Source of the DNA: a virus
Taxonomy: Duplodnaviria > Caudoviricetes
Virus record (IMG/VR): IMGVR_UViG_3300011862_000001
Location: 1-64,000 of that record
Length of the DNA: 64,000 nucleotides
Strand: one strand, 5' to 3'
The notes under the pieces were generated by a model. That model was not told where the DNA came from, made no database searches, and was given only the letters and a program-made list of their open reading frames with translations. Of the stretch, positions 1 to 64,000 are shown one piece after another. Position 1 is the first letter of the stretch. Every line of letters begins with the position of its first letter. The position numbers and the translations under genes were made by a program.

Positions 1-2
1 TG

Positions 3-62
3 TCTCTGCTGGCGATGGCAGTCGATGGTCTGGAACCGAAGTTCTTAACCAAGAAAAAATAA
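3..62 (+). CDS. 3' end of a gene truncated by the window edge
   Basis: Open frame ...SLLAMAVDGLEPKFLTKKK-stop, followed by a GC hairpin. Confidence 0.5.
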   Translation, partial: SLLAMAVDGLEPKFLTKKK

Positions 63-95
63 TCGACGGCGGCGGGGCAACCCGCCGTAATAGGA

Positions 96-392
96 GTGGA
101 CATGCGTTATCAAAAAGACATTGTCGAGCGCCTGCGTCAAGGTCTTGCTGCTGTTGATCGCGAAGCCAGTGTCAAATTCGTTCAAGAGTTTACACCGCCG
201 CGCCAGACGCTGAAAGAGTTCGCCGACGAGGCGAATGCGTACTACGCCAAACTGCTGACTGAAGCTACCCAAGGTGGTAGTAAGATGCCGCTGATTGGTG
301 CGCCCGAAAACGCCGACGCAATTCCGTATTGGATTGAAGATATGGAAAATGCGGTACTGCCAGACCTGCGCTTAGCGAGGTTGGTACAATGA
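96..392 (+). CDS. hypothetical protein
   Basis: 98-aa ORF with AGGAG upstream; stop overlaps the next start. Confidence 0.7.
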   Translation: MDMRYQKDIVERLRQGLAAVDREASVKFVQEFTPPRQTLKEFADEANAYYAKLLTEATQGGSKMPLIGAPENADAIPYWIEDMENAVLPDLRLARLVQ

Positions 393-1057
393 AACTTGAC
401 CCTGCACGCCGTAAGAAGGCTGAGGCTTGGCTGCTTCAACTTCTTAAGCTGGTTGACCCCAGCGGTATCAATGCCGAAGCGTACAAACGTCGTCTGCCCA
501 AAATGACGGACGACCAGTTCAATGAACTGCGCAAAGGGATACCGATTTATAACCCGGCGGGCAGTAAGGTACAGATTGACCACATGCGCAACGTAGAAAT
601 CTGCAAAGCCTTGGGGTTAGAGCTGTGCCAGCGTTTGTATTTTACGGAGCCAAAGACCGGGTTAGTTCACCGGACACGTTGGCCACATATCGTCATGCCC
701 TTACCGGCCAGACGACAAACGCAGATGCAGGAAAAGAAAATCGCGGTAGCCAAAAACGACAAAGTACGTGATAAGCTATCCGGGCAGGTGGTCGGTCCGT
801 CTAAGGCGTCAGGGGTCTCGTTCCCGGAAGCCTACATTATGTTCTCAGACGGGCTTGATAAAACCCTGGAAGAATTTCTGCATGCACGCGGCGGCAATGA
901 AGCCTTGCAGCGTGCGTTTTACCAATCTATTCGCCAAACGGGCCTGGGACGTATTACTATCCCCGGTGCGGAACGTACCAGTGCTAAAGCCACCCGTACC
1001 TGGAGTGCCTACTTAAAGGCCATGGGTATCGGTAACAACATAGGGTCTCCACAATGA
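389..1057 (+). CDS. virion RNA polymerase beta subunit, C-terminal fragment (phiKZ gp149-like)
   Basis: RRQTQMQEKK...DKLSGQVVGPSKASGVSFPE...RGG...AYLKAM follows the RpoB C-terminal region (KL.H...K...Q..GG.R.GEME); size fits the split beta-C subunit. Confidence 0.8.
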   Translation: MKLDPARRKKAEAWLLQLLKLVDPSGINAEAYKRRLPKMTDDQFNELRKGIPIYNPAGSKVQIDHMRNVEICKALGLELCQRLYFTEPKTGLVHRTRWPHIVMPLPARRQTQMQEKKIAVAKNDKVRDKLSGQVVGPSKASGVSFPEAYIMFSDGLDKTLEEFLHARGGNEALQRAFYQSIRQTGLGRITIPGAERTSAKATRTWSAYLKAMGIGNNIGSPQ

Positions 1058-1791
1058 GAACAGGCCGACGCTATCTCGTGTGTATCAACACACTTATCGA
1101 CGATCGTATCGGATGGGTTAAAACCACCCATCCAGCAGCCCTTGAGCAATTGGACTTAGATGTCTACCGTGGGCGACACACGGAGCTGTGGGCGGAGAAC
1201 GTCGGCATCCCTAACTGGACAGAACACTACCGTGGTCGTGACAAACGGGCATTAATGAACGGGACACCCACCGAGTTTATTCTGGCTTTAAAGAGCATGA
1301 TACTCGATGACTTGACCCAGATTCAAATGTCATCCCCGATTGAACGTCCTACGCTCACGATTAACCTTTGGCCGTACACTGACTTGACTGGCGGTGAGCA
1401 CCAAAGTTTCCTCAATAACTTCCGTCAGTTGTACCATGAAGTGCAGGTAGAACTTATCACTACCCCACTGGCCCGGTTTAACCTGGGTTACCTCAACATG
1501 GGCTGGGACATCTGGTATATGTACGACTGGTTTGAGTGGTTGCGGGCCATGACCGAAGCCAAGGATTTTGGTGGTCGTCATCCAGCATTTACCATTATCA
1601 AACCGGCGTTACTGACCGACGAACTGACCCCGGAAATAATTGAGACAATAAAAAATGATGGCGTCAACCCCTTTAAGGCGTTGACGCGTTTCATGGAAGA
1701 GCTGGTTACAGTGGATACGGTGGATTGCCGGCTGTTCAGTATAATTCGTCCTCGTCCTCCAGAGGACGCTGAGAAAACGCCGTCGCCATAA
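1054..1791 (+). CDS. conserved jumbo-phage hypothetical protein
   Basis: 245-aa ORF translationally coupled to the upstream gene (ATGA overlap). Confidence 0.75.
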   Translation: MRTGRRYLVCINTLIDDRIGWVKTTHPAALEQLDLDVYRGRHTELWAENVGIPNWTEHYRGRDKRALMNGTPTEFILALKSMILDDLTQIQMSSPIERPTLTINLWPYTDLTGGEHQSFLNNFRQLYHEVQVELITTPLARFNLGYLNMGWDIWYMYDWFEWLRAMTEAKDFGGRHPAFTIIKPALLTDELTPEIIETIKNDGVNPFKALTRFMEELVTVDTVDCRLFSIIRPRPPEDAEKTPSP

Positions 1792-2209
1792 TCTGGTTGA
1801 CGTCAATTTTCTCGCCTACCGGTGCCAACTCTCCTTCCGCTTGACCCCCATCGGGGATAATCGGTATGGGGGGTTGGTAACCTGTATTTTCACCTTCCGG
1901 CGGACCGTCGTGGCGCTCGATACGGGCCCCGCGTTTTTCACGTACCCAGTTGTTGAGTGCGTTGGCTACGTCTTGTTGCGCCCCAGCGGATTTGTTGGCT
2001 GCTTCAGCACGACGTTTACCGAGGACTTGTTTGTCTATCCCGTTGAGCATCTTGTCTAACGAGTTGACTAACTTCGGATCGGCATGAACTTTCGGTTCAG
2101 CCATAATGTCGTTAGCTATCTTCAAACGGGCAAGTTGCACTTGGCGGAGAAGCGACTCTTCGTCGTCAACTTCACCGTCGAAGGCTTGGTACTGTACTTC
2201 TTCGCTCAT
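1736..2209 (-). CDS. hypothetical protein
   Basis: 157-aa ORF with GAGG upstream on the minus strand; 3' end overlaps the convergent gene. Confidence 0.75.
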   Translation of the reverse strand: MSEEVQYQAFDGEVDDEESLLRQVQLARLKIANDIMAEPKVHADPKLVNSLDKMLNGIDKQVLGKRRAEAANKSAGAQQDVANALNNWVREKRGARIERHDGPPEGENTGYQPPIPIIPDGGQAEGELAPVGEKIDVNQIMATAFSQRPLEDEDELY

Positions 2210-2242
2210 GGGACTTTCCTCAATTTCAAAAAGAACTCAGAC

Positions 2243-2259
2243 AGATATTATCTTGATGA
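2243..2259 (+). promoter_or_regulatory. putative early (virion RNAP) promoter
   Basis: AGATATTATCTTGATGA, identical to 60590-60606; resembles the phiKZ early TATATTAC element. Confidence 0.7.
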
Positions 2260-2283
2260 GATTATCTCAATAAGGATCAACAC

Positions 2284-2814
2284 ATGTCATTCAAATGGCT
2301 CACGCATCCTATTAAGCGTTACGTCTATAATCGACGTAGAAGCTTTTTAGAGGCCGAGTTCCATAAGAATGCCCATAACCTATACCAGCGGGTGATGATA
2401 GGCTTAGAATTGCTTACAGAGCCTCAGGTATACGGTACCGAGATATACAAACCCCTCTCGGTCTCTGGGCACGCGGAACTTCGTTGCGCCAATATTGGCG
2501 TAGTGTACGATCGCTTGGATTTTCTGGTGCGAGACTACACGCGTGTCATTAACACCGGTGCCCGTAACTCTGACTGGAGTCCGTGGCCCACCAAACTGGA
2601 GATAAAAGATGATGTTACCAACCGCAAGTGGTTAGATGATTATTTCGCGACCCAATACCCGGAGACGGTGCGGGAAAAGCTGCGTGAAATCTTCTATTTG
2701 TTAGATCTCTATCGGGAATCGTTTATAGGCGACGACCCTGATAAAGCTGTACTGGCCAACCGGTCAGGGCACCTTTTGCGTGAATTAGAGCGTATAGTGG
2801 AACACTACCTCTAA
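2284..2814 (+). CDS. hypothetical protein
   Basis: 176-aa ORF with AAGGA SD, downstream of the promoter motif. Confidence 0.75.
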   Translation: MSFKWLTHPIKRYVYNRRRSFLEAEFHKNAHNLYQRVMIGLELLTEPQVYGTEIYKPLSVSGHAELRCANIGVVYDRLDFLVRDYTRVINTGARNSDWSPWPTKLEIKDDVTNRKWLDDYFATQYPETVREKLREIFYLLDLYRESFIGDDPDKAVLANRSGHLLRELERIVEHYL

Positions 2815-2844
2815 TCAACTTCCACCCTTGTAACAAGGTGAAGC

Positions 2845-3687
2845 ATGGCAAAGAAACGTTTGAACAAAATTGAAATGCGCATTCAGCATGGTGCGGCAGA
2901 TGATACTCCTATCGGTCACTACCTGCAAAAAGCGTATTGGGAACTGTGCAAGTTGATGCGGCTATCGCCTGCCACCTGGAAACAGATGGCAAAGGCGTAC
3001 GTTGAAGATCCGCGTTATATTGGGCGTTCAACTGCTGAGGCGAAAGAACGGCAATCACGACTGGTCACGGCTCTTACCAGTGGCTCAGTAAAAGGACTGC
3101 CGGTCGATTTGACCTGGAAACGGTTTATCGAAGGGTTGGTGTTGATCCGAATCGAAACCCTGACAATGACCGTCGAAGGGTCGCGTGGACTGTTTGGTAG
3201 CAAGAAAATGGTCAGCGCGTCCTGTCACCCCCACCTCGAACTGATGCGGGTTGTGAATCGTGAAGATGAGGAAACCATTAGTCAATCAGCGAGCAATGCA
3301 CTGAATCACTATTTCCAAAATCCACGTCACACCGCAGAACGGGTGATGGAACACATCTTATTGAAGATCCTCTGGGGCTTCTTTGCGGCGTACGATATCC
3401 GCTCAGAGATGTGGCGTAAACTCTCTCTTGCCTACGTCAATAATCCAAAGAACTGTCCGGCGATGTCCAACCGCCGTAGCGACATGCGACACAATCTGGA
3501 GTCGGCCATTCGCTACACCAAGAAGATTACCTGGAAACGGTTTCTTCAGGCGTTAAAAGCCATCGATATCCGCATGCTCGATTGTACCTTTAAGGTCACC
3601 GACATGCGGGGACATTCGTTCGAATACAACTTTGAGATTGACTTAACTGAACTTGTCCTACGGAGCAGCAGCGATGGTGCAGAATAA
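2845..3687 (+). CDS. hypothetical protein with tandem duplicated domain
   Basis: Two copies of W..(M/L)..AYV..P...TWKRF(I/L)..L..I.I. Confidence 0.75.
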   Translation: MAKKRLNKIEMRIQHGAADDTPIGHYLQKAYWELCKLMRLSPATWKQMAKAYVEDPRYIGRSTAEAKERQSRLVTALTSGSVKGLPVDLTWKRFIEGLVLIRIETLTMTVEGSRGLFGSKKMVSASCHPHLELMRVVNREDEETISQSASNALNHYFQNPRHTAERVMEHILLKILWGFFAAYDIRSEMWRKLSLAYVNNPKNCPAMSNRRSDMRHNLESAIRYTKKITWKRFLQALKAIDIRMLDCTFKVTDMRGHSFEYNFEIDLTELVLRSSSDGAE

Positions 3688-4990
3688 ACTCGATGGTTTT
3701 ACCAATCGCGTCGGCGATGGGGTGAACAACATCACCAATGGGGTGAACCAGGTTGAACAACGGGCGACCGATGCGGTAAACCGGGTACAAGACGCAGCGA
3801 ACCGCGTACAGAACACGGTAGAAAGCGCCCAGCGTGGTGTAGAGTCTGCCGTGAACATGTACGACAACGTGCGTGAGAAGGCAGGCGAAACCTACAACAA
3901 GGTGACCGAAGGGGCCAGTGCCCTTGGCAGTAAAATCGGTAACCTGTTTGGCAGCAGTGACCTTGCCACCACCAAAGGCGTGAAGGCCGCCGGTTCGGGT
4001 GCATCTGGTGCGTCACCTGCGTCGCGTATCGAAGGGTTCTCTAACAAACCTAAAGAAACGCTGCCAACTATTGACCCGATTAAGCGTGATGTCCAAGAAC
4101 CGTTCAAGCCGAAGAACGATGCGGCCAGTGGGGTGATGGATTACCTCAAGCCGGGCAAAGCCGGTAGTCTGCTGTCGCAAGGGTTCCAGAAGTTAAAGAA
4201 TCTGCGTGACGGGGCACTCGGCACTATCGGTCTTGATTACCAGTCGGTGAAAAACCGGGTAGAGCAAACCATGCAACTGGCGGGACAAATCTCCCGCCTG
4301 CCCGGTGAGATTCAAGGGGAGATTCAAAACTACGCCTCGCAGATTAGCCAGGTGCGTAATGAAATCACCTCGGTCATTGATGGCACCCGACACACCTTCG
4401 ATTCGCTGAAGGACTTCGATGACTATCTGTCTATTGATAACCTGATTACCAGCTTCACCGGTAACTCAGGGCGTATCACTAACCTGGACATCGGGACGTC
4501 CTCGGCGTTGATATTTGGCATTAACAACAAGCTTGTCGAAATGGGGATTACCGGTCGCACCGACGTGATGGTCGAAGCGATTCAAGACCCGGTCGCCAAG
4601 GTCGTGCTGTACGGCGAGTTGTTAGTGCAAGCTGCTAACCTCGGTAACCTTGAGGCTGCCAACCACTACGTGACCAAGCTGCAACCCGGTCAAGGTCGTG
4701 AGTTAGCCCCGACGGTCATTCAGGCGCTGCTAAGTAATTTGCAAGTAGACCAGGGCGTAGGTTACAAAACCTACGGCACGAATCTACTGGCGCTGTTCGA
4801 TACGCTCGACCCGAATTGGGATAAGACCAAGGTCGCACCTGTCACTGTGGAGCTGTTACCGTACACCTACTGTAACGCCAATGCTATTCAGGCATTGATT
4901 ACCACTGCCAAACGTAAGTATGTTTGTGCTGCCGGTTCACGACGTTTGCAAACATCAACCACTTTGGTTGATCAGTTCTTCCCCGTGTAA
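3674..4990 (+). CDS. probable virion structural protein with amphipathic helical repeats at the N-terminus
   Basis: Start moved to ATG 3674 (GGAG upstream); V/N/Q/A-rich periodic N-terminus. Confidence 0.7.
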   Translation: MVQNKLDGFTNRVGDGVNNITNGVNQVEQRATDAVNRVQDAANRVQNTVESAQRGVESAVNMYDNVREKAGETYNKVTEGASALGSKIGNLFGSSDLATTKGVKAAGSGASGASPASRIEGFSNKPKETLPTIDPIKRDVQEPFKPKNDAASGVMDYLKPGKAGSLLSQGFQKLKNLRDGALGTIGLDYQSVKNRVEQTMQLAGQISRLPGEIQGEIQNYASQISQVRNEITSVIDGTRHTFDSLKDFDDYLSIDNLITSFTGNSGRITNLDIGTSSALIFGINNKLVEMGITGRTDVMVEAIQDPVAKVVLYGELLVQAANLGNLEAANHYVTKLQPGQGRELAPTVIQALLSNLQVDQGVGYKTYGTNLLALFDTLDPNWDKTKVAPVTVELLPYTYCNANAIQALITTAKRKYVCAAGSRRLQTSTTLVDQFFPV

Positions 4991-4993
4991 GGT

Positions 4994-6007
4994 GTGATTA
5001 TGTTAAAACCAGAAATGCAGGCGCTGATGGATTTGATTGAACTGATTCGTCAGGCAGATGAGTATGATGATGCGTTGAAGTCAGTGATTATTGCGCGACT
5101 GAAACACAACTTTTATCTCAAGTATTTTAATGAAGCCCCGGTGTTCAACACCAGTCTTCCTCTTTCCGAAAGGATAGAAGCATTTCTTACGTCCAAACAC
5201 GACGGTATGTATGGCAATGCCTTTGCGCACCGTTTTGGTTTTCAGTCCAATGAAGGCATTCTCCGTTACGATGTGCTACGGATGCCCGATGAATTAGACA
5301 TGGCACACCGTGAACCGTTTATACGCTACCTGCGTAACCTCGGTTGCCGTCCCATGTTAACGGAACACACGCCTGCGCAGGACGGGATAAATCACTACAA
5401 CATTTATTCCAACGCCAGAACGTTGGTCGGACGCATGGCCAGTAACTTTGAATCTGCACCGGGTGAGGGGTTTGATACCCCTCACGGTAAGTTCAGAACG
5501 CTCGAAGGCTATTACCACATTCTGCGGGTGATTGACTTTGCGGTGGATACCGAAGGCGATAAGTATCCGCTGGGGCAAGACAAGGACGAGTTAGCACGCG
5601 ACAGGACTATCCTGCAAACCTACCGCACATCGTTCAAAGAGATCGGTATGCTGTTTACGCTGGATGGGACGAGCTGCATTCGTGTCGGTCGTGAACTCAA
5701 ACGTAAGTTATACGGCGGCACCAATTATCATCCTGGGGCGTTTTCTGAGCACGCTGAACGTTGTTTTATGACAGCGGTCGTGCGCAAGTTACACGTTCTA
5801 CAGTACGACAACCGTTGTCTGGGTAATGTGCTGGCAGAGATTGTTCAACAAGGGATCAAGTTAGACCACTACTACGTGATGCAGGGTAATGTGATTCGCC
5901 CGAAGTTCGCTGAGTGGTTGCCTGATTTGCTTACCCAGATTGTCGAGCAAATCGACCCGTATGCCAACACGTTTGATCCCGACCGTATCATTCAACAATT
6001 AGGGTAA
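4994..6007 (+). CDS. protein with NADAR/T4 gp30.3-like domain (putative)
   Basis: NIYSNARTLVGRMASNF...HGKFRTLEGYYH resembles the NADAR LSNF...F.s.EgyyQ motif. Confidence 0.55.
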   Translation: MIMLKPEMQALMDLIELIRQADEYDDALKSVIIARLKHNFYLKYFNEAPVFNTSLPLSERIEAFLTSKHDGMYGNAFAHRFGFQSNEGILRYDVLRMPDELDMAHREPFIRYLRNLGCRPMLTEHTPAQDGINHYNIYSNARTLVGRMASNFESAPGEGFDTPHGKFRTLEGYYHILRVIDFAVDTEGDKYPLGQDKDELARDRTILQTYRTSFKEIGMLFTLDGTSCIRVGRELKRKLYGGTNYHPGAFSEHAERCFMTAVVRKLHVLQYDNRCLGNVLAEIVQQGIKLDHYYVMQGNVIRPKFAEWLPDLLTQIVEQIDPYANTFDPDRIIQQLG

Positions 6008-6012
6008 CGCCC

Positions 6013-6666
6013 ATGGGATTTCTTGATGTATTAGATGAGGTGGAAAGCCGACTGGAAGACGGGGTAATAAAAGTTGCCCGTGAGTCGATTTCTACCGAGA
6101 AAGAAAAAGAATACTGCCTGTGGGTTAAACCCACGGTAGAAGGTTGGGACTGGCTGTACAAGCAGCAAGGCGAATGTTTTATTGACGTCTTGATGCCTAT
6201 CGCCCAGGGTAAGCGTCGGGTGCGTATTCGCTCCGGTAGCGCCGTACTGACCTTAAAGACCTACCAGGAAGGGGTCACGGAGGAGAACTCGGATATCGGG
6301 TTTGCCACCGCGTTAACCTTCTACGCCGACGAGTATCTGTGTCACCTGGTGCGTCGGATTCGTATGGATGCAGGAGAGCTGACCGCCAAAGGGGCTAAGC
6401 ATTGGGACATTGATGTGTTCTATCGCTACCAAGGCCATCCTGAGTTGCCCGACCAGCAGGCTTTCGATGATATCGTGGCCACAGCGATGGGCGGCACGTC
6501 CTACGGCGATTGGGTGAAGGTAGAACTCGAAGTCGAACGTTATGAACTGGAATCTATCCGTGAGTTCTTACCGTTTGAGATAGAAGAAGCCTTACCCGGT
6601 CGTCCGCAGAACGAAGAAGACGGTAACTTCCTGCGCGATTACTGGGATAATGTCACCCGGCTGTAA
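6013..6666 (+). CDS. CYTH/triphosphate-tunnel-metalloenzyme-like protein, probable head protein
   Basis: EKEKEY, RVRIR, LTLK, EEN, RRIR, DIDVF and ELE motifs in CYTH order; N-terminal leader ends in VARE-S. Confidence 0.6.
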   Translation: MGFLDVLDEVESRLEDGVIKVARESISTEKEKEYCLWVKPTVEGWDWLYKQQGECFIDVLMPIAQGKRRVRIRSGSAVLTLKTYQEGVTEENSDIGFATALTFYADEYLCHLVRRIRMDAGELTAKGAKHWDIDVFYRYQGHPELPDQQAFDDIVATAMGGTSYGDWVKVELEVERYELESIREFLPFEIEEALPGRPQNEEDGNFLRDYWDNVTRL

Positions 6667-6672
6667 TCAAGA

Positions 6673-6706
6673 CCCACCCTTCGGGGTGGGCTCTTTTTTC
6701 TTTTTT
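6673..6706 (+). terminator. rho-independent terminator
   Basis: CCCACCC-TTCG-GGGTGGG followed by a T run. Confidence 0.85.
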
Positions 6707-6710
6707 CCTT

Positions 6711-6736
6711 AAAAAACAGGTGGTGCCCTAGCTATG
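6711..6736 (+). promoter_or_regulatory. putative middle promoter
   Basis: AAAAAAC-N15-TATG; the same spacing recurs at several other sites. Confidence 0.6.
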
Positions 6737-6762
6737 ATAAAAACCTTCAAGGAGTAAAAATC

Positions 6763-7215
6763 GTGAACGAATTAAGTTTCTCCCCGACCCAGGGCCTGGT
6801 TGTCAATAACCACGCCATCAAGTACACGCAAGACCACCACTGGCAAGCGCTGGTCAAACGTCTGAACGGGCGGGCAAACATTATTCTCACCAACGAAATC
6901 AACCTCAACGCCAACGTGGAGAATTGCAGCCAGATGTTTGCCTTCCACATTCCCCGTTCGGTCGGTGAGGCACTCTTAAAGCACGCCACTATCAAAAGCC
7001 GGGTATCAAGCTGGCGGATGCTTGGGCCGTTGTCCCGTATCGCAGAAAAACCCATCACCCAGGGCTCGATACCGGCGACCTTTACTAACGGCGATATCAT
7101 TCTTCTGGTCTACCGCTCAAGCCAAGACGCTGAGCTGTCGTACATGATAACCTACGCCCAGCGTACCACAACCGTCCAAGAACTAGCGGAGCCTACCCAT
7201 GAGCTATGCCATTAA
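6763..7215 (+). CDS. hypothetical protein
   Basis: 150-aa ORF with AAGGAG SD and GTG start. Confidence 0.75.
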   Translation: MNELSFSPTQGLVVNNHAIKYTQDHHWQALVKRLNGRANIILTNEINLNANVENCSQMFAFHIPRSVGEALLKHATIKSRVSSWRMLGPLSRIAEKPITQGSIPATFTNGDIILLVYRSSQDAELSYMITYAQRTTTVQELAEPTHELCH

Positions 7216-7510
7216 AGGCAGCACGTTACACGCTTATCTTCAAAACACCATTACCAAAACCAGTAATGACGCCTTCGAAGACGTGAAGAACGAAGCTGCT
7301 ACGCCTGAAGTGTTGGGGCGGTTTGAAGAGAAGGTCAATGCCCGTATTCGTAAGTTCGTTAACGACCACCTACTCGAAAGTGAGAACTTCGCCAAACTGG
7401 TAGAAGGTCGTGAGCCGGCCATCACGGTACGGGTGGTAAACCACACGCTGACCATCACCGCCAACGAAGATTTGCAATACCTTAACGAAGAATTGAAGAA
7501 GGATATTTAA
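7199..7510 (+). CDS. hypothetical protein
   Basis: 103-aa ORF with GGAG SD. Confidence 0.75.
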
Positions 7511-7511
7511 C

Positions 7512-9409
7512 GTGGATCAATATTGCGGGTTGTTACAACAAATCCTGAACGTCGGTCACCCGAAGGCCGACCGTACCGGTACCGGGACGCTGTCCTGTTT
7601 TGGCGCACAGATGCGCTTTGATTTGCGTGACGGGTTTCCGATGGTCACCACCAAGAAACTGCACCTGCGCTCGATTATTCATGAGCTGTTGTGGTTCCTG
7701 AAAGGGGACACCAACACCCAGTACCTGAACGATAACGGCGTGACTATCTGGGACGAATGGAGACGTCCATATATCGGTTTTACAGATAAGGTTATTCGTA
7801 TCCCACGAGTTAAAAAAGAGTATGTCCCTTTTACCGGGACATTCCCTATATCTATCCCGACGTTCGATTCTGAAGTAGATAAGAAGTTAGCGTATGCGTG
7901 GCAGAAGATGATGCGGCGCTGTTACGATAAAACGGCACACAACTATCGTAGCTACGGCGAGAAAGGTACTAGCGTGGCGTTGCGTTGGCACAATGTGACC
8001 AATTTTGTTAATGACGTTAAAGAACTACAAAATTGGGTTTATAAAAACAAGAACTGGAATATGTTCGAACTCGACAAAGATTACTACGGTTCTAACCAGT
8101 ATTGTCCTGAAGGGTGCGTATGGCTCAGTAAGAAAGAAAACGTTCATCATGCGTGGGTACGTATCGTTAAAGGAGATGGTACTGATTACATCTGCCGGAC
8201 GTATAAACATGCAGCCGCGTTAACAGGGCTAAGTAAATCCTCCATCCACCGTTTTATTGAAAAAGGTATTACTCCGCACCTTAAAGGAAATAACCGGATC
8301 AGTGGTGTGAAAAATTGGCTTATGCATAAAGCCAACACCGAAGATTTCGTTTATCGTAACGCGATTCACGACGACGGTGACTTAGGCCCGGTTTACGGTA
8401 AGCAATGGCGGGACTGGGTCGGGCCAGACGGTAAACACCATGACCAGATTTCCAAGGTCATCGACCAGCTGCGTAACGACCCCGATAACCGCCGTATTAT
8501 CGTCAGTGCCTGGAACGTGGGTGAGTTAGACCAGATGGCGTTAGCGCCGTGTCATTCTTTCTTCCAGTTCTACACGCGTGAACTGTCACTCGATGAACGT
8601 CTGGGGTGGCAGGCTGAAAACGAACCTGACGCTTACCAGTTCTCTAAATGTGAAGAGTACGAAGACGATGAAGATAACCACGACGCATTGACCGCCGATG
8701 GTGTTCCGCGTCGTATGCTGTCTTGTCAGCTCTATCAGCGTAAACTAAGCTGCGCCTTCTAGGGGTGACCCTAGTCGAAAAACACTCCCTAATTGCTGGG
8801 ACACCTTAACGTCGTTTAAGCTACAACGTGACCGGTAACGGTGGGCGTGAATGCTAAAAAATTAAACGATTCATGGTCAATCAGCATCTAAAACTCCTTG
8901 AAATGTATTTTATCCTAACGGTTAGACTTTTAAATTCAAGGTTTGAAGTTCAACGACTAGAACGTGATTGTTCGTAGGGGACAAGTGTCCTCGAAATGGG
9001 AGAGCATCTGCGCAGCAGTTTCGCAGATGGTGATATAGTCTGATCTGCATGGCGACATGCAGCTGCGCGTAATGGCGCGGGGTGTGACTAACGACCACAC
9101 CTGAACATCTTGAGCGCAGATATGTTCCTTGGCGTGCCCTTTAACATCGCGTCTTACGCGCTGCTGATGCACATGGTCGCCCAACAGGTGAACATGGCCG
9201 TCGGCGATTTCGTCTGGACAGGTGGCGACGTACACATCTATTCCAATCACATGGAACAGGTGAAAGAGCAGCTCACCCGTAAACCGTTGCCGTTACCAAA
9301 GCTAGTTATCAAACGTAAACCGGAGTCTATCTTCGACTACCAGTTCGAAGACTTCGAGGTTGTAGATTATCAAAGCCATCCTGCGATTAAAGCGCCGGTT
9401 GCTATCTAA
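7512..9409 (+). CDS. thyA: thymidylate synthase; join(7512..8741,9113..9409), ~508 aa including an in-frame HNH insertion
   Basis: [38 protein letters not shown]|[28 protein letters not shown]; splicing restores YQRSAD. Confidence 0.95.
7761..8363 (+). mobile_element. HNH homing-endonuclease-like domain inserted in frame in thyA
   Basis: [10 protein letters not shown]...YGEKG..V..RW, ELDKD...[16 protein letters not shown], and C-terminal [19 protein letters not shown]; visibly more AT-rich than the flanks. Confidence 0.8.
8742..9112 (+). mobile_element. group I intron (ORF-less, 371 nt) in thyA
   Basis: Exon 1 ends in U (CGT); intron ends in G; IGS GCT-GCGC pairs with 3' exon AGC and 5' exon GCGT; P (AATTGCTGGGA), Q (AATCAGCA), R (GTTCAACGACTA), S (GATATAGTC) and P3 CTCCC/GGGAG all present. 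Confidence 0.93.
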
Positions 9410-9418
9410 GAGGTTACC

Positions 9419-9718
9419 ATGAAAATAGGCCATGAGCTTCATGCACAGCTGACTGCTGAGTCAATTCGGCAGTTAAAAGAGCTGTCAACGATAACCGACC
9501 GAGTCGGTGTTGCGCTGGAAATGAAAGGAAGATTAGACCAGTCGGACATCAGAACATTGGAGGTGATTGAAAAGACGTTGAAGCAATTACGACTGCTCAA
9601 CATTCTGCTCGGGCATCTCGGTGGACTGACCAATAAAAAGCTGGCAGAAATCCATGGCCTATCGCCCAGTAGAATCTCACAAATCATCAAGCAAGCGAAA
9701 GAAGAAAATCATGGGTGA
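9419..9718 (+). CDS. helix-turn-helix DNA-binding protein
   Basis: LTNKKLAEIHGLSPSRISQII HTH motif. Confidence 0.7.
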   Translation: MKIGHELHAQLTAESIRQLKELSTITDRVGVALEMKGRLDQSDIRTLEVIEKTLKQLRLLNILLGHLGGLTNKKLAEIHGLSPSRISQIIKQAKEENHG

Positions 9719-10181
9719 CGTGTTATCGTTCCAACCAAAAAAATCCGACGCGGTGGAAATATGGATTCCGGGAGCGGGAGGGACAGAACCGAAAGTCTTT
9801 ACGGTACCACCCAGAGATATGTACTGGTGGGCATTGATACTTGACAGTATCAGCCTGTACAGTCGTACCTGGGATGGTTGCGTGTATTTCTATTCTGACC
9901 CTTACGGCTTTATGAACGAGTGTTATGCCAAACGTAACCGTTGTTTGGAGATACACGTCACGCGTGCAACCTTAACGAGCCTGTTAAAGGCGACGCCTTA
10001 CACCTTTGTTAGTAGCCTGTCTGGTCGTCTAAACGATGTGGATTATCATCTGGTGTACGATAATGCCACCGTGCACACGACTGACGAACTCGATATCGAA
10101 TATCGACTCGGACTGTTTGTCACCCCGACAGACAAACCTGGCCTTTTTAAAATTACCTACGTGGAACTTTCTGATGAATAA
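9711..10181 (+). CDS. hypothetical protein
   Basis: Start at ATG 9711 overlapping the upstream gene end. Confidence 0.7.
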   Translation: MGDVLSFQPKKSDAVEIWIPGAGGTEPKVFTVPPRDMYWWALILDSISLYSRTWDGCVYFYSDPYGFMNECYAKRNRCLEIHVTRATLTSLLKATPYTFVSSLSGRLNDVDYHLVYDNATVHTTDELDIEYRLGLFVTPTDKPGLFKITYVELSDE

Positions 10182-11103
10182 CCTGTTTTTCTATAACAAC
10201 CTTTTCTACACAGCACCGATGGCACATTACAACTACGGCTGTATTGCTGCGCGTGATGTTGCACACGTTCATGAACTGCTTGGCACCAAAGCAGTTGACC
10301 TCTTGCCACTGGGTAAAACCGATGCCGAAGGTAACCTGTGTGGTGCGACGGATATTCGTCCTGTGACCAAACGCACGGAAAACGAAACACGTACGATTTC
10401 CTGCAACTACTATCAAGTAAAAGAAGGCGTTGACCTTACTTCTCGTGAGAATTTCATCAGCAACATGCTGCACAAGCAATACGGTTGGCCGCAGAATGAA
10501 ATTCATGTCAACATGTCACGCATGATAAAAATCGAAGGTGACTACACGAGCGATGGCAAACCGAAATGGCGCGCGATGGTCACGGTTGACAGTGTCGATG
10601 AACCGTTACCGATGTTCCTGACCTTTGAAGGCAACGACGGCAGCGAGTATGAAGACACGGGTGAACAGACCGAATACGAATATCAGGTCAGCGTTGATGT
10701 ACCCCTGACCCCGATGTGGGTTATGATTGATCTTCTCGAAGAAGCAAATCTGTTAGAAACGTTGTGGATGGATTGCGCGTACGTTGCCCGTAAAGCCTGC
10801 TACAGCGATGTGCCGGTTGACGGCTGGGAAGAAGTGAAGGAAGAGTTTGGTGACCACACCTTCCACTGGTGGCTCAATCCGAAATGGCAGATTGTGTTTA
10901 AGAACATCGTCGATGAACTGAAAGCGGAAATGGATAAAGAGCTGGAAGAGACTACCGCTGCGCCGTTACAGGTGGCCTCTGAGCTGAACGACATGATGGA
11001 CTTTGACAATATTCCGGGCGTTGATCCGGATGCGGGCGTTGAAGGTGGGGTTGACCCGTCGAAAGAAGACGACAACTGCGCTGGCGGTGCTTGCAAAATT
11101 TAA
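10174..11103 (+). CDS. hypothetical protein with NrdA-like C-terminal Cys-pair tail
   Basis: Start at ATG 10174; acidic linker ending DDNCAGGACKI. Confidence 0.75.
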   Translation: MNNLFFYNNLFYTAPMAHYNYGCIAARDVAHVHELLGTKAVDLLPLGKTDAEGNLCGATDIRPVTKRTENETRTISCNYYQVKEGVDLTSRENFISNMLHKQYGWPQNEIHVNMSRMIKIEGDYTSDGKPKWRAMVTVDSVDEPLPMFLTFEGNDGSEYEDTGEQTEYEYQVSVDVPLTPMWVMIDLLEEANLLETLWMDCAYVARKACYSDVPVDGWEEVKEEFGDHTFHWWLNPKWQIVFKNIVDELKAEMDKELEETTAAPLQVASELNDMMDFDNIPGVDPDAGVEGGVDPSKEDDNCAGGACKI

Positions 11104-11110
11104 CAGTAGC

Positions 11111-11148
11111 GGGTGTCCTTATGGACACCCCTATTCTATTTCTTTTTT
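11111..11148 (+). terminator. putative terminator
   Basis: GGGTGTCC-TTAT-GGACACCC with a T-rich tail. Confidence 0.65.
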
Positions 11149-11169
11149 CTAATGAAGGATTAATCAATC

Positions 11170-12081
11170 ATGGGCGAAACTTTTGCCATTCAAATTCCGT
11201 ACAACGTTATCATTAACCCGAACAATCACTTAGAACAGGTTAACAAACTGCTGGCCGGATTCTGTAAACGTAACAATGCCGACGTGTGGGCATTTGAAGC
11301 GTTGTACTCGCTGTGCGTCAACAGTGAGACCGGCGCTACGCGTGTCGAAGGTAAAGTGAAGACCGGCGACAGTCGTTTGGAAATCAACGACTTTGAAATG
11401 CCGTGGGTACTGACTGGCGTGGAATTCGGCGGTACGGTAACTCACCCGCGTCGTATCCATCTGTTTAGCATTTCGATGTGTGTTAAGAACGTGGTCGGGT
11501 GGTCTACCGAGCGTGGTATTCTTGCCAATGGGAAATGGTTTACCCAGGTGACCAAATTCTACGAAGAAGACGGTGTAGCCGCGACCGGTATCAGCAAAAC
11601 GAAGAAACGTCTTATCATGGACGGGTTGGGCGATGCGTTGGTGGTGCTGGTTAACATCCTGGCCCTGACCCATTACGGCCCGCGTGCGATTGTCGAATCG
11701 TTGGCAGCAGCCCGTCAGCGTATTGAAACCAACGTCCCGTACGGTGATGCCCATCGCCTGTTCCACAAAATGCGTCTGGAGTTCACCCAAATGAACGACG
11801 CGTTCTATCAGGGTGAAGACTGGCGGGTACGCAATGACATCCCAGCGGATGATCAACTCGAACTCCCGGCTATTTTCCTGCTGGATATCGAAAGCCACCT
11901 CGAAAACGCTTTGTGGTACATGGAAGCCCTGGCGCGCGCGTATGAAGTCACGCTGGAGCAGTGTTTCTCCCTGGCCTGGGACGAAATCAAAGACCGTAAA
12001 GGTTTTCTGAATGCTGACGGTATCTTTGTTAAAGAAGCCGACATGACTGCTGAGCAGAAAGCTGCACAAGTGACCGCTTAA
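11170..12081 (+). CDS. MazG-like nucleotide pyrophosphohydrolase
   Basis: W...RGI, EE, DGLGDALVVL and LEQCFSLAWDEIKDRKG...GIFVKE motifs. Confidence 0.8.
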   Translation: MGETFAIQIPYNVIINPNNHLEQVNKLLAGFCKRNNADVWAFEALYSLCVNSETGATRVEGKVKTGDSRLEINDFEMPWVLTGVEFGGTVTHPRRIHLFSISMCVKNVVGWSTERGILANGKWFTQVTKFYEEDGVAATGISKTKKRLIMDGLGDALVVLVNILALTHYGPRAIVESLAAARQRIETNVPYGDAHRLFHKMRLEFTQMNDAFYQGEDWRVRNDIPADDQLELPAIFLLDIESHLENALWYMEALARAYEVTLEQCFSLAWDEIKDRKGFLNADGIFVKEADMTAEQKAAQVTA

Positions 12082-12106
12082 CCGTTTTACCCTGAAGGAT
12101 AATTTC

Positions 12107-12952
12107 ATGCAACTGTTTCTTATTACGAACGAGTTCTTTAAATCGGCGATGTCCACGTCGTTTCGTGCAACGGTGATTGCGCCTGATGCCAATGCGGCAC
12201 GTTGGTTAGTAGGTCAACGTAGTCGCGGTTTTGAGTTTGAAGAAGTGGCAGCGGCAACGGTGTTCTCGCTGGGCGATATCACACAGCCGACAGAAGGCGT
12301 ATTGACGGTTGAGCGACGCAGTGGTTCTAAACTCTTTTCGACATCAGAGTTCTACCGTTACGAATTCAAAGAAGACAACTTCTACGAAGTGACGGTGAAT
12401 CCGGAAATCCTGAAAGACTTACCGGGCATCTATGTACCGGGTAAACACACCTGGTTTGCGTTGAAATCCAATACCGAGATATTAATGCGCCGGGTTGAGT
12501 GTGAACAAACCCCCGCGTTGGCGATTGGTCAGGGCCATTACAGTAAGACGTTCGTGGTACAACAGTTCTTCCGTGTGGGTAAAACAAGCGAACAGACCTG
12601 GACGTATAAAGCGGCCGGTGAGCAGTATAAAACGCAATACTACGATATGTCCCGGGCTTCGTTACTGCAAATGCGTGCATTGATTTTATCCTCTGCACGT
12701 TGTTTGCCGTACGATAACGTAGCCGGGCCATTACTGGCGAAGCTGTGGTCTGTGGTGCAAGAAGAACAAATTGGTAATGCTGCGGAAGTGGGTGCCCAGT
12801 TCTACGAAGGCCAAAAACTCTATTGGGCTCCGGACGACATTCGCGATTGGGCGATGGCGCTACCGCAAGTGATTGCTGGTACACCGATGATTGATGAATC
12901 ACTCACCGTACCGGTAGCAGGGACGAAGTGTGTTACCCTCAAGCCGGACTAA
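12107..12952 (+). CDS. hypothetical protein
   Basis: 281-aa ORF with AAGGA SD. Confidence 0.75.
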   Translation: MQLFLITNEFFKSAMSTSFRATVIAPDANAARWLVGQRSRGFEFEEVAAATVFSLGDITQPTEGVLTVERRSGSKLFSTSEFYRYEFKEDNFYEVTVNPEILKDLPGIYVPGKHTWFALKSNTEILMRRVECEQTPALAIGQGHYSKTFVVQQFFRVGKTSEQTWTYKAAGEQYKTQYYDMSRASLLQMRALILSSARCLPYDNVAGPLLAKLWSVVQEEQIGNAAEVGAQFYEGQKLYWAPDDIRDWAMALPQVIAGTPMIDESLTVPVAGTKCVTLKPD

Positions 12953-12960
12953 GGGCAGGT

Positions 12961-13443
12961 ATGTTTGAGCTGGTTATTACCCCGGCGGTGAACGATAACA
13001 CCGTCTTTGTAGTGTTTGTAAACGGTAATGAGGTCGCCCGCGTCGATAAACGGGGTGCGAACCTCTGGCGTGCAGTAAGTGATGCTGACCAGGTGTTTGT
13101 CAGTGACGCTATGGCACTGGCAACCGAGCATGAGCCGGTTGTGTTGGTACGCTTTCGTCTGGCGCAAGCTGAGATGGAGGCGTTCTTACGAACAGTGATG
13201 TACACTTACGATGCCTACAGTGAAGGGCCACTACATTTAGGCTGGGATGAAATTGACCCTAGCCTGCGCACGCAGTTTCGTCGTGATGCTGATGACATGT
13301 TCGAGTCTGAGTCGTGGAATCTTGACGAGTGCGCGGAATACCCGTTGGGCCAACCGTTTATCGTTATCCATCCAGAGAAGGTGGGTGGGATGAACGAGAC
13401 CGCCTTTATTGAATTGTACTACGTGATACTAGAGGAGCAATGA
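12961..13443 (+). CDS. hypothetical protein
   Basis: Start at ATG 12961 just after the upstream stop. Confidence 0.7.
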   Translation: MFELVITPAVNDNTVFVVFVNGNEVARVDKRGANLWRAVSDADQVFVSDAMALATEHEPVVLVRFRLAQAEMEAFLRTVMYTYDAYSEGPLHLGWDEIDPSLRTQFRRDADDMFESESWNLDECAEYPLGQPFIVIHPEKVGGMNETAFIELYYVILEEQ

Positions 13444-13862
13444 TGTCTTTTCTAAACCAAGTGGAGTTTAACCCTACCAGCCGCACGCTTAGCGTTAACG
13501 GTGAGGATTGGGGTAACCTGGGTCTCGATGCGTGGGTATTAGAAGCTATCGCAGCAAAAGCTAAATTACACAACGGTCTGGAGTTTGTGGTGACGGATTC
13601 ACCCATTACCAAACCGGTTGCCTGGCAGCTGTACGGGTGCAGTCAAATGCTGCTCGACATCAATATCGATTCCGCCGTGCGTAAGGTGCTTCATCTGAAG
13701 AACTACCGTGGGCATTTCCAACACACCGGTAACGTGTTGGATGTCTCTCGCGACATGGGCACCGACGTCCCGTATTCCAATACGGATATCACGGCTGGAC
13801 CTAATGCCCTGGTGTTCTGGTATTACGAAACCGGCAAGTGGAGTCTCGTTTACCTGCACTAA
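13440..13862 (+). CDS. hypothetical protein
   Basis: 140-aa ORF with GAGGAG SD. Confidence 0.75.
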   Translation: MMSFLNQVEFNPTSRTLSVNGEDWGNLGLDAWVLEAIAAKAKLHNGLEFVVTDSPITKPVAWQLYGCSQMLLDINIDSAVRKVLHLKNYRGHFQHTGNVLDVSRDMGTDVPYSNTDITAGPNALVFWYYETGKWSLVYLH

Positions 13863-13915
13863 AAAATAAAAGGTACCCTCTACCCCGACTGGGGTAGAGA
13901 GCCTTTCTTTTTTTT
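13861..13915. terminator. bidirectional terminator
   Basis: CTCTACCCC-GACT-GGGGTAGAG flanked by an A run and a T run, between convergent genes. Confidence 0.85.
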
Positions 13916-13916
13916 G

Positions 13917-16091
13917 CTATCGGGCCGAGGAACCGAAGGCTGAGAAGATGTTCGCTGCCACACGCGCCGGAGGCAAGTCGAAGAACTTGTTCACCAACGC
14001 ACCTTGTGAGAACGCTGAACGCCAAGACTGGAACTGAATGTTGGCATTCATAATCCCTTTGGCATAACCCGAGGTACGTTCGTGTAAGGTAGCGGCACCC
14101 AACACGGCCATAAACTCGGAGAACTTGTTACTGTCATCCCAGGCACTGGTGTCGGTCACAATCGGCATGTACATCACGCGAGACAAGTCACGGATGGTCA
14201 CACTGATATCACACGACAACGGTACACCGTCAACACGCCAACCCATGCCACCGACGCCGAAGTTAAAGCTGACGTTGGTGACCATCGCATTACGCATCGA
14301 GAAACGACCACGCGCATACGCTTCCAGATAGAACGGGTGAGTAAAGGACTGTTTACCGGTCGCCAGGGGACACACCGCAGCCAGCCAGAACGACAACGGC
14401 AGAATCAAATCCTGAAACACATCCAGGTCACTGCCTGACCAGCAACGAAGCGGAATCGTCAGGTTAATATCATCGCCGGAGGAGTCTGAGGAATCCCACA
14501 CTTCAGGAAAGTCAATCACCGAGGAGTTATACAGCGAGACAATCCCGGAAAGATGCAGGAAGTCCAACGCCCCAGTAAACGCCGATTTCAAACCGGTAAC
14601 CAGACCATCCACCGCATCAATACCGGTTTGGCCTGCTGACAGGTTAACTTCAAGCGAACGCGCTTTACCGGTCACCGAGTTCACTGCACCGGAGATTTCC
14701 GGCTCTTTGGTGTTGTTACTAAATGAACGGTTGGTGGAATCCCGGCCGTTGATTTTCCAGGTCACCCACTGCGAGCCGTTGCTCACTTCGGATTTAAACT
14801 GTTCTTTAAGCCCTTCGCTTAATTTCGCGATGCCATCAAACAGAGTACCCCAAGTGGACTTCTGCCCTTCGTTCATCCAGTTCTGGATTTTACCGATATC
14901 TCGCGCCGTGGCTTCTTCGTCGGAGTTCCCGGCTTGCTGTGCCTGCTGAGCTTTTAACTGCCGCTCTTGCAGTTCAGCTTCCGAGGTGTAGTTCTTCTCA
15001 GTGCCACCATCCTTATCCGCTTTCACCAACGCCCCGGTCATCTGGTCAACCGCAGCTGCTTCCATGGTGTCTGGGTCGATTTTCGCTTCATAACCTTTTG
15101 ACTTGCGAATAATCGATTCCAAATCGGCCAAGGAGACTTCCATCTGGGTTGCCCGGTTGATGTGGGTATTGCTGTAGAGCATCTCCTTGTAGTATTCCTG
15201 GATACGCTGGTTCATCTCCGCTTCTGTGGCGGTGCTGTCGCGAATCTCCTTCATCCGTTCGGCTTGATAGTTCGCCAATACCTGATAGCGGTTAATCATG
15301 CGATAGATGTCAAACTCGCCGTTGGCTTTCCAGATGGTCGGTAAGCCTGAGTGGGCATCACGCATTTCGCTGTGATATTTGTTGTCTTGATCCGTGACAT
15401 CACGGTCAAGGGCAAAGGTATTGAGTACCCCGGTCGGTACCAAGCGGCGATACATCAACTGGGTGTTGATGATGTTCTGCACAGCACGTAAGTACAAGTG
15501 CATCGTCGGTTTGACGTAGTAATACTTCGACGCTTCTTTATCAAGCACCAACGAGATAATGCGTGGCACGACCATAATCAGTGCAAACGCGCCTACGCCA
15601 ACGGTGGCAAAGATAGCGGCGGCTGCCGTGTAGGTGGCCAGTGTACGGATAATCGACGGGTAGTCACCGGTACGGGCCAGGTAGGCCAGTTTGGAGTCGT
15701 ACATGTTCGCAAAGAACGCGGCCATCCCGAGGTACTTCGGTTTGCCAAACCGACAGTGCAGGTAAAAGGCGTTTTGCTCAATGGACTCCCAGTAATAGGC
15801 ACCCTGACGATAGGAGCCTTTATCACTGAAGCTCTGGAACCAGGCCGTGTTTTCTTCCGACGCTTGTCCGCCTTGCGGTGCGGCTAACGCCCCGGTAATC
15901 GGCGGGTCAGCAAAGAAAGTAAATTGGGGTGGTGCATTAATGGCAATGTTACCGCCCACCGTGGTATCAGAAAACGACAGGACGGCGTTGGAATAGGTGC
16001 GCAGGTTGACAAAGCGACTGTCGCGGGGCAGTTTCATCCCACTGAACAGGCCTTCCACCCACTTGATATCTTCTAATGAACGTGCGTCCAC
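13917..16091 (-). CDS. virion tail/baseplate-associated structural protein (phiKZ gp182-like)
   Basis: 724-aa ORF directly downstream of the tape measure gene; position conserved in phiKZ-like phages. Confidence 0.65.
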   Translation of the reverse strand: MDARSLEDIKWVEGLFSGMKLPRDSRFVNLRTYSNAVLSFSDTTVGGNIAINAPPQFTFFADPPITGALAAPQGGQASEENTAWFQSFSDKGSYRQGAYYWESIEQNAFYLHCRFGKPKYLGMAAFFANMYDSKLAYLARTGDYPSIIRTLATYTAAAAIFATVGVGAFALIMVVPRIISLVLDKEASKYYYVKPTMHLYLRAVQNIINTQLMYRRLVPTGVLNTFALDRDVTDQDNKYHSEMRDAHSGLPTIWKANGEFDIYRMINRYQVLANYQAERMKEIRDSTATEAEMNQRIQEYYKEMLYSNTHINRATQMEVSLADLESIIRKSKGYEAKIDPDTMEAAAVDQMTGALVKADKDGGTEKNYTSEAELQERQLKAQQAQQAGNSDEEATARDIGKIQNWMNEGQKSTWGTLFDGIAKLSEGLKEQFKSEVSNGSQWVTWKINGRDSTNRSFSNNTKEPEISGAVNSVTGKARSLEVNLSAGQTGIDAVDGLVTGLKSAFTGALDFLHLSGIVSLYNSSVIDFPEVWDSSDSSGDDINLTIPLRCWSGSDLDVFQDLILPLSFWLAAVCPLATGKQSFTHPFYLEAYARGRFSMRNAMVTNVSFNFGVGGMGWRVDGVPLSCDISVTIRDLSRVMYMPIVTDTSAWDDSNKFSEFMAVLGAATLHERTSGYAKGIMNANIQFQSWRSAFSQGALVNKFFDLPPARVAANIFSAFGSSAR

Positions 16092-16136
16092 AGCAACCTC
16101 ACTTGGAAAACGAAGGGGGAGTTGCCTCCCCCTGTA

Positions 16137-19100
16137 TTAACTCGCCTGACGGCTAACGTTTAGCGTCGGCGACGGTTGGGTATACGACGAGTCACGCGGA
16201 GCGCGCGTCGCTGTAGCAGGCGCACCCCCCGCTGAGCTGGAGAGGCTACTGCCACTTTTCATCAAGTCCCGCATCTCAGTTAACAAGGTACGGATTGACT
16301 TGACTTCCATCAGGGTCTGCATACCGACCGTTGCGGTGCCATAACCACCGGCGGACGGTGACATGTCCGAAGGTGCAGCAGCCGGTGTGGATTGCGTCTG
16401 TTGGGCTGCTCGGGCTTCTGCTGCGGCGCGTACTTTCGCTGCATCATCATCCGAGAGTCCATCCGCTTTAGCTTGCGCTTCCACGGTTTTACCGACTTGA
16501 CCCACATCGCTTGTGCCGGATACACCACCACCGCCTGGGACAGGTGTACCACCGGAAGCCGCAAGAACGTTATCCGCTCCCATGGTTCCTTTGGTAGCCA
16601 GTGCCTCAGGACGACGTCCCTGATTATCAGCAGGCAGGTTTTGTGCAGCCCCCGCAGCCCCATTCGCCTGACTCGGTACCGCAGGTGCGGCCCCGGCAGC
16701 AACCGAAGGACTGGAAGACTGTGGCGTTAACCCACTGGTCAGCGATTTGGTGAGACTCGGATTAGCGCCCACGTTGTTCGCCATCACCGAACCCATACGC
16801 CCGTTGAGTTCCTGAATAACCTCATCCAGGGTACGCAACCGTCCCCCTTTGTGGTAGAACACCGAGTAGTTACCCCGCAACACTTTCTGGGTCACACACG
16901 GTGCAGCCGTTGCCGGTGCATTCGGGTTCTCCATCCAGGCACGCAAGAACTGACGACCACCACCTGGCCCTAAGAAGTGGTACAGGTACGCCACCGCAGG
17001 CGGTGGAGCTTTCCCGCCCAAGTCTCTCTGAGCCGCCTCGATGTTGTCACGAATAAACTGCAACCCGAGCAAGGTGTTGGCATGTGGATCGTACTGACCC
17101 ACAGGTCCGCCGTCTTTGGACATCAACGCGCCTGGGATGCCGTAGTTGTTTCCGTACTTCGACATCATCCCGTTCCAGGTTCCGTTAATGAACTGGAACA
17201 GACCCGCTGCGGTAGCCCCTGGGTTTTTGGCAGTGTAGTTAAACTTCGACTCTGCATACGCCATCCCCAAGGCCAGCCCCGGTGGTATCCCCATCTTGTC
17301 GGCGGTTGTGGCAATCATCTTCTTCACGTTTTCAACGTTGTTCAATGACTCCAGTGGGAACTCTTCGACCAACTGCTTGTAGTCCCCTGGTTTCAACTCG
17401 CCGAGATTGACCGCACTGTTACCGGTTGCGTATTTGGCCCAGTTACTCAGACCGCCTACTGCATTGACTGACTGTGACAAGTCATTCGGTACGCCAGTAA
17501 ACCCACTACCGCCGTAACCGCGAGCCGCTTTAAGCTGGGCTTGCTCTTCCGCCGTATAGGTTTGCGTTTGGTCATTGTTACCCGTGGTGCTGTAGAAGTT
17601 GGTGTGTTTATCCTTCTTCTGCCACTGCGCGATTTTACGGTTATCAGAGGTTTTCTCTTTTAACAGTCCACGAATCACCAAGTCTGCCTGCTTCGACAGC
17701 TCTTTCAACGTGGTCAGCTCAGGTTCCACGGAAGATGGGTCGGTGTTCGCACCGTCTTCTTCCCACGGTACCAACGCCACTTCCCACACGGTCTGACGGA
17801 TACCAGCACGCATGTTGTACGCCCGCGAGGTCAATAAGCCGAGCTCGTAGAGATAACCCCCGGTCAATTTAACATTGAGAGGGTCACCTGCGGCATCATA
17901 GCGCTTAAAGCCACACACGTAGAACATAAACGTTGGCAGGAAGCGGTTCACGAACCAGTGGTGTACACGGTCGCCACGCGGCGTTTGCCAGACCTGCGGC
18001 GCGATGATATCCGTCGCACTGGTCCACTTGCCGTTATAGGTACCGGTTTTGGTATCGATATCCGGCAGTACGTAACGTTCCATGTCCTTCAGCATCTGCA
18101 CGTAACCAGAATCGAGGTTCTTCAGACCGTAGGTCTTCATACGCAGCGATTCTAACGCATCGACGTCTTTCTGGTTGAGTTTCCCGAGATGGTCAATTTG
18201 GATTTGAACCTGCTCGGTACCGTCCTCCCAGCCTTCGGTCTTCACGGTGTTGTTGTTACGTTCCGTGTCAAGCTTCTGAAGGGCACCAAAGGCATCCTGC
18301 ACACCGGTGGCGGCTAACGCCTCCGTTCCAGCAGCACGCGCCTTGAACTTGCGGTTCTTGTTGTCTTCCATACGCTTGTTGATATCACGCAGTGTGTCTT
18401 CCTGCACTTCCATGACTTCATCAGCATCCAGGAACTGTGGCGAGGTGAAGGTCACCGTATCCCACACTTTGGACATAAAGCCCTGGTTGACTTTACGGGG
18501 GTCCTCCAGTGCACGCAGCTGAACCGCATCTTTGGTTAAGGCGGTCTTCTCGTAGATGGCTTTCATCTCCGCTTTGCTGAGCTTCTGGGCATCCCCCACA
18601 TCGGCCAACTGGATATCACGGTCCATGCCTTTTAAGGTGGTAAGCCAACGCAGATACACCGGAATGAAACGTTGCAGCATATGCGCCTGGAACGCCAGCA
18701 TTTCGCTCTTGTCCTCAGTGTTTAAGCCGTAACCTGCTGCCAGTTTCTCTACCTCTTTACCACCGAGACCCCGACAGGTTGCCTGGCCTTGTCCGTTAAA
18801 GGAGATAAAGCCTTTCAACTGGTCTTCCAGGTAACGGGCTTTGGCCCCGTCATCCGATGACCATTTGTCGTAGTCACGATAACCATACTGCGCAAGACGC
18901 ATGGTATCGAGGTAGTCCGTGTATGTCGTGGTGGCAATGCGATACGCAGCAATCGACAAGCCGACCCCCGCACCCACCAGTAACGTCACCGGCCACCCGA
19001 GGGTTGCCACGACGCCTGCGGCAGCAGAAGCCACCGGCATGATAAGACCACGCATTGCTGCCCCACCCAACATCTTGGCACCACCCGAGGCCAACCACCA

Positions 19101-22100
19101 GGCCCCTTTCGCCATCAGTCCGGCCGGTTTAAACAAGCCCCATTTGGCAACGGTCCCCACGATACTCCCCACAGTGCTCAGAATCGACACCAGCGGTCCC
19201 ACCAACGGCAGGGATTTCAGCATGTCCATAATGCCGCCCTTCTTCTTACTCTCGCCAGGACGACGTGGACCCACGAAATCATCGTGCTCAGGACGTTGAC
19301 GACGGAAGAACTGGAAGTAATCGCGTTTCTCACCGGCCGCGTTAAACTTCACACGCCGGGCGAACTTCGAATACATCCCACGCAAGAAGCCTTCACTGGC
19401 CCCGGATTGCTCCAGTGACGTACGCATGGTGTTTAACCAGCCTACCTCTTGCAGGTCAACCATCTTGTTCAAGCGGTCTAATACCCGTGCACCAATCGAC
19501 TTGGCCTGACGACGCCCGGTGTTAATCAGATTACCGGCAGCATCCCGCAACCCTTCGACATCATCCATTGCCGCACTACGGATTTTGGCTTTCGAAAAAC
19601 GACCCTTACGGTACAGACGGTCACGATAGAAGGCTGCGGTATCATCATCGCGTCCTAACAACCGACGCTCGACTTCATAGCGGGTACCCATATCGTGTTC
19701 GGCTTCACGGAACGAGTCAGCGGTCTCATCCCAACGATTACCGAAGTCGGTCATTCCAGCGTGTGCTGCATTACGCTTGTTCGCAAGCCAACTACCTGCC
19801 CGGTCCCAACGTCCTGCCCATTTGTTACGCCATCTGCGACGGATACGGGCAGCGGTACGCCGTCCGCGACGTTTCAACTGACCACGTAACCGGTTGAGGG
19901 TTTTCGAGCCAGAAACGCCTTTCTCCATCTCCTCCGTCCACGCTTCATCTTCGGGTTCACCTGCCATGCGCTGGTTAAGCAGCTTGTAGATGCGAATCAG
20001 AATGTGGTTGGTTTTGTGGCTACTGGAGACCCCACCGAACAGCGAGTTACCGCTAAACCAATTGCTACCCCCACCCTGTCCCCGGTTCTGCCACCACCGG
20101 GTTAACGGGTTGTTCGTTGCCAGGTGCTTAAGCTTACCCGGAATCCCCATGATAAGGTCACGGGCTTTGCCGGCTGTGCGTGCTAAGCGACTGAAGATAC
20201 GACCGAGCGGGCTTTTCACTTCCCGGCCCCATTTATCGACCAGCGCAAACTCTGGGTTTTGCAAGTCGGCTTGGGTAATCACCGCATTGCCGTTGATATC
20301 GTCAATCGGACCACTGATATCGCTGACCTTAAACACCGGTTGGTGCGTAAGGGTGTTGATATAGTGCCCCTGACGCATCAGGTTGGCATAAAGACGCGGA
20401 TTGGCATCACCCTTCACGTAAATGTCAGGAAGGCCTGTGAGCCACTCCTGGGCCGTTCTAATCGGGTCACGCAGTTTAGCCAGCACTTTGCCTGGCAGCT
20501 TCATCATGCTGTTTGCCACACCGCCTGCTTTCCCGGCAATCACCTGGAACAGACTTTGCAGCTTACCGCCTTTGTAGTAACGTAGTTTCCCGGCAGCGGC
20601 TAACTCTGCTGCGGTCAGAATCACGTTACCGTCTTCATCAACGATATCCCGCCCTAAACGAATATCATCCAGAGTAAGCAACTGTTTCGGGGTTGACCCT
20701 TGACCTTTGCCCACCTGGTAGTATTCCCCGGCTTCGAGTTTCTTGCCTTGCAGCACCACCCGACCCCGTTCATCGTAGATATCCTTGACACCCAACAGAC
20801 CTTTACCGAATGCACTGACAGTATTAAATGCCCCACCTATCCCGCCTTGAATCAATCCACGGGCACGGGCAAATAAACCCGGACCATCTGATGGACCACC
20901 AAAGCGACCGCGCATCCAGGAACCGAAGCGACCTAAACGGTTCTTGGCACCAAGAGCGCCACGTTTGGCTAAACCAAAGGCACCGCCTGCGGTATCGGCA
21001 ATCAAACCACCCCAGCGACGGAACAGTCCGCTTTCACCCAACACAATGCGGCGACGACCTGGACCACCACCCGGACGCGGAGGACCGTGGGGTTCATCAT
21101 CTCCACCACCGCCTTCACCCCCGACCAACGAGGCTAACAGCACACCTTGCTCATCCATCGATTTGACGTGCGCTAAGATTTTCTCGTTAATCTCGGTAAC
21201 GCCGGCCAGGTTATTGGCACGAATCGCTTCGATTATCCGGTCAGTCTCGGTGGTAGCCGCCCCTTGACCTACGCCTTTTAACAAGTCAACAAAGTTGGTC
21301 TCGGTTTCGCCATAGAGCACCCGTGCCAGTTGATACGGGGTCATGCCCTTGCCTTTACCACGCCCCCCTTTACCGCCTTTACCCCCTGGACCACCCGGGC
21401 CACCGGACGGACCGATGTTATCCCCTAAGATATCATCGAAGCCACCGCCGTAGCGTTGACGCAGTAAGTCAGCCAAGGCGGAGTTATTGCGCAGCTTCTT
21501 CTGAATCTCTTGGTCAAGCGATAACGCACGACCTGAACGGGTTTTGCCCATGCGGGTGTCGTTAAACAGCGAGAAGGGATCGGTTAAGTCTTTATCAGCG
21601 CCAAACTGTCCGGTCTTTTTATCGACCCCAAAGATACCCGCATCGCGTAACGCACGCTCACCATAAATGGCAGCGGCTTCATCGATGGATTTCTGGTAAC
21701 CGTTAACCTGAGCACGAGCACTGCGAAAGCGGTCTTCCAGTTCGTTCGACAGCTCGTAGTTCCCGCCGGTCATCCCGGTGGCTTTCTCTTGTAACAGACT
21801 TACCACGCGATCAGCCGCTGCGCTTGGCATATAGCGCATTAAATGCGTGCTGTCTTTCAGGATACTGTCGACGTTCATCGAACGACCCAGTGCAACACGG
21901 CTTTCCAGATAGTCAGCCAGGTGCTGGCGGTCTTTCGGGGTAAGGGTGTTTTTAGGATCGATATAGTTGACGATCTCCTGAATGGTCTCCTGGTGTTTCA
22001 GACGACCGCTGTCGTTGGCCACATGCTTACGTACGCGGTCCGCAATCTCACGCCGTTGGGTAAACCCACGGGTGGTAATGTCGTATTCCAAATCCGCGTG

Positions 22101-23534
22101 CTCACCGTAGCCACGGCGAATGGATTTGTTGATTTCTGATAACCAGGCCGGGATAATCTCGGTCAGCGCAAGATGGGCACGACGGTCGAATTTGGCCACA
22201 CGGTTGAGGGCTTCACCGTCACGTTGGTCAAGAAACGCCCGTTCGCGTTGCATCGGGTTAATGATGCCAAAGTCGCGCCCCATGCGAAACACGTTGGCAG
22301 CGGTACCGTCTTCTTCCCCGGCTATCGCGGAGTTCGAGATAGTCCCTTGCGTCCAGCCACGCATCTTAAACTGGGCTTGGTGCAGCTTAGACATGTACTC
22401 GGGACGTTGTTCCATCCATTCCCGGGTTTTGCCTTGCAGCTTCTCAATCTGAGGACCAACCAGCTTTTTGGTGATGAGCTTGGTCAGCCAACCTGCCGCT
22501 TTCTCCTGACCGTTACGCTTACGCGCTTCGGGAGACAAAGCTGACTGGTCGTCCATGTCGAAGTCGTCTTCAGTAAGCGAGCCACCGCCCATTTCCAACA
22601 ACGAACGAATATCACCAAATGCCCCGGTAATTTTCTTCGACAGGTTGTCCCTGACTTGGTTCATGAACTCTTCGCCGTAGCGCAGGGGGTTCATCCAGTC
22701 TGCGGCTTTGCGTTTGATGTTCGCCCAATGAATCTCAGAGAACTCTTCTTTGGCGTAGTCGGGTAAGGCGGTGTTCTTAACTATCGCTTCCAGTGCCGGG
22801 GTGTTACGCTCGAACTCGCTTTGTTTGAGCTTGGCAATGTCTTGCAGTGCGAACAGGGTGCGGTATTGCAGTTCAAGCTGCTTACGCTGCACATTTAAGA
22901 ATACCCCTTTCGACAACCCGGTTTGGGTACTGACGTCCCGGGCAATCCCGAGGACGGTATTCATCAACGCATCAGACTTCATGTCCGAGACGGCTTGACG
23001 GATACGATCCTCTGTCGCTTCCTTACGCGCATCTGCCTGTTCTTCTGGCGACATGTCAGCCTGACCACCGCCGAACACCTCACCCATCATCCTATCGATG
23101 CCAGCCTGTTGGGCGTCGTAAGGACTTCCTTGGTAGCCACCGTCGGTCTTGCTGCGTGCCCATTTCTGAATCGGGTCAGTCAACTTATTGGGCAAGTATT
23201 TGCGCATCGTCGGACCCAATTGTCGGGCCTGTTGCGCAATGACACGCTCAGTCTTGAGTATCTCGTCTTTGGTATGAGCGTAAACGTCTTTTGCTACGCC
23301 AGCTGCGTTTTGATAACCGTCATACGCTTCGGACGCAGGCTTGGGCATCCCTTTCAGAATGACCTGATCGCGTTTGCCTTTTGGCCACACAGTGGCTAAG
23401 GCAGACCTGCCCATACTTTTTGCAACGTTGAGAATTGGGTTGCGCGATTTGGTGTCTTGACGCGGGGGATCGCTAAAATCGTCCCACTCCATATCGTCAA
23501 AATCTAAATCGTCGAAATCATCTTTCTTTGCCAT
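16137..23534 (-). CDS. tape measure protein with lytic transglycosylase (SLT) domain (phiKZ gp181-like)
   Basis: ~2,465 aa from MAKKDD; AESKFNYTAKNPGATAAGLFQFINGTW SLT motif; central hydrophobic segments; divergent from the RNAP beta' gene. Confidence 0.88.
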   Translation of the reverse strand: MAKKDDFDDLDFDDMEWDDFSDPPRQDTKSRNPILNVAKSMGRSALATVWPKGKRDQVILKGMPKPASEAYDGYQNAAGVAKDVYAHTKDEILKTERVIAQQARQLGPTMRKYLPNKLTDPIQKWARSKTDGGYQGSPYDAQQAGIDRMMGEVFGGGQADMSPEEQADARKEATEDRIRQAVSDMKSDALMNTVLGIARDVSTQTGLSKGVFLNVQRKQLELQYRTLFALQDIAKLKQSEFERNTPALEAIVKNTALPDYAKEEFSEIHWANIKRKAADWMNPLRYGEEFMNQVRDNLSKKITGAFGDIRSLLEMGGGSLTEDDFDMDDQSALSPEARKRNGQEKAAGWLTKLITKKLVGPQIEKLQGKTREWMEQRPEYMSKLHQAQFKMRGWTQGTISNSAIAGEEDGTAANVFRMGRDFGIINPMQRERAFLDQRDGEALNRVAKFDRRAHLALTEIIPAWLSEINKSIRRGYGEHADLEYDITTRGFTQRREIADRVRKHVANDSGRLKHQETIQEIVNYIDPKNTLTPKDRQHLADYLESRVALGRSMNVDSILKDSTHLMRYMPSAAADRVVSLLQEKATGMTGGNYELSNELEDRFRSARAQVNGYQKSIDEAAAIYGERALRDAGIFGVDKKTGQFGADKDLTDPFSLFNDTRMGKTRSGRALSLDQEIQKKLRNNSALADLLRQRYGGGFDDILGDNIGPSGGPGGPGGKGGKGGRGKGKGMTPYQLARVLYGETETNFVDLLKGVGQGAATTETDRIIEAIRANNLAGVTEINEKILAHVKSMDEQGVLLASLVGGEGGGGDDEPHGPPRPGGGPGRRRIVLGESGLFRRWGGLIADTAGGAFGLAKRGALGAKNRLGRFGSWMRGRFGGPSDGPGLFARARGLIQGGIGGAFNTVSAFGKGLLGVKDIYDERGRVVLQGKKLEAGEYYQVGKGQGSTPKQLLTLDDIRLGRDIVDEDGNVILTAAELAAAGKLRYYKGGKLQSLFQVIAGKAGGVANSMMKLPGKVLAKLRDPIRTAQEWLTGLPDIYVKGDANPRLYANLMRQGHYINTLTHQPVFKVSDISGPIDDINGNAVITQADLQNPEFALVDKWGREVKSPLGRIFSRLARTAGKARDLIMGIPGKLKHLATNNPLTRWWQNRGQGGGSNWFSGNSLFGGVSSSHKTNHILIRIYKLLNQRMAGEPEDEAWTEEMEKGVSGSKTLNRLRGQLKRRGRRTAARIRRRWRNKWAGRWDRAGSWLANKRNAAHAGMTDFGNRWDETADSFREAEHDMGTRYEVERRLLGRDDDTAAFYRDRLYRKGRFSKAKIRSAAMDDVEGLRDAAGNLINTGRRQAKSIGARVLDRLNKMVDLQEVGWLNTMRTSLEQSGASEGFLRGMYSKFARRVKFNAAGEKRDYFQFFRRQRPEHDDFVGPRRPGESKKKGGIMDMLKSLPLVGPLVSILSTVGSIVGTVAKWGLFKPAGLMAKGAWWLASGGAKMLGGAAMRGLIMPVASAAAGVVATLGWPVTLLVGAGVGLSIAAYRIATTTYTDYLDTMRLAQYGYRDYDKWSSDDGAKARYLEDQLKGFISFNGQGQATCRGLGGKEVEKLAAGYGLNTEDKSEMLAFQAHMLQRFIPVYLRWLTTLKGMDRDIQLADVGDAQKLSKAEMKAIYEKTALTKDAVQLRALEDPRKVNQGFMSKVWDTVTFTSPQFLDADEVMEVQEDTLRDINKRMEDNKNRKFKARAAGTEALAATGVQDAFGALQKLDTERNNNTVKTEGWEDGTEQVQIQIDHLGKLNQKDVDALESLRMKTYGLKNLDSGYVQMLKDMERYVLPDIDTKTGTYNGKWTSATDIIAPQVWQTPRGDRVHHWFVNRFLPTFMFYVCGFKRYDAAGDPLNVKLTGGYLYELGLLTSRAYNMRAGIRQTVWEVALVPWEEDGANTDPSSVEPELTTLKELSKQADLVIRGLLKEKTSDNRKIAQWQKKDKHTNFYSTTGNNDQTQTYTAEEQAQLKAARGYGGSGFTGVPNDLSQSVNAVGGLSNWAKYATGNSAVNLGELKPGDYKQLVEEFPLESLNNVENVKKMIATTADKMGIPPGLALGMAYAESKFNYTAKNPGATAAGLFQFINGTWNGMMSKYGNNYGIPGALMSKDGGPVGQYDPHANTLLGLQFIRDNIEAAQRDLGGKAPPPAVAYLYHFLGPGGGRQFLRAWMENPNAPATAAPCVTQKVLRGNYSVFYHKGGRLRTLDEVIQELNGRMGSVMANNVGANPSLTKSLTSGLTPQSSSPSVAAGAAPAVPSQANGAAGAAQNLPADNQGRRPEALATKGTMGADNVLAASGGTPVPGGGGVSGTSDVGQVGKTVEAQAKADGLSDDDAAKVRAAAEARAAQQTQSTPAAAPSDMSPSAGGYGTATVGMQTLMEVKSIRTLLTEMRDLMKSGSSLSSSAGGAPATATRAPRDSSYTQPSPTLNVSRQAS

Positions 23535-23563
23535 CTTTTTTATTTCCAATTCAGGAGCTTAAC

Positions 23564-25177
23564 GTGAAGAAGCTAAACTGGGTTGACATTTACTTGTTAA
23601 ACGTCAACAAGTCCCTGGTGTCACATTTGAAACCGGTGACAACTACTGACACTTTCCAGGGCATGACGAAAAACTTTCACCCGGAAGGCCTCTACTCCAC
23701 CGAAATCTTCGGTTTGACAGGTAGCGAAGCGCGCGACAGTACCTTTTCGTACATCGACGTCAAGCTGGACATAATCTCACCTACTGTCTGTCTGGGATTG
23801 TTCGGATTAAAGCAACTCTACGAAGAGATTTGCTCCGGTAAACGTTTTGCAGTCTGGAATGAAAAAGAAAAAGATTTTACGCCAGCCCTGCCCAGTGATA
23901 AAGGTGCAGACACTGGCATGAATTTCTTTTTGAAGCATTACCGTGAGTTGAACCCGGCCCGTAATGATTCGATGCGTCGCGATGACTCGCTCGATTTCTT
24001 TTTCAAATTCCGTGACGTCAGTATCTCACAACACGTCCTCGTGCTCCCAGCCGGTCTGCGTGACCTGGTGGTGCGTGAAGATGGTCGTGACCAGGAAGAA
24101 GAAATCGGCGGTTTGTACCGTCGACTTATTACCCTGTCGCGGGCGGTCCCTGACCGCAATGTCCGCACTGAACTGACTGACCCGGTACGCTGGAAACTCC
24201 AGCAGGCCTACAACGACATCTGGATGTACTTCTTTAACATCCTCGATGGCAAGGGCGGTTTTACCCGCCGGAAGGTAACGTCCCGTAAACTGATGAACGG
24301 TACCCGTAACGTTCTGTCCTCGTTTTCAACGGGGTCGAAGGTCATGGGGCGTGAAGACCAGGTGCGAGCAACCGATACGCGTATCGGGCTGTACCAAGGT
24401 CTTAAAGCAATGCTGCCGGTTGCGCAGTATAACATCCGCGAACGTTATCTGAGCCAAATCCGTGCCGGTGACGGCAACCTCTACGGTGTCAACATCAAAA
24501 CCCTGAAACGGGAACTCCTCGAAGTCAAAGGTAAGGTCTATGACCTGTACACCACAGACGACGGGATAGAGAAGTTGATTAACCGTATGGAGGTGCGTGA
24601 ACTGCGACATGCCCCGCTGTGCATCGATAAAGACCACTACGTGGCTCTCATCTATCAAGATGCGAAACACTTTAAGGTGTTCTTTGATATCGATGAACTG
24701 CCTCCCGAACGAGACCGCAAGAAAGTACGCGGTATTTCACTCGGCGAGTTATTGTACCTGTCTGGGTACGACTTGTGGAATGACTACTTCCTCTTCTTAA
24801 CCCGCTACCCCATTATTGGGCGCGGTTCGACGTACTCCTCGACCATAAGATTGGAGACCACGGTCTCCTCCATGTACCTCCATGAGTTGGAGGATGACTG
24901 GACCACCGCGAAAGCGAAAGGGGCAATTAGCTTCCCCGATCGCAACACGCCAACGTGGGTAGAATCAATGGCACCGCACCCTTCACGTTTGAAAGGGTTG
25001 AACGGGGATTACGATGGTGATACCGGCTCGGGTAACGTGCCGTTCTCGCAAGAAGCAATGGAAGAAAACCTCCGCTGGGTTAACTCGAAGAATTACTGGT
25101 TCACGACGAACGGCGAATTTAAAATAGCCCCCATTAACGACGTAATCGAGCGTGCGATCAACTCGCTGCTCCAGTAG
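23564..25177 (+). CDS. virion RNA polymerase beta' subunit, N-terminal/catalytic fragment (phiKZ gp180-like)
   Basis: GLYSTEIFG, VLPAGLRD, RYP and NGDYDGD metal-binding motif; GTG 23564 with AGGAG SD. Confidence 0.9.
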   Translation: MKKLNWVDIYLLNVNKSLVSHLKPVTTTDTFQGMTKNFHPEGLYSTEIFGLTGSEARDSTFSYIDVKLDIISPTVCLGLFGLKQLYEEICSGKRFAVWNEKEKDFTPALPSDKGADTGMNFFLKHYRELNPARNDSMRRDDSLDFFFKFRDVSISQHVLVLPAGLRDLVVREDGRDQEEEIGGLYRRLITLSRAVPDRNVRTELTDPVRWKLQQAYNDIWMYFFNILDGKGGFTRRKVTSRKLMNGTRNVLSSFSTGSKVMGREDQVRATDTRIGLYQGLKAMLPVAQYNIRERYLSQIRAGDGNLYGVNIKTLKRELLEVKGKVYDLYTTDDGIEKLINRMEVRELRHAPLCIDKDHYVALIYQDAKHFKVFFDIDELPPERDRKKVRGISLGELLYLSGYDLWNDYFLFLTRYPIIGRGSTYSSTIRLETTVSSMYLHELEDDWTTAKAKGAISFPDRNTPTWVESMAPHPSRLKGLNGDYDGDTGSGNVPFSQEAMEENLRWVNSKNYWFTTNGEFKIAPINDVIERAINSLLQ

Positions 25178-25196
25178 CGAGTAAAAAGGTAACCAT

Positions 25197-28100
25197 ATGC
25201 TGCTTCTTAAACAATTTAATCAGCGCTTTTCGGTGCGCAAAACGGATGAGTTCGGGAAACCGCGCATCATTCCGTTGGAACGTTTGCAGATTCCGCGTGG
25301 CTCTACGTTCCACACTGTTGACCTTGACCAAACGGTACTGGCTCCGCCGGCCAGTACCCCGTATTTCCAAGAGCTGGAAAAACCAGCCCAAGTGCGTCAT
25401 CACTTTAAACTGCCAGAAGATGGCATCTCGGGTAAACCTATCGCCGTACCGGTACAAGGACAGGAACGCGCTATCCTGGCCTACCACCGTGCGAACCGTC
25501 GCTTCCGTCGTCTGAGCATGTCTGATGAACTGGTGCGTACTGACCCGAAAGTGCTGCTTATCGAAAACTACACCCCGATGTTGCCGCACTATCGCTACCC
25601 AGACACCATGATGGCCTGGTATGACCGTCTGCGTAACGTGCAGGTCGCAATGACTGACCAGTTGCGTTATGACAGTGCGGAGTACCTGCGTCAGAACTAT
25701 ATCCTGGTCAACATCGGTTCTACCTTACCGGCGTTTGACAAGTTCAAGAACACCTACAAAGACCGTGTGAAAACCAAACTGGAACGTTTCCAAAGCTTTG
25801 AGCTCTTGTGGTTGCTCGAGCTGTTTGGTTGGGCGATTGGCGACCAATCCGCTACGCTGTTTGCCGGTTTTGACATGACCCAGCTGTCCCGTATCAACTT
25901 CATCTTTACTCACAACGGTGGGTTCTCGGTGATGAATATGGGTCTGGTTGAGAAGATGCGTAAGACCGCTGGCGGTCGCTTAAGCGATGACCAGATGGCG
26001 CGTGCATTCTATCGTACCCTGATTCACGTTATGACCACCAAACCGGATGTCGCAGCTGACGTTGAGTTTGAAGACGTCACCGGTGAAACGGTTGCGGTCA
26101 CCACCGATCCGGTTGAAGACGATGCGGTAGACGGGGCTGACGCGGCACTGGACGATGACGTTCAATTGCCAGAAGACCCGGTAGATGACTTTGACGTCAA
26201 AGAAGACGTGGTCATCGACAGCCCGAAAGAAGATGTCAAGCCGACCACTATCGTGGTTGAGAAATCTATCGACCATGCGGCAGTGATTAAGCAGGAAGTG
26301 GAGAAACTGGCGGAAGCCGGGCGGGTATCGGCGAAAGCCTACAAATACCTAAACGACGCTTCTGAACGCTTTGCGGCGATGCCTAACCCGTATAACCCGA
26401 AAGAGACGTACGGTGAAGCGATTCGTATCGAAGCCAAAGACATCGCGATTAAACCTGCGCAGACCCTGCGCGAAACCGTGGTAACGACCCAGGACTGGAC
26501 ACAGTCTTCTGTTGATGCCATTAACACGAAGTACAACAAAGAAATCCTGCCGAAGGATATTCTTGCTGCGGTGGCCTCCTCCCAACGACTGGGTCTGGCC
26601 ATTCACAATCACACGGTGGAGAAACAAGTTTCAGTCACCGGTAACGTGGAACACCATGTCCTGCGTGTTCAGCCAATCGGTGGGGAACCGGTAACGGTCC
26701 GTTTCCAAGTTCCCTCCTTGACTGAAGACGGTACGTGGATTGCCAACGGTACCGAGTACACCATGCGCCGTCAACGTGTCGATGTGCCGATTCGTAAAAT
26801 CGACTTTGACACGGTAGCGCTGACTACCGCCTACGGGAAGAACTTCGTGCGCCGCAGTGATAAAGTGGTGAACGACTACGGCCGTTGGTTAACCAACGCG
26901 ATTATCGTGCGGGCCGTAGACCCGAAAGACACCACCATTACCGATGCCAAGCTTGCCAACGTGTTCGACCCGTTAAGCACGCTACCGCGTCAGTACACGA
27001 TGGTGTCACGGCGTATCTCCACCTTTAACGCCATCAGTTACAGTTGGAACTTTGACAGCAAAGCCATCCCGGATTTCTTCGGGGCGGAACAAGTGAAGTC
27101 AATGACCAAAAAAGAACTGGTGCCGGTCGCGAAAGGTCGCGGTGGTGTGATGCTCGGCATGGACAGCCATTCGCAGATGTACAAAGTGACGGGAGACAAA
27201 ATCGAGCCGCAGGGCACGTTGGCAGAAGTGTTATCCATTGATGTCAGCAAAACCCCGCGCGAGATGACCGAGCTGTCCCTGATGGGTAAAGCGCTGTCTC
27301 TGGGCTTTGTGTTCTCCTTCTACCTGGGTCTTACTGGCATGATGCGCCACTTTGGCATTCGTTACGAAATTCTGCCACCAGGACAACGTATTGATAAAAC
27401 CGTCTACGACTCGGTGTTCCGTTTATCGGATACCAAAATCGTGGCGATGTGTGATAATGACAAACAGCGAATGATTCTCAACGGGATGGACAAGTACATC
27501 AAGTACCTGACCACCTACACGGAATCAGAAGTGGACCGTGAAGACATTTATCTTAACCTGATACGCGATGCAGATGGGCTGACCCCACGCTACATCAACG
27601 AGCTTCGACTGATGCGGACCGCGTTCGTCGATGACATGCATGCACGTATCCTGCGTAAGATGGGCGAACCGGAAACCTTCATTGGGCTGTTAGAGCGTTC
27701 CAACGAAATGTTGCAGAACGACTTCACTAAGCCGGAAATCAACGGCGATGAGATGATGTTCGTCGGGAACCAGCGTATTGCCTACCACGTCTACACGGCG
27801 ATTGTCCGGGCACAGCGCAACTACCTGAATGCGCCGGGCAGTAACCGTCGCTTCGAACTCTCGCAGGACATGGTCTGGGGGGCAATCAACTCCGACCCGT
27901 CGGTGCTGTTGGCACCGGGGGCAAACCCGATACAGACCATTAAAGAAAAAGACGTTGTGACCATGGGTGGTACCGGAGGACGTAACCGCAAAACCATGGT
28001 TTACCATACGCGTGAGTTCCCTGAATCCGATTTAGGGATAGTCTCTGGCAACACCGTCGATAACGGTGATGTGGGGATTACCGCGTTCTTAACTAACAAT

Positions 28101-29360
28101 CCGCGTTTTGACTCTGTTGACGGTACCACCGTTAAACGCGATAACATGCAACCGGGCGACCTGTTGTCCTTTATTGATGGTCTTGTGCCGGATACCTTGA
28201 TGGATGATGCGAAGCGTCAAAACTTCGTTGGGATTCAGATGGGTTCAGCCACCACTTGCGTGGGGGCATCCGTTGCACCCTACCGCACCGAACAGGAGAA
28301 GATGGTGGCGCACCGGACCTCTGTCAAACATGCCCGGGTTATTGATAAACCCGGCAAAGTGACAGCAGTGACCGACGAGTACGTGCGTATTCAGTACGAT
28401 GATAAAACCGAAGATACTTTCCCATTAGGGCGTTGGTTTGGGGCACACGAGGGGACCTTCTATCCTCACACCCTGACCACGAAATGGAAAGCGGGTGACC
28501 GTTTACCGGCAGGCAGCTGCGTGACGTATAACGAGCAGCATTTCGAACCTGACTTACTCGACCCGACTCAGGTGAACCTGAAAAATGCGATTATGGCCAA
28601 CGTGGCATTGATTGAAAGTGAAGAGGTAATTGAAGACTCGAATGCGATAAGTGAGCGGTTCGCTGCTTTAGCACAGTCTGATGTTAGCAAAGTCAAAGAA
28701 GTCACTATCACGTCCACCCAGAATCTGCTTGCATTAGTGAAAGTCGGCGACCATGTAGACGTCGATTCAATCCTATGCACCTTCAGTGACAACTTGAGCG
28801 ACGATATGAACGGGTTTAGCTCAGAGGCCGCAGCAACGCTACAAGAACTCAGTGCGTTCTCTCCACAGGCAGGCGTGCGTGGTCACATCGATAAAATCGA
28901 AGTGGTCTATCACGGCGACCCGGATGATTTCTCACCGTCACTGCAAACCTTGATTAACCAGCATGACCGTCAACGTCGGAAACTGGCTAACGCGCTCGGC
29001 GGGGATATTCCCACCTCGGGTAGCGTAGACGGCGACTACCGCGTTGAGGGTATCCCACTGGCGTATAACAACCTGGTGATTCGCTTTTACGTAACCCACC
29101 GTGTCGAAATGGCCGCAGCGGATAAGATGGTCATTGCGAACCAGTTGAAAACCACGGTGCAGGAAGTAATGCGTGGCACCAACCGTACCGAGAACGGCGA
29201 AGATATCGACATTATCTTTGGTCGTAACTCCGTGGACGCACGTATCGTGGGTTCATTGATGCGTATCGGTACTACTAACGCCGTCGCCCTACGCGGCGGG
29301 AATATGCTTGGCAAGATTCTGGATGGCGAAAATGTTCCTGCGCTGCCAACCAAGCTCTGA
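25197..29360 (+). CDS. virion RNA polymerase beta subunit, large fragment (phiKZ gp178-like)
   Basis: GTWIANG, GTGG, DDAKR, EDSNAIS, DKMVIANQLKTTV and DIDIIFG RpoB-like motifs. Confidence 0.9.
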   Translation: MLLLKQFNQRFSVRKTDEFGKPRIIPLERLQIPRGSTFHTVDLDQTVLAPPASTPYFQELEKPAQVRHHFKLPEDGISGKPIAVPVQGQERAILAYHRANRRFRRLSMSDELVRTDPKVLLIENYTPMLPHYRYPDTMMAWYDRLRNVQVAMTDQLRYDSAEYLRQNYILVNIGSTLPAFDKFKNTYKDRVKTKLERFQSFELLWLLELFGWAIGDQSATLFAGFDMTQLSRINFIFTHNGGFSVMNMGLVEKMRKTAGGRLSDDQMARAFYRTLIHVMTTKPDVAADVEFEDVTGETVAVTTDPVEDDAVDGADAALDDDVQLPEDPVDDFDVKEDVVIDSPKEDVKPTTIVVEKSIDHAAVIKQEVEKLAEAGRVSAKAYKYLNDASERFAAMPNPYNPKETYGEAIRIEAKDIAIKPAQTLRETVVTTQDWTQSSVDAINTKYNKEILPKDILAAVASSQRLGLAIHNHTVEKQVSVTGNVEHHVLRVQPIGGEPVTVRFQVPSLTEDGTWIANGTEYTMRRQRVDVPIRKIDFDTVALTTAYGKNFVRRSDKVVNDYGRWLTNAIIVRAVDPKDTTITDAKLANVFDPLSTLPRQYTMVSRRISTFNAISYSWNFDSKAIPDFFGAEQVKSMTKKELVPVAKGRGGVMLGMDSHSQMYKVTGDKIEPQGTLAEVLSIDVSKTPREMTELSLMGKALSLGFVFSFYLGLTGMMRHFGIRYEILPPGQRIDKTVYDSVFRLSDTKIVAMCDNDKQRMILNGMDKYIKYLTTYTESEVDREDIYLNLIRDADGLTPRYINELRLMRTAFVDDMHARILRKMGEPETFIGLLERSNEMLQNDFTKPEINGDEMMFVGNQRIAYHVYTAIVRAQRNYLNAPGSNRRFELSQDMVWGAINSDPSVLLAPGANPIQTIKEKDVVTMGGTGGRNRKTMVYHTREFPESDLGIVSGNTVDNGDVGITAFLTNNPRFDSVDGTTVKRDNMQPGDLLSFIDGLVPDTLMDDAKRQNFVGIQMGSATTCVGASVAPYRTEQEKMVAHRTSVKHARVIDKPGKVTAVTDEYVRIQYDDKTEDTFPLGRWFGAHEGTFYPHTLTTKWKAGDRLPAGSCVTYNEQHFEPDLLDPTQVNLKNAIMANVALIESEEVIEDSNAISERFAALAQSDVSKVKEVTITSTQNLLALVKVGDHVDVDSILCTFSDNLSDDMNGFSSEAAATLQELSAFSPQAGVRGHIDKIEVVYHGDPDDFSPSLQTLINQHDRQRRKLANALGGDIPTSGSVDGDYRVEGIPLAYNNLVIRFYVTHRVEMAAADKMVIANQLKTTVQEVMRGTNRTENGEDIDIIFGRNSVDARIVGSLMRIGTTNAVALRGGNMLGKILDGENVPALPTKL

Positions 29361-29414
29361 CACACACCCAGGCGGGTCGCTCCCGCCCGGTCTTCTCACT
29401 CCCGGAGTTTATAA

Positions 29415-29705
29415 ATGAGCATCTTAGATGACATCCGTGCACGGCACAATATCCCGAAGCGTAGCAATACGCAGGCGCAAGAGACTGACAGCTTCTCGCC
29501 GACCCAGCGTATGAACGCGGTGACCATGGCAAACACTGTTGAACTGACCACGGAAATCATTCATGGTCTGTTGAAAGGTGGCAACGGTCTCAGCAGCACC
29601 GTTGGCGATCAGCGTTTGCTGAAACGCGATATCGCGGCCATGGTGGGTAACCGCTTAACCGCGCGTATCATGGACGTGGCGAGCACTGAAGGAGGTCGCG
29701 CGTGA
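29415..29705 (+). CDS. small virion-associated protein (putative)
   Basis: 96-aa ORF with GGAG SD in the structural operon. Confidence 0.7.
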   Translation: MSILDDIRARHNIPKRSNTQAQETDSFSPTQRMNAVTMANTVELTTEIIHGLLKGGNGLSSTVGDQRLLKRDIAAMVGNRLTARIMDVASTEGGRA

Positions 29706-31159
29706 TTAACCAGTTCTCTTTAAATGCCTGTACTAACGGGCTGACGCTGTTAAAGCAGCATAACCTGCGCTTGTCTGCGGATGTGGATTCACCGATTGCG
29801 GTGTTGAACAAAGCCACTAACCAGCAATCTGTGATGGACTCGACCATTACCGATGAGCAGTTCTACCAACAGCTGCCGAATATCACTGCGCTGAGACAAC
29901 CAGTGCAGGGTAACGATGAAGCCTCGGTGATTACTGACGGCGCAGCCGGTGCAACGGTCCTGAACGTGGAAGACCACGAACCGACCCTGTTCGAACTGAA
30001 AAAGATGGCCATTGGTCAATGCCAGGGTCTGCTGGACTTCGCGCGTAACGTGGCCCAGCCGTTTATTCAGGAAGTCGTTAAGAACAACGACATCAAACCG
30101 ATGGAAGGGGTAAAAGAAGACTGGGCACTGGTGCCGGTTGATATTGACCCGGCCATTAACGAACCGGTTGTGCAGGCGTTCATTAATCGTCTGGATAATC
30201 CGGCAGGTGCGGGCTTTACCCACGACCGTATCGATGCGCGTGTTCCTGACTCCGTTGAAGTGCCGGAAACCGGTAAAGCGTCTTACGACCGTTTGGTGGG
30301 TAAGCTGCTGACCGAACTCGGTTGGACGGTGAGTGAAGCACTGCGTGAAATGGTTGAGCCGATGACCGTGGTACCGAACTCTGATAAAGCGCCGAGCTAC
30401 GTGAAGCGCCATATCTTGTTCATGCTGCTGTCTGCGTACTACCTGGAAAATCCATGGCCGGACTCTGGTCTGTCTTCTGACAAATGGAAAACCCAGTTCA
30501 CCCGTCTGCACTACACGTTAGTGGGCTGGGTGTATCTGTACGCCGAAGCTATCGTGACCCGTGTCAAACTCGGCAACATCGTGTTCTCTTACGATGCGCA
30601 GAACAAGCAGGTCTTTATCTGTCAAGAAGCGATGGATAAATACCTCGAGCAACACGGTACGGTTGAAGCGCTGTTGGGTGCCGTTTACACCATGGACGAC
30701 GGTAATCCGGGCAGTACCCAGATGGATAAGCTGCTGGAAAACCAAGACGTTTATACTCGTGCCTGGTCTGACCGTTCCTCTGTGCGTCGTATGGAAGCCG
30801 ATACCGATTGGCTGCGTACTAACCGTGCAGCACTGAAGACCGCCTTTGCGTTAGCGATTGATGCACTTGACCCGGGTTACCTCGGTGCCGGTGCTGAAGG
30901 TCAGCTGACTCCTGCAATGGCGAAGACCGCAGTGAACGGCGCGATCGACCATCTGTTTACCCGTGCTACCACTGACGTGACGGAGTTCATTATCCGTACG
31001 GCGTGCGGTGAAGTGTTCGGTGAATACGATGCCAGCTCGCTGCTGCTGTCTATCCACCTTGGCATGATTAAAGGCGTGAAACCGGAAGACACGGCAAACG
31101 ACTGGATAATCAACTATGTTCTCGACTGGATGCTGACTGGTATTCTGGTTGAGAAGTAA
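29702..31159 (+). CDS. virion head protein (putative)
   Basis: 485-aa ORF with AGGAGG SD, between the RNAP and protease genes. Confidence 0.7.
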   Translation: MINQFSLNACTNGLTLLKQHNLRLSADVDSPIAVLNKATNQQSVMDSTITDEQFYQQLPNITALRQPVQGNDEASVITDGAAGATVLNVEDHEPTLFELKKMAIGQCQGLLDFARNVAQPFIQEVVKNNDIKPMEGVKEDWALVPVDIDPAINEPVVQAFINRLDNPAGAGFTHDRIDARVPDSVEVPETGKASYDRLVGKLLTELGWTVSEALREMVEPMTVVPNSDKAPSYVKRHILFMLLSAYYLENPWPDSGLSSDKWKTQFTRLHYTLVGWVYLYAEAIVTRVKLGNIVFSYDAQNKQVFICQEAMDKYLEQHGTVEALLGAVYTMDDGNPGSTQMDKLLENQDVYTRAWSDRSSVRRMEADTDWLRTNRAALKTAFALAIDALDPGYLGAGAEGQLTPAMAKTAVNGAIDHLFTRATTDVTEFIIRTACGEVFGEYDASSLLLSIHLGMIKGVKPEDTANDWIINYVLDWMLTGILVEK

Positions 31160-31175
31160 CCAATAGGAGGCGGAC

Positions 31176-31898
31176 GTGAGTATCATCGAATCAGCGCGTC
31201 GTGATCCCACCAAGATTCACGCTGACCTGGTTGACGAAGGCACCGCCACTATTACCAAAGGGGGATGTTATCTTTACATCCCCGTTGGTTTTACCTCGAA
31301 AGAACTGGCCTTTATTTCGTCGACCGTAGAGATTGTGGGGCTGTTTGCAATTTCAACCGACCGAAAAACTTACGGGGTGTCGAACGTAACGACGTTCATT
31401 GAAATTACCCCGTCGTCGTTTGAAGAAGTGGATGTTGCCGGCGAACCTTATTACGAGTTCCGCTTTGACCCCGGTACGGTGGTATTCCCCAACCGGTTGC
31501 TCCAAGTGATATCCAACCCGGTGTATAACCTGGCCTCGTACATCTTTGACTTTGGTAACCGTCCGTTTTGGTTTAGCCCGATAGAAGATGCCGAGCTCTT
31601 TTCCGATACCCCGTTTTGGAACGGTTTTAAGGTCTTTGCGGACCAGATTACCGCAGACTGTTACGCAGCGCACACCCAACGCAAGAAAGGTGACCCGCGT
31701 ACGTTCTTCCGTTATTCGCTGAAGAAGGACAGTGACTTGTTCGGTCCTGTTCAATTTATCCCTCTTCGTGACGGGCCTCTTAACAAAACGTCTCGATTGG
31801 CGAAGCTTGCCGATGTGGAACTGAAGCGCGGGATACGTTCTGCGTTGTCGGTTGATCCGGTACGGGCTGAACCGCTCGAAGATCTCTTCATGCGATAA
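31176..31898 (+). CDS. virion RNA polymerase beta' C-terminal fragment (phiKZ gp176-like)
   Basis: Size, position just upstream of the protease, and a C-terminal LR...KTSRLAKL...L...I segment like RpoC region H. Confidence 0.65.
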   Translation: MSIIESARRDPTKIHADLVDEGTATITKGGCYLYIPVGFTSKELAFISSTVEIVGLFAISTDRKTYGVSNVTTFIEITPSSFEEVDVAGEPYYEFRFDPGTVVFPNRLLQVISNPVYNLASYIFDFGNRPFWFSPIEDAELFSDTPFWNGFKVFADQITADCYAAHTQRKKGDPRTFFRYSLKKDSDLFGPVQFIPLRDGPLNKTSRLAKLADVELKRGIRSALSVDPVRAEPLEDLFMR

Positions 31899-31906
31899 GG
31901 AGCAGT

Positions 31907-32710
31907 ATGGAAAATTTATCGATGCGCTACAACTGCGTAGCGCTAGCCGGGGTTAACCAAGGGGCAACCCTGAAGAAGGATGCCGACGGGTATTACTACG
32001 TTCTGCTCGGTGCACTGAACATTTTCAACTCGGAAGGTATCTTCTATGCCTTTAACGAATCGAAGCACGTCTTCGACCGTTCGAGTGTGTTCATGCGCAA
32101 AGTGCAGGCCGGTAATCTGTTTGGTGAAGAAGACCACCCGCCGTATGTGCAGGGCATGTCGGACGCTGCCTGGATTGAGCGTAACGAATGGATTGAAACC
32201 AAGAACGTCTGTATGCACATTCGTGAAGTTGAGCTGAAGCCAACTGACCAGGTGTGTAACGGTCTGCCGGTGGTGGAAATCTGGGGTTGGATTAAGCCGA
32301 ACCGTGAACGTGGTCCACTGTTGGCCGAAGCGCTGGAAAACCCGCATCAGAACGTCTGCTTCTCACTGCGTGGTATTGTGAACGAAGGGCGTGTGAACGG
32401 TGTGTGCTGCCGTCGTCTGAATAAACTGGTCACCTTTGACTGGGTTATTGAAGACGGTCTGCAAATCTGCAACAAATACTCGGCGATTCAACGTGGCAGT
32501 AAAGTGGCCCGTGAATCCACCCGTACGTTCGTTGACCGTCCTATCTCACGTCAGACGCTCGAAGATATCCTGTTCAGGGAAGAAGCGACCTCGGCGGTGG
32601 CAACGGAATCACGCCGTGGTCAGTTAAAAGACCTTGCACGCGAATACCTCGGTTACACCGAAGCGCGTTCAAATCTTCGCGTCTTGGGACTTGGCTCAGG
32701 GAAATGGTAA
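31907..32710 (+). CDS. prohead serine protease (phiKZ gp175-like)
   Basis: GEEDHP (His), FSLRG (Ser) and TFDWV; C-terminal VARE-S and VATE-S candidate autocleavage sites. Confidence 0.88.
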   Translation: MENLSMRYNCVALAGVNQGATLKKDADGYYYVLLGALNIFNSEGIFYAFNESKHVFDRSSVFMRKVQAGNLFGEEDHPPYVQGMSDAAWIERNEWIETKNVCMHIREVELKPTDQVCNGLPVVEIWGWIKPNRERGPLLAEALENPHQNVCFSLRGIVNEGRVNGVCCRRLNKLVTFDWVIEDGLQICNKYSAIQRGSKVARESTRTFVDRPISRQTLEDILFREEATSAVATESRRGQLKDLAREYLGYTEARSNLRVLGLGSGKW

Positions 32711-33325
32711 ATGGCGGAATATGACTCATCTTTAGAGCGGTGGTTTGAAAACCAAATGCCCAAGGTCGCTAAAAAGCTGGCCTTGAAAAACGTGGCGACA
32801 CCGCCGCTCCACGTTGGTGGAAAAGTGCGCAGCTTCGCACCGCGTTTGCCGAATAACCCGGCCCCGGGTGAAGACCAAACGATTCCACGTATCTGTTGCT
32901 CGTTGTCGATTAAAAGCTGTTGTGTGGGCGCACGCCATAATTTCCAGTTCGCTAACGAGAACCCCCGACTGTATCTCTACTCGTTCCTGGAACGCAGTGT
33001 GGTGCAACCATCGGTGGAGGTGACGAAAGAACCGAATCGTGCAGGGGAGGTCTGGATTGTTCCCCATCGGATGGCCAACTGGGACATTACACCGCGAGTA
33101 GTCGGTGAGATGCGCCTCGTTAAAATGGCCGAGCAGTACACCCGCCTGACTTACGTTATGCTGGTATCGGAACCCGTTATCTGGGATGAGAGTCTGACTC
33201 TTAAACCTGACACGGCCTATCAATTCACGGTGCGCTGGACGCCGAACGTCACCTTTACGGTACCGACGCCGGTTGACATCAGTTGCTACCATCAAGCCTT
33301 AGCGGAGTACACTGTCGCCCCATAG
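32711..33325 (+). CDS. virion protein, possible ADP-ribosyltransferase-like fold
   Basis: LH...F.PR.P...GED..IPRICCS...GEVWI pattern. Confidence 0.55.
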   Translation: MAEYDSSLERWFENQMPKVAKKLALKNVATPPLHVGGKVRSFAPRLPNNPAPGEDQTIPRICCSLSIKSCCVGARHNFQFANENPRLYLYSFLERSVVQPSVEVTKEPNRAGEVWIVPHRMANWDITPRVVGEMRLVKMAEQYTRLTYVMLVSEPVIWDESLTLKPDTAYQFTVRWTPNVTFTVPTPVDISCYHQALAEYTVAP

Positions 33326-33372
33326 TGCCAGTTCGTGGTCTGCAAATCACCACTTGCACCTGGAGGCATTGC

Positions 33373-33669
33373 ATGAAAGTTGTAAACATCACCATACCTC
33401 CATCCCTCACTGCCCTGACCCCTGATGAGTTAAAAGCGCTGGCGCTGGAAGCAATTCACGGTCGGGCAGGTAAAGATGTGTTGGCTACCATTTTGGCTGA
33501 GCGGTTGGATACGAAACGTAAAATCAACAATGTGATAGCAGCGCTGTCGCAGCAGGATTTAACCGAATTGTATCTGGCACTACGCCAAGCCGGTGTAGAA
33601 ATCGACTACACCAAAACCTTTTTCTTACTGACTGAGTCCTACCGCAACATCCTCGCTGTAAAACAGTGA
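33373..33669 (+). CDS. hypothetical protein
   Basis: ATG 33373 with GGAGG SD. Confidence 0.7.
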   Translation: MKVVNITIPPSLTALTPDELKALALEAIHGRAGKDVLATILAERLDTKRKINNVIAALSQQDLTELYLALRQAGVEIDYTKTFFLLTESYRNILAVKQ

Positions 33670-33670
33670 G

Positions 33671-33697
33671 TTTTTTACGTTAGCCAACTTTAGTGTG
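33671..33697 (+). promoter_or_regulatory. putative middle promoter
   Basis: TTTTTTAC-N15-TGTG. Confidence 0.6.
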
Positions 33698-33720
33698 AAC
33701 GTGAATAATAAGGACAAACC

Positions 33721-34272
33721 ATGTTGTATCTTGATAGCGACGGACTTTTTGCTCATTGGCGATCTTACGTACTCTCGAAATACTTTCCCCACCTGTGCGC
33801 TCAGGAGTTTAATCAGCTCCCGGAATTACGGCGTCGCAGCCTGATGCGGGAAATGTATCGGCGAGAACCAAATTTGTTCTACAACTTGCCACCTAACCTG
33901 GAGATGGTAGCTGTGGTTGAGGAAGCAGAACGGTTGTGTATTCCATGGTGTATTCTGACCTCCGGGGCAGAGGACCACTTTGATCACGCTTTAGTGGTGG
34001 AGAGTAAACAGCTTTGGTTCGACAAACATTTCGGTATACCTGCCTCAAAAGTCACTGTGACCGAAAGCTCGGCACAGAAAAAGAACTTTGCGGGCCGAGG
34101 ACGATTACTTGTTGATGACTACGGTCGTAACTGTCGTGAGTGGGCGCTGGGCGGTGGAACAGCTTTTTGGACTCGTTCTGAAAAACCTAATCCACAAGTT
34201 CTGGTTCGCCATATTGGACGCTTTGCCGATGCGCCTTACGAGGACAGCGGTTGCATCCTACAAATTCAGTAA
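33721..34272 (+). CDS. HAD-superfamily 5'(3')-deoxyribonucleotidase-like protein
   Basis: YLDSDG, ILTS, K..W, KK and LVDD motifs. Confidence 0.8.
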   Translation: MLYLDSDGLFAHWRSYVLSKYFPHLCAQEFNQLPELRRRSLMREMYRREPNLFYNLPPNLEMVAVVEEAERLCIPWCILTSGAEDHFDHALVVESKQLWFDKHFGIPASKVTVTESSAQKKNFAGRGRLLVDDYGRNCREWALGGGTAFWTRSEKPNPQVLVRHIGRFADAPYEDSGCILQIQ

Positions 34273-34356
34273 CCCCTCAGGGTGGCCACGTTCCTTACCG
34301 GGAATGGGTCACCCTGCTTTACTTTATGCGCACCCCTGTTCTAAAATATTTGAGAT

Positions 34357-34373
34357 AGATATTATTTTAGTGA
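34357..34373 (+). promoter_or_regulatory. putative early promoter
   Basis: AGATATTAT-N5-TG. Confidence 0.65.
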
Positions 34374-34416
34374 ACCTACAGCAGTAAGTTCTTTATCGAC
34401 TATCAAGGAGCACATC

Positions 34417-35088
34417 ATGACACCATCTGAAGTTCGTTTACTTTCCGAAAAAGTCATCCGTCACTTTTATGACTTTTATCGCTATACCGATTCCGCGCAT
34501 CGCATCGACCATATTCGTGCGGTGATTTCTAACGTGATACGGCTTTGCTATATGCAAGGTTGGCAAGAGCATTTGAAGTTAGCTATCATTGCTGCCGGTG
34601 CGCATGATATCTACTCAACCAAAGATTTGCGTGCGCAACACCACATCAAAGGTTTTACCTGGGTGCTTGATAACGCACCCGTGATGATGCGTAAGTATAA
34701 GCTGACCAACGATGACTGCTACACGATAGCGTATGCGGTGTTAGAGCATCGCGGTTCATTTAAAGGTCAGTACAACGGTATCGTCTCCGAGATAGTGGCT
34801 GCGGCTGACCGTGGCATTCCGTCTGTGGAAGATGTCCTTGCTTATCTCTCGCGCAGTTATCTGTACGCGCGGGATAACGAAGGGAAGAGCATTAGCAATG
34901 CGAAGTTCCATGCGGTGAATCACATCCAGGATAAATTCGGTCGCAATGCGTATTCCAAAGTGCCTGATTGGTATAATCGTTTATTCGATGACCAGTTGTG
35001 CAAACGTACCGCCGTTATCGAAACCCTCGATATCGGTATCTTTACACCGGCTCTGATTGAAGAGCTGGAACAACGACTCTTAAAGTAA
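34417..35088 (+). CDS. HD-domain metal-dependent phosphohydrolase
   Basis: H...H, AHD, HH, EH and AAD motifs. Confidence 0.82.
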   Translation: MTPSEVRLLSEKVIRHFYDFYRYTDSAHRIDHIRAVISNVIRLCYMQGWQEHLKLAIIAAGAHDIYSTKDLRAQHHIKGFTWVLDNAPVMMRKYKLTNDDCYTIAYAVLEHRGSFKGQYNGIVSEIVAAADRGIPSVEDVLAYLSRSYLYARDNEGKSISNAKFHAVNHIQDKFGRNAYSKVPDWYNRLFDDQLCKRTAVIETLDIGIFTPALIEELEQRLLK

Positions 35089-35108
35089 CCATTAAGGAAT
35101 ATTATATC

Positions 35109-35618
35109 ATGTCTAAAGTTGTCTCTGTAAAAGATCTTATCGCTGCCCTGAACGCTGACGCTGCTGAAGGTAAAATTGAGCTGGACAAAGAATTCGACTA
35201 CAGCCCGGAAAGCAAAGCGAAGCTGGTTGGCGAATTCTCCAAAGCGATGCCGACTATCAAAGTTGAGCCGAATGAAAAAGGTGAGCATCAACTCACCATC
35301 GACAACATGAACACGCTGGACAAATACCGTGCGAACTTCCACGAAGCGCTGGGTACCATTACCGCGCCGCTGGTAGCCGCTGCGGCAAAAGCTGACCCGG
35401 AACTGGGTGCGATGGAAGCGAAGCTGGAAGTGGGCGATACCGTGTTCTCCACTGCCTGGGCACGTCCGACTGGTGATGCGCCGACGCAGAAAGAATACGC
35501 CGCCTCCATTGGCTTTGGTTACAGTACACCGAAGAACAGTGCGCTCGGTGGTAAGATTGCTCGCGAATTCGCGAAGAACTTCCTCGAGCAGGAAGAAGAT
35601 GAAGAAGACGAAGAATAA
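35109..35618 (+). CDS. hypothetical protein, acidic C-terminal tail, probably abundant
   Basis: Strong SD, highly biased codons, EEDEEDEE terminus. Confidence 0.8.
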   Translation: MSKVVSVKDLIAALNADAAEGKIELDKEFDYSPESKAKLVGEFSKAMPTIKVEPNEKGEHQLTIDNMNTLDKYRANFHEALGTITAPLVAAAAKADPELGAMEAKLEVGDTVFSTAWARPTGDAPTQKEYAASIGFGYSTPKNSALGGKIAREFAKNFLEQEEDEEDEE

Positions 35619-35642
35619 TCGTCTGTCTTAATAACGCAATAG

Positions 35643-35670
35643 GGTGGTCTTATGACCACCTTATTTTTTT
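35643..35670 (+). terminator. terminator
   Basis: GGTGGTC-TTAT-GACCACC followed by a T run. Confidence 0.8.
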
Positions 35671-35687
35671 GATCCAGGAGTAACAAA

Positions 35688-36239
35688 ATGGATTCCATGT
35701 TAGCACAAGGCTTACCGGTTAATAGCACGTCCACCACGGATGAACTTGCCTGCACCTATGGCCGTACAGAACTGATTGGCCGTATCGGTGTGTTGGCTGA
35801 AACGCATCTGTTGGCATTAAAGAACGTTGTCGACGAAGAAGTCTTTGAAGGCGTGTGTGATTTCCCGGTAGAACTGATTGGTCAAACCGTCAACGGTTAC
35901 CAACGTTTTCTGGCAGAGCTCGGTAACGGTAAAGAAACCGCTCAGGTTGTGGCCGGGATGATTATCCGTATGCGTGCCGCCCTGCTGTATGAATTCGGCC
36001 CGGATACCTTACGTCGTCTTCAGGCTGAGCTTATCGGCTTAACCTCAAGCCAGTTAGAAGAAGCGGTGTCACGTCGTGATATCGACTCCCTGTGGAGTGT
36101 GGCGAACCCGACCTTGCGTCAAGCCGAAATCAGTCGCAGCTGGGACTTGTTAGCGACCTTCTTATTTATCAGCCATGCTAAGTGGTTGCTGGTACGCGCT
36201 GCCGCTGCCATGGAGCCTGACCAGAAGACAAAAAAATAA
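35688..36239 (+). CDS. hypothetical protein
   Basis: 183-aa ORF with AGGAG SD. Confidence 0.75.
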   Translation: MDSMLAQGLPVNSTSTTDELACTYGRTELIGRIGVLAETHLLALKNVVDEEVFEGVCDFPVELIGQTVNGYQRFLAELGNGKETAQVVAGMIIRMRAALLYEFGPDTLRRLQAELIGLTSSQLEEAVSRRDIDSLWSVANPTLRQAEISRSWDLLATFLFISHAKWLLVRAAAAMEPDQKTKK

Positions 36240-36287
36240 TAAGGCAACCCACTCCCGAAGGAGTGGGTCAACCTTTATTTTTTTTTT
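36230..36287. terminator. bidirectional terminator
   Basis: ACCCACTCC-CGAA-GGAGTGGGT with A and T runs, between convergent genes. Confidence 0.85.
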
Positions 36288-36289
36288 GC

Positions 36290-37168
36290 TTAACCACGCA
36301 TCTGGTTGTTCATGAACTCATCAGACACGGTATTGAAACCGCCTGCGGTTGCGTTCACATCCGGGTTGATACCGTCAACCTGCTGCGATGGCGTCAGCCA
36401 CAGCTTACGGGTCATCGGACGCAATCCGTACAACTTCATGCGTTCCAGTTCAGACTGGGCAGCCTGCATCGGGCCCCAACCAGTCCATTGCTGGCTGGTG
36501 AAGCTGATGGACAGTTCGTTAGTCTGCGGCCCGGTGTTCGGGTCACGCTCGCCAATATCCTGACCTGCTGTTTCTGGAATCATGTTGGTCAACCACCAGG
36601 CGTTCTGCGCTTTACGCTGATACGCATCCGGTTCGATATACAGCACGGTCATGCTGTACATATCCGGCAGGTGGTCTGGCACGTTCGGGTTGATTGCCGC
36701 AATACCCGGGTGACCGGTTTGCGGATCAGACAGCCCATAAATCAGCCACGCTGTCAGCATGTTCTGGAACACCTTACCGTATTTATCCGGCGTGGTGTGC
36801 GTTACAGAAGACAGTGCTTCGGTAACCAGACCTGCTTCATACTGCACGCGGTTGTTACGACCCTGTTGGGTCTGTACCGCTTCGTGGCTCAGGGTTTTGT
36901 CCAGACCGGTGATGGTGGTGTGAACCTCGATGAAGGACTTAATTGCCTGCCGCCAGATTGACGGGTTCGGCATGTAGTCCACCCAACGAGGGAACTCCAT
37001 CACACGGGCAATGACGTTACGACGCAGACGGTGGGCGTTGGTAACGAACTTGCCAACCTGTCCAACCGGGCCTTGTTGGCCCGAGCTGAATGGGTTAACC
37101 ATGTCGTACTGACCACCGTCAACGTGGAAGCCCTGGTTAGGCTGGATAATACGTTCTTTGATAGCCAT
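36290..37168 (-). CDS. tail tube protein (phiKZ gp30-like)
   Basis: 292 aa directly downstream of the sheath gene; YSMTVLYIEPD...AWWLTNMIP..AG pattern. Confidence 0.8.
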   Translation of the reverse strand: MAIKERIIQPNQGFHVDGGQYDMVNPFSSGQQGPVGQVGKFVTNAHRLRRNVIARVMEFPRWVDYMPNPSIWRQAIKSFIEVHTTITGLDKTLSHEAVQTQQGRNNRVQYEAGLVTEALSSVTHTTPDKYGKVFQNMLTAWLIYGLSDPQTGHPGIAAINPNVPDHLPDMYSMTVLYIEPDAYQRKAQNAWWLTNMIPETAGQDIGERDPNTGPQTNELSISFTSQQWTGWGPMQAAQSELERMKLYGLRPMTRKLWLTPSQQVDGINPDVNATAGGFNTVSDEFMNNQMRG

Positions 37169-37171
37169 TTA

Positions 37172-39229
37172 TCAGTTCTCCCGACGATAGACTTTGATTG
37201 TGGTGTTCACCTGAGTGAGCAGCACACCGCCGTACGCGAGCAGATCCAGCGTTACTGAATAGCCATTCGCCACGTCTTCTGCGGTGAAGTACGCGTTCGG
37301 AGTAATGTCCGCGATACCATCCAGGCGACCGTTCAGGCGCTCGATGATGCGGCTATTAATCTCTTTGGCGATTTCATCACGAGTCAGACGTGATTCACCT
37401 GACATATCCGCCCACACACGGTCAGAGACACGGTAGGCATACGTCATGATGAAGTTGAACAGCGCGTTATTCAGCACTGAACGTTCTTCGTCGTAGATTG
37501 ACTGAATCGCCGGAATGAACAGGCGATAGTAGTCGTAGGAGCGGGCGGTAATCAGTGACACATCCCAGTCGGATGCATACACGTCATTGCCTTTCCACGG
37601 CATACTCAAATCAGTCAGGTCGCTAATAACGGTCAGTTCACCACGGCTAAAGCGGTGAGCTGGGTCGGCACGGCCTTCGGAAGCACCCAGATATTTGGAG
37701 AACATGTTCGCCAGGGTGTAGTTCATCGGCACCGGCTTCTTGTAAGAAGAGTTGCGGATGAGTGCAGTCTGACCGGTGACGATACCACGCGCAGACGGAG
37801 TGCCGTATTTGGCAGACTCAGGCACGGAGGTAATCAGTTCGATCAGCGCGACTTTGGCGCTTTCTTCGGTCTGGAGGTCATTACGCCCCTGATCGTAGAC
37901 ATGCGTACACAAAGCCAGGAAGGTGTTGCGCGATTTGCCAATGAAGTTCACACAGGCAGCTTTGGTGTCGAAACTGAAACCGGAGTCCCAGAAACAACCC
38001 AGCGAATATTTCAGCTCGTTATCGTAGCTGACTTTTCCACCATCCGGGAACATGAGCATTTCACGGCGTACGAGTTCGTCGTAGGCATCGTTACCCATGG
38101 TACCGTCACTACCGCCTTGCAGATAGTGAATGTTGGTGGCAGAGAACACGGTTTTACCCGTTTCGGTAACCGGGTTCAACTGGAAACCGTCGTACGGCTG
38201 GCCAATCAAATCCATCCCACCGAACAGGTCGATGAGGTACGGATCGCTTGGTGCTGCACTCGGGTTAGCGGCGCTTACCGCAGCGTGAGCCAGGTCCAGC
38301 ACGGCTTTCAGCTCTTCGTGGTAAACGTGGAACGCTTCAAACGGTCCGTAGTGTGGCAGCTCACCCACATCCGGCGTCGTCTTACGATACGCCTCAGGAA
38401 TGACCACATCCACATCGAGTTGCGTTCTCATCGGCTGATAGTATGCATCGGGCTTAAAGCTGAAGTTGATGCTGGAGACGCTGGTCAGCGTTTTCCATAC
38501 TACCGGAGAGGTTACACCGGCCAGGGTTTCAAACCATTGCATGGTGTAGACGCGCGCACCGACCGTCTGCTGATAAGCAGCCGACAGAGACGGGGAGGAT
38601 TTCTCGTTCAGTGGAACCAGTTTAAAACCAAAGCCATTGCAGTCATCACCGGCGTACGGTGCTTTGAAATCGAACAGCGGGTACATCTTCGACTTCGCGC
38701 TGGTAGTGGCATTGGTCAGCGTGCCATCAATGATTTCCGCAGCGCCAAAAGCGGCGTCGTTGGCATTGATTTTCAGGCTACGCAGAACGACCAGAATCCC
38801 GTCTGCTTGGGAAGCAACTTTCGCTTTCCCGGCACCATCGTACTGCACCTTACCATTGATGCGTTCGTAGACCGGCACTTTCGTGGCCAGCACGTCGGCA
38901 TACAGACGGTAGGTTGCAATCGCGGCATCATCAGGTACGAGACGCTGGTACATACACTCGTTGCCGTTCGCATTGAACATCGCCTGGTAAGGCGTGTTGA
39001 ACGTTGCGTACGGACCACGGAGATCGAACACGTTGCGGCCGAGCAGATCGAGTGCGTTATTCCCGTACAACGGGAATGCCTCGTTATCTACCCCGCGCGC
39101 GGCAAAGGTGAAGATCAGCGGCTTGTGAATCGGGTCACCCGTAGGTGTCCGCACAAGCTCGGGGACAGAATTGTCCAGCATCCCTTCCTTGTTATTCAAC
39201 GGCATGCCGTTACGTGAAATATAGGTCAT
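37172..39229 (-). CDS. tail sheath protein (phiKZ gp29-like)
   Basis: 685 aa; LQGGSDG, WDSGF and QSIY...SVL; position near the terminase. Confidence 0.85.
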   Translation of the reverse strand: MTYISRNGMPLNNKEGMLDNSVPELVRTPTGDPIHKPLIFTFAARGVDNEAFPLYGNNALDLLGRNVFDLRGPYATFNTPYQAMFNANGNECMYQRLVPDDAAIATYRLYADVLATKVPVYERINGKVQYDGAGKAKVASQADGILVVLRSLKINANDAAFGAAEIIDGTLTNATTSAKSKMYPLFDFKAPYAGDDCNGFGFKLVPLNEKSSPSLSAAYQQTVGARVYTMQWFETLAGVTSPVVWKTLTSVSSINFSFKPDAYYQPMRTQLDVDVVIPEAYRKTTPDVGELPHYGPFEAFHVYHEELKAVLDLAHAAVSAANPSAAPSDPYLIDLFGGMDLIGQPYDGFQLNPVTETGKTVFSATNIHYLQGGSDGTMGNDAYDELVRREMLMFPDGGKVSYDNELKYSLGCFWDSGFSFDTKAACVNFIGKSRNTFLALCTHVYDQGRNDLQTEESAKVALIELITSVPESAKYGTPSARGIVTGQTALIRNSSYKKPVPMNYTLANMFSKYLGASEGRADPAHRFSRGELTVISDLTDLSMPWKGNDVYASDWDVSLITARSYDYYRLFIPAIQSIYDEERSVLNNALFNFIMTYAYRVSDRVWADMSGESRLTRDEIAKEINSRIIERLNGRLDGIADITPNAYFTAEDVANGYSVTLDLLAYGGVLLTQVNTTIKVYRREN

Positions 39230-39268
39230 GGAACATCTCCATAAATTCGTCTTTTAAGACCAGTTGGT

Positions 39269-39275
39269 CATACTA
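39269..39275 (-). promoter_or_regulatory. putative late promoter (TATG) for the tail sheath operon
   Basis: TAGTATG on the minus strand ~40 nt upstream of the sheath start; phiKZ late promoters contain TATG. Confidence 0.5.
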
Positions 39276-39287
39276 AGGTAGCATCTC

Positions 39288-40196
39288 ATGGCACTCGAAA
39301 ACGCATATACAGGCAATATTTTCCGCAGCTTCGACCTGGTTAGCCTCGCAGCCAGCCTGGAGTTAGCACGGAAACTCAATCAAACTGTCGCTCAGTCTGA
39401 CGAAGTACATTACGTCGTTGAGACTGCCGATGTGAAACCATTTCCTTTACCGATTGTTATCGGTGACGACGTGTATGTCGATGCACGTACGTTTACCACG
39501 CTGGATCGTACCGGCGAGCTAAAAATTCGTAACCCGATCGAGCACGCACTGCGGCTCGACCAGGCACGTTGGGAATTGGTGTGGAAACGGAATAACGGGA
39601 AGCATGGTTCCTTAATGGCGCAACTTCCCTACCATCATGAGATATTCAGTAAGTGGGTGGGTGATGCCATCACTCACGCTTATGCACTCACTCCATATCA
39701 AAGTGGGCAAATTCGTGCAGCAGCCGCTTTGTTCTCCGTCGGCCAGTTTTATAATAACTTCGAAGACGAAGTGAAGATGCTGCGTTTGCAGCAAGAACTG
39801 TCCCGCCAACTCGGCTACCCGATGCAGATGTTCGAAGCCGTAACCGGTCACACCGACTTCCTCTACCCGCGCAATATCGAAGAATTTGTGGCGATGCTTC
39901 AGGCGGCCGACATTACGCCGCGTCTGCGCGACATCAGTGTACTGGCCCTGCAACAGTTGCTGAACAGCTCCTTCTTTGGCATCAGCTACGACAAGCAGTT
40001 GTGCACCAGCGCCCTGGAATACCCGCCATCGTTGTTTGTGATGATTGCTGCATCACTCGACAACAACATGTTTAACCGCTCGCGTTTGGGTGGCACGGTG
40101 AAGAAATCAGATACGGCGAAACGAAAAGACAAATTCGAGTTCACCTACAACTTGATCCTTAACCAAAACACCAAGCCGCCGAAAGTAAAAGGCTAA
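39288..40196 (+). CDS. virion structural protein
   Basis: 302-aa ORF divergent from the sheath gene, in the conserved block preceding terL. Confidence 0.7.
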   Translation: MALENAYTGNIFRSFDLVSLAASLELARKLNQTVAQSDEVHYVVETADVKPFPLPIVIGDDVYVDARTFTTLDRTGELKIRNPIEHALRLDQARWELVWKRNNGKHGSLMAQLPYHHEIFSKWVGDAITHAYALTPYQSGQIRAAAALFSVGQFYNNFEDEVKMLRLQQELSRQLGYPMQMFEAVTGHTDFLYPRNIEEFVAMLQAADITPRLRDISVLALQQLLNSSFFGISYDKQLCTSALEYPPSLFVMIAASLDNNMFNRSRLGGTVKKSDTAKRKDKFEFTYNLILNQNTKPPKVKG

Positions 40197-40206
40197 GAGG
40201 CACGCT

Positions 40207-42717
40207 ATGGAAAACTGGCTGGTTGCTCACGCGTTGCAAAATGCGTGGCAGCGTCCAAGTAATGACGGGGTGTTGAACATCGCCCCGAATCGTATCTCGC
40301 CGCCGAACGGGGCCATTGGCTTCGTTCGTGATGGGCGCGCAACCATCCCCCTGCCTGGCGAAGGGTGGTGGCACATTTACACGGTGGATAAACTTCACCC
40401 CTACCTGGGTAATCTGGCCCTGCCTGCCGAGCGGTGGAAAAAGCTTTCCGCGTGCGTTAACGCCATGAGCACGTTTATGCTGCTGTATAACGACCGGGGT
40501 CTTACGGTACCGTTATCCAAAGCGCGTATCATCAAACGCTCCGGTGGTCAGCTGTTACTGGCGCTACCGCAGTCTGACCGCTACAGCTGGCTTGACACCG
40601 AAACGTTGTACTGGCGCATCTATGCCGGTTACGACGGTGGGGTTTACAGTGGGGTAATACTGCCGACGTTCGTGGAGTTTTGGGAAACCCCGAACGGAAC
40701 CCAGATTCAACGCTCACTGGAACGCTATCGGGCATTGGTTGCCGCCAAACAAGGTTACGTGACCTACTGGAAAAACGGGGTGCTATTAGAAAACCCGGTG
40801 TCCACCGATATTGCGGTGTGGGATGACGTGGAGATTCATGTCGATGGTCGCGTGAAGCGCGTCGTGGATTTTCGCTGTGGCGATTTACCCACGTTCCAGT
40901 CGGCACTTGATGACACCCGTAAGTACCTGCTGCATTTACCGAAGGGCAGCGATGTCTGGACCTTTAACCACGACGTGGAAATCCAGGTGTTGCGTAACCG
41001 GGATGGTCGCTACTACCATCGTCACCGTCATCAGGCGTTGCGTCAACTGACGTTTAACGACTTCAGTATTCCCACGGCACGCATTCGCGAAATGCGCCAG
41101 TCGTTTACTAACCTCACCGACATCGATGACCTGACGATTCGTCTGGTGATTCGTGATGACTACCTGCGTTTACCGGCGCTCTATAACTCAAGCCACATTC
41201 ACGACCTGTACAAGTTGAGCGATGATTTAATCATCAACGCCATCGTCGGGGTGAATGCCACTGTACCTGAGTGGGGAGCCAAGGAGTTAGAGCAGTCATC
41301 GGTCAACCGCTTGGCAGCAGCCAAGATGGCCAACATTACTAAGGAGCTGTGTACCAATGCATACGGTTACAATGCGGTCAGTCGCTACGCGGCGGATACC
41401 CCGCAAGCCTTGGTGTTCGATAACGGTAAATACCGCTGTCAATTGCCACCCTTGTTAGCCGCGCGCTGCGTGGTCTACGAGTACGACGGTAACGGGATGT
41501 TGCTGGGGCATTACTCACACAGCGGTACCGTGGAGTACGTGGCCCGCTCTTCGCAAGCCCGCCTAGTTGAGGCGATTGCCGGTGATGCTGCTGATGCCTT
41601 GAATATCGTTGATAACGCCCCGGACTTTACCGTCCCGGATGGGATTAATGTAGGACTGTGGATTCGCAAGGTCGTCAGTGGGCTTGGCACCAACGAGTAT
41701 GCCCTCGCGGTTGAAGGCACCGATTACACCCGCATCGATAACCAGATTACCTGGACCGTTGACCGTACCCGTCGCTGGCCGACCGTGGTCTACGATGACG
41801 TGCATCTGTTCTTTGAGCAGACAGTTAATGTCACCGATGGCCATATCCGCATTCCGATTTTGGGACGCAGTGCGACGGAGAGTGTGCGTACGCTGTGGAT
41901 GGAAATGGAAACCGTGGAAGTGTGGTTGAACGACCATCCGTTGGTCTACGGTATTGACTACGTCGTCAACTGGCCAGAAATTATGGTAGTGGCGAAGGTG
42001 TGGATTTCCGATGGTGGTACCAACAAAGTCTCGGTACGGGCACGCGGGGGCAGTGGTAAACTGCGTCCACCGAAAACCGGGTTTGTGGCAGCCGGACTGT
42101 TTTCCAACAACGACAGCTTTGACGTGCGTGACGACAAAGTGATTCGTGTGGTGGCAGGCGGTGGGTTATTGCTGCGCGGTGATGTGGTCTTTCGTGAAGA
42201 CAGCAGTGTGGGAACCAGTGTGGTGCCTGACGGCTATCCGTATTCGATTGATGACCCGACTATTCCGTTGCGTACGTTGGTAAGTGGTGACACCTACGAC
42301 CTGCGTGACCGTTCGCGGGATATCGATGGGCGCAGTGAGGAATACCTCAGTACCTTCCTACCGACACCTTCCCCGGTTGACCCGGTGCCACTGAAAGGCT
42401 GGTATCATTTGTTTAGTCCGTTGCTGAATAAGCTGCTGTGGGACTACAAAACCAAAAAACTGGTGCTGACCGAAGACGACCCGACTTACCGTATCTCGAC
42501 TGCCCAGTTGGATACGATATTCGAACGTTATCGGGACTTACTGGCGTTTGACCCGGCACACATCGGCTACAACAAAGCCTTTGTGCGTCTGCATCCGCAC
42601 GCCCAATACCAGATTATCGAAGTTGATGAGCTCGGCTTTGCGTTCTTAGACCGGGTGAATGCCCGCTACCTGAACGGTGAAGTTCAGCTTAACCAGTATC
42701 TGAAAATCAAAGGCTAA
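40207..42717 (+). CDS. virion structural protein (baseplate/tail, putative)
   Basis: 836-aa beta-rich ORF in the conserved block. Confidence 0.7.
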   Translation: MENWLVAHALQNAWQRPSNDGVLNIAPNRISPPNGAIGFVRDGRATIPLPGEGWWHIYTVDKLHPYLGNLALPAERWKKLSACVNAMSTFMLLYNDRGLTVPLSKARIIKRSGGQLLLALPQSDRYSWLDTETLYWRIYAGYDGGVYSGVILPTFVEFWETPNGTQIQRSLERYRALVAAKQGYVTYWKNGVLLENPVSTDIAVWDDVEIHVDGRVKRVVDFRCGDLPTFQSALDDTRKYLLHLPKGSDVWTFNHDVEIQVLRNRDGRYYHRHRHQALRQLTFNDFSIPTARIREMRQSFTNLTDIDDLTIRLVIRDDYLRLPALYNSSHIHDLYKLSDDLIINAIVGVNATVPEWGAKELEQSSVNRLAAAKMANITKELCTNAYGYNAVSRYAADTPQALVFDNGKYRCQLPPLLAARCVVYEYDGNGMLLGHYSHSGTVEYVARSSQARLVEAIAGDAADALNIVDNAPDFTVPDGINVGLWIRKVVSGLGTNEYALAVEGTDYTRIDNQITWTVDRTRRWPTVVYDDVHLFFEQTVNVTDGHIRIPILGRSATESVRTLWMEMETVEVWLNDHPLVYGIDYVVNWPEIMVVAKVWISDGGTNKVSVRARGGSGKLRPPKTGFVAAGLFSNNDSFDVRDDKVIRVVAGGGLLLRGDVVFREDSSVGTSVVPDGYPYSIDDPTIPLRTLVSGDTYDLRDRSRDIDGRSEEYLSTFLPTPSPVDPVPLKGWYHLFSPLLNKLLWDYKTKKLVLTEDDPTYRISTAQLDTIFERYRDLLAFDPAHIGYNKAFVRLHPHAQYQIIEVDELGFAFLDRVNARYLNGEVQLNQYLKIKG

Positions 42718-42720
42718 CAC

Positions 42721-44364
42721 ATGACGACTCTATCGACCGATATTATCGATCCGGATCGCGGATGGCGTCACTGGGGGGCAGGTGAACTGTACTCCAAGGA
42801 CAAAATCACGGGCTTTGTGCCCAACCCAAAAGACTGGATTACCGACGAAGACACCGACCTGTTGTATAAAGTGTTAACGGTGAACTACGCGATACCGTCT
42901 TGGACCACCAAAGTCATTAACGGTATCCCGGCGGCGAATGCCGATAAGATTCTCGGTGGCCATTATCCGCTGCGTTCTGACAAGTTCCGCATTTACGTGG
43001 ACTCGACCAAGAACCCAGCGACCATGGTGTTGGATAACAACCTCACCTGGAACGGTCCGGACGTGGATGCGATTCGTATCTTCCGGGGTACGGATATCTC
43101 TGACACCGGTGAGATTCTCTCAGGCTATTACCGTAACGGTAAGCTTGATAAGAACTACCTGCCGATGCAGACCATCTCCAAAGACGGTGTGGATACCGTG
43201 GTGAAAACGGCACTGCCTGGTTGTGCGCTAGCTCCGGTGAAACACGGCGAGGAGTTCTCCTTTGTCGTGTATGCCGATGATGGCAGTGTCATCCAGATGG
43301 GGACCGGTTACTTTATCCTCACTAACCTCGTGATGTCCCAAGAGACGCCGTCACGTCAGGTGGTGGATATCCGCTTGGAATCGCCGTTCATCGTCGATGA
43401 CAACGGCACGGTACTAACCCTGCCGGTGAATATCCCGCTGGACTCCATTCCGTTAAAAGCGGTGGTGCGTTACAGCGATGGCGAGAAGGTGTTGCCGATT
43501 GACGGTGCACGCGTCAAGCTTAACGGCTTACGTAACGCCGGTGCTCACGACACGTATTACATCGCCTCGAACTCCGGTAACGAGTTGCCGCTGGTATTAA
43601 GCTATATGCTGGCCAAAGGCGAAACCTTCGTGGGGCCGAACATCAACGACGGTATGGTCTGGAAAGATTACACCGCTGTGACTGAAGCGGTCGACGGCGC
43701 GTACTCGATGAAACTGTTTGTGGTACCGAAGTGGCTTGATGCGACACGCGGTTATCGTTTACAGTTCTTCTTGTACAACTTAACGCGTGGTTTGGTGTAC
43801 GATGCAACGGCTGCGGTCGCCTTTACCACCGGTACCGCATTTGACCCGCTGTTAATGGGTGTCAAACAACGCCTGAACGTGCAGTGCGACATCAGTCGGG
43901 TGAACCCAGCGTACCGGGCGTTTATCCAGTCACAATCGTTTGCGATTACGCTGGTAAACCCGGGCAACGAGCTCAACACCAACTACCTGCTGGAGTATCT
44001 GCCAGAAGGGCTGAAATACGGCGAGAACGTGTGGGCCGAGTTTAAATACTCGAACGTCAACTACTCGGAATTGAACGTAGCCGTTAAAGCTACTAACAAA
44101 GCCCAGTGGCTGGCCACCCTGTACGACCCGATTTATCCGCTGTACGACCGGCGTAACGAAATGGGCCCGCTGGAACCGACCCACTTCGAAATCCACGTAG
44201 GGGGTAACGTTTATACCTACCCGGTTGATGACTGGATGACCAAGAAGGTTATCGACTATCGTGTGGCGTTAAACGATGTTCTGGTTATACGCTGGATTCG
44301 TCGTACCCCGACGAACGACCTGCAACTGGGTTGCTCCCCGTTGTTGGCGCACAGCATCACCTAA
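42721..44364 (+). CDS. virion structural protein
   Basis: 547-aa beta-rich ORF upstream of terL. Confidence 0.7.
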   Translation: MTTLSTDIIDPDRGWRHWGAGELYSKDKITGFVPNPKDWITDEDTDLLYKVLTVNYAIPSWTTKVINGIPAANADKILGGHYPLRSDKFRIYVDSTKNPATMVLDNNLTWNGPDVDAIRIFRGTDISDTGEILSGYYRNGKLDKNYLPMQTISKDGVDTVVKTALPGCALAPVKHGEEFSFVVYADDGSVIQMGTGYFILTNLVMSQETPSRQVVDIRLESPFIVDDNGTVLTLPVNIPLDSIPLKAVVRYSDGEKVLPIDGARVKLNGLRNAGAHDTYYIASNSGNELPLVLSYMLAKGETFVGPNINDGMVWKDYTAVTEAVDGAYSMKLFVVPKWLDATRGYRLQFFLYNLTRGLVYDATAAVAFTTGTAFDPLLMGVKQRLNVQCDISRVNPAYRAFIQSQSFAITLVNPGNELNTNYLLEYLPEGLKYGENVWAEFKYSNVNYSELNVAVKATNKAQWLATLYDPIYPLYDRRNEMGPLEPTHFEIHVGGNVYTYPVDDWMTKKVIDYRVALNDVLVIRWIRRTPTNDLQLGCSPLLAHSIT

Positions 44365-44406
44365 ATGCACTCCTCCTCCCCGCAAGGGGAGGAGTGAGGA
44401 GGTTTT

Positions 44407-46518
44407 ATGATATTGCGTGAATCCGACTGGGGCTACTACCCTGGTGCGATTGTGGACGATACCACAACCAACAAACACTTTGTTCGTTTTGCTGATACCC
44501 TGCGAAAACTCGGGGTGCGACACTGGTATTTGGTGCTCGCCCTGCATAACCCGGAATTGCGTGGTGTTAACCCGCACAGCCCCGACCTCACCATTCAGCA
44601 ACAAGGGATGATTATCGAGGAGTGTGCAGAAAACCCGTGGTATTACTTGCGTGAATGCGTCAAGGTTCCCTCGGATGGTACCGATGGGATGCCTTTTAAA
44701 ATCGACCGCGGTAACTTCGCGATGTTCTGGATTTTCTTTAACAACATCGACTCCGGGATTGAGTTCCTTCGCCAGCACGGTAAGACCGTCGGGATGTGTT
44801 CCCTGATGAGTTGGCTGCTGCGCTTTTTAGAGAAGTCTCGTACCATCCTTATCACCAAAGGGCCGGTACTGCGTGAAGAAACCATCACCAAACTCAAAGA
44901 GATTCGCAACGCCTTACCGAAATACCTGTGGCCTATCCACCCTGATGACCCGGACAACAAAGAAGCCTTTGCCTGTATGGCGATGGGCAACAAACTGATT
45001 ACCGCGATTGGTCAGAACGACGAGCAATCCGCAAACGGTGTGGGTCGTGGCTTAACTGCCGGTCGTCTGTTCTCGGATGAAGGCCCCTTTACCAACAACA
45101 TTCACATCATCTTACCGGCCGCGCTGGCATCCGGTACGGCGGCTCGCCAGATTAACGAAGACAACGGGGTGCCATACGGGAACGTGTTTGCCACAACGCC
45201 TGGGGACTTAGCCACCCCGGAAGGCAAATACATGTACGAGCTGATGAATTCAGGCATTATCTGGGATGAGCGACTGATTGACGTGCCGACACGTAAACAG
45301 TTGATTGACATCATTAAGAAGAACTCGATGCGCCCGAAGATGCCGCGTATCATGTTCTACGTCAAGTTCAACCACCGACAGCTCGGTACCAGTGATGAAA
45401 AGCTCGCCGCGATGATTGCGAACGCCACCGGTAGTCCGGATCAGATTCGTCGTGACTTCGGGGGTGAGTGGACCACCGGGGGCTTTAACAAGCCGTTCTC
45501 CGGGGAAGACGCCGAGCGTATGAACAAGTCGCGTATGCGCGCCGTGTTCAAAGACATTAGCTCCTCGAACTACATCACCGATTGGTATTACAAAGAAGAG
45601 GACATGGTTATCAAACTCCAGGACCGCCACATCATCGGTCTGGATACCTCTGAAGCCGTGGGCCGTGATGCCATCGCGATGTCGATTGTTAACTCAGTGA
45701 CTGCCGAGTATGCCGGTAAGTTGACCATCAACGAAACCAACGTCATCGGCTTTGCGATTCACTTAGCGGAGTTCATGGTCACCTACCCTAACACGGTATT
45801 GATTCTCGAACGCCGCTCCACCGGTTCCTCGGTGGCTGACGCCATTATCCTTCAACTGCAATCGAAGGTGCCGGATTTGCACCGTCGGCTGTATGTGAAG
45901 ATAACGCAAGACTACGGCCGTAATGACGAGCTGTATAAAGAATACGCACGCGGACCCGGGAATCGTCCTGAGCTGTTTTGGGACAAGTTCCGTAAATACA
46001 TTGGTTTTGCTACCGACGGAGAGAAACGTAAGAAATTATATGGTGAGGTATTCACCATGGCCCTGCGACTTTCGGCTCACCTGTTACGTAGTGGTGAATT
46101 GATTGACCAAATCCTCAGTCTGGTAGAACGTAACGGTCGTATTGACCACCAACGCTCCGGCCACGATGACTTGGTTATCTCTTGGCTACTGGCAATGTGG
46201 TTATTGATTTTTGGTAAGAACTTAAACCATTACGGAATAAGCAATAATCGCCTGATGATTCGTAACCGGAACATGTTATCGGGAACGAAATCTGACAAGG
46301 ATGAAGATGCCCAGGTTGAGCAAGAGGAGCGCCAACAGCAACTGATGGGAGAAATCGAGCGAGTGATGAAGGAAGGGGCGGGTGTGAGTTGTCCTATCCG
46401 TCAGATGTCCATTCGTGCTCGACTACAATCCCTTATCGATCAACTAGAAACAGACGTGAGAAACGTCGCGTCGATGGAGAGCTTGAAAGAGCTTATCCAA
46501 CGCCAGAGGATGAAGTGA
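44407..46518 (+). CDS. terL: terminase large subunit
   Basis: RQHGKT Walker A, GRG, LFSDE Walker B, TTPG, IGLDTS and HDDLVIS nuclease motifs. Confidence 0.92.
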   Translation: MILRESDWGYYPGAIVDDTTTNKHFVRFADTLRKLGVRHWYLVLALHNPELRGVNPHSPDLTIQQQGMIIEECAENPWYYLRECVKVPSDGTDGMPFKIDRGNFAMFWIFFNNIDSGIEFLRQHGKTVGMCSLMSWLLRFLEKSRTILITKGPVLREETITKLKEIRNALPKYLWPIHPDDPDNKEAFACMAMGNKLITAIGQNDEQSANGVGRGLTAGRLFSDEGPFTNNIHIILPAALASGTAARQINEDNGVPYGNVFATTPGDLATPEGKYMYELMNSGIIWDERLIDVPTRKQLIDIIKKNSMRPKMPRIMFYVKFNHRQLGTSDEKLAAMIANATGSPDQIRRDFGGEWTTGGFNKPFSGEDAERMNKSRMRAVFKDISSSNYITDWYYKEEDMVIKLQDRHIIGLDTSEAVGRDAIAMSIVNSVTAEYAGKLTINETNVIGFAIHLAEFMVTYPNTVLILERRSTGSSVADAIILQLQSKVPDLHRRLYVKITQDYGRNDELYKEYARGPGNRPELFWDKFRKYIGFATDGEKRKKLYGEVFTMALRLSAHLLRSGELIDQILSLVERNGRIDHQRSGHDDLVISWLLAMWLLIFGKNLNHYGISNNRLMIRNRNMLSGTKSDKDEDAQVEQEERQQQLMGEIERVMKEGAGVSCPIRQMSIRARLQSLIDQLETDVRNVASMESLKELIQRQRMK

Positions 46519-46745
46519 TGACTCAACTTTATTACCTTGCTATTGCGTTAACCTGGATAACCCTACTGATGTGCGTCAGACACACGTATGGGGTTGTTGT
46601 GGAATACGCGTATCAAAATAACATCGGCCGGATGGCCACTTTGCGTTCCCTTGCTTTTGTGGTTAGTGTGGGGGTATTGTTTGGTGGGGCCGCAACCTAC
46701 GGGATGAATTACGTATATACATTACATACGTTGGCGATGTTGTAA
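46518..46745 (+). CDS. small membrane protein (two predicted TM helices)
   Basis: ATG overlaps the terL stop; two hydrophobic stretches. Confidence 0.65.
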   Translation: MTQLYYLAIALTWITLLMCVRHTYGVVVEYAYQNNIGRMATLRSLAFVVSVGVLFGGAATYGMNYVYTLHTLAML

Positions 46746-46755
46746 GGTTACTGGC

Positions 46756-46810
46756 AAAAAAGAAAGACTGAGGTACCTACCCGCTATGGGGTAGGTACCT
46801 TTTATTTTTT
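46756..46810. terminator. bidirectional terminator
   Basis: AGGTACCTACCC...GGGTAGGTACCT with A and T runs. Confidence 0.85.
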
Positions 46811-48173
46811 AACTCGCAATCGCACGAATCAAGAAATAAAGCAGCAGCGCATTACGCACCGCCGCCAGGGCAGCGCCGTTGGTTAAGTGGGTTTGCTTTT
46901 TCACCAGCTTCTCAATGCGCTCACGTAACGATAAGACATATTCGTTGGTGGTCTTAGAAGACTGGTACAACGCCCGCATCCGGTTTAACAAAAACGCCAC
47001 GTCTTTAAAGTTGATACGGTTTGAGACAATCAAATCAAAGGCATGTGCCAAAGCATCCGCCATGATTTGTTCCACCTCGTTACGCTTAGGGCCTAACGGT
47101 TGTGAGGCGATATACAGCAGCACCGTCTTCATCGCCACCGGCGAGGCTTTAGGTACCATCTCAAGGGCTACCCGCGCTAACTCGTCTTTGTAGAAGTTGT
47201 TGATGTCCCAGGAAGCATCGAACAGCGTCTGCTTGGCGGTATTGAGTGCCGTCACCTTATCACGGATAATGGTTTCGCCGTCAAGGTCAATCTTCGAGGA
47301 CTGCGACACCACACGACTGTTCTCCCGACGTACCCGGTCAAGCACCGCGTAGTAGTCCTTCACGGTTTGCTTGGTACGGGTGTTGAGGTCAGTGATAAAG
47401 CGAATCAACAGGTCGGGCGTGTTAAACGCTTTCACTTCGTTGTAGTGCGGTGACTCACGCGAGACGAAATACTCGGCACGCTCGGTGACGTGTTGGCCCC
47501 AGTTACCCATGCGGCGAATATCAAACTTCAGTGACAGTTGGGAGTAGGCCGCTTCAGCAGCGGGCATGTCCACGGGCTTTGGAAAGAAGTGGTAGTAGAT
47601 ACTCGAGTAGAACTTGAACTGCAACAGCTTGACGATATCGACAGCGGCGTTATACAGGTCCTTATCGCTGAACTTCGGAATCAAGCGATGCACCAGGTAA
47701 GTCACGGCCAGGTTAAAGGTATCGCCAGCAACCGCCCATTCGCCGTTGATGGTTTTGGTCTGGTCGATAGTCGCCTGAAGGTAATCCTCGTCGACCTCTA
47801 ATACCTGGTCAAACAGTTTGTTACGGTCGGAGTCAAAAAAGCGGATGGTGTGCACACCCAACAGATTCGAGCCAAACCACTCGACGTTACCCTCACGGCC
47901 AAACACCCCCGAGACGTATAAACGAATACGGGTGGCTAAGCGTTTGTCAAACTGGACATTTTTGAAAGCATCATCAAACGCTTTACGCAGGGCATCGGTT
48001 TTCATCGCCTCGGTAGCGACCAGTTGGCGCAAGGGCAGATAGCCGCCCAAGCTGTAATCGTAATACAGTCCGTCCAGGTCATCATCGTCGTTATTCCGAC
48101 GGGCTTCATGGGCAACGGACAGGCCAGGGTCGACGTATATCCCCCGTTGGAAATCGTAGACTAACTCAGACAT
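46809..48173 (-). CDS. probable head protein with protease-cleaved propeptide
   Basis: 454 aa; N-terminal VAHE-A and VATE-A sites. Confidence 0.7.
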   Translation of the reverse strand: MSELVYDFQRGIYVDPGLSVAHEARRNNDDDDLDGLYYDYSLGGYLPLRQLVATEAMKTDALRKAFDDAFKNVQFDKRLATRIRLYVSGVFGREGNVEWFGSNLLGVHTIRFFDSDRNKLFDQVLEVDEDYLQATIDQTKTINGEWAVAGDTFNLAVTYLVHRLIPKFSDKDLYNAAVDIVKLLQFKFYSSIYYHFFPKPVDMPAAEAAYSQLSLKFDIRRMGNWGQHVTERAEYFVSRESPHYNEVKAFNTPDLLIRFITDLNTRTKQTVKDYYAVLDRVRRENSRVVSQSSKIDLDGETIIRDKVTALNTAKQTLFDASWDINNFYKDELARVALEMVPKASPVAMKTVLLYIASQPLGPKRNEVEQIMADALAHAFDLIVSNRINFKDVAFLLNRMRALYQSSKTTNEYVLSLRERIEKLVKKQTHLTNGAALAAVRNALLLYFLIRAIAS

Positions 48174-48201
48174 GGTATATAACCTCTAAAAAATTACGGA
48201 T

Positions 48202-48218
48202 AGATATTATCATTGTGT
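48202..48218 (+). promoter_or_regulatory. putative early promoter
   Basis: AGATATTAT-N5-TG. Confidence 0.65.
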
Positions 48219-48241
48219 CTAACCTAAAGGAGTTTTAAACC

Positions 48242-49369
48242 ATGCAGAACCTTGAGCGTAAAGTCGTATGGCGTAAACGCTGTACCACCCCCGGCTATGA
48301 CGAGACGAAACGTGTCACCATGTGGGCTTTACCTCATGGCTGCATGTGTACCTTGCGACAAATCAGCGGTATGCCCATTTTAGATAATGGTTCCTACACT
48401 GCTGCGAATTCGCTACTCGCCAAATTACTGATGGATGCCGGTCTTAGCGGCACAGTCATTATTTATTCCACGGAAGTGATTCCGCAAAATACTTCCCGTT
48501 GGTTGACCTGGTGGATGTCCACCGATCCAACGTTGGACGACCCTTTACTGCGGACGATTACGGTAACCACCCTCGGACAAACGCCTACTAAGCCGTTGCC
48601 GTTCCAGGTTAACGTAATTGAACCGTTGCAATTGCAGGCGATGGGCGTAATGTCAACATTACGCGCCCAATCCCGCAACCCAGCCATCTCGATTTTCCTC
48701 CTTGAGGATGAGGGGCTGTTGTACCGACTTGAACCTGAACGGCGTACGGATGCCAAAGTGATCGATTGCACCGCCTATGGGTACGTGCTACGTACTCCAT
48801 CGCATCACGTCTTCCTGGCCAACAAAGTTTCTCGTCGAATACAGGGACAGTTAGCTCAACATGAACTACGTCCCGAAGATCTGATCGGAGCAACCGTGAA
48901 GGTCGAATACACGATGTTTACTGGCGGTAACCGCTTGTGCAACTACAAGTCGCCCATCGTGTTTCGCTGTGCATCGTTAGATAACCTCAACGATGCAGAC
49001 GTCCCCCCATACCATGGCCCTTTCATGTTCCTCTCGAACGAACCGGAGAAAAGTGCGCTGCTGACCGCAACCCGGTGTGGACGAGCAAGAATTGAACTTA
49101 TTGATGGCGCTATTGTGGGACGGGATGTGGAGTCCGACATCGTCCTATTCACCATTCGGAAGGGAGCCGAACCAGGCCTGTATATGGCATTACTGGAGCG
49201 TGGTGGACAGTCGGAAGAATGGCGTTTTGAGTCACCGTTTGCAGTCGATGCACTCGACCCTGATGTGTTTATTCGTTCGGTAGATGATAATATTTATCAC
49301 GCTACGGGATACGGGTTAAAACATTTGGGACTCAAATATGCCGATCATACACAGTCGCCGAAAATATAG
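48242..49369 (+). CDS. hypothetical protein, possible degenerate ATP-dependent ligase-like fold
   Basis: AAGGAG SD; the segment EP...DAKVID...LIGATVKVEY..FT.G......P..FR resembles a ligase OB domain. Confidence 0.6.
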   Translation: MQNLERKVVWRKRCTTPGYDETKRVTMWALPHGCMCTLRQISGMPILDNGSYTAANSLLAKLLMDAGLSGTVIIYSTEVIPQNTSRWLTWWMSTDPTLDDPLLRTITVTTLGQTPTKPLPFQVNVIEPLQLQAMGVMSTLRAQSRNPAISIFLLEDEGLLYRLEPERRTDAKVIDCTAYGYVLRTPSHHVFLANKVSRRIQGQLAQHELRPEDLIGATVKVEYTMFTGGNRLCNYKSPIVFRCASLDNLNDADVPPYHGPFMFLSNEPEKSALLTATRCGRARIELIDGAIVGRDVESDIVLFTIRKGAEPGLYMALLERGGQSEEWRFESPFAVDALDPDVFIRSVDDNIYHATGYGLKHLGLKYADHTQSPKI

Positions 49370-49378
49370 GAGTGCGTT

Positions 49379-49888
49379 ATGTTCACTACACCAACAATCA
49401 GTTCCGTGCAGGGGCTGCGTGTGGTCTGTCAAGACGCTCGTCTCGCTCAGCTATGCGACGAAGGCATTATCACCGCGATGGTGAGTTACAACCCATTTGG
49501 AAATTACAGCGACACCCGTGAGATTCGTATCGCGGCGGCTGTGATGAAACGCCTGGTCGGGAACCTTACCGTTCCTGAGCTGTGCCGTATCGTCGATAAC
49601 CAACCCGTGCTGGTAAAAGGGATGGTGGCGTTACTGCAAGACGGCGTAGCATCTTTCGATTCCGGTATTGGAAACTTCCTGGATATTAGCTCTGGGTTTG
49701 AAAATGGTATGTTCTTCGTAAGTAAAGAGCGTTATGACGCGGTATGGAATTATCTGGGGATGTGCGGTGTGACCGTGCCTCAGAAACTTCGTGATTACCA
49801 ACTCTATGACGTGAACGCCTTTGGGGAACCGGGTCTTTGGATTAAACCGGTTTACTTAGGTTTGAATGGCAGTTCCATCCTTGCGTAA
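49379..49888 (+). CDS. hypothetical protein
   Basis: 169-aa ORF with AGGAG SD. Confidence 0.75.
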   Translation: MFTTPTISSVQGLRVVCQDARLAQLCDEGIITAMVSYNPFGNYSDTREIRIAAAVMKRLVGNLTVPELCRIVDNQPVLVKGMVALLQDGVASFDSGIGNFLDISSGFENGMFFVSKERYDAVWNYLGMCGVTVPQKLRDYQLYDVNAFGEPGLWIKPVYLGLNGSSILA

Positions 49889-49890
49889 AT

Positions 49891-49932
49891 AGTACCCGTA
49901 CTGCTTCGGCGGTACGGGTACTTTATCTTTTT
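49891..49932 (+). terminator. terminator
   Basis: AGTACCCGTACTGC-TTCG-GCGGTACGGGTACT followed by Ts. Confidence 0.85.
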
Positions 49933-49950
49933 AATTTTAAGGAGTTTTTC

Positions 49951-50487
49951 ATGTTTAGTATTGTTGATATCATCGACGTCATGTGTGACCACTACGAAGA
50001 CACCCCGACCTGGAAAGAGATGAACCTCGGAGCGCGTACGGTGCTCGAGGTAGGTCAGGAATTCGAAGGGGTACCGATTCTGCGTATGGAGCGTGACGGG
50101 GTGGTCGTCGACTTCCAACTGCTGCGAGCGAACGGCGATAATTTGTTTATCTTTCTGAATAGCTTCCAGGAGCCCCTCAATCGCGCTATGCTGGACGAAC
50201 TGCGTCAGGTGCTACATACGGCCACCCTGGTGGAGAAAGACGCCGTATACGCCGTTGTGGAAGCCCAGTACGTGGCAGAAGAAATCCTGGCTGATATGGT
50301 GGCCCTGGAAATCCCCGACGCCGTGTTGGAAAACAGTCCGGAACTCCAGGAAAAATACGGGGCCATTTTTCAGCACGCGAAAGCGCGTGGCCTGACGCCT
50401 ATCGTCGGGGTACCGTACACCGAAGAATTCATGAGCCAGATGCTCCCGCAAGGCTTCAAGATTCTCGATTACATTTACGTGCTGTAA
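49951..50487 (+). CDS. hypothetical protein (paralog family with 51552..52094)
   Basis: AAGGAG SD; followed by a terminator. Confidence 0.75.
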   Translation: MFSIVDIIDVMCDHYEDTPTWKEMNLGARTVLEVGQEFEGVPILRMERDGVVVDFQLLRANGDNLFIFLNSFQEPLNRAMLDELRQVLHTATLVEKDAVYAVVEAQYVAEEILADMVALEIPDAVLENSPELQEKYGAIFQHAKARGLTPIVGVPYTEEFMSQMLPQGFKILDYIYVL

Positions 50488-50548
50488 ACACGAGGGGAGG
50501 CGACTCCCCTTTATTTTTTGTCCGGTAAGAATAAAAAAGATTTCAGAT

Positions 50549-50565
50549 ATATATTACCTCAGTGA
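50549..50565 (+). promoter_or_regulatory. early (virion RNAP) promoter
   Basis: Exact TATATTAC followed by N5-TG. Confidence 0.75.
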
Positions 50566-50613
50566 GATTAGACTATTAATCTTAAACCCTATTGATTATC
50601 AAGGAGTAATATC

Positions 50614-50796
50614 ATGTCTACTTTACAACACAGCTACCAACCTTTGGCAGACGATTCTGATATCAGCAAAACCATCATGCAAATCCAGGCTAACCTTGAC
50701 GAGCGTCAACGTCTGGTGAAAGAGATGATGGCAGCCAAGGTTGCCGGTGACGAAATCAAAGCAGCTGAGCTGCGTCGTCATCTGTTTGCGCGTTAA
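50614..50796 (+). CDS. small early protein
   Basis: 60-aa ORF with AAGGAG SD, downstream of the early promoter. Confidence 0.75.
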   Translation: MSTLQHSYQPLADDSDISKTIMQIQANLDERQRLVKEMMAAKVAGDEIKAAELRRHLFAR

Positions 50797-50852
50797 GCGT
50801 AAACCCTATAATACCAATTAACCTTAATTATCAGACTATCAAGGATTAACTC

Positions 50853-51494
50853 ATGACTCACTTTATTGCTGTAGAATCCATTCGTGACCACAAACTGTCT
50901 GCGGCTCTGATGGCGGACCTGCCAAACCTTATCCAGGCAGAGAACCTTTTGATGTACACCCCGTACACGCAGTACGCGCTGTTTGAAGACGGCGTCGTCA
51001 CTGAATGCGTGATGGTGATTGAAGAAAACGAAGTGGCCAGTATCCCGTATTTCCACCACGCCTTACTCGGCGATATCGAAGCGCTGGTTCGCCACTATCA
51101 CAAGGGTGTGCGTTACGTTAACGTCTACGCCAGTCACATTGGTGACCTCGGTAACGGTTGGGAAGTGGTGGCCGCCAATTTCAAAACCCGTATCGCTGCC
51201 AAAACCAAACACTACACGCTGGCTGACACCGAGCACCCGCAGGTGAAAGTCTGTCACACTGATATGGGTTCCGTGGTGGCCACGGTGCTTGAGAACGTGA
51301 TGTGTGTGGCGATGTCGACTGAACCGTTCACCGTTGAAACGCAAAAAGCGATTGATGCCGCAGCCGGGGTGGCGGCCTCTGAGGACAAACCGTTCACCGT
51401 CCAGGCGTACTCCACCGTGTGGCAAAACGCGTTTATGGAAAACCCGAACTACGTGTTCACCAACTGCACGGTCAGCAAAGACCTGCGCGCTTAA
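50853..51494 (+). CDS. hypothetical early protein
   Basis: 213-aa ORF with AAGGA SD. Confidence 0.75.
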   Translation: MTHFIAVESIRDHKLSAALMADLPNLIQAENLLMYTPYTQYALFEDGVVTECVMVIEENEVASIPYFHHALLGDIEALVRHYHKGVRYVNVYASHIGDLGNGWEVVAANFKTRIAAKTKHYTLADTEHPQVKVCHTDMGSVVATVLENVMCVAMSTEPFTVETQKAIDAAAGVAASEDKPFTVQAYSTVWQNAFMENPNYVFTNCTVSKDLRA

Positions 51495-51551
51495 TTGACT
51501 AATCACGGGGAGCCTGCGCTCCCTGTCTTTTTTTGACCTTCGAGGATTATC

Positions 51552-52094
51552 ATGTTTATACTTCAAAAACACCACGACATTGTCACTAACCCGGCTTACC
51601 GTGATTGTACCGATGCCAAAGAATTCTTAGCACCGGTCAGTATCGCGCATCTCAATTACTTGAAAAAGCTGACGTACCTCGCGACGTTCGAAGACGGCAA
51701 ACCTGTCCACGTTCAGAAGCTGACTGCGGTTGAGAATACGGTGTATCTCTACGTCGATAAACTGACACCGAAGTTACTCAATGAACTGCGCATGGTGGTA
51801 CGTCCCGCAACACTTACCTATCCGGGGGCGTTCTTTGCGGTGTGTGAGCCGGAAGGACGTGACCCGTCGATGGAAGCAGTCACATTCGGTTTCACGGTGC
51901 CGCCAGAGCTGCGGTCTATCGAGAAACTGGCCCCGTTAATTGGTCACCCGAACGCGCAAATTATTCTCGAGGGGATAGCCTCGGTCACTAATCCGCAACA
52001 CGAATACGTGATGAACTGGAAGGGTGACGAAGAGATGGCGGAATACTTCCAACAACACGGTTTGAAATTCGTCAGTGCGTTTTACGCGCTGTAA
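51552..52094 (+). CDS. hypothetical protein
   Basis: 180-aa ORF with GAGGA SD. Confidence 0.75.
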   Translation: MFILQKHHDIVTNPAYRDCTDAKEFLAPVSIAHLNYLKKLTYLATFEDGKPVHVQKLTAVENTVYLYVDKLTPKLLNELRMVVRPATLTYPGAFFAVCEPEGRDPSMEAVTFGFTVPPELRSIEKLAPLIGHPNAQIILEGIASVTNPQHEYVMNWKGDEEMAEYFQQHGLKFVSAFYAL

Positions 52095-52100
52095 TAAATC

Positions 52101-52129
52101 GGGGAGCTTCGGCTCCCTGTTTTTTTTTG
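52101..52129 (+). terminator. terminator
   Basis: GGGAGC-TTCG-GCTCCC followed by a long T run. Confidence 0.85.
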
Positions 52130-52339
52130 TTTCAACCCGCATCACTGCTCATTTTTTGACCACTTTCTGTACACATTTTAACCAGTGAAAATAAGCAGCC
52201 AAAACGCGCTTTACAGCGGTCGTAACCGAACCCGGTACACTTGGGTTCCTTTCCCTAAATAACGTCTCCTGGGTACCGCTGCGTTCGAATTTGACGGTGT
52301 CCCGACCCCGACTTGCGACCCCCTCGTCATCGACTGGCG

Positions 52340-52780
52340 ACCGCCACGCCGATCAAACGTTGGGTACCGCTTCGCGGAACTGGGGATCTAAAACAGGGAA
52401 ATCTTGACAAACGAATCTTCGTGAGTTTGTCTGATTTGGTTGTTTTTTAACCAATAACCCCTAGCCAGCCTCCAGCTGGCTTAATTTACCCTTTTAAAAA
52501 TTTTCTTTTTAAAAAACAAAGACTTACAACCGATCTTACCCCTCCCCTCAGGGGGAGGGTAAAAAACTCTTCTATTAGTCGCGTGCGCGTGCGCACGCCA
52601 TTTCCTACAGGATCTTTTAAAAGAATTATATTATTATAATTATATATATCCCGTAGGGATATAATTATAAATATAAATATATATAACTCTTCGAGTTTAA
52701 ATATACTAACGCGCGTGATCCTTATTAAGAGATCGGATCTCGGATCGGCAGGTTGACCACCCCGATCGGGGGGGGGGGAA
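52340..52780. other. non-coding palindrome/AT-rich region, candidate replication origin or packaging site
   Basis: Several inverted repeats, a nearly pure A/T tract at ~52615-52705, nine GATC sites and a G11 run. Confidence 0.45.
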
Positions 52781-52782
52781 GT

Positions 52783-52811
52783 CCAATTACAGGTTTACCC
52801 AGTAGTATGCT
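52783..52811 (+). promoter_or_regulatory. putative middle promoter
   Basis: CCAATTAC-N15-TATG; near-identical copy at 53951-53979. Confidence 0.7.
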
Positions 52812-53075
52812 CGAAGGCACATGCACCACGTTGCCATCATCCAATCTCCCGGTTGACATCGGGCCGGGAGACTTTTTCGAGTCCGACTCACGCAGGGTGA
52901 GACGCGCTTACTGGCCAGTTGTGGTACAGGACCCGCAGTGCTGATCCCGCTGCGGGGATTTTTTCCCCAGGCGCTCATCCTGTTCAGGAATTGCTGTGTG
53001 TAGTTCGCCCCGTTCCTACCGGGGCGCTTTTTCGAGAGTCTTCCCCGAGGGTTGTCGACAAAGCGAAAAACCGTT
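52809..53075 (+). ncRNA. candidate structured ncRNA 1
   Basis: Own promoter motif, no credible ORF, multiple stems (GCTCGAAGG/TTTTCGAGT, TCTCCCGG/CCGGGAGA, CCGCAG/CTGCGG, CGCCCC/GGGGCG). Confidence 0.5.
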
Positions 53076-53109
53076 CAGCCTAACACTCAACGTGATTTTG
53101 TTTTAGTAT

Positions 53110-53410
53110 GTCCAGAGATTCAGGTTCCCGCCGGGCTTTCACCCCGGTCGGTACCGCGGTAGCCTCAGGGGCGTTCTGCCCCGCCGGACCGTCATCCGTC
53201 GCCATGGCCATGAACTTACGCGTGGCCCACGTCGGTTGGATGCTCCTGAGGCGCGACCGAATTCGGCGTTGCGTCGAAACGTTCCCTGCGTGGAGACACC
53301 GCAGGGGTGGGATTGTCCCGAAGGGGGTGATTGGTTGTTTATCTTGGCGGCTCGGAAAGACGAGAGGGGGATGCCTGCACGCTGTGAAGCAGTTCGGGCA
53401 CCGCTGTCGA
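53110..53410 (+). ncRNA. candidate structured ncRNA 2
   Basis: Own promoter motif (AAC-N15-TATG, 53089-53110); nested long-range stems and a GAGA tetraloop. Confidence 0.55.
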
Positions 53411-53464
53411 TATTTTTTACAGATTCCCCAGTTCATGTGTTCAAACCCAGCGAGGAATTTCAGC

Positions 53465-53965
53465 GTGACCACGATTGCATTCGACGGTAATACTCTGGCG
53501 GCGGACAGCCAGACAACCCAAGAGAACATTCGCCTCTCGAACTCTGCGGTAAAAATCTTCACCCGCGTCGCGCAGTCTGATGACTGGGCAATCGAGGGGA
53601 AACGCATCACCGCGTTTGGGGTGGCGGGTAACCTACACGCAGCCAACGATTTGCGCAGAGCGATGGAAACGTTTGCTGGCCACAAAGCCGGTGACCCGTT
53701 CGCCAAAGGCATCACCTTCGCGTTCATCGCGATTGCTGAAGACCGTACCGTGTTTGTTGGCGGGAAGTATTCTGACGATGACCGTTCGTGGGTCGTCGAA
53801 GCACAGGCACCGGTTGCTGTTGGTAGCGGTGGGGATTTCGCCATGGGTGCCATGGCCGCTGGGGCTACAGCCGAACAGGCTGTGGAGATTGCTGCTCGGT
53901 TCGATGTGAATACCGGCGGCCTTGTCCAGGCGATTAACCTCGCCAAAAGCCCAATTACAGATTAA
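53465..53965 (+). CDS. HslV/proteasome-beta-like Ntn threonine peptidase
   Basis: True start GTG 53465 (GAGG SD) gives MTTIAF...AADSQ...KI...GVAG...AVGSGG..AMGAM...D..TGG; own promoter TTTTAC-N15-TGTG at 53415-53439. Confidence 0.82.
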   Translation: MTTIAFDGNTLAADSQTTQENIRLSNSAVKIFTRVAQSDDWAIEGKRITAFGVAGNLHAANDLRRAMETFAGHKAGDPFAKGITFAFIAIAEDRTVFVGGKYSDDDRSWVVEAQAPVAVGSGGDFAMGAMAAGATAEQAVEIAARFDVNTGGLVQAINLAKSPITD

Positions 53966-53979
53966 CCCAGTGCTATGCT
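53951..53979 (+). promoter_or_regulatory. putative middle promoter for the tRNA cluster
   Basis: CCAATTAC-N15-TATG, repeat of 52783-52811. Confidence 0.7.
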
Positions 53980-54013
53980 GAGAGGCGCACGTCGGTTTCT
54001 CTGAAAGAATTCT

Positions 54014-54089
54014 AGGGAAGTAGCTCAGCAGGCAGAGCGCTGATCTCCAAAATCAGATGCCACAGGTTCGATTCCTGTCTTCCCTGCCA
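54014..54089 (+). tRNA. trnW: tRNA-Trp(CCA)
   Basis: AGGGAAG/CTTCCCT acceptor stem, CTGAT-CTCCAAA-ATCAG anticodon arm, GGTTCGATTCC, encoded CCA. Confidence 0.95.
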
Positions 54090-54182
54090 ATTTCCAATAG
54101 CTCGATGACCCGGTTATCCATCTGGCCCGAGCGAATCAACACCGCATAGCCGCAAGGCGTGAGTGATGGATTGGGAAAAGCA

Positions 54183-54302
54183 ATGGCAAAAGTAAAAATT
54201 ATCACGGGGCGTAATGGCGTGCAGTACGCCGAACGCAATGGGGTGGTTTGTCGTTTAGACTTACCAGCTCCTAAACCAAAAAAGAATTTAGCCAGCAAGT
54301 AA
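54183..54302 (+). CDS. small basic protein (39 aa, not in the ORF track)
   Basis: MAKVKIITGRNGVQYAERNGVVCRLDLPAPKPKKNLASK. Confidence 0.45.
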   Translation: MAKVKIITGRNGVQYAERNGVVCRLDLPAPKPKKNLASK

Positions 54303-54348
54303 GCGAGTTACCGCGGAAGGCCAATTAGCCAATCAGCGGAGAACGCCC

Positions 54349-54570
54349 ATGAACTTGTATTTGCTAGAACGAACGGATGATGTTGGTCACGACGAATTTG
54401 ATTCCATAGTCGTTGCAGCTCCTACGGAGCACGCCGCGTGTGCAATTCGTCCACGAGGTGGATGGGTGCCAGACAACCAAGCCGAAGACGGGGTTACCCT
54501 GAGGATAGCGTTGATAGGCACTACCCACCTACCCGCCGGCATCGTCCACACATCGTTCAACGCAGGCTGA
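54349..54570 (+). CDS. small hypothetical phage protein
   Basis: 73 aa, GGAG SD, MNLYLLER.D...DEFDS.VVAA pattern typical of small phage proteins. Confidence 0.7.
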   Translation: MNLYLLERTDDVGHDEFDSIVVAAPTEHAACAIRPRGGWVPDNQAEDGVTLRIALIGTTHLPAGIVHTSFNAG

Positions 54571-54599
54571 ATAATCGGTGGGCTTCGGCCCACCACCCT

Positions 54600-54675
54600 G
54601 GGGCAATGGCTCGAGCGGTTAGGCGACGAATTGCAAATTCGGATAAGGTCGGTTCAAATCCGGCTTGCCCCTCCA
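54600..54675 (+). tRNA. trnC: tRNA-Cys(GCA)
   Basis: GGGGCAA/TTGCCCC acceptor stem, TTGCAAA loop, GGTTCAAATCC, U73 discriminator plus CCA. Confidence 0.93.
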
Positions 54676-55045
54676 AATACACCAACAGGAATATTTCGAT
54701 ATTCGTGTTGAAGCTGACTGTCACTTGCTCACAAGTGTATACCCATAGGCGTCGGGGCTGGTATCCCCGCTGCCACGGTAATAGCGAAGACCTATCGCAT
54801 ACCCCTAAGTCGATAGTAGCCGGTTACACAAAAGACCACCCTAGGGTGGGTAGCTGACCGTGAACAAACTTACTCGATAACTTAAGAGAGTTGTTATATG
54901 CAAGGATGGAGAGTAGCACTGGGGGAAATGATGGCGACCTTACGCTATTTCATTGCCCACGCGCACCTCTGGTCACTTGCCCATTATCGGCTTACAGGCG
55001 GTGGGAGTTCCCGTGAGGGTTCCCGACACAGACAACTTCCTGCGT

Positions 55046-55148
55046 GGAACTATTTGTCCGTATCGGACAGGCCAGCACCGGACTGCTAATCCGTCTCGCT
55101 AACGCCTGTAATACTACAATCTGAAATCTGATTGGGATTAAGTTCCCA
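55046..55148 (+). pseudogene. degenerate tRNA-Ser(GCT)-like element
   Basis: GGAACT/AGTTCC ends and CGGA-CTGCTAA-TCCG anticodon arm; non-canonical T arm. Confidence 0.45.
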
Positions 55149-55318
55149 GAAGTGAACGGGTGGCAGACGCCACCGTAGGCGCGGTACCTCATACGGCCGG
55201 TACGCCGCAAAAGCAAGACGGATAGGGGATGGTGCTTGGAGAGGTTCAGACCAGCGTATCGTTGGCTCAACTGAAGAAGTCCATCATCCCCGTTTCCTAC
55301 AACGTATGTGAGGCGTGT

Positions 55319-55645
55319 ATGGAACAATACCGCGAAGGGCCGAAAAGCACCGTGACGCACCAGTGTCACGACTATAACGTCGATGATTTACTGGACGTCG
55401 TTGCCACACACCGTCTCGTCCAGATTCCTCTTTCCAAGGTGGAGTGGATTCTGGAGGAAACTCAGGTGGAACCTGAGCGGGTGGAGTCTGCGGATATTGA
55501 TTATCCGATTATCGTACTCCACCAACGTAATCAGTATATTGTATTGGATGGTGCCCATCGACTTACCAAAGCCAAACGCTTAGGGGAAAAGACGATTGCG
55601 GCCAAGGTCATAGTTCCGGCAGAGTTACCGAAACCGGTACGCTAA
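55319..55645 (+). CDS. ParB/Srx-like domain protein
   Basis: YPIIV...IVLDGAHRL.KA...G...I motif; ATG 55319 with GAGG SD. Confidence 0.75.
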   Translation: MEQYREGPKSTVTHQCHDYNVDDLLDVVATHRLVQIPLSKVEWILEETQVEPERVESADIDYPIIVLHQRNQYIVLDGAHRLTKAKRLGEKTIAAKVIVPAELPKPVR

Positions 55646-55660
55646 CGCTACGAGGTTATC

Positions 55661-55837
55661 ATGCCAACAGTTCATCTTCCTAAAGATTTGAATGAGAAGC
55701 TCGACGACCTGTACGTTCGTCTGGTGACTGAAAGTCAGCAGAAGTTAAAACGCACACGCGTGGTTGAAATCGCATTTGCGAAAGGCATTGACAATGTCAC
55801 TGTCGCCGATGTGATACGCAAAGATTTGGAGAATTAA
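55661..55837 (+). CDS. ribbon-helix-helix-like small protein (58 aa, not in the ORF track)
   Basis: MPTVHLPKDLNEKLDDLY...KRTRVVEIAF; GAGGT SD. Confidence 0.65.
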   Translation: MPTVHLPKDLNEKLDDLYVRLVTESQQKLKRTRVVEIAFAKGIDNVTVADVIRKDLEN

Positions 55838-55875
55838 CCGAGTGGCCGAAAGTGCTCCGGTCGATTCGTTTCAAT

Positions 55876-55971
55876 GAACGATGAAGTTAGAGGCATAAAC
55901 ACCCGACTCATAATCGGACAGCGGTTTACCTGGCAGGTACTCCTTCGCAGTTTCGAATCCTGTCATCGTTC
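55876..55971 (+). pseudogene. aberrant tRNA-like element with CAT anticodon and long variable arm
   Basis: GAACGATGA/TCATCGTTC stem, CCGA-CTCATAA-TCGG arm, TTCGAATCC loop; no CCA. Confidence 0.55.
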
Positions 55972-55990
55972 GATCTAATTAAACTCAGAT

Positions 55991-56007
55991 ATATTTTACC
56001 TAAATGA
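55991..56007 (+). promoter_or_regulatory. putative early promoter
   Basis: CAGAT-ATATTTTAC-N5-TG. Confidence 0.6.
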
Positions 56008-56034
56008 ATCAGTAAATATATTTGAGAGGTAATA

Positions 56035-56574
56035 ATGAAAACATTTTCTTTACCACCTGGCGACTGGGTGCCTGCACCTGATGCCCCCGACCTGTTTATG
56101 GTCTCGAGGAAAGGTGAGCTTTATTCCCTTCGTTCTAATCGCATCGTTTCTCAAAATGTGATAGGCAATGGGTATCTTGCCCACGTCACGAAAGTAGGTG
56201 GGAGGAAAGGGACTAATCTTGTGCTTAAAACGCACATACAGGTGGCCAAAGCTTTTCATCCCAACCCTGAGAACAAACCGGAAGTTAATCACAAAAACGG
56301 TATCAAGACTTGTAATGAGGATTGGAACGTTGAGTGGTCTACGCGGCAAGAGAATATTGACCATGCGGTTGAAACTGGTCTTTTTTCATGCATATCTTCC
56401 CATTCCGGCACAAAGCTTCCGAGAATGTCCGGCGAGCAAATTCGCGAGCTGTTAGAAAATCCAGCTGGCAGCGTCAGGGATTGTGCGAAAGAATATAATG
56501 TGGACCGTAAAACTATTCAGAACATACGGAAAAATCCTGCGCATTATCTCGCCATGACTCTTACAAAGAAGTAA
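56035..56574 (+). CDS. free-standing NUMOD4/HNH homing endonuclease
   Basis: VS.KG, H..VAKAF.PNPENKPEVNHKNGIK..N...N.EW.T..EN..HA and a C-terminal HTH. Confidence 0.9.
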   Translation: MKTFSLPPGDWVPAPDAPDLFMVSRKGELYSLRSNRIVSQNVIGNGYLAHVTKVGGRKGTNLVLKTHIQVAKAFHPNPENKPEVNHKNGIKTCNEDWNVEWSTRQENIDHAVETGLFSCISSHSGTKLPRMSGEQIRELLENPAGSVRDCAKEYNVDRKTIQNIRKNPAHYLAMTLTKK

Positions 56575-56591
56575 TCGTTCGCCCTTATTCT

Positions 56592-56667
56592 TGGTGATTA
56601 GTTCAGTCGGTAGAACAGTGGACTGTTAATCCATACGTCACAGGTTCGATTCCTGTATCACCAGCCA
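56592..56667 (+). tRNA. trnN: tRNA-Asn(GTT)
   Basis: TGGTGAT/ATCACCA acceptor stem, TGGA-CTGTTAA-TCCA anticodon arm, GGTTCGATTCC, CCA. Confidence 0.95.
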
Positions 56668-56967
56668 TATTTTGCACTGCCCCTTATCCCGAAAGGCATT
56701 CCGAAAAATATCATTCATGGTCGGGGGTAGTGCAGAACCAAATCCCAGCTTTTGCACCTCAAACCGCCTACCTGCATGGGCTCCTCAGGGTGCGAGGGCT
56801 GGGTCCAAATACAGGCCGGGAGCCAATTGGGTTTTTAGTGCTATTATGCCGTCGAACCATCACGGCTTCCGGTCTGTGCCAACTTTGCTGGTTAACAGTA
56901 AAGCCCTTGCGGGGGATAAGCCGCTAACAACAACAATAGAAACAGAAACAGTAATAAGGTAGTCAAC

Positions 56968-57447
56968 ATGTATACAGTGATGCGTATTGTAGGGGGCAAC
57001 CGCTCGCCTATCGACCTGGAAGAGTACACGCTGGGTGACCACAACTCACAGGTGTTTGCGGAAGCGATGCGTTATGCCAAAGAATCGGATGTTTATCAGC
57101 AAGTGTCCCTGGCGGACGCCTCGCAACTGATAAAGGCGCAGAAAGAGTTTGAGTCTGTTGAGTGCGAGAACGCTGCGAACTACTGCCAAGAGATAAGCTG
57201 TGTGGAGTTAGAGCTTCACCATCCGTCTACTGGCTTGCCACCGAGCGAAATGGTGTGCATGGGCACCCGTTCAGGTTCTCGTGCGTTAGAAGACGCTATC
57301 GGTGTGTTGGCGTACGAACTGCCAGACGTAACAGACCCTGATGACCCTGGCTATATGTGCCAGACATCACGTTGGGAATTCATCTATCCGGGCGATTCTG
57401 TCTTTGTGACGAACCGCTTTGGTAAGACCGTGGATTCTCTGCGCTAA
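56968..57447 (+). CDS. hypothetical protein
   Basis: 159-aa ORF with TAAGGT SD. Confidence 0.75.
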   Translation: MYTVMRIVGGNRSPIDLEEYTLGDHNSQVFAEAMRYAKESDVYQQVSLADASQLIKAQKEFESVECENAANYCQEISCVELELHHPSTGLPPSEMVCMGTRSGSRALEDAIGVLAYELPDVTDPDDPGYMCQTSRWEFIYPGDSVFVTNRFGKTVDSLR

Positions 57448-57540
57448 CCATATTAGCATGCTCGCTAATGGCTACTCTGGGATTGACCCTCCCGTGCCTG
57501 AAGAGTAGTAGATGTACCTTTGTAAAAGCCACACCAGCTC

Positions 57541-57583
57541 GGTATTACCCACCCTTCGGGGTGGGTAATACCTTATATTTTTT
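57541..57583 (+). terminator. terminator closing the tRNA island
   Basis: GGTATTACCCACCC-TTCG-GGGTGGGTAATACC followed by Ts. Confidence 0.88.
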
Positions 57584-57588
57584 CAGAT

Positions 57589-57605
57589 ATATATTACCTA
57601 GGTGA
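57589..57605 (+). promoter_or_regulatory. early (virion RNAP) promoter
   Basis: Exact TATATTAC followed by N5-TG. Confidence 0.75.
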
Positions 57606-57649
57606 CATTGACGTACTAATCTTTTTCACTGACTATCAAGGAAACTATC

Positions 57650-58642
57650 ATGCGCCCAATCGCCTCTTCTGCTGTTGAGACATTAACTTCATTAGGCTAC
57701 ACTGAACTGGAAGCGAAACGCATCCGTCCGTATCTGCCAAAACATTTCCAGATTGACCACCCGGCCCCGCCGCGTACCAACGTGGAGTTCTGGTTGGCTT
57801 ACTACGCCGCTCAACACTTTACCACCTCCTCAGCCAGCCGGGGTAAGTTTACCTCCGAATTGGTTGTCGGTTTCTGGCCTTATAACAACATCACTTACAC
57901 CTGCGATGCGTTTACCGTGAGCTTCTCTGAGATTGAGTTTATCCGCCACTTCGGCGAAGCTCTGTTCACCGACTTCGACACCAACCTCGGTCGTCGTGTG
58001 GTGGCCCTCAACAATGACGGCAGTCTCAAGTTAAAGAACCGCCCTTTGCAAATTCGCCTGCGTGAGATTGAGGTGGAAATCGAGGAAATCAAAAACGATT
58101 ACGGTTTCCACTACGGCTGGTTCCAAACCCGTTACCACACCGGCAACCTGCAATTGCCACCGCGTGGTTGTCCGAACGTGAAAAGCATCCTGCCCCTGTT
58201 AGCCCAGGCTGCCCTCGCCCTGGAGTATCAGGTGGATGCTCACCACCGTCGGATGTTATCGAACCAACTGGACTACGTAGCTATTGCTAAGTTCTTGTTT
58301 TTCCTGGAATACAACAGAATGCGTGGCATGCCGCTTAAGGAGTTCAGTTCCCTGCGCAATCAGATATTTAGAAACATGCTCTCCCGCAGTCCTATCAATT
58401 GCAATATCCGTGTCGATGTACCGACCAGTGTGTTTATGGTGCCGAATAAAGGCTTCTTTACCGCCGACGGTTTTAGACAGTTCCCGATTGGCAACGGCTC
58501 ACCGTACGCCAACTATTATATCGGCGACTTGCTGGTACGTTACACAGACCACACCAACAGCATGCGTACGTGTGTCAAGGTGCCTGAGTCGTTGTACGAT
58601 ATGTTTACCGAAGCCGAATGGGCTGAAGCGGTAAGTGCTTGA
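57650..58642 (+). CDS. hypothetical early protein
   Basis: 330-aa ORF with AAGGA SD; terminator at ~58650-58678. Confidence 0.78.
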   Translation: MRPIASSAVETLTSLGYTELEAKRIRPYLPKHFQIDHPAPPRTNVEFWLAYYAAQHFTTSSASRGKFTSELVVGFWPYNNITYTCDAFTVSFSEIEFIRHFGEALFTDFDTNLGRRVVALNNDGSLKLKNRPLQIRLREIEVEIEEIKNDYGFHYGWFQTRYHTGNLQLPPRGCPNVKSILPLLAQAALALEYQVDAHHRRMLSNQLDYVAIAKFLFFLEYNRMRGMPLKEFSSLRNQIFRNMLSRSPINCNIRVDVPTSVFMVPNKGFFTADGFRQFPIGNGSPYANYYIGDLLVRYTDHTNSMRTCVKVPESLYDMFTEAEWAEAVSA

Positions 58643-58711
58643 TTAAACTAGGCGGGTTCGTCCCGCCTTCTTTTTTTACTGGTGATGGATTTTTTATAGG
58701 AGGATAACCCC

Positions 58712-59158
58712 ATGAACAATGTGAAGTACAACGGTTTTCAGAACACGCTCGAGCAATTGTTAAAAGAAGACCTGTTCGACGTTTTGGAAAAAAATATATT
58801 ACCCAGCCACTTCCTGCCGAGCAATCGCTACGACGAAGTGTTACTGGAAACGGGTCTCGGTTATGTCATGAACGACCCGATGTTTATTGACTGGCGACAC
58901 ACGCTAAAGCTGCAAGGCGAAATGCAATGTGTGCGTAGCGGTGAAGATACCCCGGTGATTGAAACCGGCTATAACCTGTCGATTGACGAGGTCCGTGCGC
59001 TTCGTTTAAACCACCGGGTTCTGCTCACCTTTATGCGCTCTATGGCAAGAGCACTGTGCGATCGTGCCCTACCTTATGACGAGGTGTTTGCGTGCATCCT
59101 GGATGCGATTTACACCCAAGAACATGTGATGTCCAGTCGCCTGGAGAACATCCACTGA
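58712..59158 (+). CDS. hypothetical protein
   Basis: 148-aa ORF with AGGAGG SD. Confidence 0.75.
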   Translation: MNNVKYNGFQNTLEQLLKEDLFDVLEKNILPSHFLPSNRYDEVLLETGLGYVMNDPMFIDWRHTLKLQGEMQCVRSGEDTPVIETGYNLSIDEVRALRLNHRVLLTFMRSMARALCDRALPYDEVFACILDAIYTQEHVMSSRLENIH

Positions 59159-59225
59159 TTTTTTACGCCAGAGACCCTCCCTATAGGGAATCTGTGCTCT
59201 ACAAGATTCCGATAGGAGATGAAGC

Positions 59226-59609
59226 ATGAAGACGAAGCTGCGTCCGATGGACGTCATCCTCGCTGACCCGGAAACGTTAAGTAAGATTAAACCAAAATCA
59301 GAACTTGACTCGGCTTTGTTGGATAGTATCGAATGGGGATTTGCATTCCACCCGAACGAAACCTCCAACACTCGACGCATTGACGTGTCGGATGAGGTGG
59401 AAATAGACTGGAGTGAAAAAGAAGGGTTTGACGACGTTAAGCGTTACGTTGCCGAAGCAACGGTCCCTGCTAACATTCCGATTGCGGGACGTGCCGAACA
59501 CATCATCTCGCTGCGCCGTATTTGTAACGCCCAGGACGAAAGCGTACGAAACGGTGAAGCGTGGACGTATGGTACTGCCAGCCATTTGAAGAATGTACTT
59601 CAGCAGTGA
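59226..59609 (+). CDS. hypothetical protein
   Basis: 127-aa ORF with AGGAG SD. Confidence 0.75.
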   Translation: MKTKLRPMDVILADPETLSKIKPKSELDSALLDSIEWGFAFHPNETSNTRRIDVSDEVEIDWSEKEGFDDVKRYVAEATVPANIPIAGRAEHIISLRRICNAQDESVRNGEAWTYGTASHLKNVLQQ

Positions 59610-59655
59610 AGCCATCCCCCGCCAACACGCGGGGGAGAGCCTTTCTTTTTTTTGC

Positions 59656-60468
59656 TTACGACTTAAAGCGGCCACCGGACATGTAGTTGTAACGGTCACC
59701 GATATTGTCGTTGTGAATCATGGCACGTTTCACCGCAGGCAGCATATCGTTAAACGAATCGCCCGCATCTGAATAACCTTCAATCACATTACGAAACGCC
59801 CCGAACTCCATCCCGTTCTCAAGCTTACCGGCATCCATGTCAAAGATAAGTTTGTTATAGATGTATTGCTTGACGGCAAACACAGCCATATCAGCAATCA
59901 GCGGGAAGAAGTCGGCTTTGATTTCGTTAAGCTCATCAGACATCGAGAGTTTGGCCATCAGCTTGGTGGCATAGACAAACATCCCGGGGTCTTTGATTTT
60001 CACCGTGTTAGGGCCGAGTACCCTGACTTCCGGTGAGGAGATACGCGGCAGAGCCGAGTGGGAATCAACCACTTGTTGGGTGGAAGACAGCACCCCGGTG
60101 GTTGCCCCGTCCAGATAACTGCCCGCAGGCGGTAAAGTATAGGCTTGACCCGCGACCGGTGTGACAGCCAGGTAAGCGCCAATAATCTCACGCCCGCCCG
60201 TTTTGAAATCGTCAATATAGTAGATACGACTGTAGTAGTCCTCCTGGTCATTTTTGTACGGCAATCCCTGGAGGTCGATTTCTGCATACTGACCCATACG
60301 GCTAATTTCGGGTACCACGAACTCGTCGAGAACCAACGTGGTAATTTGATGGTCAACGGCGCTCGCAATTCCCGCACGACGAAGCTCTTCTGGGATAAAG
60401 GCTATCCGTAGTACGGCTTCAGGTATACGTTGGCGAATACGTCGCAGACAATAATCGATGACGTTCAT
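59656..60468 (-). CDS. conserved phiKZ-like hypothetical protein
   Basis: 270-aa ORF with AGGAG SD; TATG late-type motif at 60501-60504 (minus strand). Confidence 0.75.
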   Translation of the reverse strand: MNVIDYCLRRIRQRIPEAVLRIAFIPEELRRAGIASAVDHQITTLVLDEFVVPEISRMGQYAEIDLQGLPYKNDQEDYYSRIYYIDDFKTGGREIIGAYLAVTPVAGQAYTLPPAGSYLDGATTGVLSSTQQVVDSHSALPRISSPEVRVLGPNTVKIKDPGMFVYATKLMAKLSMSDELNEIKADFFPLIADMAVFAVKQYIYNKLIFDMDAGKLENGMEFGAFRNVIEGYSDAGDSFNDMLPAVKRAMIHNDNIGDRYNYMSGGRFKS

Positions 60469-60589
60469 TTAAAGCTCCTATGAAGCGTTTTGGCGGTGTT
60501 CATACCAACGGGTAAGGTTACCTATTACTTTTATAAAAAATACGTTAGCGTGCCATTATGTGGGCACCATAATCGAAGATTTTTGACAT

Positions 60590-60606
60590 AGATATTATCT
60601 TGATGA
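60590..60606 (+). promoter_or_regulatory. putative early promoter, with a middle-type motif upstream at 60536-60562
   Basis: AGATATTATCTTGATGA identical to 2243-2259; AAAAATAC-N15-TGTG upstream. Confidence 0.7.
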
Positions 60607-60629
60607 CATTCCATAAGGAGTATCAACCG

Positions 60630-60941
60630 ATGAAGGTGTATTTCACCCTGAACCCCCCACCGGAGGACGTCAGTGTCATCGAGATAATCCGCGGTATCCG
60701 CGAGCTGTTATTCTTGGACATTTACGATCTTCCTAAACGCGTACTCGACGCCGCCAAACTGTATGACGGTAGTGAAGCGTGGGAAACACTCTGGTGGCTT
60801 GGACGAGAACATACCGGGTCATTCACCTATTGCAATGGAGTAGTACAAACGTGGTCAAAATACACATTAAACCAGGTGAGGTGCATGCAAGCTTTTGGAA
60901 ACCCTTACTCCAATCGCCCTATGCTAGCGCACTCAGCATGA
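60630..60941 (+). CDS. hypothetical protein
   Basis: ATG 60630 with AAGGAG SD. Confidence 0.7.
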   Translation: MKVYFTLNPPPEDVSVIEIIRGIRELLFLDIYDLPKRVLDAAKLYDGSEAWETLWWLGREHTGSFTYCNGVVQTWSKYTLNQVRCMQAFGNPYSNRPMLAHSA

Positions 60942-61501
60942 CGCAGCCGCAGATGGAAGAAGTTACCATGCAGATGCTGCACACTGCCCTCGAGGATATT
61001 TTCTTGTCGGTGGAAGAGATGCCGAATGCACGCCTGTGCGATCACCTCGAACCGTATCTCAACGTCAAGTTGTTGCATGAGATGTTGCACAAAGAAGGGC
61101 GGATTGACGCGCCTGATTCAGTAAGAAGTATCTCTCGTATTGTCTTAACCACCCCGATTGGGACGGATGCCATTGATAAGCGAATGGTAGAGCAAACAGA
61201 ATACGCCTCACCTTCTTTATTGCTCGATATGGCCTTCGACCCGATGTACCGCAAGTTTGTGGAAGAACTGGAAGAGAGCATCGTTAATTCTCTACGGGTG
61301 TTAAATCGCAAGTTTAACCCGTATGCCATTGTCGAGCTGACTCCTCTATTGCTCCATACACGTATCCTCTCATTGGAACTGAGTATTGGCGATGATATCC
61401 GACATGTCTACTTTGAACAGCAATTTCCGAGCGGCCGGTACTGTTCAAACAACAATGATAAGCTTCGTGACGAACAAAGCGTATGTGAGGATACTGAATG
61501 A
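60938..61501 (+). CDS. hypothetical protein
   Basis: ATGA-coupled start at 60938 (alternative starts downstream). Confidence 0.7.
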   Translation: MTQPQMEEVTMQMLHTALEDIFLSVEEMPNARLCDHLEPYLNVKLLHEMLHKEGRIDAPDSVRSISRIVLTTPIGTDAIDKRMVEQTEYASPSLLLDMAFDPMYRKFVEELEESIVNSLRVLNRKFNPYAIVELTPLLLHTRILSLELSIGDDIRHVYFEQQFPSGRYCSNNNDKLRDEQSVCEDTE

Positions 61502-61835
61502 GGATTTTCCTTACAGCAGCTATGATGCTGCGGTAAAGATAAAGCAAATCATTCTGGATCTGTTTGAGTACCTGTTAGCGAATTTGAACGAACACGGATC
61601 GTGGGATTCGAATGTGGTGTACACCATTGCGAAATGTACCCGCAGTAATACCACTCGCGAGGAAGCCAACTGCTGGGCCCGTATTGTACGCCAGGCGTTG
61701 TGCGAAGAACTCCAGATTCCTTCCAAAGGCTATCGCGTCTACTATCGCGTGGTGGGGGAATTTATCCAATTCGTTCCTAAGAGGATGCCGAACTATGAAG
61801 ACCATCTTTGTGGAGCTCTCCCCAGTCTATCGTGA
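61386..61835 (+). CDS. hypothetical protein (start uncertain, probably downstream)
   Basis: ORF fills the gap in an overlapping gene chain. Confidence 0.55.
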   Translation: MAMISDMSTLNSNFRAAGTVQTTMISFVTNKAYVRILNEDFPYSSYDAAVKIKQIILDLFEYLLANLNEHGSWDSNVVYTIAKCTRSNTTREEANCWARIVRQALCEELQIPSKGYRVYYRVVGEFIQFVPKRMPNYEDHLCGALPSLS

Positions 61836-62202
61836 GTTTGCAACGATACTGGAGAACTTCGGCCTCAGTTACACAACCTGCCCTGATACGATTGACTATT
61901 ACATCGAGCAGTTAGTGCGACTTGAGGTAGCACGACGATGGTTCAATAGTGATTTATCACGCGCTCAGGACTATCTTAAGAGACACATCGCCAACTACCC
62001 CGTGAGTCAGGATTACTTCCTTAATCAGGCTATCCAAACTTACGTGATATATTCACCAGCGTTATGGCGAGCGGTGTCTGACACCTTAACCTTTACTCCA
62101 CGCGCGTACTTCATGATGTGGCATGTTGAACGTGGGTTGTGGAAAATGATTGCATCAGGAGTAGACCCTTATGTACAGCAGTTCCTACTTTCTCATTCCT
62201 GA
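61795..62202 (+). CDS. hypothetical protein
   Basis: ATG 61795 with GAGGA upstream. Confidence 0.65.
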   Translation: MKTIFVELSPVYREFATILENFGLSYTTCPDTIDYYIEQLVRLEVARRWFNSDLSRAQDYLKRHIANYPVSQDYFLNQAIQTYVIYSPALWRAVSDTLTFTPRAYFMMWHVERGLWKMIASGVDPYVQQFLLSHS

Positions 62203-62677
62203 CTATCAGGAAGTGGCGGGTCCGCTTACCGAGTTTGACCCCAACGCGGTGTTGCGTGAGATTAATGACGATCTCAACAGCGTGATTAACCTGGCGTTCA
62301 AATTCGTGGAGGAAGGTTCCATTGGCGACACCCTGCCGTATATGCTGCCGAACACCTTTAAGTACGTGTCCACGGAACTGGCGACCATGGGCGTGTTACT
62401 GACGGATGCCCAGGCGATGGAATACGGCCGTGCCATTCAAGACGTGGCCCGGGGATTCATGACCGCTGTGTCTACCTCCCCACACTGGTTTACCCGTTAT
62501 GGCAAGTGGATAGCCGCCCGTTACAGCGCTACGCGAATCGGTGCGGTGGAGTTTAAGCTTGACTATAACCAAGTGAAGTTCCCGGCGCTTGAGAACCGTG
62601 AAACGTTTGAGCGGGTGAGTCCACGCATGTTAACGGTCATTGACATGCTGATAGGCTCACTGGGAGGGCGTCTATGA
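62171..62677 (+). CDS. hypothetical protein
   Basis: 168-aa ORF with AGGAG SD. Confidence 0.75.
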   Translation: MYSSSYFLIPDYQEVAGPLTEFDPNAVLREINDDLNSVINLAFKFVEEGSIGDTLPYMLPNTFKYVSTELATMGVLLTDAQAMEYGRAIQDVARGFMTAVSTSPHWFTRYGKWIAARYSATRIGAVEFKLDYNQVKFPALENRETFERVSPRMLTVIDMLIGSLGGRL

Positions 62678-63240
62678 TTGTTTACTACGACGCCACCGAA
62701 CAAGTGGCGCAGTATGGTAAAGCCAAGTTCTACGAGATGGTGCGCGAGCATATCGCGCAAATCTTTGAGGCCAGCGGGTTGGAAGTGTGTGGTGATGATC
62801 AGGCCATCATCGCTATCTACCAACAATACGCGTACGCCTTTGCGATTGGTGCGAAAACGCAGAACCCATTGTTGTTTCAGGAGAATTTCTTTGAGGAGTT
62901 CATTGATCCGATTGGCGGTTGGGAAACGGTGACCGATAACTCGGGACAGCTGTTACTCGAAGCAGGGGTGGAACGTGGGTTAATCAAAGGACCGTTGGTG
63001 GTATCTGACTCCGCTGCCTCTGTGACCTACACCGAGGTGGTGGTTCCCAATTCTGCGGGTACCGCACACGCACAACAACTTGCCCTTCGCACTTCGCTTG
63101 AGATGTTCCACCGTGAGTGTGTGGAATCCGTCGGTCTGTATGGCTTAATGCAACAACTGTTCCCTGGGCGTTACCTTAATCATTATGGTGACGATTTCAA
63201 AGGTCTAATATTGGTGTGCGAGCATGAAGGTTTATTTTGA
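62674..63240 (+). CDS. hypothetical protein
   Basis: 188-aa ORF with GGAGG SD and ATGA overlap. Confidence 0.75.
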   Translation: MIVYYDATEQVAQYGKAKFYEMVREHIAQIFEASGLEVCGDDQAIIAIYQQYAYAFAIGAKTQNPLLFQENFFEEFIDPIGGWETVTDNSGQLLLEAGVERGLIKGPLVVSDSAASVTYTEVVVPNSAGTAHAQQLALRTSLEMFHRECVESVGLYGLMQQLFPGRYLNHYGDDFKGLILVCEHEGLF

Positions 63241-63658
63241 TCTCGGTGATGTGTGTGATATTGATGGCATTCTCGGTCGTGTGGTGCCCCACAGGAACGC
63301 TGATGACCACAAAATCGCTAACCTGTGTTACCTGTTTGTGGCGCAATATGCTCTCGCCTCTGTAAAAGCCATCGTCATATCTGGCGTGGGTGAAAACTTC
63401 GTGACGTTCACCCCACCGAACCAACACAAAATCTTCGCGGAAATGAGTGGCGTGTGGGGTGATGAAAATATCATCTTGTTGAAGCTGACCTTTGATTCTA
63501 TTGATTTGGAAGAGGAAGTCAGATTCGCAGAGTTACAAACGGTGATTAATACTGTCCTTGTTCGCTCTGGCAAATCCCGTGTTGAAATGGCAATGAGCGC
63601 GAAAGTCTCACTCATTATGAACGAGATTGGTAACGCACTCATTTGCCTGGAGTGCTAA
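63224..63658 (+). CDS. hypothetical protein
   Basis: 144-aa ORF in the operon. Confidence 0.7.
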   Translation: MKVYFDLGDVCDIDGILGRVVPHRNADDHKIANLCYLFVAQYALASVKAIVISGVGENFVTFTPPNQHKIFAEMSGVWGDENIILLKLTFDSIDLEEEVRFAELQTVINTVLVRSGKSRVEMAMSAKVSLIMNEIGNALICLEC

Positions 63659-63667
63659 GGAGCGTAC

Positions 63668-64000
63668 ATGATTTACAAAGTGTTAGCCGTGCACAAATGG
63701 GCCATGAAGCTCGGCGTCATCGGTTACCTGACAGACGGCGAAGTGTTTCAGCAAGCCGTGGAGAAGCTGGTCGTCAGCTTTCCCAAGATGTACATTGACT
63801 TGCCGGAACGTGAGCTGGATAGTGATACCATTTATACGGCTTTTCACCACACTGCTGCGCGTTACTTGTCGGATTACAAAGCCCCGTTATCGCGTGCAGA
63901 ACTGACATTGATTAAAGGCTTTCTGGATTCGCTTAACGACGAATACCGACGTTGGCGATTTGATGCCGGGATGGGTTGTCAACGCGATGACTCGGTGATG
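63668..64000 (+). CDS. hypothetical protein, truncated by the window end
   Basis: AAGGAG SD; MIYKVLAVHKW... is open to the edge. Confidence 0.7.
   Translation, partial: MIYKVLAVHKWAMKLGVIGYLTDGEVFQQAVEKLVVSFPKMYIDLPERELDSDTIYTAFHHTAARYLSDYKAPLSRAELTLIKGFLDSLNDEYRRWRFDAGMGCQRDDSVM

Follow-up and report, generated by a model that had tools for sequence, protein, structure and literature searches.

The window, meaning the whole 64,000-nucleotide stretch of viral DNA that was analysed, comes from an SPN3US/Machina-like giant phage, and one 4.8-kb part of it (52783-57583) is by our own feature map about 53% CDS, 7% tRNA and about 40% neither, the rest of the window being near-completely coding. 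Open reading frames of at least 80 aa cover 0.73 of this part versus 0.98 of positions 1-52000, which bears out the low coding density noticed in an earlier sequence-only reading of the same DNA, and its count of only three canonical tRNAs is likewise correct, with Trp, Cys and Asn genes located. The CCA end is encoded in all three and conserved elements directly abut each of them. Overlooked in that reading were a variant CAU tRNA, two small conserved genes and an HNH endonuclease gene. The features of the locus are as follows.

52783-52811, + strand: first copy of the promoter-like motif TTACAG..CCCAGT..TATG, kept by five Machinavirus relatives
52809-53041, + strand: three tandem units of a hairpin and a T run with TTTTCGAG at the end of each, terminator-like at 52845, 52932 and 53006
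53080-53110, + strand: promoter-like element CTAACAC..TTTTAGTATG, conserved in the Machinavirus and Seoulvirus rows of the alignment
53110-53412, + strand: ~300-nt structured non-coding RNA (upstream RNA)
53412-53440, + strand: second copy of the promoter-like motif, a short way 5' of the peptidase gene
53465-53965, + strand: HslV-family peptidase gene, GTG start
53951-53979, + strand: third copy of the promoter-like motif, 38 nt 5' of tRNA-Trp, with 89-98% conservation across Caitlin, SNUABM_4 and SNUABM_9
54014-54089, + strand: tRNA-Trp (CCA), CCA end encoded
54090-54182, + strand: ~90-nt conserved element directly 3' of tRNA-Trp, with a GNRA-capped hairpin
54183-54302, + strand: 39-codon small gene, conserved peptide KIITGRNGVQYAERNGVVCRLD
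54349-54570, + strand: 73-aa gene with no assigned function (phrog_5444, E 2e-31)
54577-54594, + strand: UUCG-capped hairpin between the 73-aa gene and tRNA-Cys, z -3.3
54600-54675, + strand: tRNA-Cys (GCA)
54747-54865, + strand: ~125-nt 5' domain with invariant loops, made up of hairpin P1 and a junction that helix P0 closes
54898-55089, + strand: ORF E, a conserved gene of 63 codons lying between the 5' domain and the 3' domain
55070-55292, + strand: ~220-nt 3' domain of five helices, the last a 13-bp hairpin with invariant GGUGCUUGGAG and GAAGAAGUCCAUC
55319-55645, + strand: ParB/Srx-like small gene, true start ~55319 (phrog_17560 match from residue 31)
55661-55837, + strand: 58-aa gene (weak match to phrog_5219, E 9e-4)
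55877-55971, + strand: variant tRNA, anticodon CAU, ~20-nt hairpin in the variable region
55988-56002, + strand: AT-rich motif GATATATTTTACCTA, a candidate early promoter for the virion RNA polymerase
56035-56574, + strand: HNH endonuclease gene between the variant tRNA and tRNA-Asn (phrog_59, E 1e-34)
56592-56667, + strand: tRNA-Asn (GTT)
56670-56737, + strand: ~70-nt long conserved hairpin, 3 nt after tRNA-Asn
56741-56925, + strand: second structured stretch, z -4.8
56968-57447, + strand: 159-aa gene with no assigned function (phrog_1453, phrog_17697)
57541-57572, + strand: strong intrinsic-terminator-like hairpin closing the unit, 14 pairs then a T run
57586-57600, + strand: AT-rich promoter-like motif before a 330-aa gene (57650-58642), region 84% conserved in Huxley and Parshik

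The region had been credited with five copies of a single promoter motif. Three share the extended motif, which occurs in the 64 kb only at 52787, 53417 and 53955, but the site ending at 53110 has a different upstream element, itself conserved, and the TATG ending at 54900 includes the start codon of ORF E. TATG, with G as +1, is the late-promoter core of the phiKZ non-virion RNA polymerase (PMC5312081), and at 52806, 53107 and 53973 it is accompanied by conserved upstream sequence, these assignments as promoters resting on short motifs; ahead of other genes within the window the core shows no enrichment. The AT-rich motif corresponds in type to the extended early promoters, likewise AT-rich, of phiKZ-like phages (PMC5312081) and has 7 matches against 1.4 expected, with near-exact copies at 50546, 55988 and 57586. 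A GC-rich hairpin followed by a T run, as in intrinsic terminators, is found at 52845, 52932, 53006 and 57541, the terminator scan recovering at the last site the strong terminator that had been described. The hairpins of 52809-53041 are kept in four relatives, only 4 of their 56 pairs show compensatory change (z -3.3), and the units may be no more than tandem terminators.

Folding was scored against dinucleotide shuffles, a comparison in which random segments of the window average z-scores of -0.6 to -0.9. Several spacers fold well below their shuffles, as had been expected of them (56668-56967, -5.5; 57448-57649, -4.0; 55090-55295, -3.3; 52810-53035, -3.3), but 54090-54182 reaches only -1.0, and 54755-54870 alone folds weakly (-0.7) yet covaries strongly. 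Compensatory base-pair changes among up to 21 related jumbo phages exceed shuffled and slid controls in four elements (53110-53412, 54747-54865, 55070-55292 and 56670-56737), and judged by this comparison the four stretches are structured RNAs under selection for base-pairing, single-copy in each genome. In paired cells G.U far exceeds A.C (118 vs 32, 138 vs 13, 36 vs 9), which indicates that the folds belong to RNA of the + strand, the strand of the tRNAs. The compensatory changes thus support the proposed island of conserved structured non-coding RNA, and the G.U excess places it on the tRNA strand; no Rfam 15 family matches any of the four RNAs (51900-57800, E up to 5). That most spacers close on themselves holds for 56670-56737, the terminal hairpin 55218-55292 and the 5'-domain junction, all conserved and covarying, but not for 55090-55228, whose TCCGTCT/AGACGGA closure is window-specific and not preserved in relatives.

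In the ~300-nt RNA 91.4% of cells are paired and 39 of the 95 pairs are compensatory, compared with 18.9±2.8 in shuffled and 6-13 in slid controls, and no reading frame is open across all 9 sequences aligned. SPN3US, Asesino, Stratton and Kwan carry one copy each; the RNA was not found in RAY. The gene that follows varies, being the peptidase in the window and a ~60-codon small gene in SNUABM_4, SNUABM_9 and pSal04. A 285-aa ORF from 53108 was rejected as the start of the peptidase, being an over-extension of which phrog_1040 covers only residues 115-280; the homologues have 157-166 aa.

The second large element is a ~540-nt unit in which a protein gene separates two RNA domains. A covariance-model alignment of the 5' domain (n=21 sequences) has 97.3% of cells paired and compensatory change in 21 of 26 pairs, with 119 compensatory cells versus 34±4.7 in shuffles. 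The domain occurs once per genome, and its model scores 73 bits in Agricanvirus RAY and 94 bits in pEa_SNUABM_48 and finds no match in phiKZ. In RAY and pEa_SNUABM_48 the 5' domain stands alone, lacking both the 63-codon ORF and the 3' domain, an arrangement that is new in this analysis; in pEa_SNUABM_48 it directly follows a tRNA-Tyr-like gene, and the covariation of helix P0 extends to RAY and SNUABM_48. The distribution shows that the 5' domain is modular. Its interpretation as a dedicated cis leader of the 63-codon gene fails, as RAY and pEa_SNUABM_48 keep the domain without the gene. ORF E is open in 17 of 17 sequences, the other five frames having 1-7 stops with one exception; pN/pS is 0.2-0.5 in its N-terminal half, pS and pN are both low in the C-terminal half, and it matches phrog_26199 weakly. 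In the 3' domain (z -3.3) helices 12, 13 and 15 covary, and its hairpin, scoring 75-85 bits with its model across the SPN3US-like clade, is missing from RAY and SNUABM_48. Pairing between the 5' and 3' domains has no covariation support.

The ~70-nt hairpin after tRNA-Asn (94.8% paired, z -4.1) shows compensatory change in 10 of 18 pairs versus 4.4±1.2. Further downstream a 5'-UTR hairpin, GCGG-GGGAUAAG-CCGC (56909-56924), covaries in SNUABM_9, SPN3US, SPAsTU and SNUABM_29 and is followed by an A/CAA-rich leader up to the ATG at 56968. The element next to tRNA-Trp (54090-54182) is more than 90% identical in Caitlin and Parshik, sequences too few for covariation, and the adjoining 39-codon gene has synonymous third-position changes in the same two phages. 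It and ORF E had been described as ORF-less modules; both are protein genes. At the UUCG hairpin 21 nt are identical across many relatives, and SPN3US has a covarying AGTGGGC/GCCCACT form.

The variant CAU tRNA was not called by ARAGORN in the window, nor in L002, L004 or L006, but it matches the full length of the Rfam tRNA model (RF00005), with 26 nt inserted in the variable region, and scores 32.8 bits where the threshold is 29; a relative scores 39 bits. The extra arm is kept through compensatory changes in SNUABM_4, ChrisDB and SNUABM_9, and the universal G53-C61 pair is broken in the window (G53 to T, GCAGT..CCTGT versus the relatives' GCAGG..CCTGC). The gene that follows it scores 24.6 bits with Pfam HNH_3 (cut-off 24.8) and has a GC content of ~0.43-0.44; it is missing between the CAU tRNA and tRNA-Asn in SNUABM_4, ChrisDB and SNUABM_10 and present in Salmonella phage 1252 and SNUABM_6. 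We count it as inserted, since in relatives the two tRNAs are adjacent, and its HNH domain together with this presence/absence polymorphism marks 56035-56574 as a predicted HNH homing endonuclease gene. Homologues of the neighbouring ParB/Srx-like protein have ~108-110 aa in pSal-SNUABM-04 and Parshik.

Locus synteny is kept in 16 relatives and, as the sequence-only reading had anticipated, the spacers are conserved among related phages. That reading largely holds, its tRNAs, coding density, terminator, folding and conservation being confirmed and some closures, promoter copies and ORF-less modules not. The best explanation, which we consider probable as a whole, is a tRNA/stable-RNA locus common to the SPN3US-like nucleus-forming jumbo phages (Seoulvirus, Machinavirus, Erskinevirus, Wellingtonvirus), in which the retained RNA set would comprise the ~300-nt RNA, the ~540-nt unit (5' domain, 63-codon gene, 3' domain) and the ~70-nt hairpin at tRNA-Asn, the remaining folded stretches being ordinary terminator and 5'-UTR hairpins. 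Relatives have 10-15 tRNAs at the locus versus three canonical and one variant here, and the window's phage would have lost most of its tRNA genes and received the HNH endonuclease, retaining the single-copy structured RNAs on the tRNA strand. The RNAs would be transcribed together with the tRNAs from phage-polymerase promoters (the AT-rich motifs and those of the TATG type), trimming of 3' ends and the host's RNase P and RNase E would turn them into stable free RNAs, and these could act in trans on a protein or RNA partner through their invariant loops; co-transcription, release by host nucleases and trans action, taken jointly, have about an even chance of being right. They might serve as decoys against tRNA-directed defence nucleases or in translation control, each a doubtful proposal, and the evidence favours neither. 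A functional grouping of the RNAs with the peptidase, ParB-like and RHH genes, as once suggested, is unsupported, because the genes around the 5' domain in RAY and pEa_SNUABM_48 are quite different; relatives have TerB, DUF3927 and TAXI genes at the corresponding place and only some have the ParB-like gene.

It is also conceivable, if unlikely, that the folds are only cis parts of mRNA or tRNA precursors (terminators, RNase E/III sites, stability hairpins, leaders) and have no trans role. Four hairpin and T-run sites, the resemblance of the 52809-53041 units to tandem terminators and the 5'-UTR hairpin with A-rich leader ahead of the gene at 56968 agree with this, and since a real small gene occupies the middle of the ~540-nt unit, the domains on either side of it could be UTRs of an mRNA and not free RNAs; phiKZ, moreover, makes short structured RNAs from 5' UTRs, and premature termination yields them (PMC10914365). 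Yet a stability element would not need the multi-helix junctions and invariant loops that the ~300-nt RNA and the 5' domain have, RAY and SNUABM_48 carry the 5' domain but not the small gene, and different genes follow the ~300-nt RNA in different phages. Very improbable is the view that the conserved stretches are DNA-level sites (origin, packaging, protein-binding arrays) or unrecognised small protein genes: an AT-rich, GATC-rich stretch lies just upstream (52600-52780), two small ORFs proved to be genes, and the locus is at the conventional genome start, given that relatives' records begin at the peptidase gene, but a strand-asymmetric excess of G.U over A.C is unexpected for duplex or cruciform DNA, 53110-53412 has no conserved frame, and indel lengths in the RNA domains, unlike those inside ORF E, are not divisible by three. 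Least probable of all, and largely refuted for the main elements, is decay of tRNA genes from the larger cluster of the relatives, to which the 10-15 tRNAs there against three plus one here and the tRNA-derived 55877-55971 with its broken G53-C61 would point, but the tRNA covariance model has no further match in 51900-57800 (E up to 5), relatives with a full tRNA set have structured RNAs at the same places, and the structures are maintained through compensatory change, not decaying.

The preferred reading, a locus of tRNAs and stable RNAs, has counterparts in known systems. Spacers of E. coli tRNA precursors release functional RNAs, namely the 3'ETS-leuZ sponge and the tyrT-linked RtT RNA with the small basic Tpr protein; there is no sequence or Rfam (RtT) match to these, and no E. 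coli genome shows similarity. ROOL and GOLLD are large phage RNAs often found near tRNA islands (bioRxiv 10.1101/2024.12.08.627333), and the locus shares with them that it is phage-encoded and tRNA-adjacent. The likeness extends to large, multi-helix, strongly covarying RNAs encoded by phages or prophages, often beside tRNA islands (PMC5737381; bioRxiv 10.1101/2024.12.08.627333), and the ~540 nt of 54747-55292 are close to ROOL in size. Membership of either family is not supported, Rfam giving no match at E up to 5 (51900-57800) or E up to 1 (RAY gap). In contrast to ROOL and GOLLD, 54747-55292 carries a protein-coding frame in its middle, its 5' domain stands alone in other phages, and the unit is found in Enterobacterales jumbo phages. 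The short structured ncRNA candidates of the nucleus-forming jumbo phage phiKZ, with a phage promoter at one end and a hairpin terminator at the other, resemble the 52809-53041 units (PMC10914365; Grad-seq PMC8545117), but it was transcript mapping, not covariation, that defined them. The tRNA region of phage T4 encodes two stable RNAs, species 1 and 2, that are co-transcribed with the tRNAs. It also holds the homing endonuclease gene segB (PMC2330249), so that T4 resembles this locus both in stable non-tRNA RNAs within a tRNA cluster, their stability being presumed here, and in a homing endonuclease inside the cluster; the RNAs of the window, however, are larger and more numerous, and the endonuclease is of the HNH type instead of the GIY-YIG type of T4.

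The stretch 52783-57583 is a gene-poor locus of 4.8 kb, about 40% of it neither coding sequence nor tRNA, and the region shares 70-85% identity with Erwinia and Salmonella jumbo phages (Machinavirus, Seoulvirus (SPN3US), Erskinevirus and Wellingtonvirus). These relatives have a common gene order, in which an HslV-like peptidase gene is followed by tRNA-Trp, a 73-aa gene and tRNA-Cys, then by variable accessory genes (TerB, DUF3927, TAXI, sometimes a ParB-like gene) and by 8-13 tRNAs, the last of them a CAU tRNA and tRNA-Asn, before two conserved genes. The window keeps this frame with tRNA-Trp, tRNA-Cys and tRNA-Asn as its only canonical tRNAs, and adds a variant CAU tRNA and, ahead of tRNA-Asn, an inserted HNH endonuclease gene. 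A 285-aa ORF from 53108 is an over-extension, PHROG matches placing the peptidase start at a GTG at 53465.

Protein-coding genes of the locus (coordinates on the + strand)
53465-53965, HslV-like peptidase
54183-54302, 39-codon gene, peptide conserved
54349-54570, 73-aa gene
54898-55089, ORF E, 63-codon gene
55319-55645, ParB-like gene
55661-55837, 58-aa gene
56035-56574, HNH endonuclease
56968-57447, 159-aa gene

One of the structured stretches is the unit at 54747-55292, for which 17 sequences were aligned and pairing was judged on domain-wise consensus structures. In total, 93% of cells are paired and 40 of the 92 pairs show compensatory changes (182 cells, against 58+-6.5 in shuffled controls, which ignore phylogeny, and at most 14 pairs in slid controls). 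In the 5' domain a hairpin is followed by a junction, and the short helix that closes this junction covaries as CGGU/ACCG, CCGG/CCGG, CGGA/UCCG, GCGAU/AUCGU and GUAAU/AUUAC. The 3' domain has five helices and terminates in a 13-bp hairpin whose internal sequences are invariant. ORF E sits between the two domains and is open in all 17 sequences, with alignment gaps in multiples of three and with stops almost always present in the five other frames. Its N-terminal half has a pN/pS of 0.2-0.5; in its C-terminal half pS and pN are both low, indicating constraint at the nucleotide level, and covariation is weaker but real. ORF E is thus a small protein gene that lies within structured RNA and overlaps it. 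Its 63-aa product has no match in the protein atlas or Pfam.

A scan for covarying long-range helices yielded nothing that supports base-pairing of the 5' domain with the 3' domain. One candidate, AGCCGG/UCGGCU, conflicts with a local helix of better support; another, AGCACCG/UGGUGCU, joins two motifs whose invariance makes covariation uninformative, and a compensatory change in Kwan favours the local hairpin. One helix of the 3' domain (window 55160-55215, columns 482-515 of the unit's alignment, A1) has two versions of unrelated sequence, one with GUAGGCGCGGUACC.. and one with GGAGAUAACCCC.., and because their spread does not track phage relatedness, recombination inside the RNA gene is suggested.

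The 5' domain extends beyond the SPN3US-like phages. Its model matches the Agricanvirus RAY with 73 bits, and the match opens an unannotated gap of 1,268 nt (L041, the RAY sequence, 11029-12296; record 167689-168956). Across 16 Agricanvirus records, with RAY itself as the query among them, the gap is at least 99% identical; in AH06 the figure is 81%. The gap has no Rfam match at E up to 1 and no convincing ORF, and could be an RNA of much greater length. In pEa_SNUABM_48 (L059) the model scores 94 bits directly 3' of a tRNA-Tyr-like gene (1405-1488) with an encoded CCA end; about 220 nt downstream, from 1845 onward, is a gene similar to the one of 73 aa (phrog_5444) in the window. Both ORF E and the 3' hairpin are missing from RAY and pEa_SNUABM_48, the hairpin even when its model is run with filters off. 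With these two sequences added, 97.3% of cells in the 5' domain are paired and 21 of 26 pairs are compensatory. The 5'-domain model finds no copy in Proteus phage 10, Moabite, Miami or phiKZ, and pattern scans of IMG/VR recover true members on jumbo-phage contigs only, the full-length ones being 239-271 kb; nine further pattern matches consist of the short motif alone and fail both covariance models.

A second RNA of about 300 nt (53110-53412) was aligned from the window, five Machinavirus and three Seoulvirus sequences. None of the frames stays open through all nine; 91.4% of cells are paired in the RNAalifold structure, and compensatory changes occur in 39 of 95 pairs, compared with 18.9+-2.8 after shuffling that ignores phylogeny and 6-13 with partners slid. 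Searched with a covariance model of its 3' half, SPN3US, Stratton, Asesino and Kwan each have a single copy and RAY has none. The SPN3US copy lies just upstream of the peptidase gene, and those of Stratton, Asesino and Kwan lie at the extreme record end, these records beginning with the peptidase or a neighbouring gene. A terminator hairpin and then a conserved CTAACAC..TTTTAGTATG element precede the RNA on its 5' side.

A long hairpin at 56670-56737, its first base 3 nt past tRNA-Asn, has 94.8% of cells paired and 10 of 18 pairs compensatory; the rest of that spacer contains another structured segment and, ahead of an A-rich leader reaching the next gene, a 5'-UTR hairpin that covaries. Three conserved units of hairpin plus T-run at 52809-53041 show little covariation and are most simply read as tandem terminators, and 54090-54182, present in two relatives, is strongly conserved there and statistically unremarkable. 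G.U outnumbers A.C in paired columns (118 against 32, 138 against 13 and 36 against 9, in alignments representing roughly six independent lineages), the pattern expected of RNA from the + strand and not of the opposite strand or of DNA.

The sequence-only reading saw five copies of one promoter motif in the locus. An extended motif does occur at three of these sites and nowhere else in the window, but the other two share TATG only, one of them containing the ORF E start codon, and the TATG core does not hold up as a window-wide motif within the 64 kb. The core of phiKZ late promoters is TATG, its G being the start, and in phiKZ-like phages the early promoters consist of extended AT-rich motifs (PMC5312081). 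Copies of one AT-rich motif, GATATATWTTACCTA, lie at 50546, 55988 and 57586, and both types are candidate promoters by their sequence; a sigma-70 scan gave chance-level results (8 found against 6.1 expected).

Several further observations concern the surrounding DNA. The peptidase gene (53465-53965) is a mosaic, its protein being 82% identical to those of Parshik, pSal-SNUABM-04 and Huxley, 55% to that of Caitlin and 46% to that of SNUABM_4, whereas the adjoining non-coding DNA most resembles that of the Caitlin/ChrisDB group. Upstream, some 690 nt of non-coding sequence (52095-52782), 72-80% conserved in relatives, contain a GATC cluster, a G11 run and a near-pure A/T block (52600-52720) kept even in Seoulvirus; a DNA-level role as origin or packaging site is possible. 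Distant from the locus, a group I intron lies at 8732-9062 (RF00028, 58.5 bits).

The variant tRNA (55877-55971) clears the Rfam tRNA threshold, and its extra variable-arm hairpin is kept in three relatives through compensatory changes; other relatives have an ordinary 75-nt CAU tRNA at this position. The window copy may be decaying, since its G53-C61 pair is lost. Together with the adjacent HNH gene, immediately 5' of which lies an AT-rich promoter-like motif, it matches Salmonella phage 1252 at 75% identity, an arrangement resembling homing-endonuclease mobility in tRNA clusters, as with T4 segB.

Searched both at its gathering thresholds and with E values up to 5, Rfam 15 returns only tRNAs in the region, a YrlA match on a relative (27.6 bits against a threshold of 69) was treated as chance, and ARAGORN finds no tmRNA. 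Mimicry of a host RNA is set aside, as neither 54676-55300 nor 53100-53420 has a blastn match in 5,426 E. coli genomes. These RNAs are not described in the literature searched.

In nucleus-forming jumbo phages, which are candidates for phage therapy, transcription takes place apart from translation, and to our knowledge almost nothing is known of the non-coding RNAs of such phages outside phiKZ. The locus offers at least three complex RNA families, none in Rfam, whose shape is kept across four to six phage genera at one fixed site adjoining the tRNA genes. As to function, which we can only infer, it is a speculative and rather unlikely proposal that the RNAs encoded here act in trans and form an undescribed set, specific to nucleus-forming jumbo phages of Enterobacterales, with the ~540-nt unit bifunctional, an ornate ROOL/GOLLD-like RNA that also codes for a peptide, and its ~125-nt 5' domain an autonomous, widely shared module binding a host or phage factor. 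If so, the 5' domain might have as its partner a defence nuclease directed at tRNA, the ribosome, or a component of the phage nucleus involved in RNA export or processing. Because clear boundaries, alignments and covariance models are at hand, and with tractable hosts (Salmonella, E. coli, Erwinia), the RNAs are directly testable by experiment, the stand-alone 5' domain of RAY and pEa_SNUABM_48 being a minimal unit from which to start. The nearest analogues are the stable RNAs of the T4 tRNA region, the UTR-derived RNAs of phiKZ, and ROOL and GOLLD, RNAs of unknown function that share with those described here a genomic setting beside tRNA genes.

What the first reader, a model, noticed from the sequence alone, without database searches (positions are those of the whole stretch)
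53089..53410. Candidate novel ~300-nt multibranch ncRNA with its own promoter
Seen: an ORF-less GC-rich segment is bracketed by two copies of the promoter motif (AAC-N15-TATG ending 53110; TTTTAC-N15-TGTG ending 53439). It shows nested long-range pairings: CCAGAGAT 53112/ATCTTGG 53341, TCACCC 53139/GGGTGA 53325, CGGTCG 53145/CGACCG 53254, GCCTCAGG 53162/CCTGAGGC 53245 and CATCC 53193/GGATG 53238. It also has a CCCTGCGTG-GAGA-CACCGCAGGG GNRA hairpin and a separate 3' domain (53347-53404). I see no RNase P, tmRNA, SRP or group I signature. The ORF track hides it as a spurious N-terminal extension of the peptidase. Inference: a discrete, tertiary-structured phage RNA (ribozyme, scaffold or defence decoy).
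Basis: partly seen in the sequence, partly recalled or inferred. Interest (0 to 1): 0.8.

Follow-up and report, generated by a model that had tools for sequence, protein, structure and literature searches.

The report
New structured RNA of jumbo phages
The ORF-free stretch before the phage's small protease gene encodes a large folded non-coding RNA, conserved in all SPN3US-like giant phages, absent from RNA family databases, and carrying a conserved strand that could pair with the ribosome's 16S rRNA tail.

Summary
The finding is real, but its borders and several details need correction. Window 53119-53406 is the core of a non-coding RNA. I found it once per genome in every SPN3US-like jumbo phage examined (Seoulvirus, Machinavirus, Erskinevirus, Wellingtonvirus and metagenomic relatives). 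I found it nowhere else.

- **Structure:** Eight helices are kept through many compensatory changes. On a plain MAFFT alignment 93.5% of cells pair, against 34-46% when partners are slid.
- **Not coding:** Substitutions show no codon periodicity, and indels between close relatives are 1-2 nt.
- **No known family:** No Rfam family matches.
- **Invariant motif:** A 29-nt motif (53341-53369) is invariant apart from three single-base variants.
- **16S complement:** Just before that motif, every homologue carries a strand complementary to 15-20 nt of the 16S rRNA 3' tail, held in a hairpin.
- **Borders:** Conserved covarying structure continues upstream to at least 53006. The proposed own promoter (TATG, 53107-53110) is missing in half of the subgroups. 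The transcript is therefore probably longer than proposed.
Two of the five long-range pairings are contradicted by relatives and a third lacks support. One is confirmed and one is possible.

Function is unknown. My best guess is a ribosome (30S)-directed RNA. No expression data were available.

The parts
52783..52809 (+). TTAC-N15-TATG promoter-like motif; a candidate start of the primary transcript that includes the RNA
   Evidence: It resembles the phiKZ middle-promoter element AAanTTACc near -24 plus TATG with G = +1 (PMC4666361). In Huxley-type relatives the equivalent motif lies about 20 nt before the GC hairpin.
52975..52998 (+). Weaker promoter-like motif (ATC-N15-TGTG) just upstream of the GC hairpin; an alternative start
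   Evidence: Pattern hit. The ATTGCTGTG box is conserved in Caitlin, ChrisDB, SNU9 and SNU4. This is inference only.
53006..53026 (+). GC-rich hairpin that looks like an intrinsic terminator
   Evidence: 73.5% of cells paired on a MAFFT alignment; stem sequence differs between subgroups.
53027..53063 (+). P0/P0a: a conserved hairpin whose 5' strand is the 'terminator' U-run (CUUUUUCGAG) paired with GUCGACAAAG
   Evidence: The MFE closes it in 12 of 12 representatives. 90.3% of cells pair and 6 of 14 pairs show double changes, against 43-55% for slid controls.
53077..53086 (+). Conserved block AGCCUAACAC
   Evidence: Role unknown: it could be a promoter element near -26 or part of the RNA.
53094..53110 (+). 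T-rich box ending in TATG (predicted +1 = G 53110); a possible internal late-type promoter
   Evidence: Conserved in the window-type, Erskinevirus and Seoulvirus groups only. TATG logic is taken from phiKZ (PMC4666361).
53119..53125 (+). Invariant UUCAGGU; start of the conserved core
   Evidence: Invariant in 20 of 20 homologues and in L077.
53123..53155 (+). P2: hairpin with a GGU/ACC base and a variable apex (20-109 nt in relatives)
   Evidence: The MFE closes it in 20 of 20. Pairs 4-9 from the base take 3-4 Watson-Crick types.
53154..53157 (+). CCGY; a candidate long-range partner of RCGG at 53347-53350
   Evidence: Predicted by RNAalifold. Y/R changes are one-sided and compatible in 19 of 20 sequences. 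It conflicts with the two basal pairs of P2, so it is tentative.
53158..53258 (+). P3 domain: GGY/RCC base, an A versus GYG internal loop, a long stem (53162-53169 with 53245-53252), an inner junction with hairpin 53185-53198 (loop CCGUCA) and hairpin 53206-53227 (conserved loop GAACUUAC)
   Evidence: The base is 100% paired with CG:10, UA:9, UG:1. The stem is 99.2% paired with 5 of 6 pairs doubly changed. The MFE architecture is the same in 20 of 20.
53262..53278 (+). P4 hairpin (absent in Wellington-type and L077)
   Evidence: 100% paired where present, with GC to UG double changes.
53284..53306 (+).
   Evidence: Stem covaries, for example CCCUGCG/CGCAGGG to CCCAGCG/CGCUGGG, GUCUGCG/CGCAGAC and GUACACG/CGUGUAC.
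53311..53332 (+). P6 hairpin; its 3' strand together with the next bases (53321-53333) is the conserved complement of the 16S rRNA 3' tail
   Evidence: The best 16S-tail duplex falls at this site in 20 of 20 homologues with the 14-nt tail and in 21 of 23 with the 20-nt tail. dG is -21.9 to -31.6 kcal/mol with 15-20 pairs. In this genome the site ranks about 5th of ~11,000 windows.
53341..53369 (+). Near-invariant 29-nt motif AUCUUGGCGG-CUCG-GAAAGA-CGAG-AGGGG, including hairpin P7 (53351-53364)
   Evidence: The only changes are one base in UUGGCGG (Seoulvirus), an A/G change in the P7 loop, and 1-2 nt insertions in the P7 loop (SPN3US type, L054, L077). It is unique in the window and in the genome.
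53367..53405 (+). P8: a long irregular hairpin with a conserved G-G mismatch, a 2x2 internal loop and a GNGA tetraloop, followed by GCUG
   Evidence: 97-98% paired, with 8-9 of 13-14 pairs doubly changed.
53414..53439 (+). TTTTAC-N15-TGTG promoter-like motif for the next gene; marks the 3' limit of the RNA
53465..53965 (+). HslV/proteasome-like peptidase gene with its true start at GTG 53465
   Evidence: No Pfam hit at E<=0.01. The name rests on the annotation of relatives and on earlier scan notes.

Best explanation
**Shown**
- Window ~53006-53410 (+ strand) encodes a conserved, multi-domain non-coding RNA. It is present once per genome in SPN3US-like jumbo phages and belongs to no described RNA family.
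- The core (53119-53406) consists of P2, a long branched P3, optional P4 and P5, P6, a near-invariant 29-nt motif containing P7, and a long GNRA-capped P8.
- A further covarying hairpin (P0) lies upstream.

**Inferred, most likely mechanism**
- The RNA acts as an RNA on the host small ribosomal subunit. The 3' strand of P6 and the bases after it are complementary to 15-20 nt of the 16S rRNA 3' tail, covering the anti-Shine-Dalgarno sequence and bases upstream of it, in every homologue.
- That strand varies only by wobble-compatible transitions and 1-2 nt bulges.
- It is not followed by a conserved ORF.
- Its intramolecular partner (the 5' strand of P6) is a weaker, imperfect copy of the 16S tail.
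- The RNA would therefore dock on 30S subunits through a gated 'super-SD'. The rest of the fold would then sit on the subunit platform, either to sequester 30S subunits or to re-programme them during infection.
- Transcription is probably by the phage RNA polymerases from TATG/TGTG-type promoters.

Confidence that it is a genuine structured ncRNA is about 0.9. Confidence in the ribosome-directed mechanism is about 0.3-0.4. The figure given is for the whole statement.
For: **Conservation**
- blastn finds the region in 55 phage records of four genera.
- Motif scans of IMG/VR, JGI metagenomes and 185,579 species genomes find it only in this phage clade.
- The DNA here is 72-78% identical to Caitlin, while the neighbouring protein is only 57% identical.

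**Structure**
- MAFFT alignment A1: 93.5% of cells paired against 85.4% shuffled (0 of 500 shuffles as high) and 34-46% slid. 17 pairs show double changes. The covariation score is 0.347 against 0.04-0.12.
- Model-based alignment A3: 92.3% paired, 17 of 32 pairs with double changes, score 0.373 against 0.05-0.075.
- P2 and P3 fold to the same architecture in 20 of 20 homologues.
- P0: 90.3% paired.

**It is RNA, read from the + strand**
- About 16% of paired cells are G-U, which would be A-C mismatches on the other strand (tally).

**Not coding**
- Variable sites by codon position are 77/71/68. All 15 indels between the window and Caitlin or ChrisDB are 1-2 nt.

**16S complement**
- The best duplex with the 14-nt tail is at the same site in 20 of 20 homologues, with dG -17.6 to -25.5.
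- With the 20-nt tail read from E. coli rrsH, there are 15-20 pairs and dG -21.9 to -31.6. The duplex is at this site in 21 of 23 homologues, including L077, Kwan and SNU6; in SPAsTU and SNU11 the top duplex shifts elsewhere.
- In this genome the site ranks about 5th of ~11,000 windows on both strands.
- No other consistent intramolecular partner was found.

**Promoter logic**
- Taken from phiKZ (PMC4666361).
Against: - There is no expression evidence at all. No 5' or 3' end is mapped.
- In predicted folds the 16S-complementary strand is mostly paired, held within P6. A strand complementary to a pyrimidine-rich P6 partner will look SD-like to some degree.
- Spacing between the GGAG and UGAUCC parts varies by 0-2 nt.
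- Phage mRNAs themselves use SD sequences, so wholesale titration of anti-SD would also hurt the phage.
- Natural variants suggest that much of the fold is dispensable or can work in pieces. SNU6 lacks P3 to P5. Kwan and Wellington have an HNH gene between P6 and the 3' module.
- In 7 relatives an ORF follows P8 directly without a promoter, so there the RNA is also a 5' leader.
Confidence: 0.4

Rival explanations
1. It is a genuine structured ncRNA, but the 16S complementarity is incidental to hairpin P6. The RNA works as an RNA-only or RNA-protein assembly of unknown role. GOLLD and ROOL are the model: ornate phage RNAs encoded beside tRNA islands. It might act as a scaffold, a multimer, or a decoy for a host defence.
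For: - Genomic setting is the same: a phage, directly upstream of a tRNA island (tRNA-Trp 54014, Cys 54600, Asn 56592).
- The 3' region is universally conserved and the 5' region is variable, as described for GOLLD (bioRxiv 10.1101/2024.12.08.627333).
- A GNRA tetraloop and invariant junction strands suggest tertiary packing.
- Several conserved elements are palindromic at the RNA level (GAUC, GGUACC, CCGAAUUCGG), as expected for self-association (read directly).
Against: - No match to the GOLLD or ROOL models, or to any other Rfam model, even at E<=10.
- At ~300-600 nt it is the size of ROOL or smaller.
- The SD-like strand is constrained in sequence, not only in pairing. Its complementarity to the 16S tail is stronger than to its own partner.
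Confidence: 0.3
2. It is a cis-acting element of a long polycistronic transcript of the 'RNA island'. In this reading it is a structured leader or processing platform. It would control stability, processing or translation of what follows (peptidase, small ORFs, tRNAs) and would not be a free trans-acting RNA.
For: - Structure continues upstream of the proposed start (P0).
- The TATG box is missing in half of the subgroups.
- In SNU9, SNU4, Huxley, SNU10, L055, SNU29 and SPAsTU an ORF with its own SD follows P8 within ~25 nt and has no promoter motif.
- An SD-like strand held in a hairpin is the usual form of a translational switch.
Against: - The downstream gene differs between phages: the peptidase, unrelated small ORFs, or a 245-aa ORF.
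- In about two thirds of genomes a TTAC-type promoter separates the RNA from the next gene.
- The SD-like strand is 9-16 nt from the only conserved start-like codon. The frame from that codon is broken by 1-nt indels and by a stop in the P8 loop.
Confidence: 0.17
3. It is a ribozyme, either self-cleaving or acting on another RNA such as the neighbouring tRNA precursors.
For: - Invariant junction strands and a complex fold.
- Position next to tRNA genes.
- A homing HNH gene has inserted beside the invariant motif in Kwan and Wellington.
Against: - No match to any ribozyme family in Rfam.
- No recognisable catalytic core.
- P3-P5 can be deleted, or the RNA split, in natural isolates.
Confidence: 0.05
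4. The conservation reflects a DNA-level element, such as a replication origin, packaging site or protein-binding array, rather than an RNA.
For: - It lies 400 nt from an AT-rich tract (52599-52711) that is one of only two in the 237-kb genome.
- Several 6-bp palindromes sit in conserved blocks.
- Many GenBank records are opened at this point.
Against: - Helices are maintained through G-U intermediates that are strand-specific: about 16% of paired cells.
- Compensatory changes occur in at least 25 base pairs across helices P0 to P8.
- GC skew shows no switch here.
Confidence: 0.04
5. It encodes protein: the N-terminal extension of the peptidase from ATG 53108, the 84-aa frame 53236-53490, or a ~20-codon micro-ORF starting at the UUG inside the invariant motif.
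For: - Two + frames are open across the segment in this phage.
- Some GenBank relatives annotate small hypothetical ORFs here.
- A strong SD-like sequence precedes a UUG.
Against: - No codon periodicity; 1-2 nt indels between close relatives.
- The annotated ORFs differ in frame and position between records.
- No Pfam hit.
- The micro-ORF frame is shifted in the SPN3US type and in this window, and is cut to 13 codons where the P8 loop is GAGA.
- There are no synonymous changes in 29 invariant nucleotides.
Confidence: 0.02

Closest known systems
GOLLD (RF01998) and ROOL (RF03087): large ornate RNAs of phages and prophages
   Same: - Encoded in phages, typically next to tRNA islands.
- Function unknown.
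- Elaborate secondary structure supported by covariation.
[quoted passage not shown]
   Different: - No sequence or structure match to either model at E<=10.
- Different hosts: Enterobacterales jumbo phages.
- Smaller: a ~290-nt core, or ~400-600 nt with the upstream part.
- Multimer formation is untested.
- It has a conserved 16S-tail complement, which is not described for GOLLD or ROOL.
STAB-SD type elements: Shine-Dalgarno-like sequences that bind 30S without starting translation (described for Bacillus cryIIIA mRNA; from my own knowledge, not checked here)
   Same: A strong complement of the 16S 3' end that is not followed by a usable, conserved start codon.
   Different: - STAB-SD is a short 5'-proximal mRNA stabiliser.
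- Here the element is 13-20 nt long, sits in the 3' third of a large fold, and is held in a hairpin next to an invariant 29-nt motif.
Stable small RNAs encoded in the tRNA gene cluster of phage T4 (species 1 and 2, also called RNA C and D; from my own knowledge, not checked here)
   Same: Phage-encoded stable RNAs of unknown function that are co-located and co-transcribed with phage tRNAs.
   Different: - They are much smaller.
- They are unrelated in sequence as far as I know.
Translational riboswitch or RNA-thermometer expression platforms
   Same: An SD-like strand sequestered by an anti-SD-like strand (P6), placed downstream of a large structured domain.
   Different: - No conserved regulated gene and no conserved start codon at working distance.
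- A promoter often lies between the RNA and the next gene.
- No known aptamer is matched.

Membership tests
Any Rfam 15 family (RNase P, tmRNA, SRP, 6S, group I/II introns, GOLLD, ROOL, HEARO, riboswitches, small ribozymes) | Score at or above the family's gathering threshold with its covariance model | tested here: not met
   Gathering scan of the whole window: only 3 tRNAs and a group I intron elsewhere. E<=10 scan of 52000-53550: only noise, and nothing on the + strand in 53100-53410. ARAGORN finds no tmRNA.
GOLLD/ROOL-like ornate phage RNAs (kind, not family) | Encoded in a phage or prophage next to tRNA genes | tested here: met
   The source is a 236.9-kb virus record. tRNA-Trp lies 600 nt downstream, followed by tRNA-Cys and tRNA-Asn.
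GOLLD/ROOL-like ornate phage RNAs (kind, not family) | Extensive conserved secondary structure supported by covariation | tested here: met
GOLLD/ROOL-like ornate phage RNAs (kind, not family) | Length above ~500 nt and assembly into homo-oligomeric cages | not testable with these tools
   The core is 288 nt. With P0 and upstream hairpins it is 400-600 nt, depending on an unmapped 5' end. Oligomerisation needs native gels or cryo-EM.
Non-initiating 30S-binding SD element (STAB-SD-like) | Complementarity to the 16S rRNA 3' end well above that of ordinary ribosome-binding sites | tested here: met
   15-20 pairs and dG -21.9 to -31.6 across 23 homologues. About 5th of ~11,000 windows genome-wide. 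The 16S tail was read from E. coli rrsH.
Non-initiating 30S-binding SD element (STAB-SD-like) | No functional, conserved start codon and ORF behind it | tested here: met
   Distance to the only conserved UUG is 9-16 nt. The frame is broken by 1-nt indels and the stop position varies.
Non-initiating 30S-binding SD element (STAB-SD-like) | Actual binding of 30S subunits | not testable with these tools
   Needs toeprinting, filter binding or gradient co-sedimentation.
Cis-regulatory leader or riboswitch | Constant association with one regulated gene or pathway | tested here: not met
   Downstream genes differ between phages, and a promoter motif often intervenes.
Intrinsic terminator (for P8 and for hairpin 53006-53026) | GC-rich hairpin followed at once by a free U-run | tested here: inconclusive
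   P8 is followed by GCUG plus 6-25 nt before any U-run, and that run belongs to the next promoter motif. The U-run after 53006-53026 is itself the 5' strand of the conserved hairpin P0. The scan lists the latter as terminator-like.
Protein-coding gene | Codon periodicity of substitutions and indels in multiples of three | tested here: not met

The most novel reading that the evidence does not exclude
A giant phage makes an RNA that docks on the host 30S subunit by pairing with up to 20 nt of the 16S rRNA 3' tail. The pairing strand is released from a built-in 16S-tail mimic (the 5' strand of P6). The phage would use the RNA to sequester or re-programme ribosomes. This would be an RNA-based route to take over translation, not described for any phage.
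Probability: 0.28. Interest if true: 0.9.

Novelty: new variant of a known kind. Interest (0 to 1): 0.72.

Why it matters
- **A new RNA class in tractable phages.** Large structured RNAs of phages, such as GOLLD and ROOL, are among the least understood RNA classes. All sit beside phage tRNA islands and none has a known function. This RNA adds a class from well-studied, genetically tractable phages of Salmonella, E. coli and Erwinia; SPN3US has amber-mutant genetics.
- **A concrete, testable handle.** The handle is a conserved complement of the 16S 3' tail held in a hairpin, next to a 29-nt invariant motif.
- **Possible significance.** If the RNA binds 30S subunits, it would reveal a new way in which nucleus-forming-type jumbo phages handle host translation. 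It might also shed light on why ornate RNAs travel with phage tRNAs.
- **Annotation fixes.** The peptidase start should be corrected, and several 'hypothetical proteins' in GenBank relatives that overlap the RNA are probably spurious.

Tried and rejected
- **Rfam:** gathering and E<=10 scans found no family.
- **Folding energy:** z = -1.15 on the + strand and -0.21 on the - strand, not beyond shuffles.
- **Expression:** The look-up of sequencing runs listed no RNA holder. Contigs of three wastewater 'RNA?' runs (probably DNA) gave only low-depth fragments of relatives and say nothing about transcripts.
- **Host similarity:** blastn against 5,426 E. coli genomes gave nothing.
- **rRNA mimicry:** from memory, the P7 loop CGGAAAGAC matches 23S 2055, ACGAGAGG matches the sarcin-ricin loop at 2657, and GAACUUAC resembles 23S 2069. 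These motifs do exist in E. coli rrlH. However, the RNA shares 17 nine-mers with the rRNAs against 15.4 expected (38% of shuffles reach 17), so I dropped the idea.
- **Second intramolecular partner for the SD-like strand:** the best sites differ between homologues.
- **Closing helix:** A possible UUCA(G)/(C)UGAA helix is only 2-3 bp in this window, and its variation is not compensated.
- **Micro-ORF from the UUG in the motif:** rejected.
- **Reaching more distant phages through the upstream ORF:** tblastn found only 6 records.
- **Motif scan of 185,579 species genomes:** one chance hit, 8 bits with the model.
- **GC skew:** no switch at the locus.
- **Pfam on the peptidase and on the spurious extension:** no hits at E<=0.01.
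Full report
**Context.** The window comes from a 236.9-kb virus record. It is related to the SPN3US-like jumbo phages of Erwinia, Salmonella and E. coli. The finding lies in a 1.37-kb stretch without credible ORFs (52095-53464). This stretch sits between a 180-aa ORF and the HslV/proteasome-like peptidase. Downstream follow tRNA-Trp, tRNA-Cys and tRNA-Asn. The peptidase starts at GTG 53465 (MTTIAFDG after GAGGAA), as in relatives whose gene begins ATG-ACC-AC.

**Conservation.**
- The whole gap is 72-73% identical to Erwinia phages Caitlin, ChrisDB, pEa_SNUABM_4 and _9, and 53060-53450 is 77-78% identical. The adjacent ORF's protein is only 57% identical.
- In more distant genera only islands survive. 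The strongest is 53341-53369, a 29-nt motif identical in Machinavirus, Erskinevirus and Wellingtonvirus apart from an A/G change. In Seoulvirus it differs by one substitution and a 1-nt loop insertion.
- Pattern scans found the motif only in genomes and contigs of this clade. They covered IMG/VR, JGI metagenomes and one genome for each of 185,579 prokaryote species. All other hits were chance matches.
- The genome holds one copy.

**Structure of the core.**
- I collected 20 full-length homologues from six subgroups, plus L077, Kwan and SNU6.
- On a plain MAFFT alignment (A1) with a structure of 43 pairs, 93.5% of cells pair. The shuffled value is 85.4% (0 of 500 shuffles as high) and slid partners give 34-46%. 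17 pairs show changes on both sides, and the covariation score is 0.347 against 0.04-0.12.
- I built a covariance model of the 3' half. It hits all 24 loci searched (E <= 1e-18), and later L077. The alignment it produced gives 92.3% paired and 17 of 32 pairs with double changes.
- P2 (53123-53155) and P3 (53158-53258) fold on their own into the same architecture in 20 of 20 homologues, although their lengths vary from 20 to 113 nt. These per-sequence folds are paired by construction. The independent support is the alignment-based count. The GGY/RCC base of P3 is CG in 10 sequences, UA in 9 and UG in 1. The stem 53162-53169 / 53245-53252 is 99% paired, with 5 of 6 pairs doubly changed.
- P8 (53367-53405) has 8-9 covarying pairs and always carries a GNGA tetraloop.
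- About 16% of paired cells are G-U, so the structure belongs to an RNA read from the + strand.
- Substitutions show no codon periodicity, and all indels between close relatives are 1-2 nt.
- No Rfam family matches, even at E<=10.

- Confirmed: the P3 stem, the P5 hairpin and the 3' domain.
- Not supported by relatives: the closing helix 53112/53341.
- Contradicted by relatives, where other covarying pairings take their place: 53145/53254 and 53193/53238.
- Possible but not general: 53139/53325.
- Thermodynamic stability alone is unremarkable, with z = -1.15.

**Borders and promoters.**
- In phiKZ, late promoters are TATG with G as +1, and middle promoters carry AAanTTACc near -24 (PMC4666361).
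- The window has TTAC-N15-TATG motifs ending at 52809 and 53977 (before tRNA-Trp). It has TTTTAC-N15-TGTG ending at 53439.
- The box before the RNA (53094-53110) has only the TATG part. It is conserved in three subgroups and missing in the Huxley-type, Wellington-type and L077 homologues.
- The U-run after hairpin 53006-53026, which a scan lists as a terminator, is the 5' strand of a conserved hairpin, P0 (53027-53063). P0 is closed in 12 of 12 representatives. It is 90.3% paired, with 6 of 14 pairs doubly changed.
- Conserved RNA structure therefore begins upstream of the proposed start. In Huxley-type phages a TTAC-type promoter lies ~20 nt before the equivalent hairpin.
- The transcription unit is most likely ~400-600 nt. 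The TATG at 53110 is at best an additional internal start. This is inference, because no RNA data exist.

**Natural variants.**
- pEa_SNUABM_6 lacks everything from P3 to the 5' half of P5.
- In Kwan and Wellington, and in two metagenomic contigs, an HNH endonuclease gene lies between P6 and the invariant motif. A degenerate copy of the motif sits before it and an intact 3' module after it.
- The Wellington-type and L077 homologues lack P4 and P5.
- The indispensable part thus seems to be the 3' module: SD-like strand, motif with P7, and P8.

**A lead to function.**
- The 3' strand of P6 plus the following bases (consensus GGAGGUGAUCCA) is the complement of the 16S rRNA 3' tail.
- With the 14-nt tail, the best duplex falls at this site in 20 of 20 homologues, with dG -17.6 to -25.5.
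- With the 20-nt tail read from E. coli rrsH there are 15-20 pairs and dG -21.9 to -31.6. The duplex falls at this site in 21 of 23 homologues; in SPAsTU and SNU11 the top duplex shifts to a nearby or downstream site.
- In this genome the site ranks about 5th of ~11,000 windows on both strands.
- Sequence variation in the strand is limited to transitions that keep pairing with 16S, plus 1-2 nt bulges. Its internal partner, the 5' strand of P6, is more variable and pairs less well.
- No conserved ORF follows. The only conserved UUG lies 9-16 nt away. The frame from it is shifted in the SPN3US type and in this window, and it stops in the P8 loop where that loop is GAGA.
- I therefore propose, with about 0.3-0.4 probability, that the RNA docks on 30S subunits through a gated 'super-SD'.
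- Against this: predicted folds keep the strand paired. A purine-rich hairpin strand is bound to resemble an SD to some extent. The phage's own mRNAs also need the anti-SD.

**Comparison with known systems.**
- In kind, the closest are GOLLD and ROOL. These are ornate phage RNAs beside tRNA islands. GOLLD has a conserved 3' region and a variable 5' region, and has been reported to pull down ribosomes.
- Membership fails, because neither Rfam model matches.
- The RNA resembles an expression platform or a STAB-SD element in having a sequestered SD-like strand. It lacks a regulated gene.

**Verdict.** This is a real and, as far as Rfam and the searchable literature show, undescribed ncRNA family of SPN3US-like jumbo phages. 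It also offers a specific, testable hypothesis about ribosome binding.

Noticed in passing
window 52599-52711: An extremely AT-rich tract (at least 84% A+T over 50 nt) with an internal inverted repeat. It is one of only two such tracts in the 237-kb genome and is partly conserved in all SPN3US-like phages. It may be an origin, an unwinding element or a control site. GC skew gives no support.
   Followed up: partly
window 52809-53005: Between the TTAC-N15-TATG motif and the RNA lie two more hairpins with U-runs. The first repeats the unit 'GC hairpin + CUUUUUCGAG' (52845-52881) seen again at 53006-53036. This may be a duplicated 5' module of the same RNA or a separate small RNA. Huxley-type phages have only one unit.
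   Followed up: partly
L014 (Erwinia phage Kwan) 620-1572; also L027, L019, L052: An HNH endonuclease gene is inserted into the RNA gene next to the invariant motif. A degenerate duplicate of the motif and a hairpin with a U8 run lie before it, and an intact 3' module lies after it. This is the footprint of a homing endonuclease that targeted the most conserved sequence.
   Followed up: partly
L012 (pEa_SNUABM_6) ~1417-1569: A natural internal deletion of the RNA, from P3 to the 5' half of P5, between two UAGCCCC repeats.
   Followed up: no
L002, L005, L008, L010, L015 (ChrisDB gp287/288, Asesino gp288/289, phiEaH2, Stratton gp287/288, Huxley gp278): Small 'hypothetical protein' genes annotated across the RNA in GenBank relatives differ in frame and position. 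They are probably spurious.
   Followed up: partly
window 8732-9062: A group I intron: Rfam RF00028, 58.5 bits, above the gathering score.
   Followed up: no
window 53951-53977 and 52783-52809: Nearly identical TTAC-N15-TATG motifs precede tRNA-Trp and the upstream hairpin region. This fits one promoter class driving the whole RNA island.
   Followed up: partly
window 52768-52778: A run of eleven G directly after CCCCGATC, just upstream of the 52809 promoter-like motif.
   Followed up: no
window 53233-53249: In this phage only, the 3' side of P3 reads CGGUUGGAU-GCUCCU. It shares a 9-mer with 16S 1524-1532 and so resembles the 16S tail. It is not conserved in relatives and is probably chance.
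   Followed up: partly
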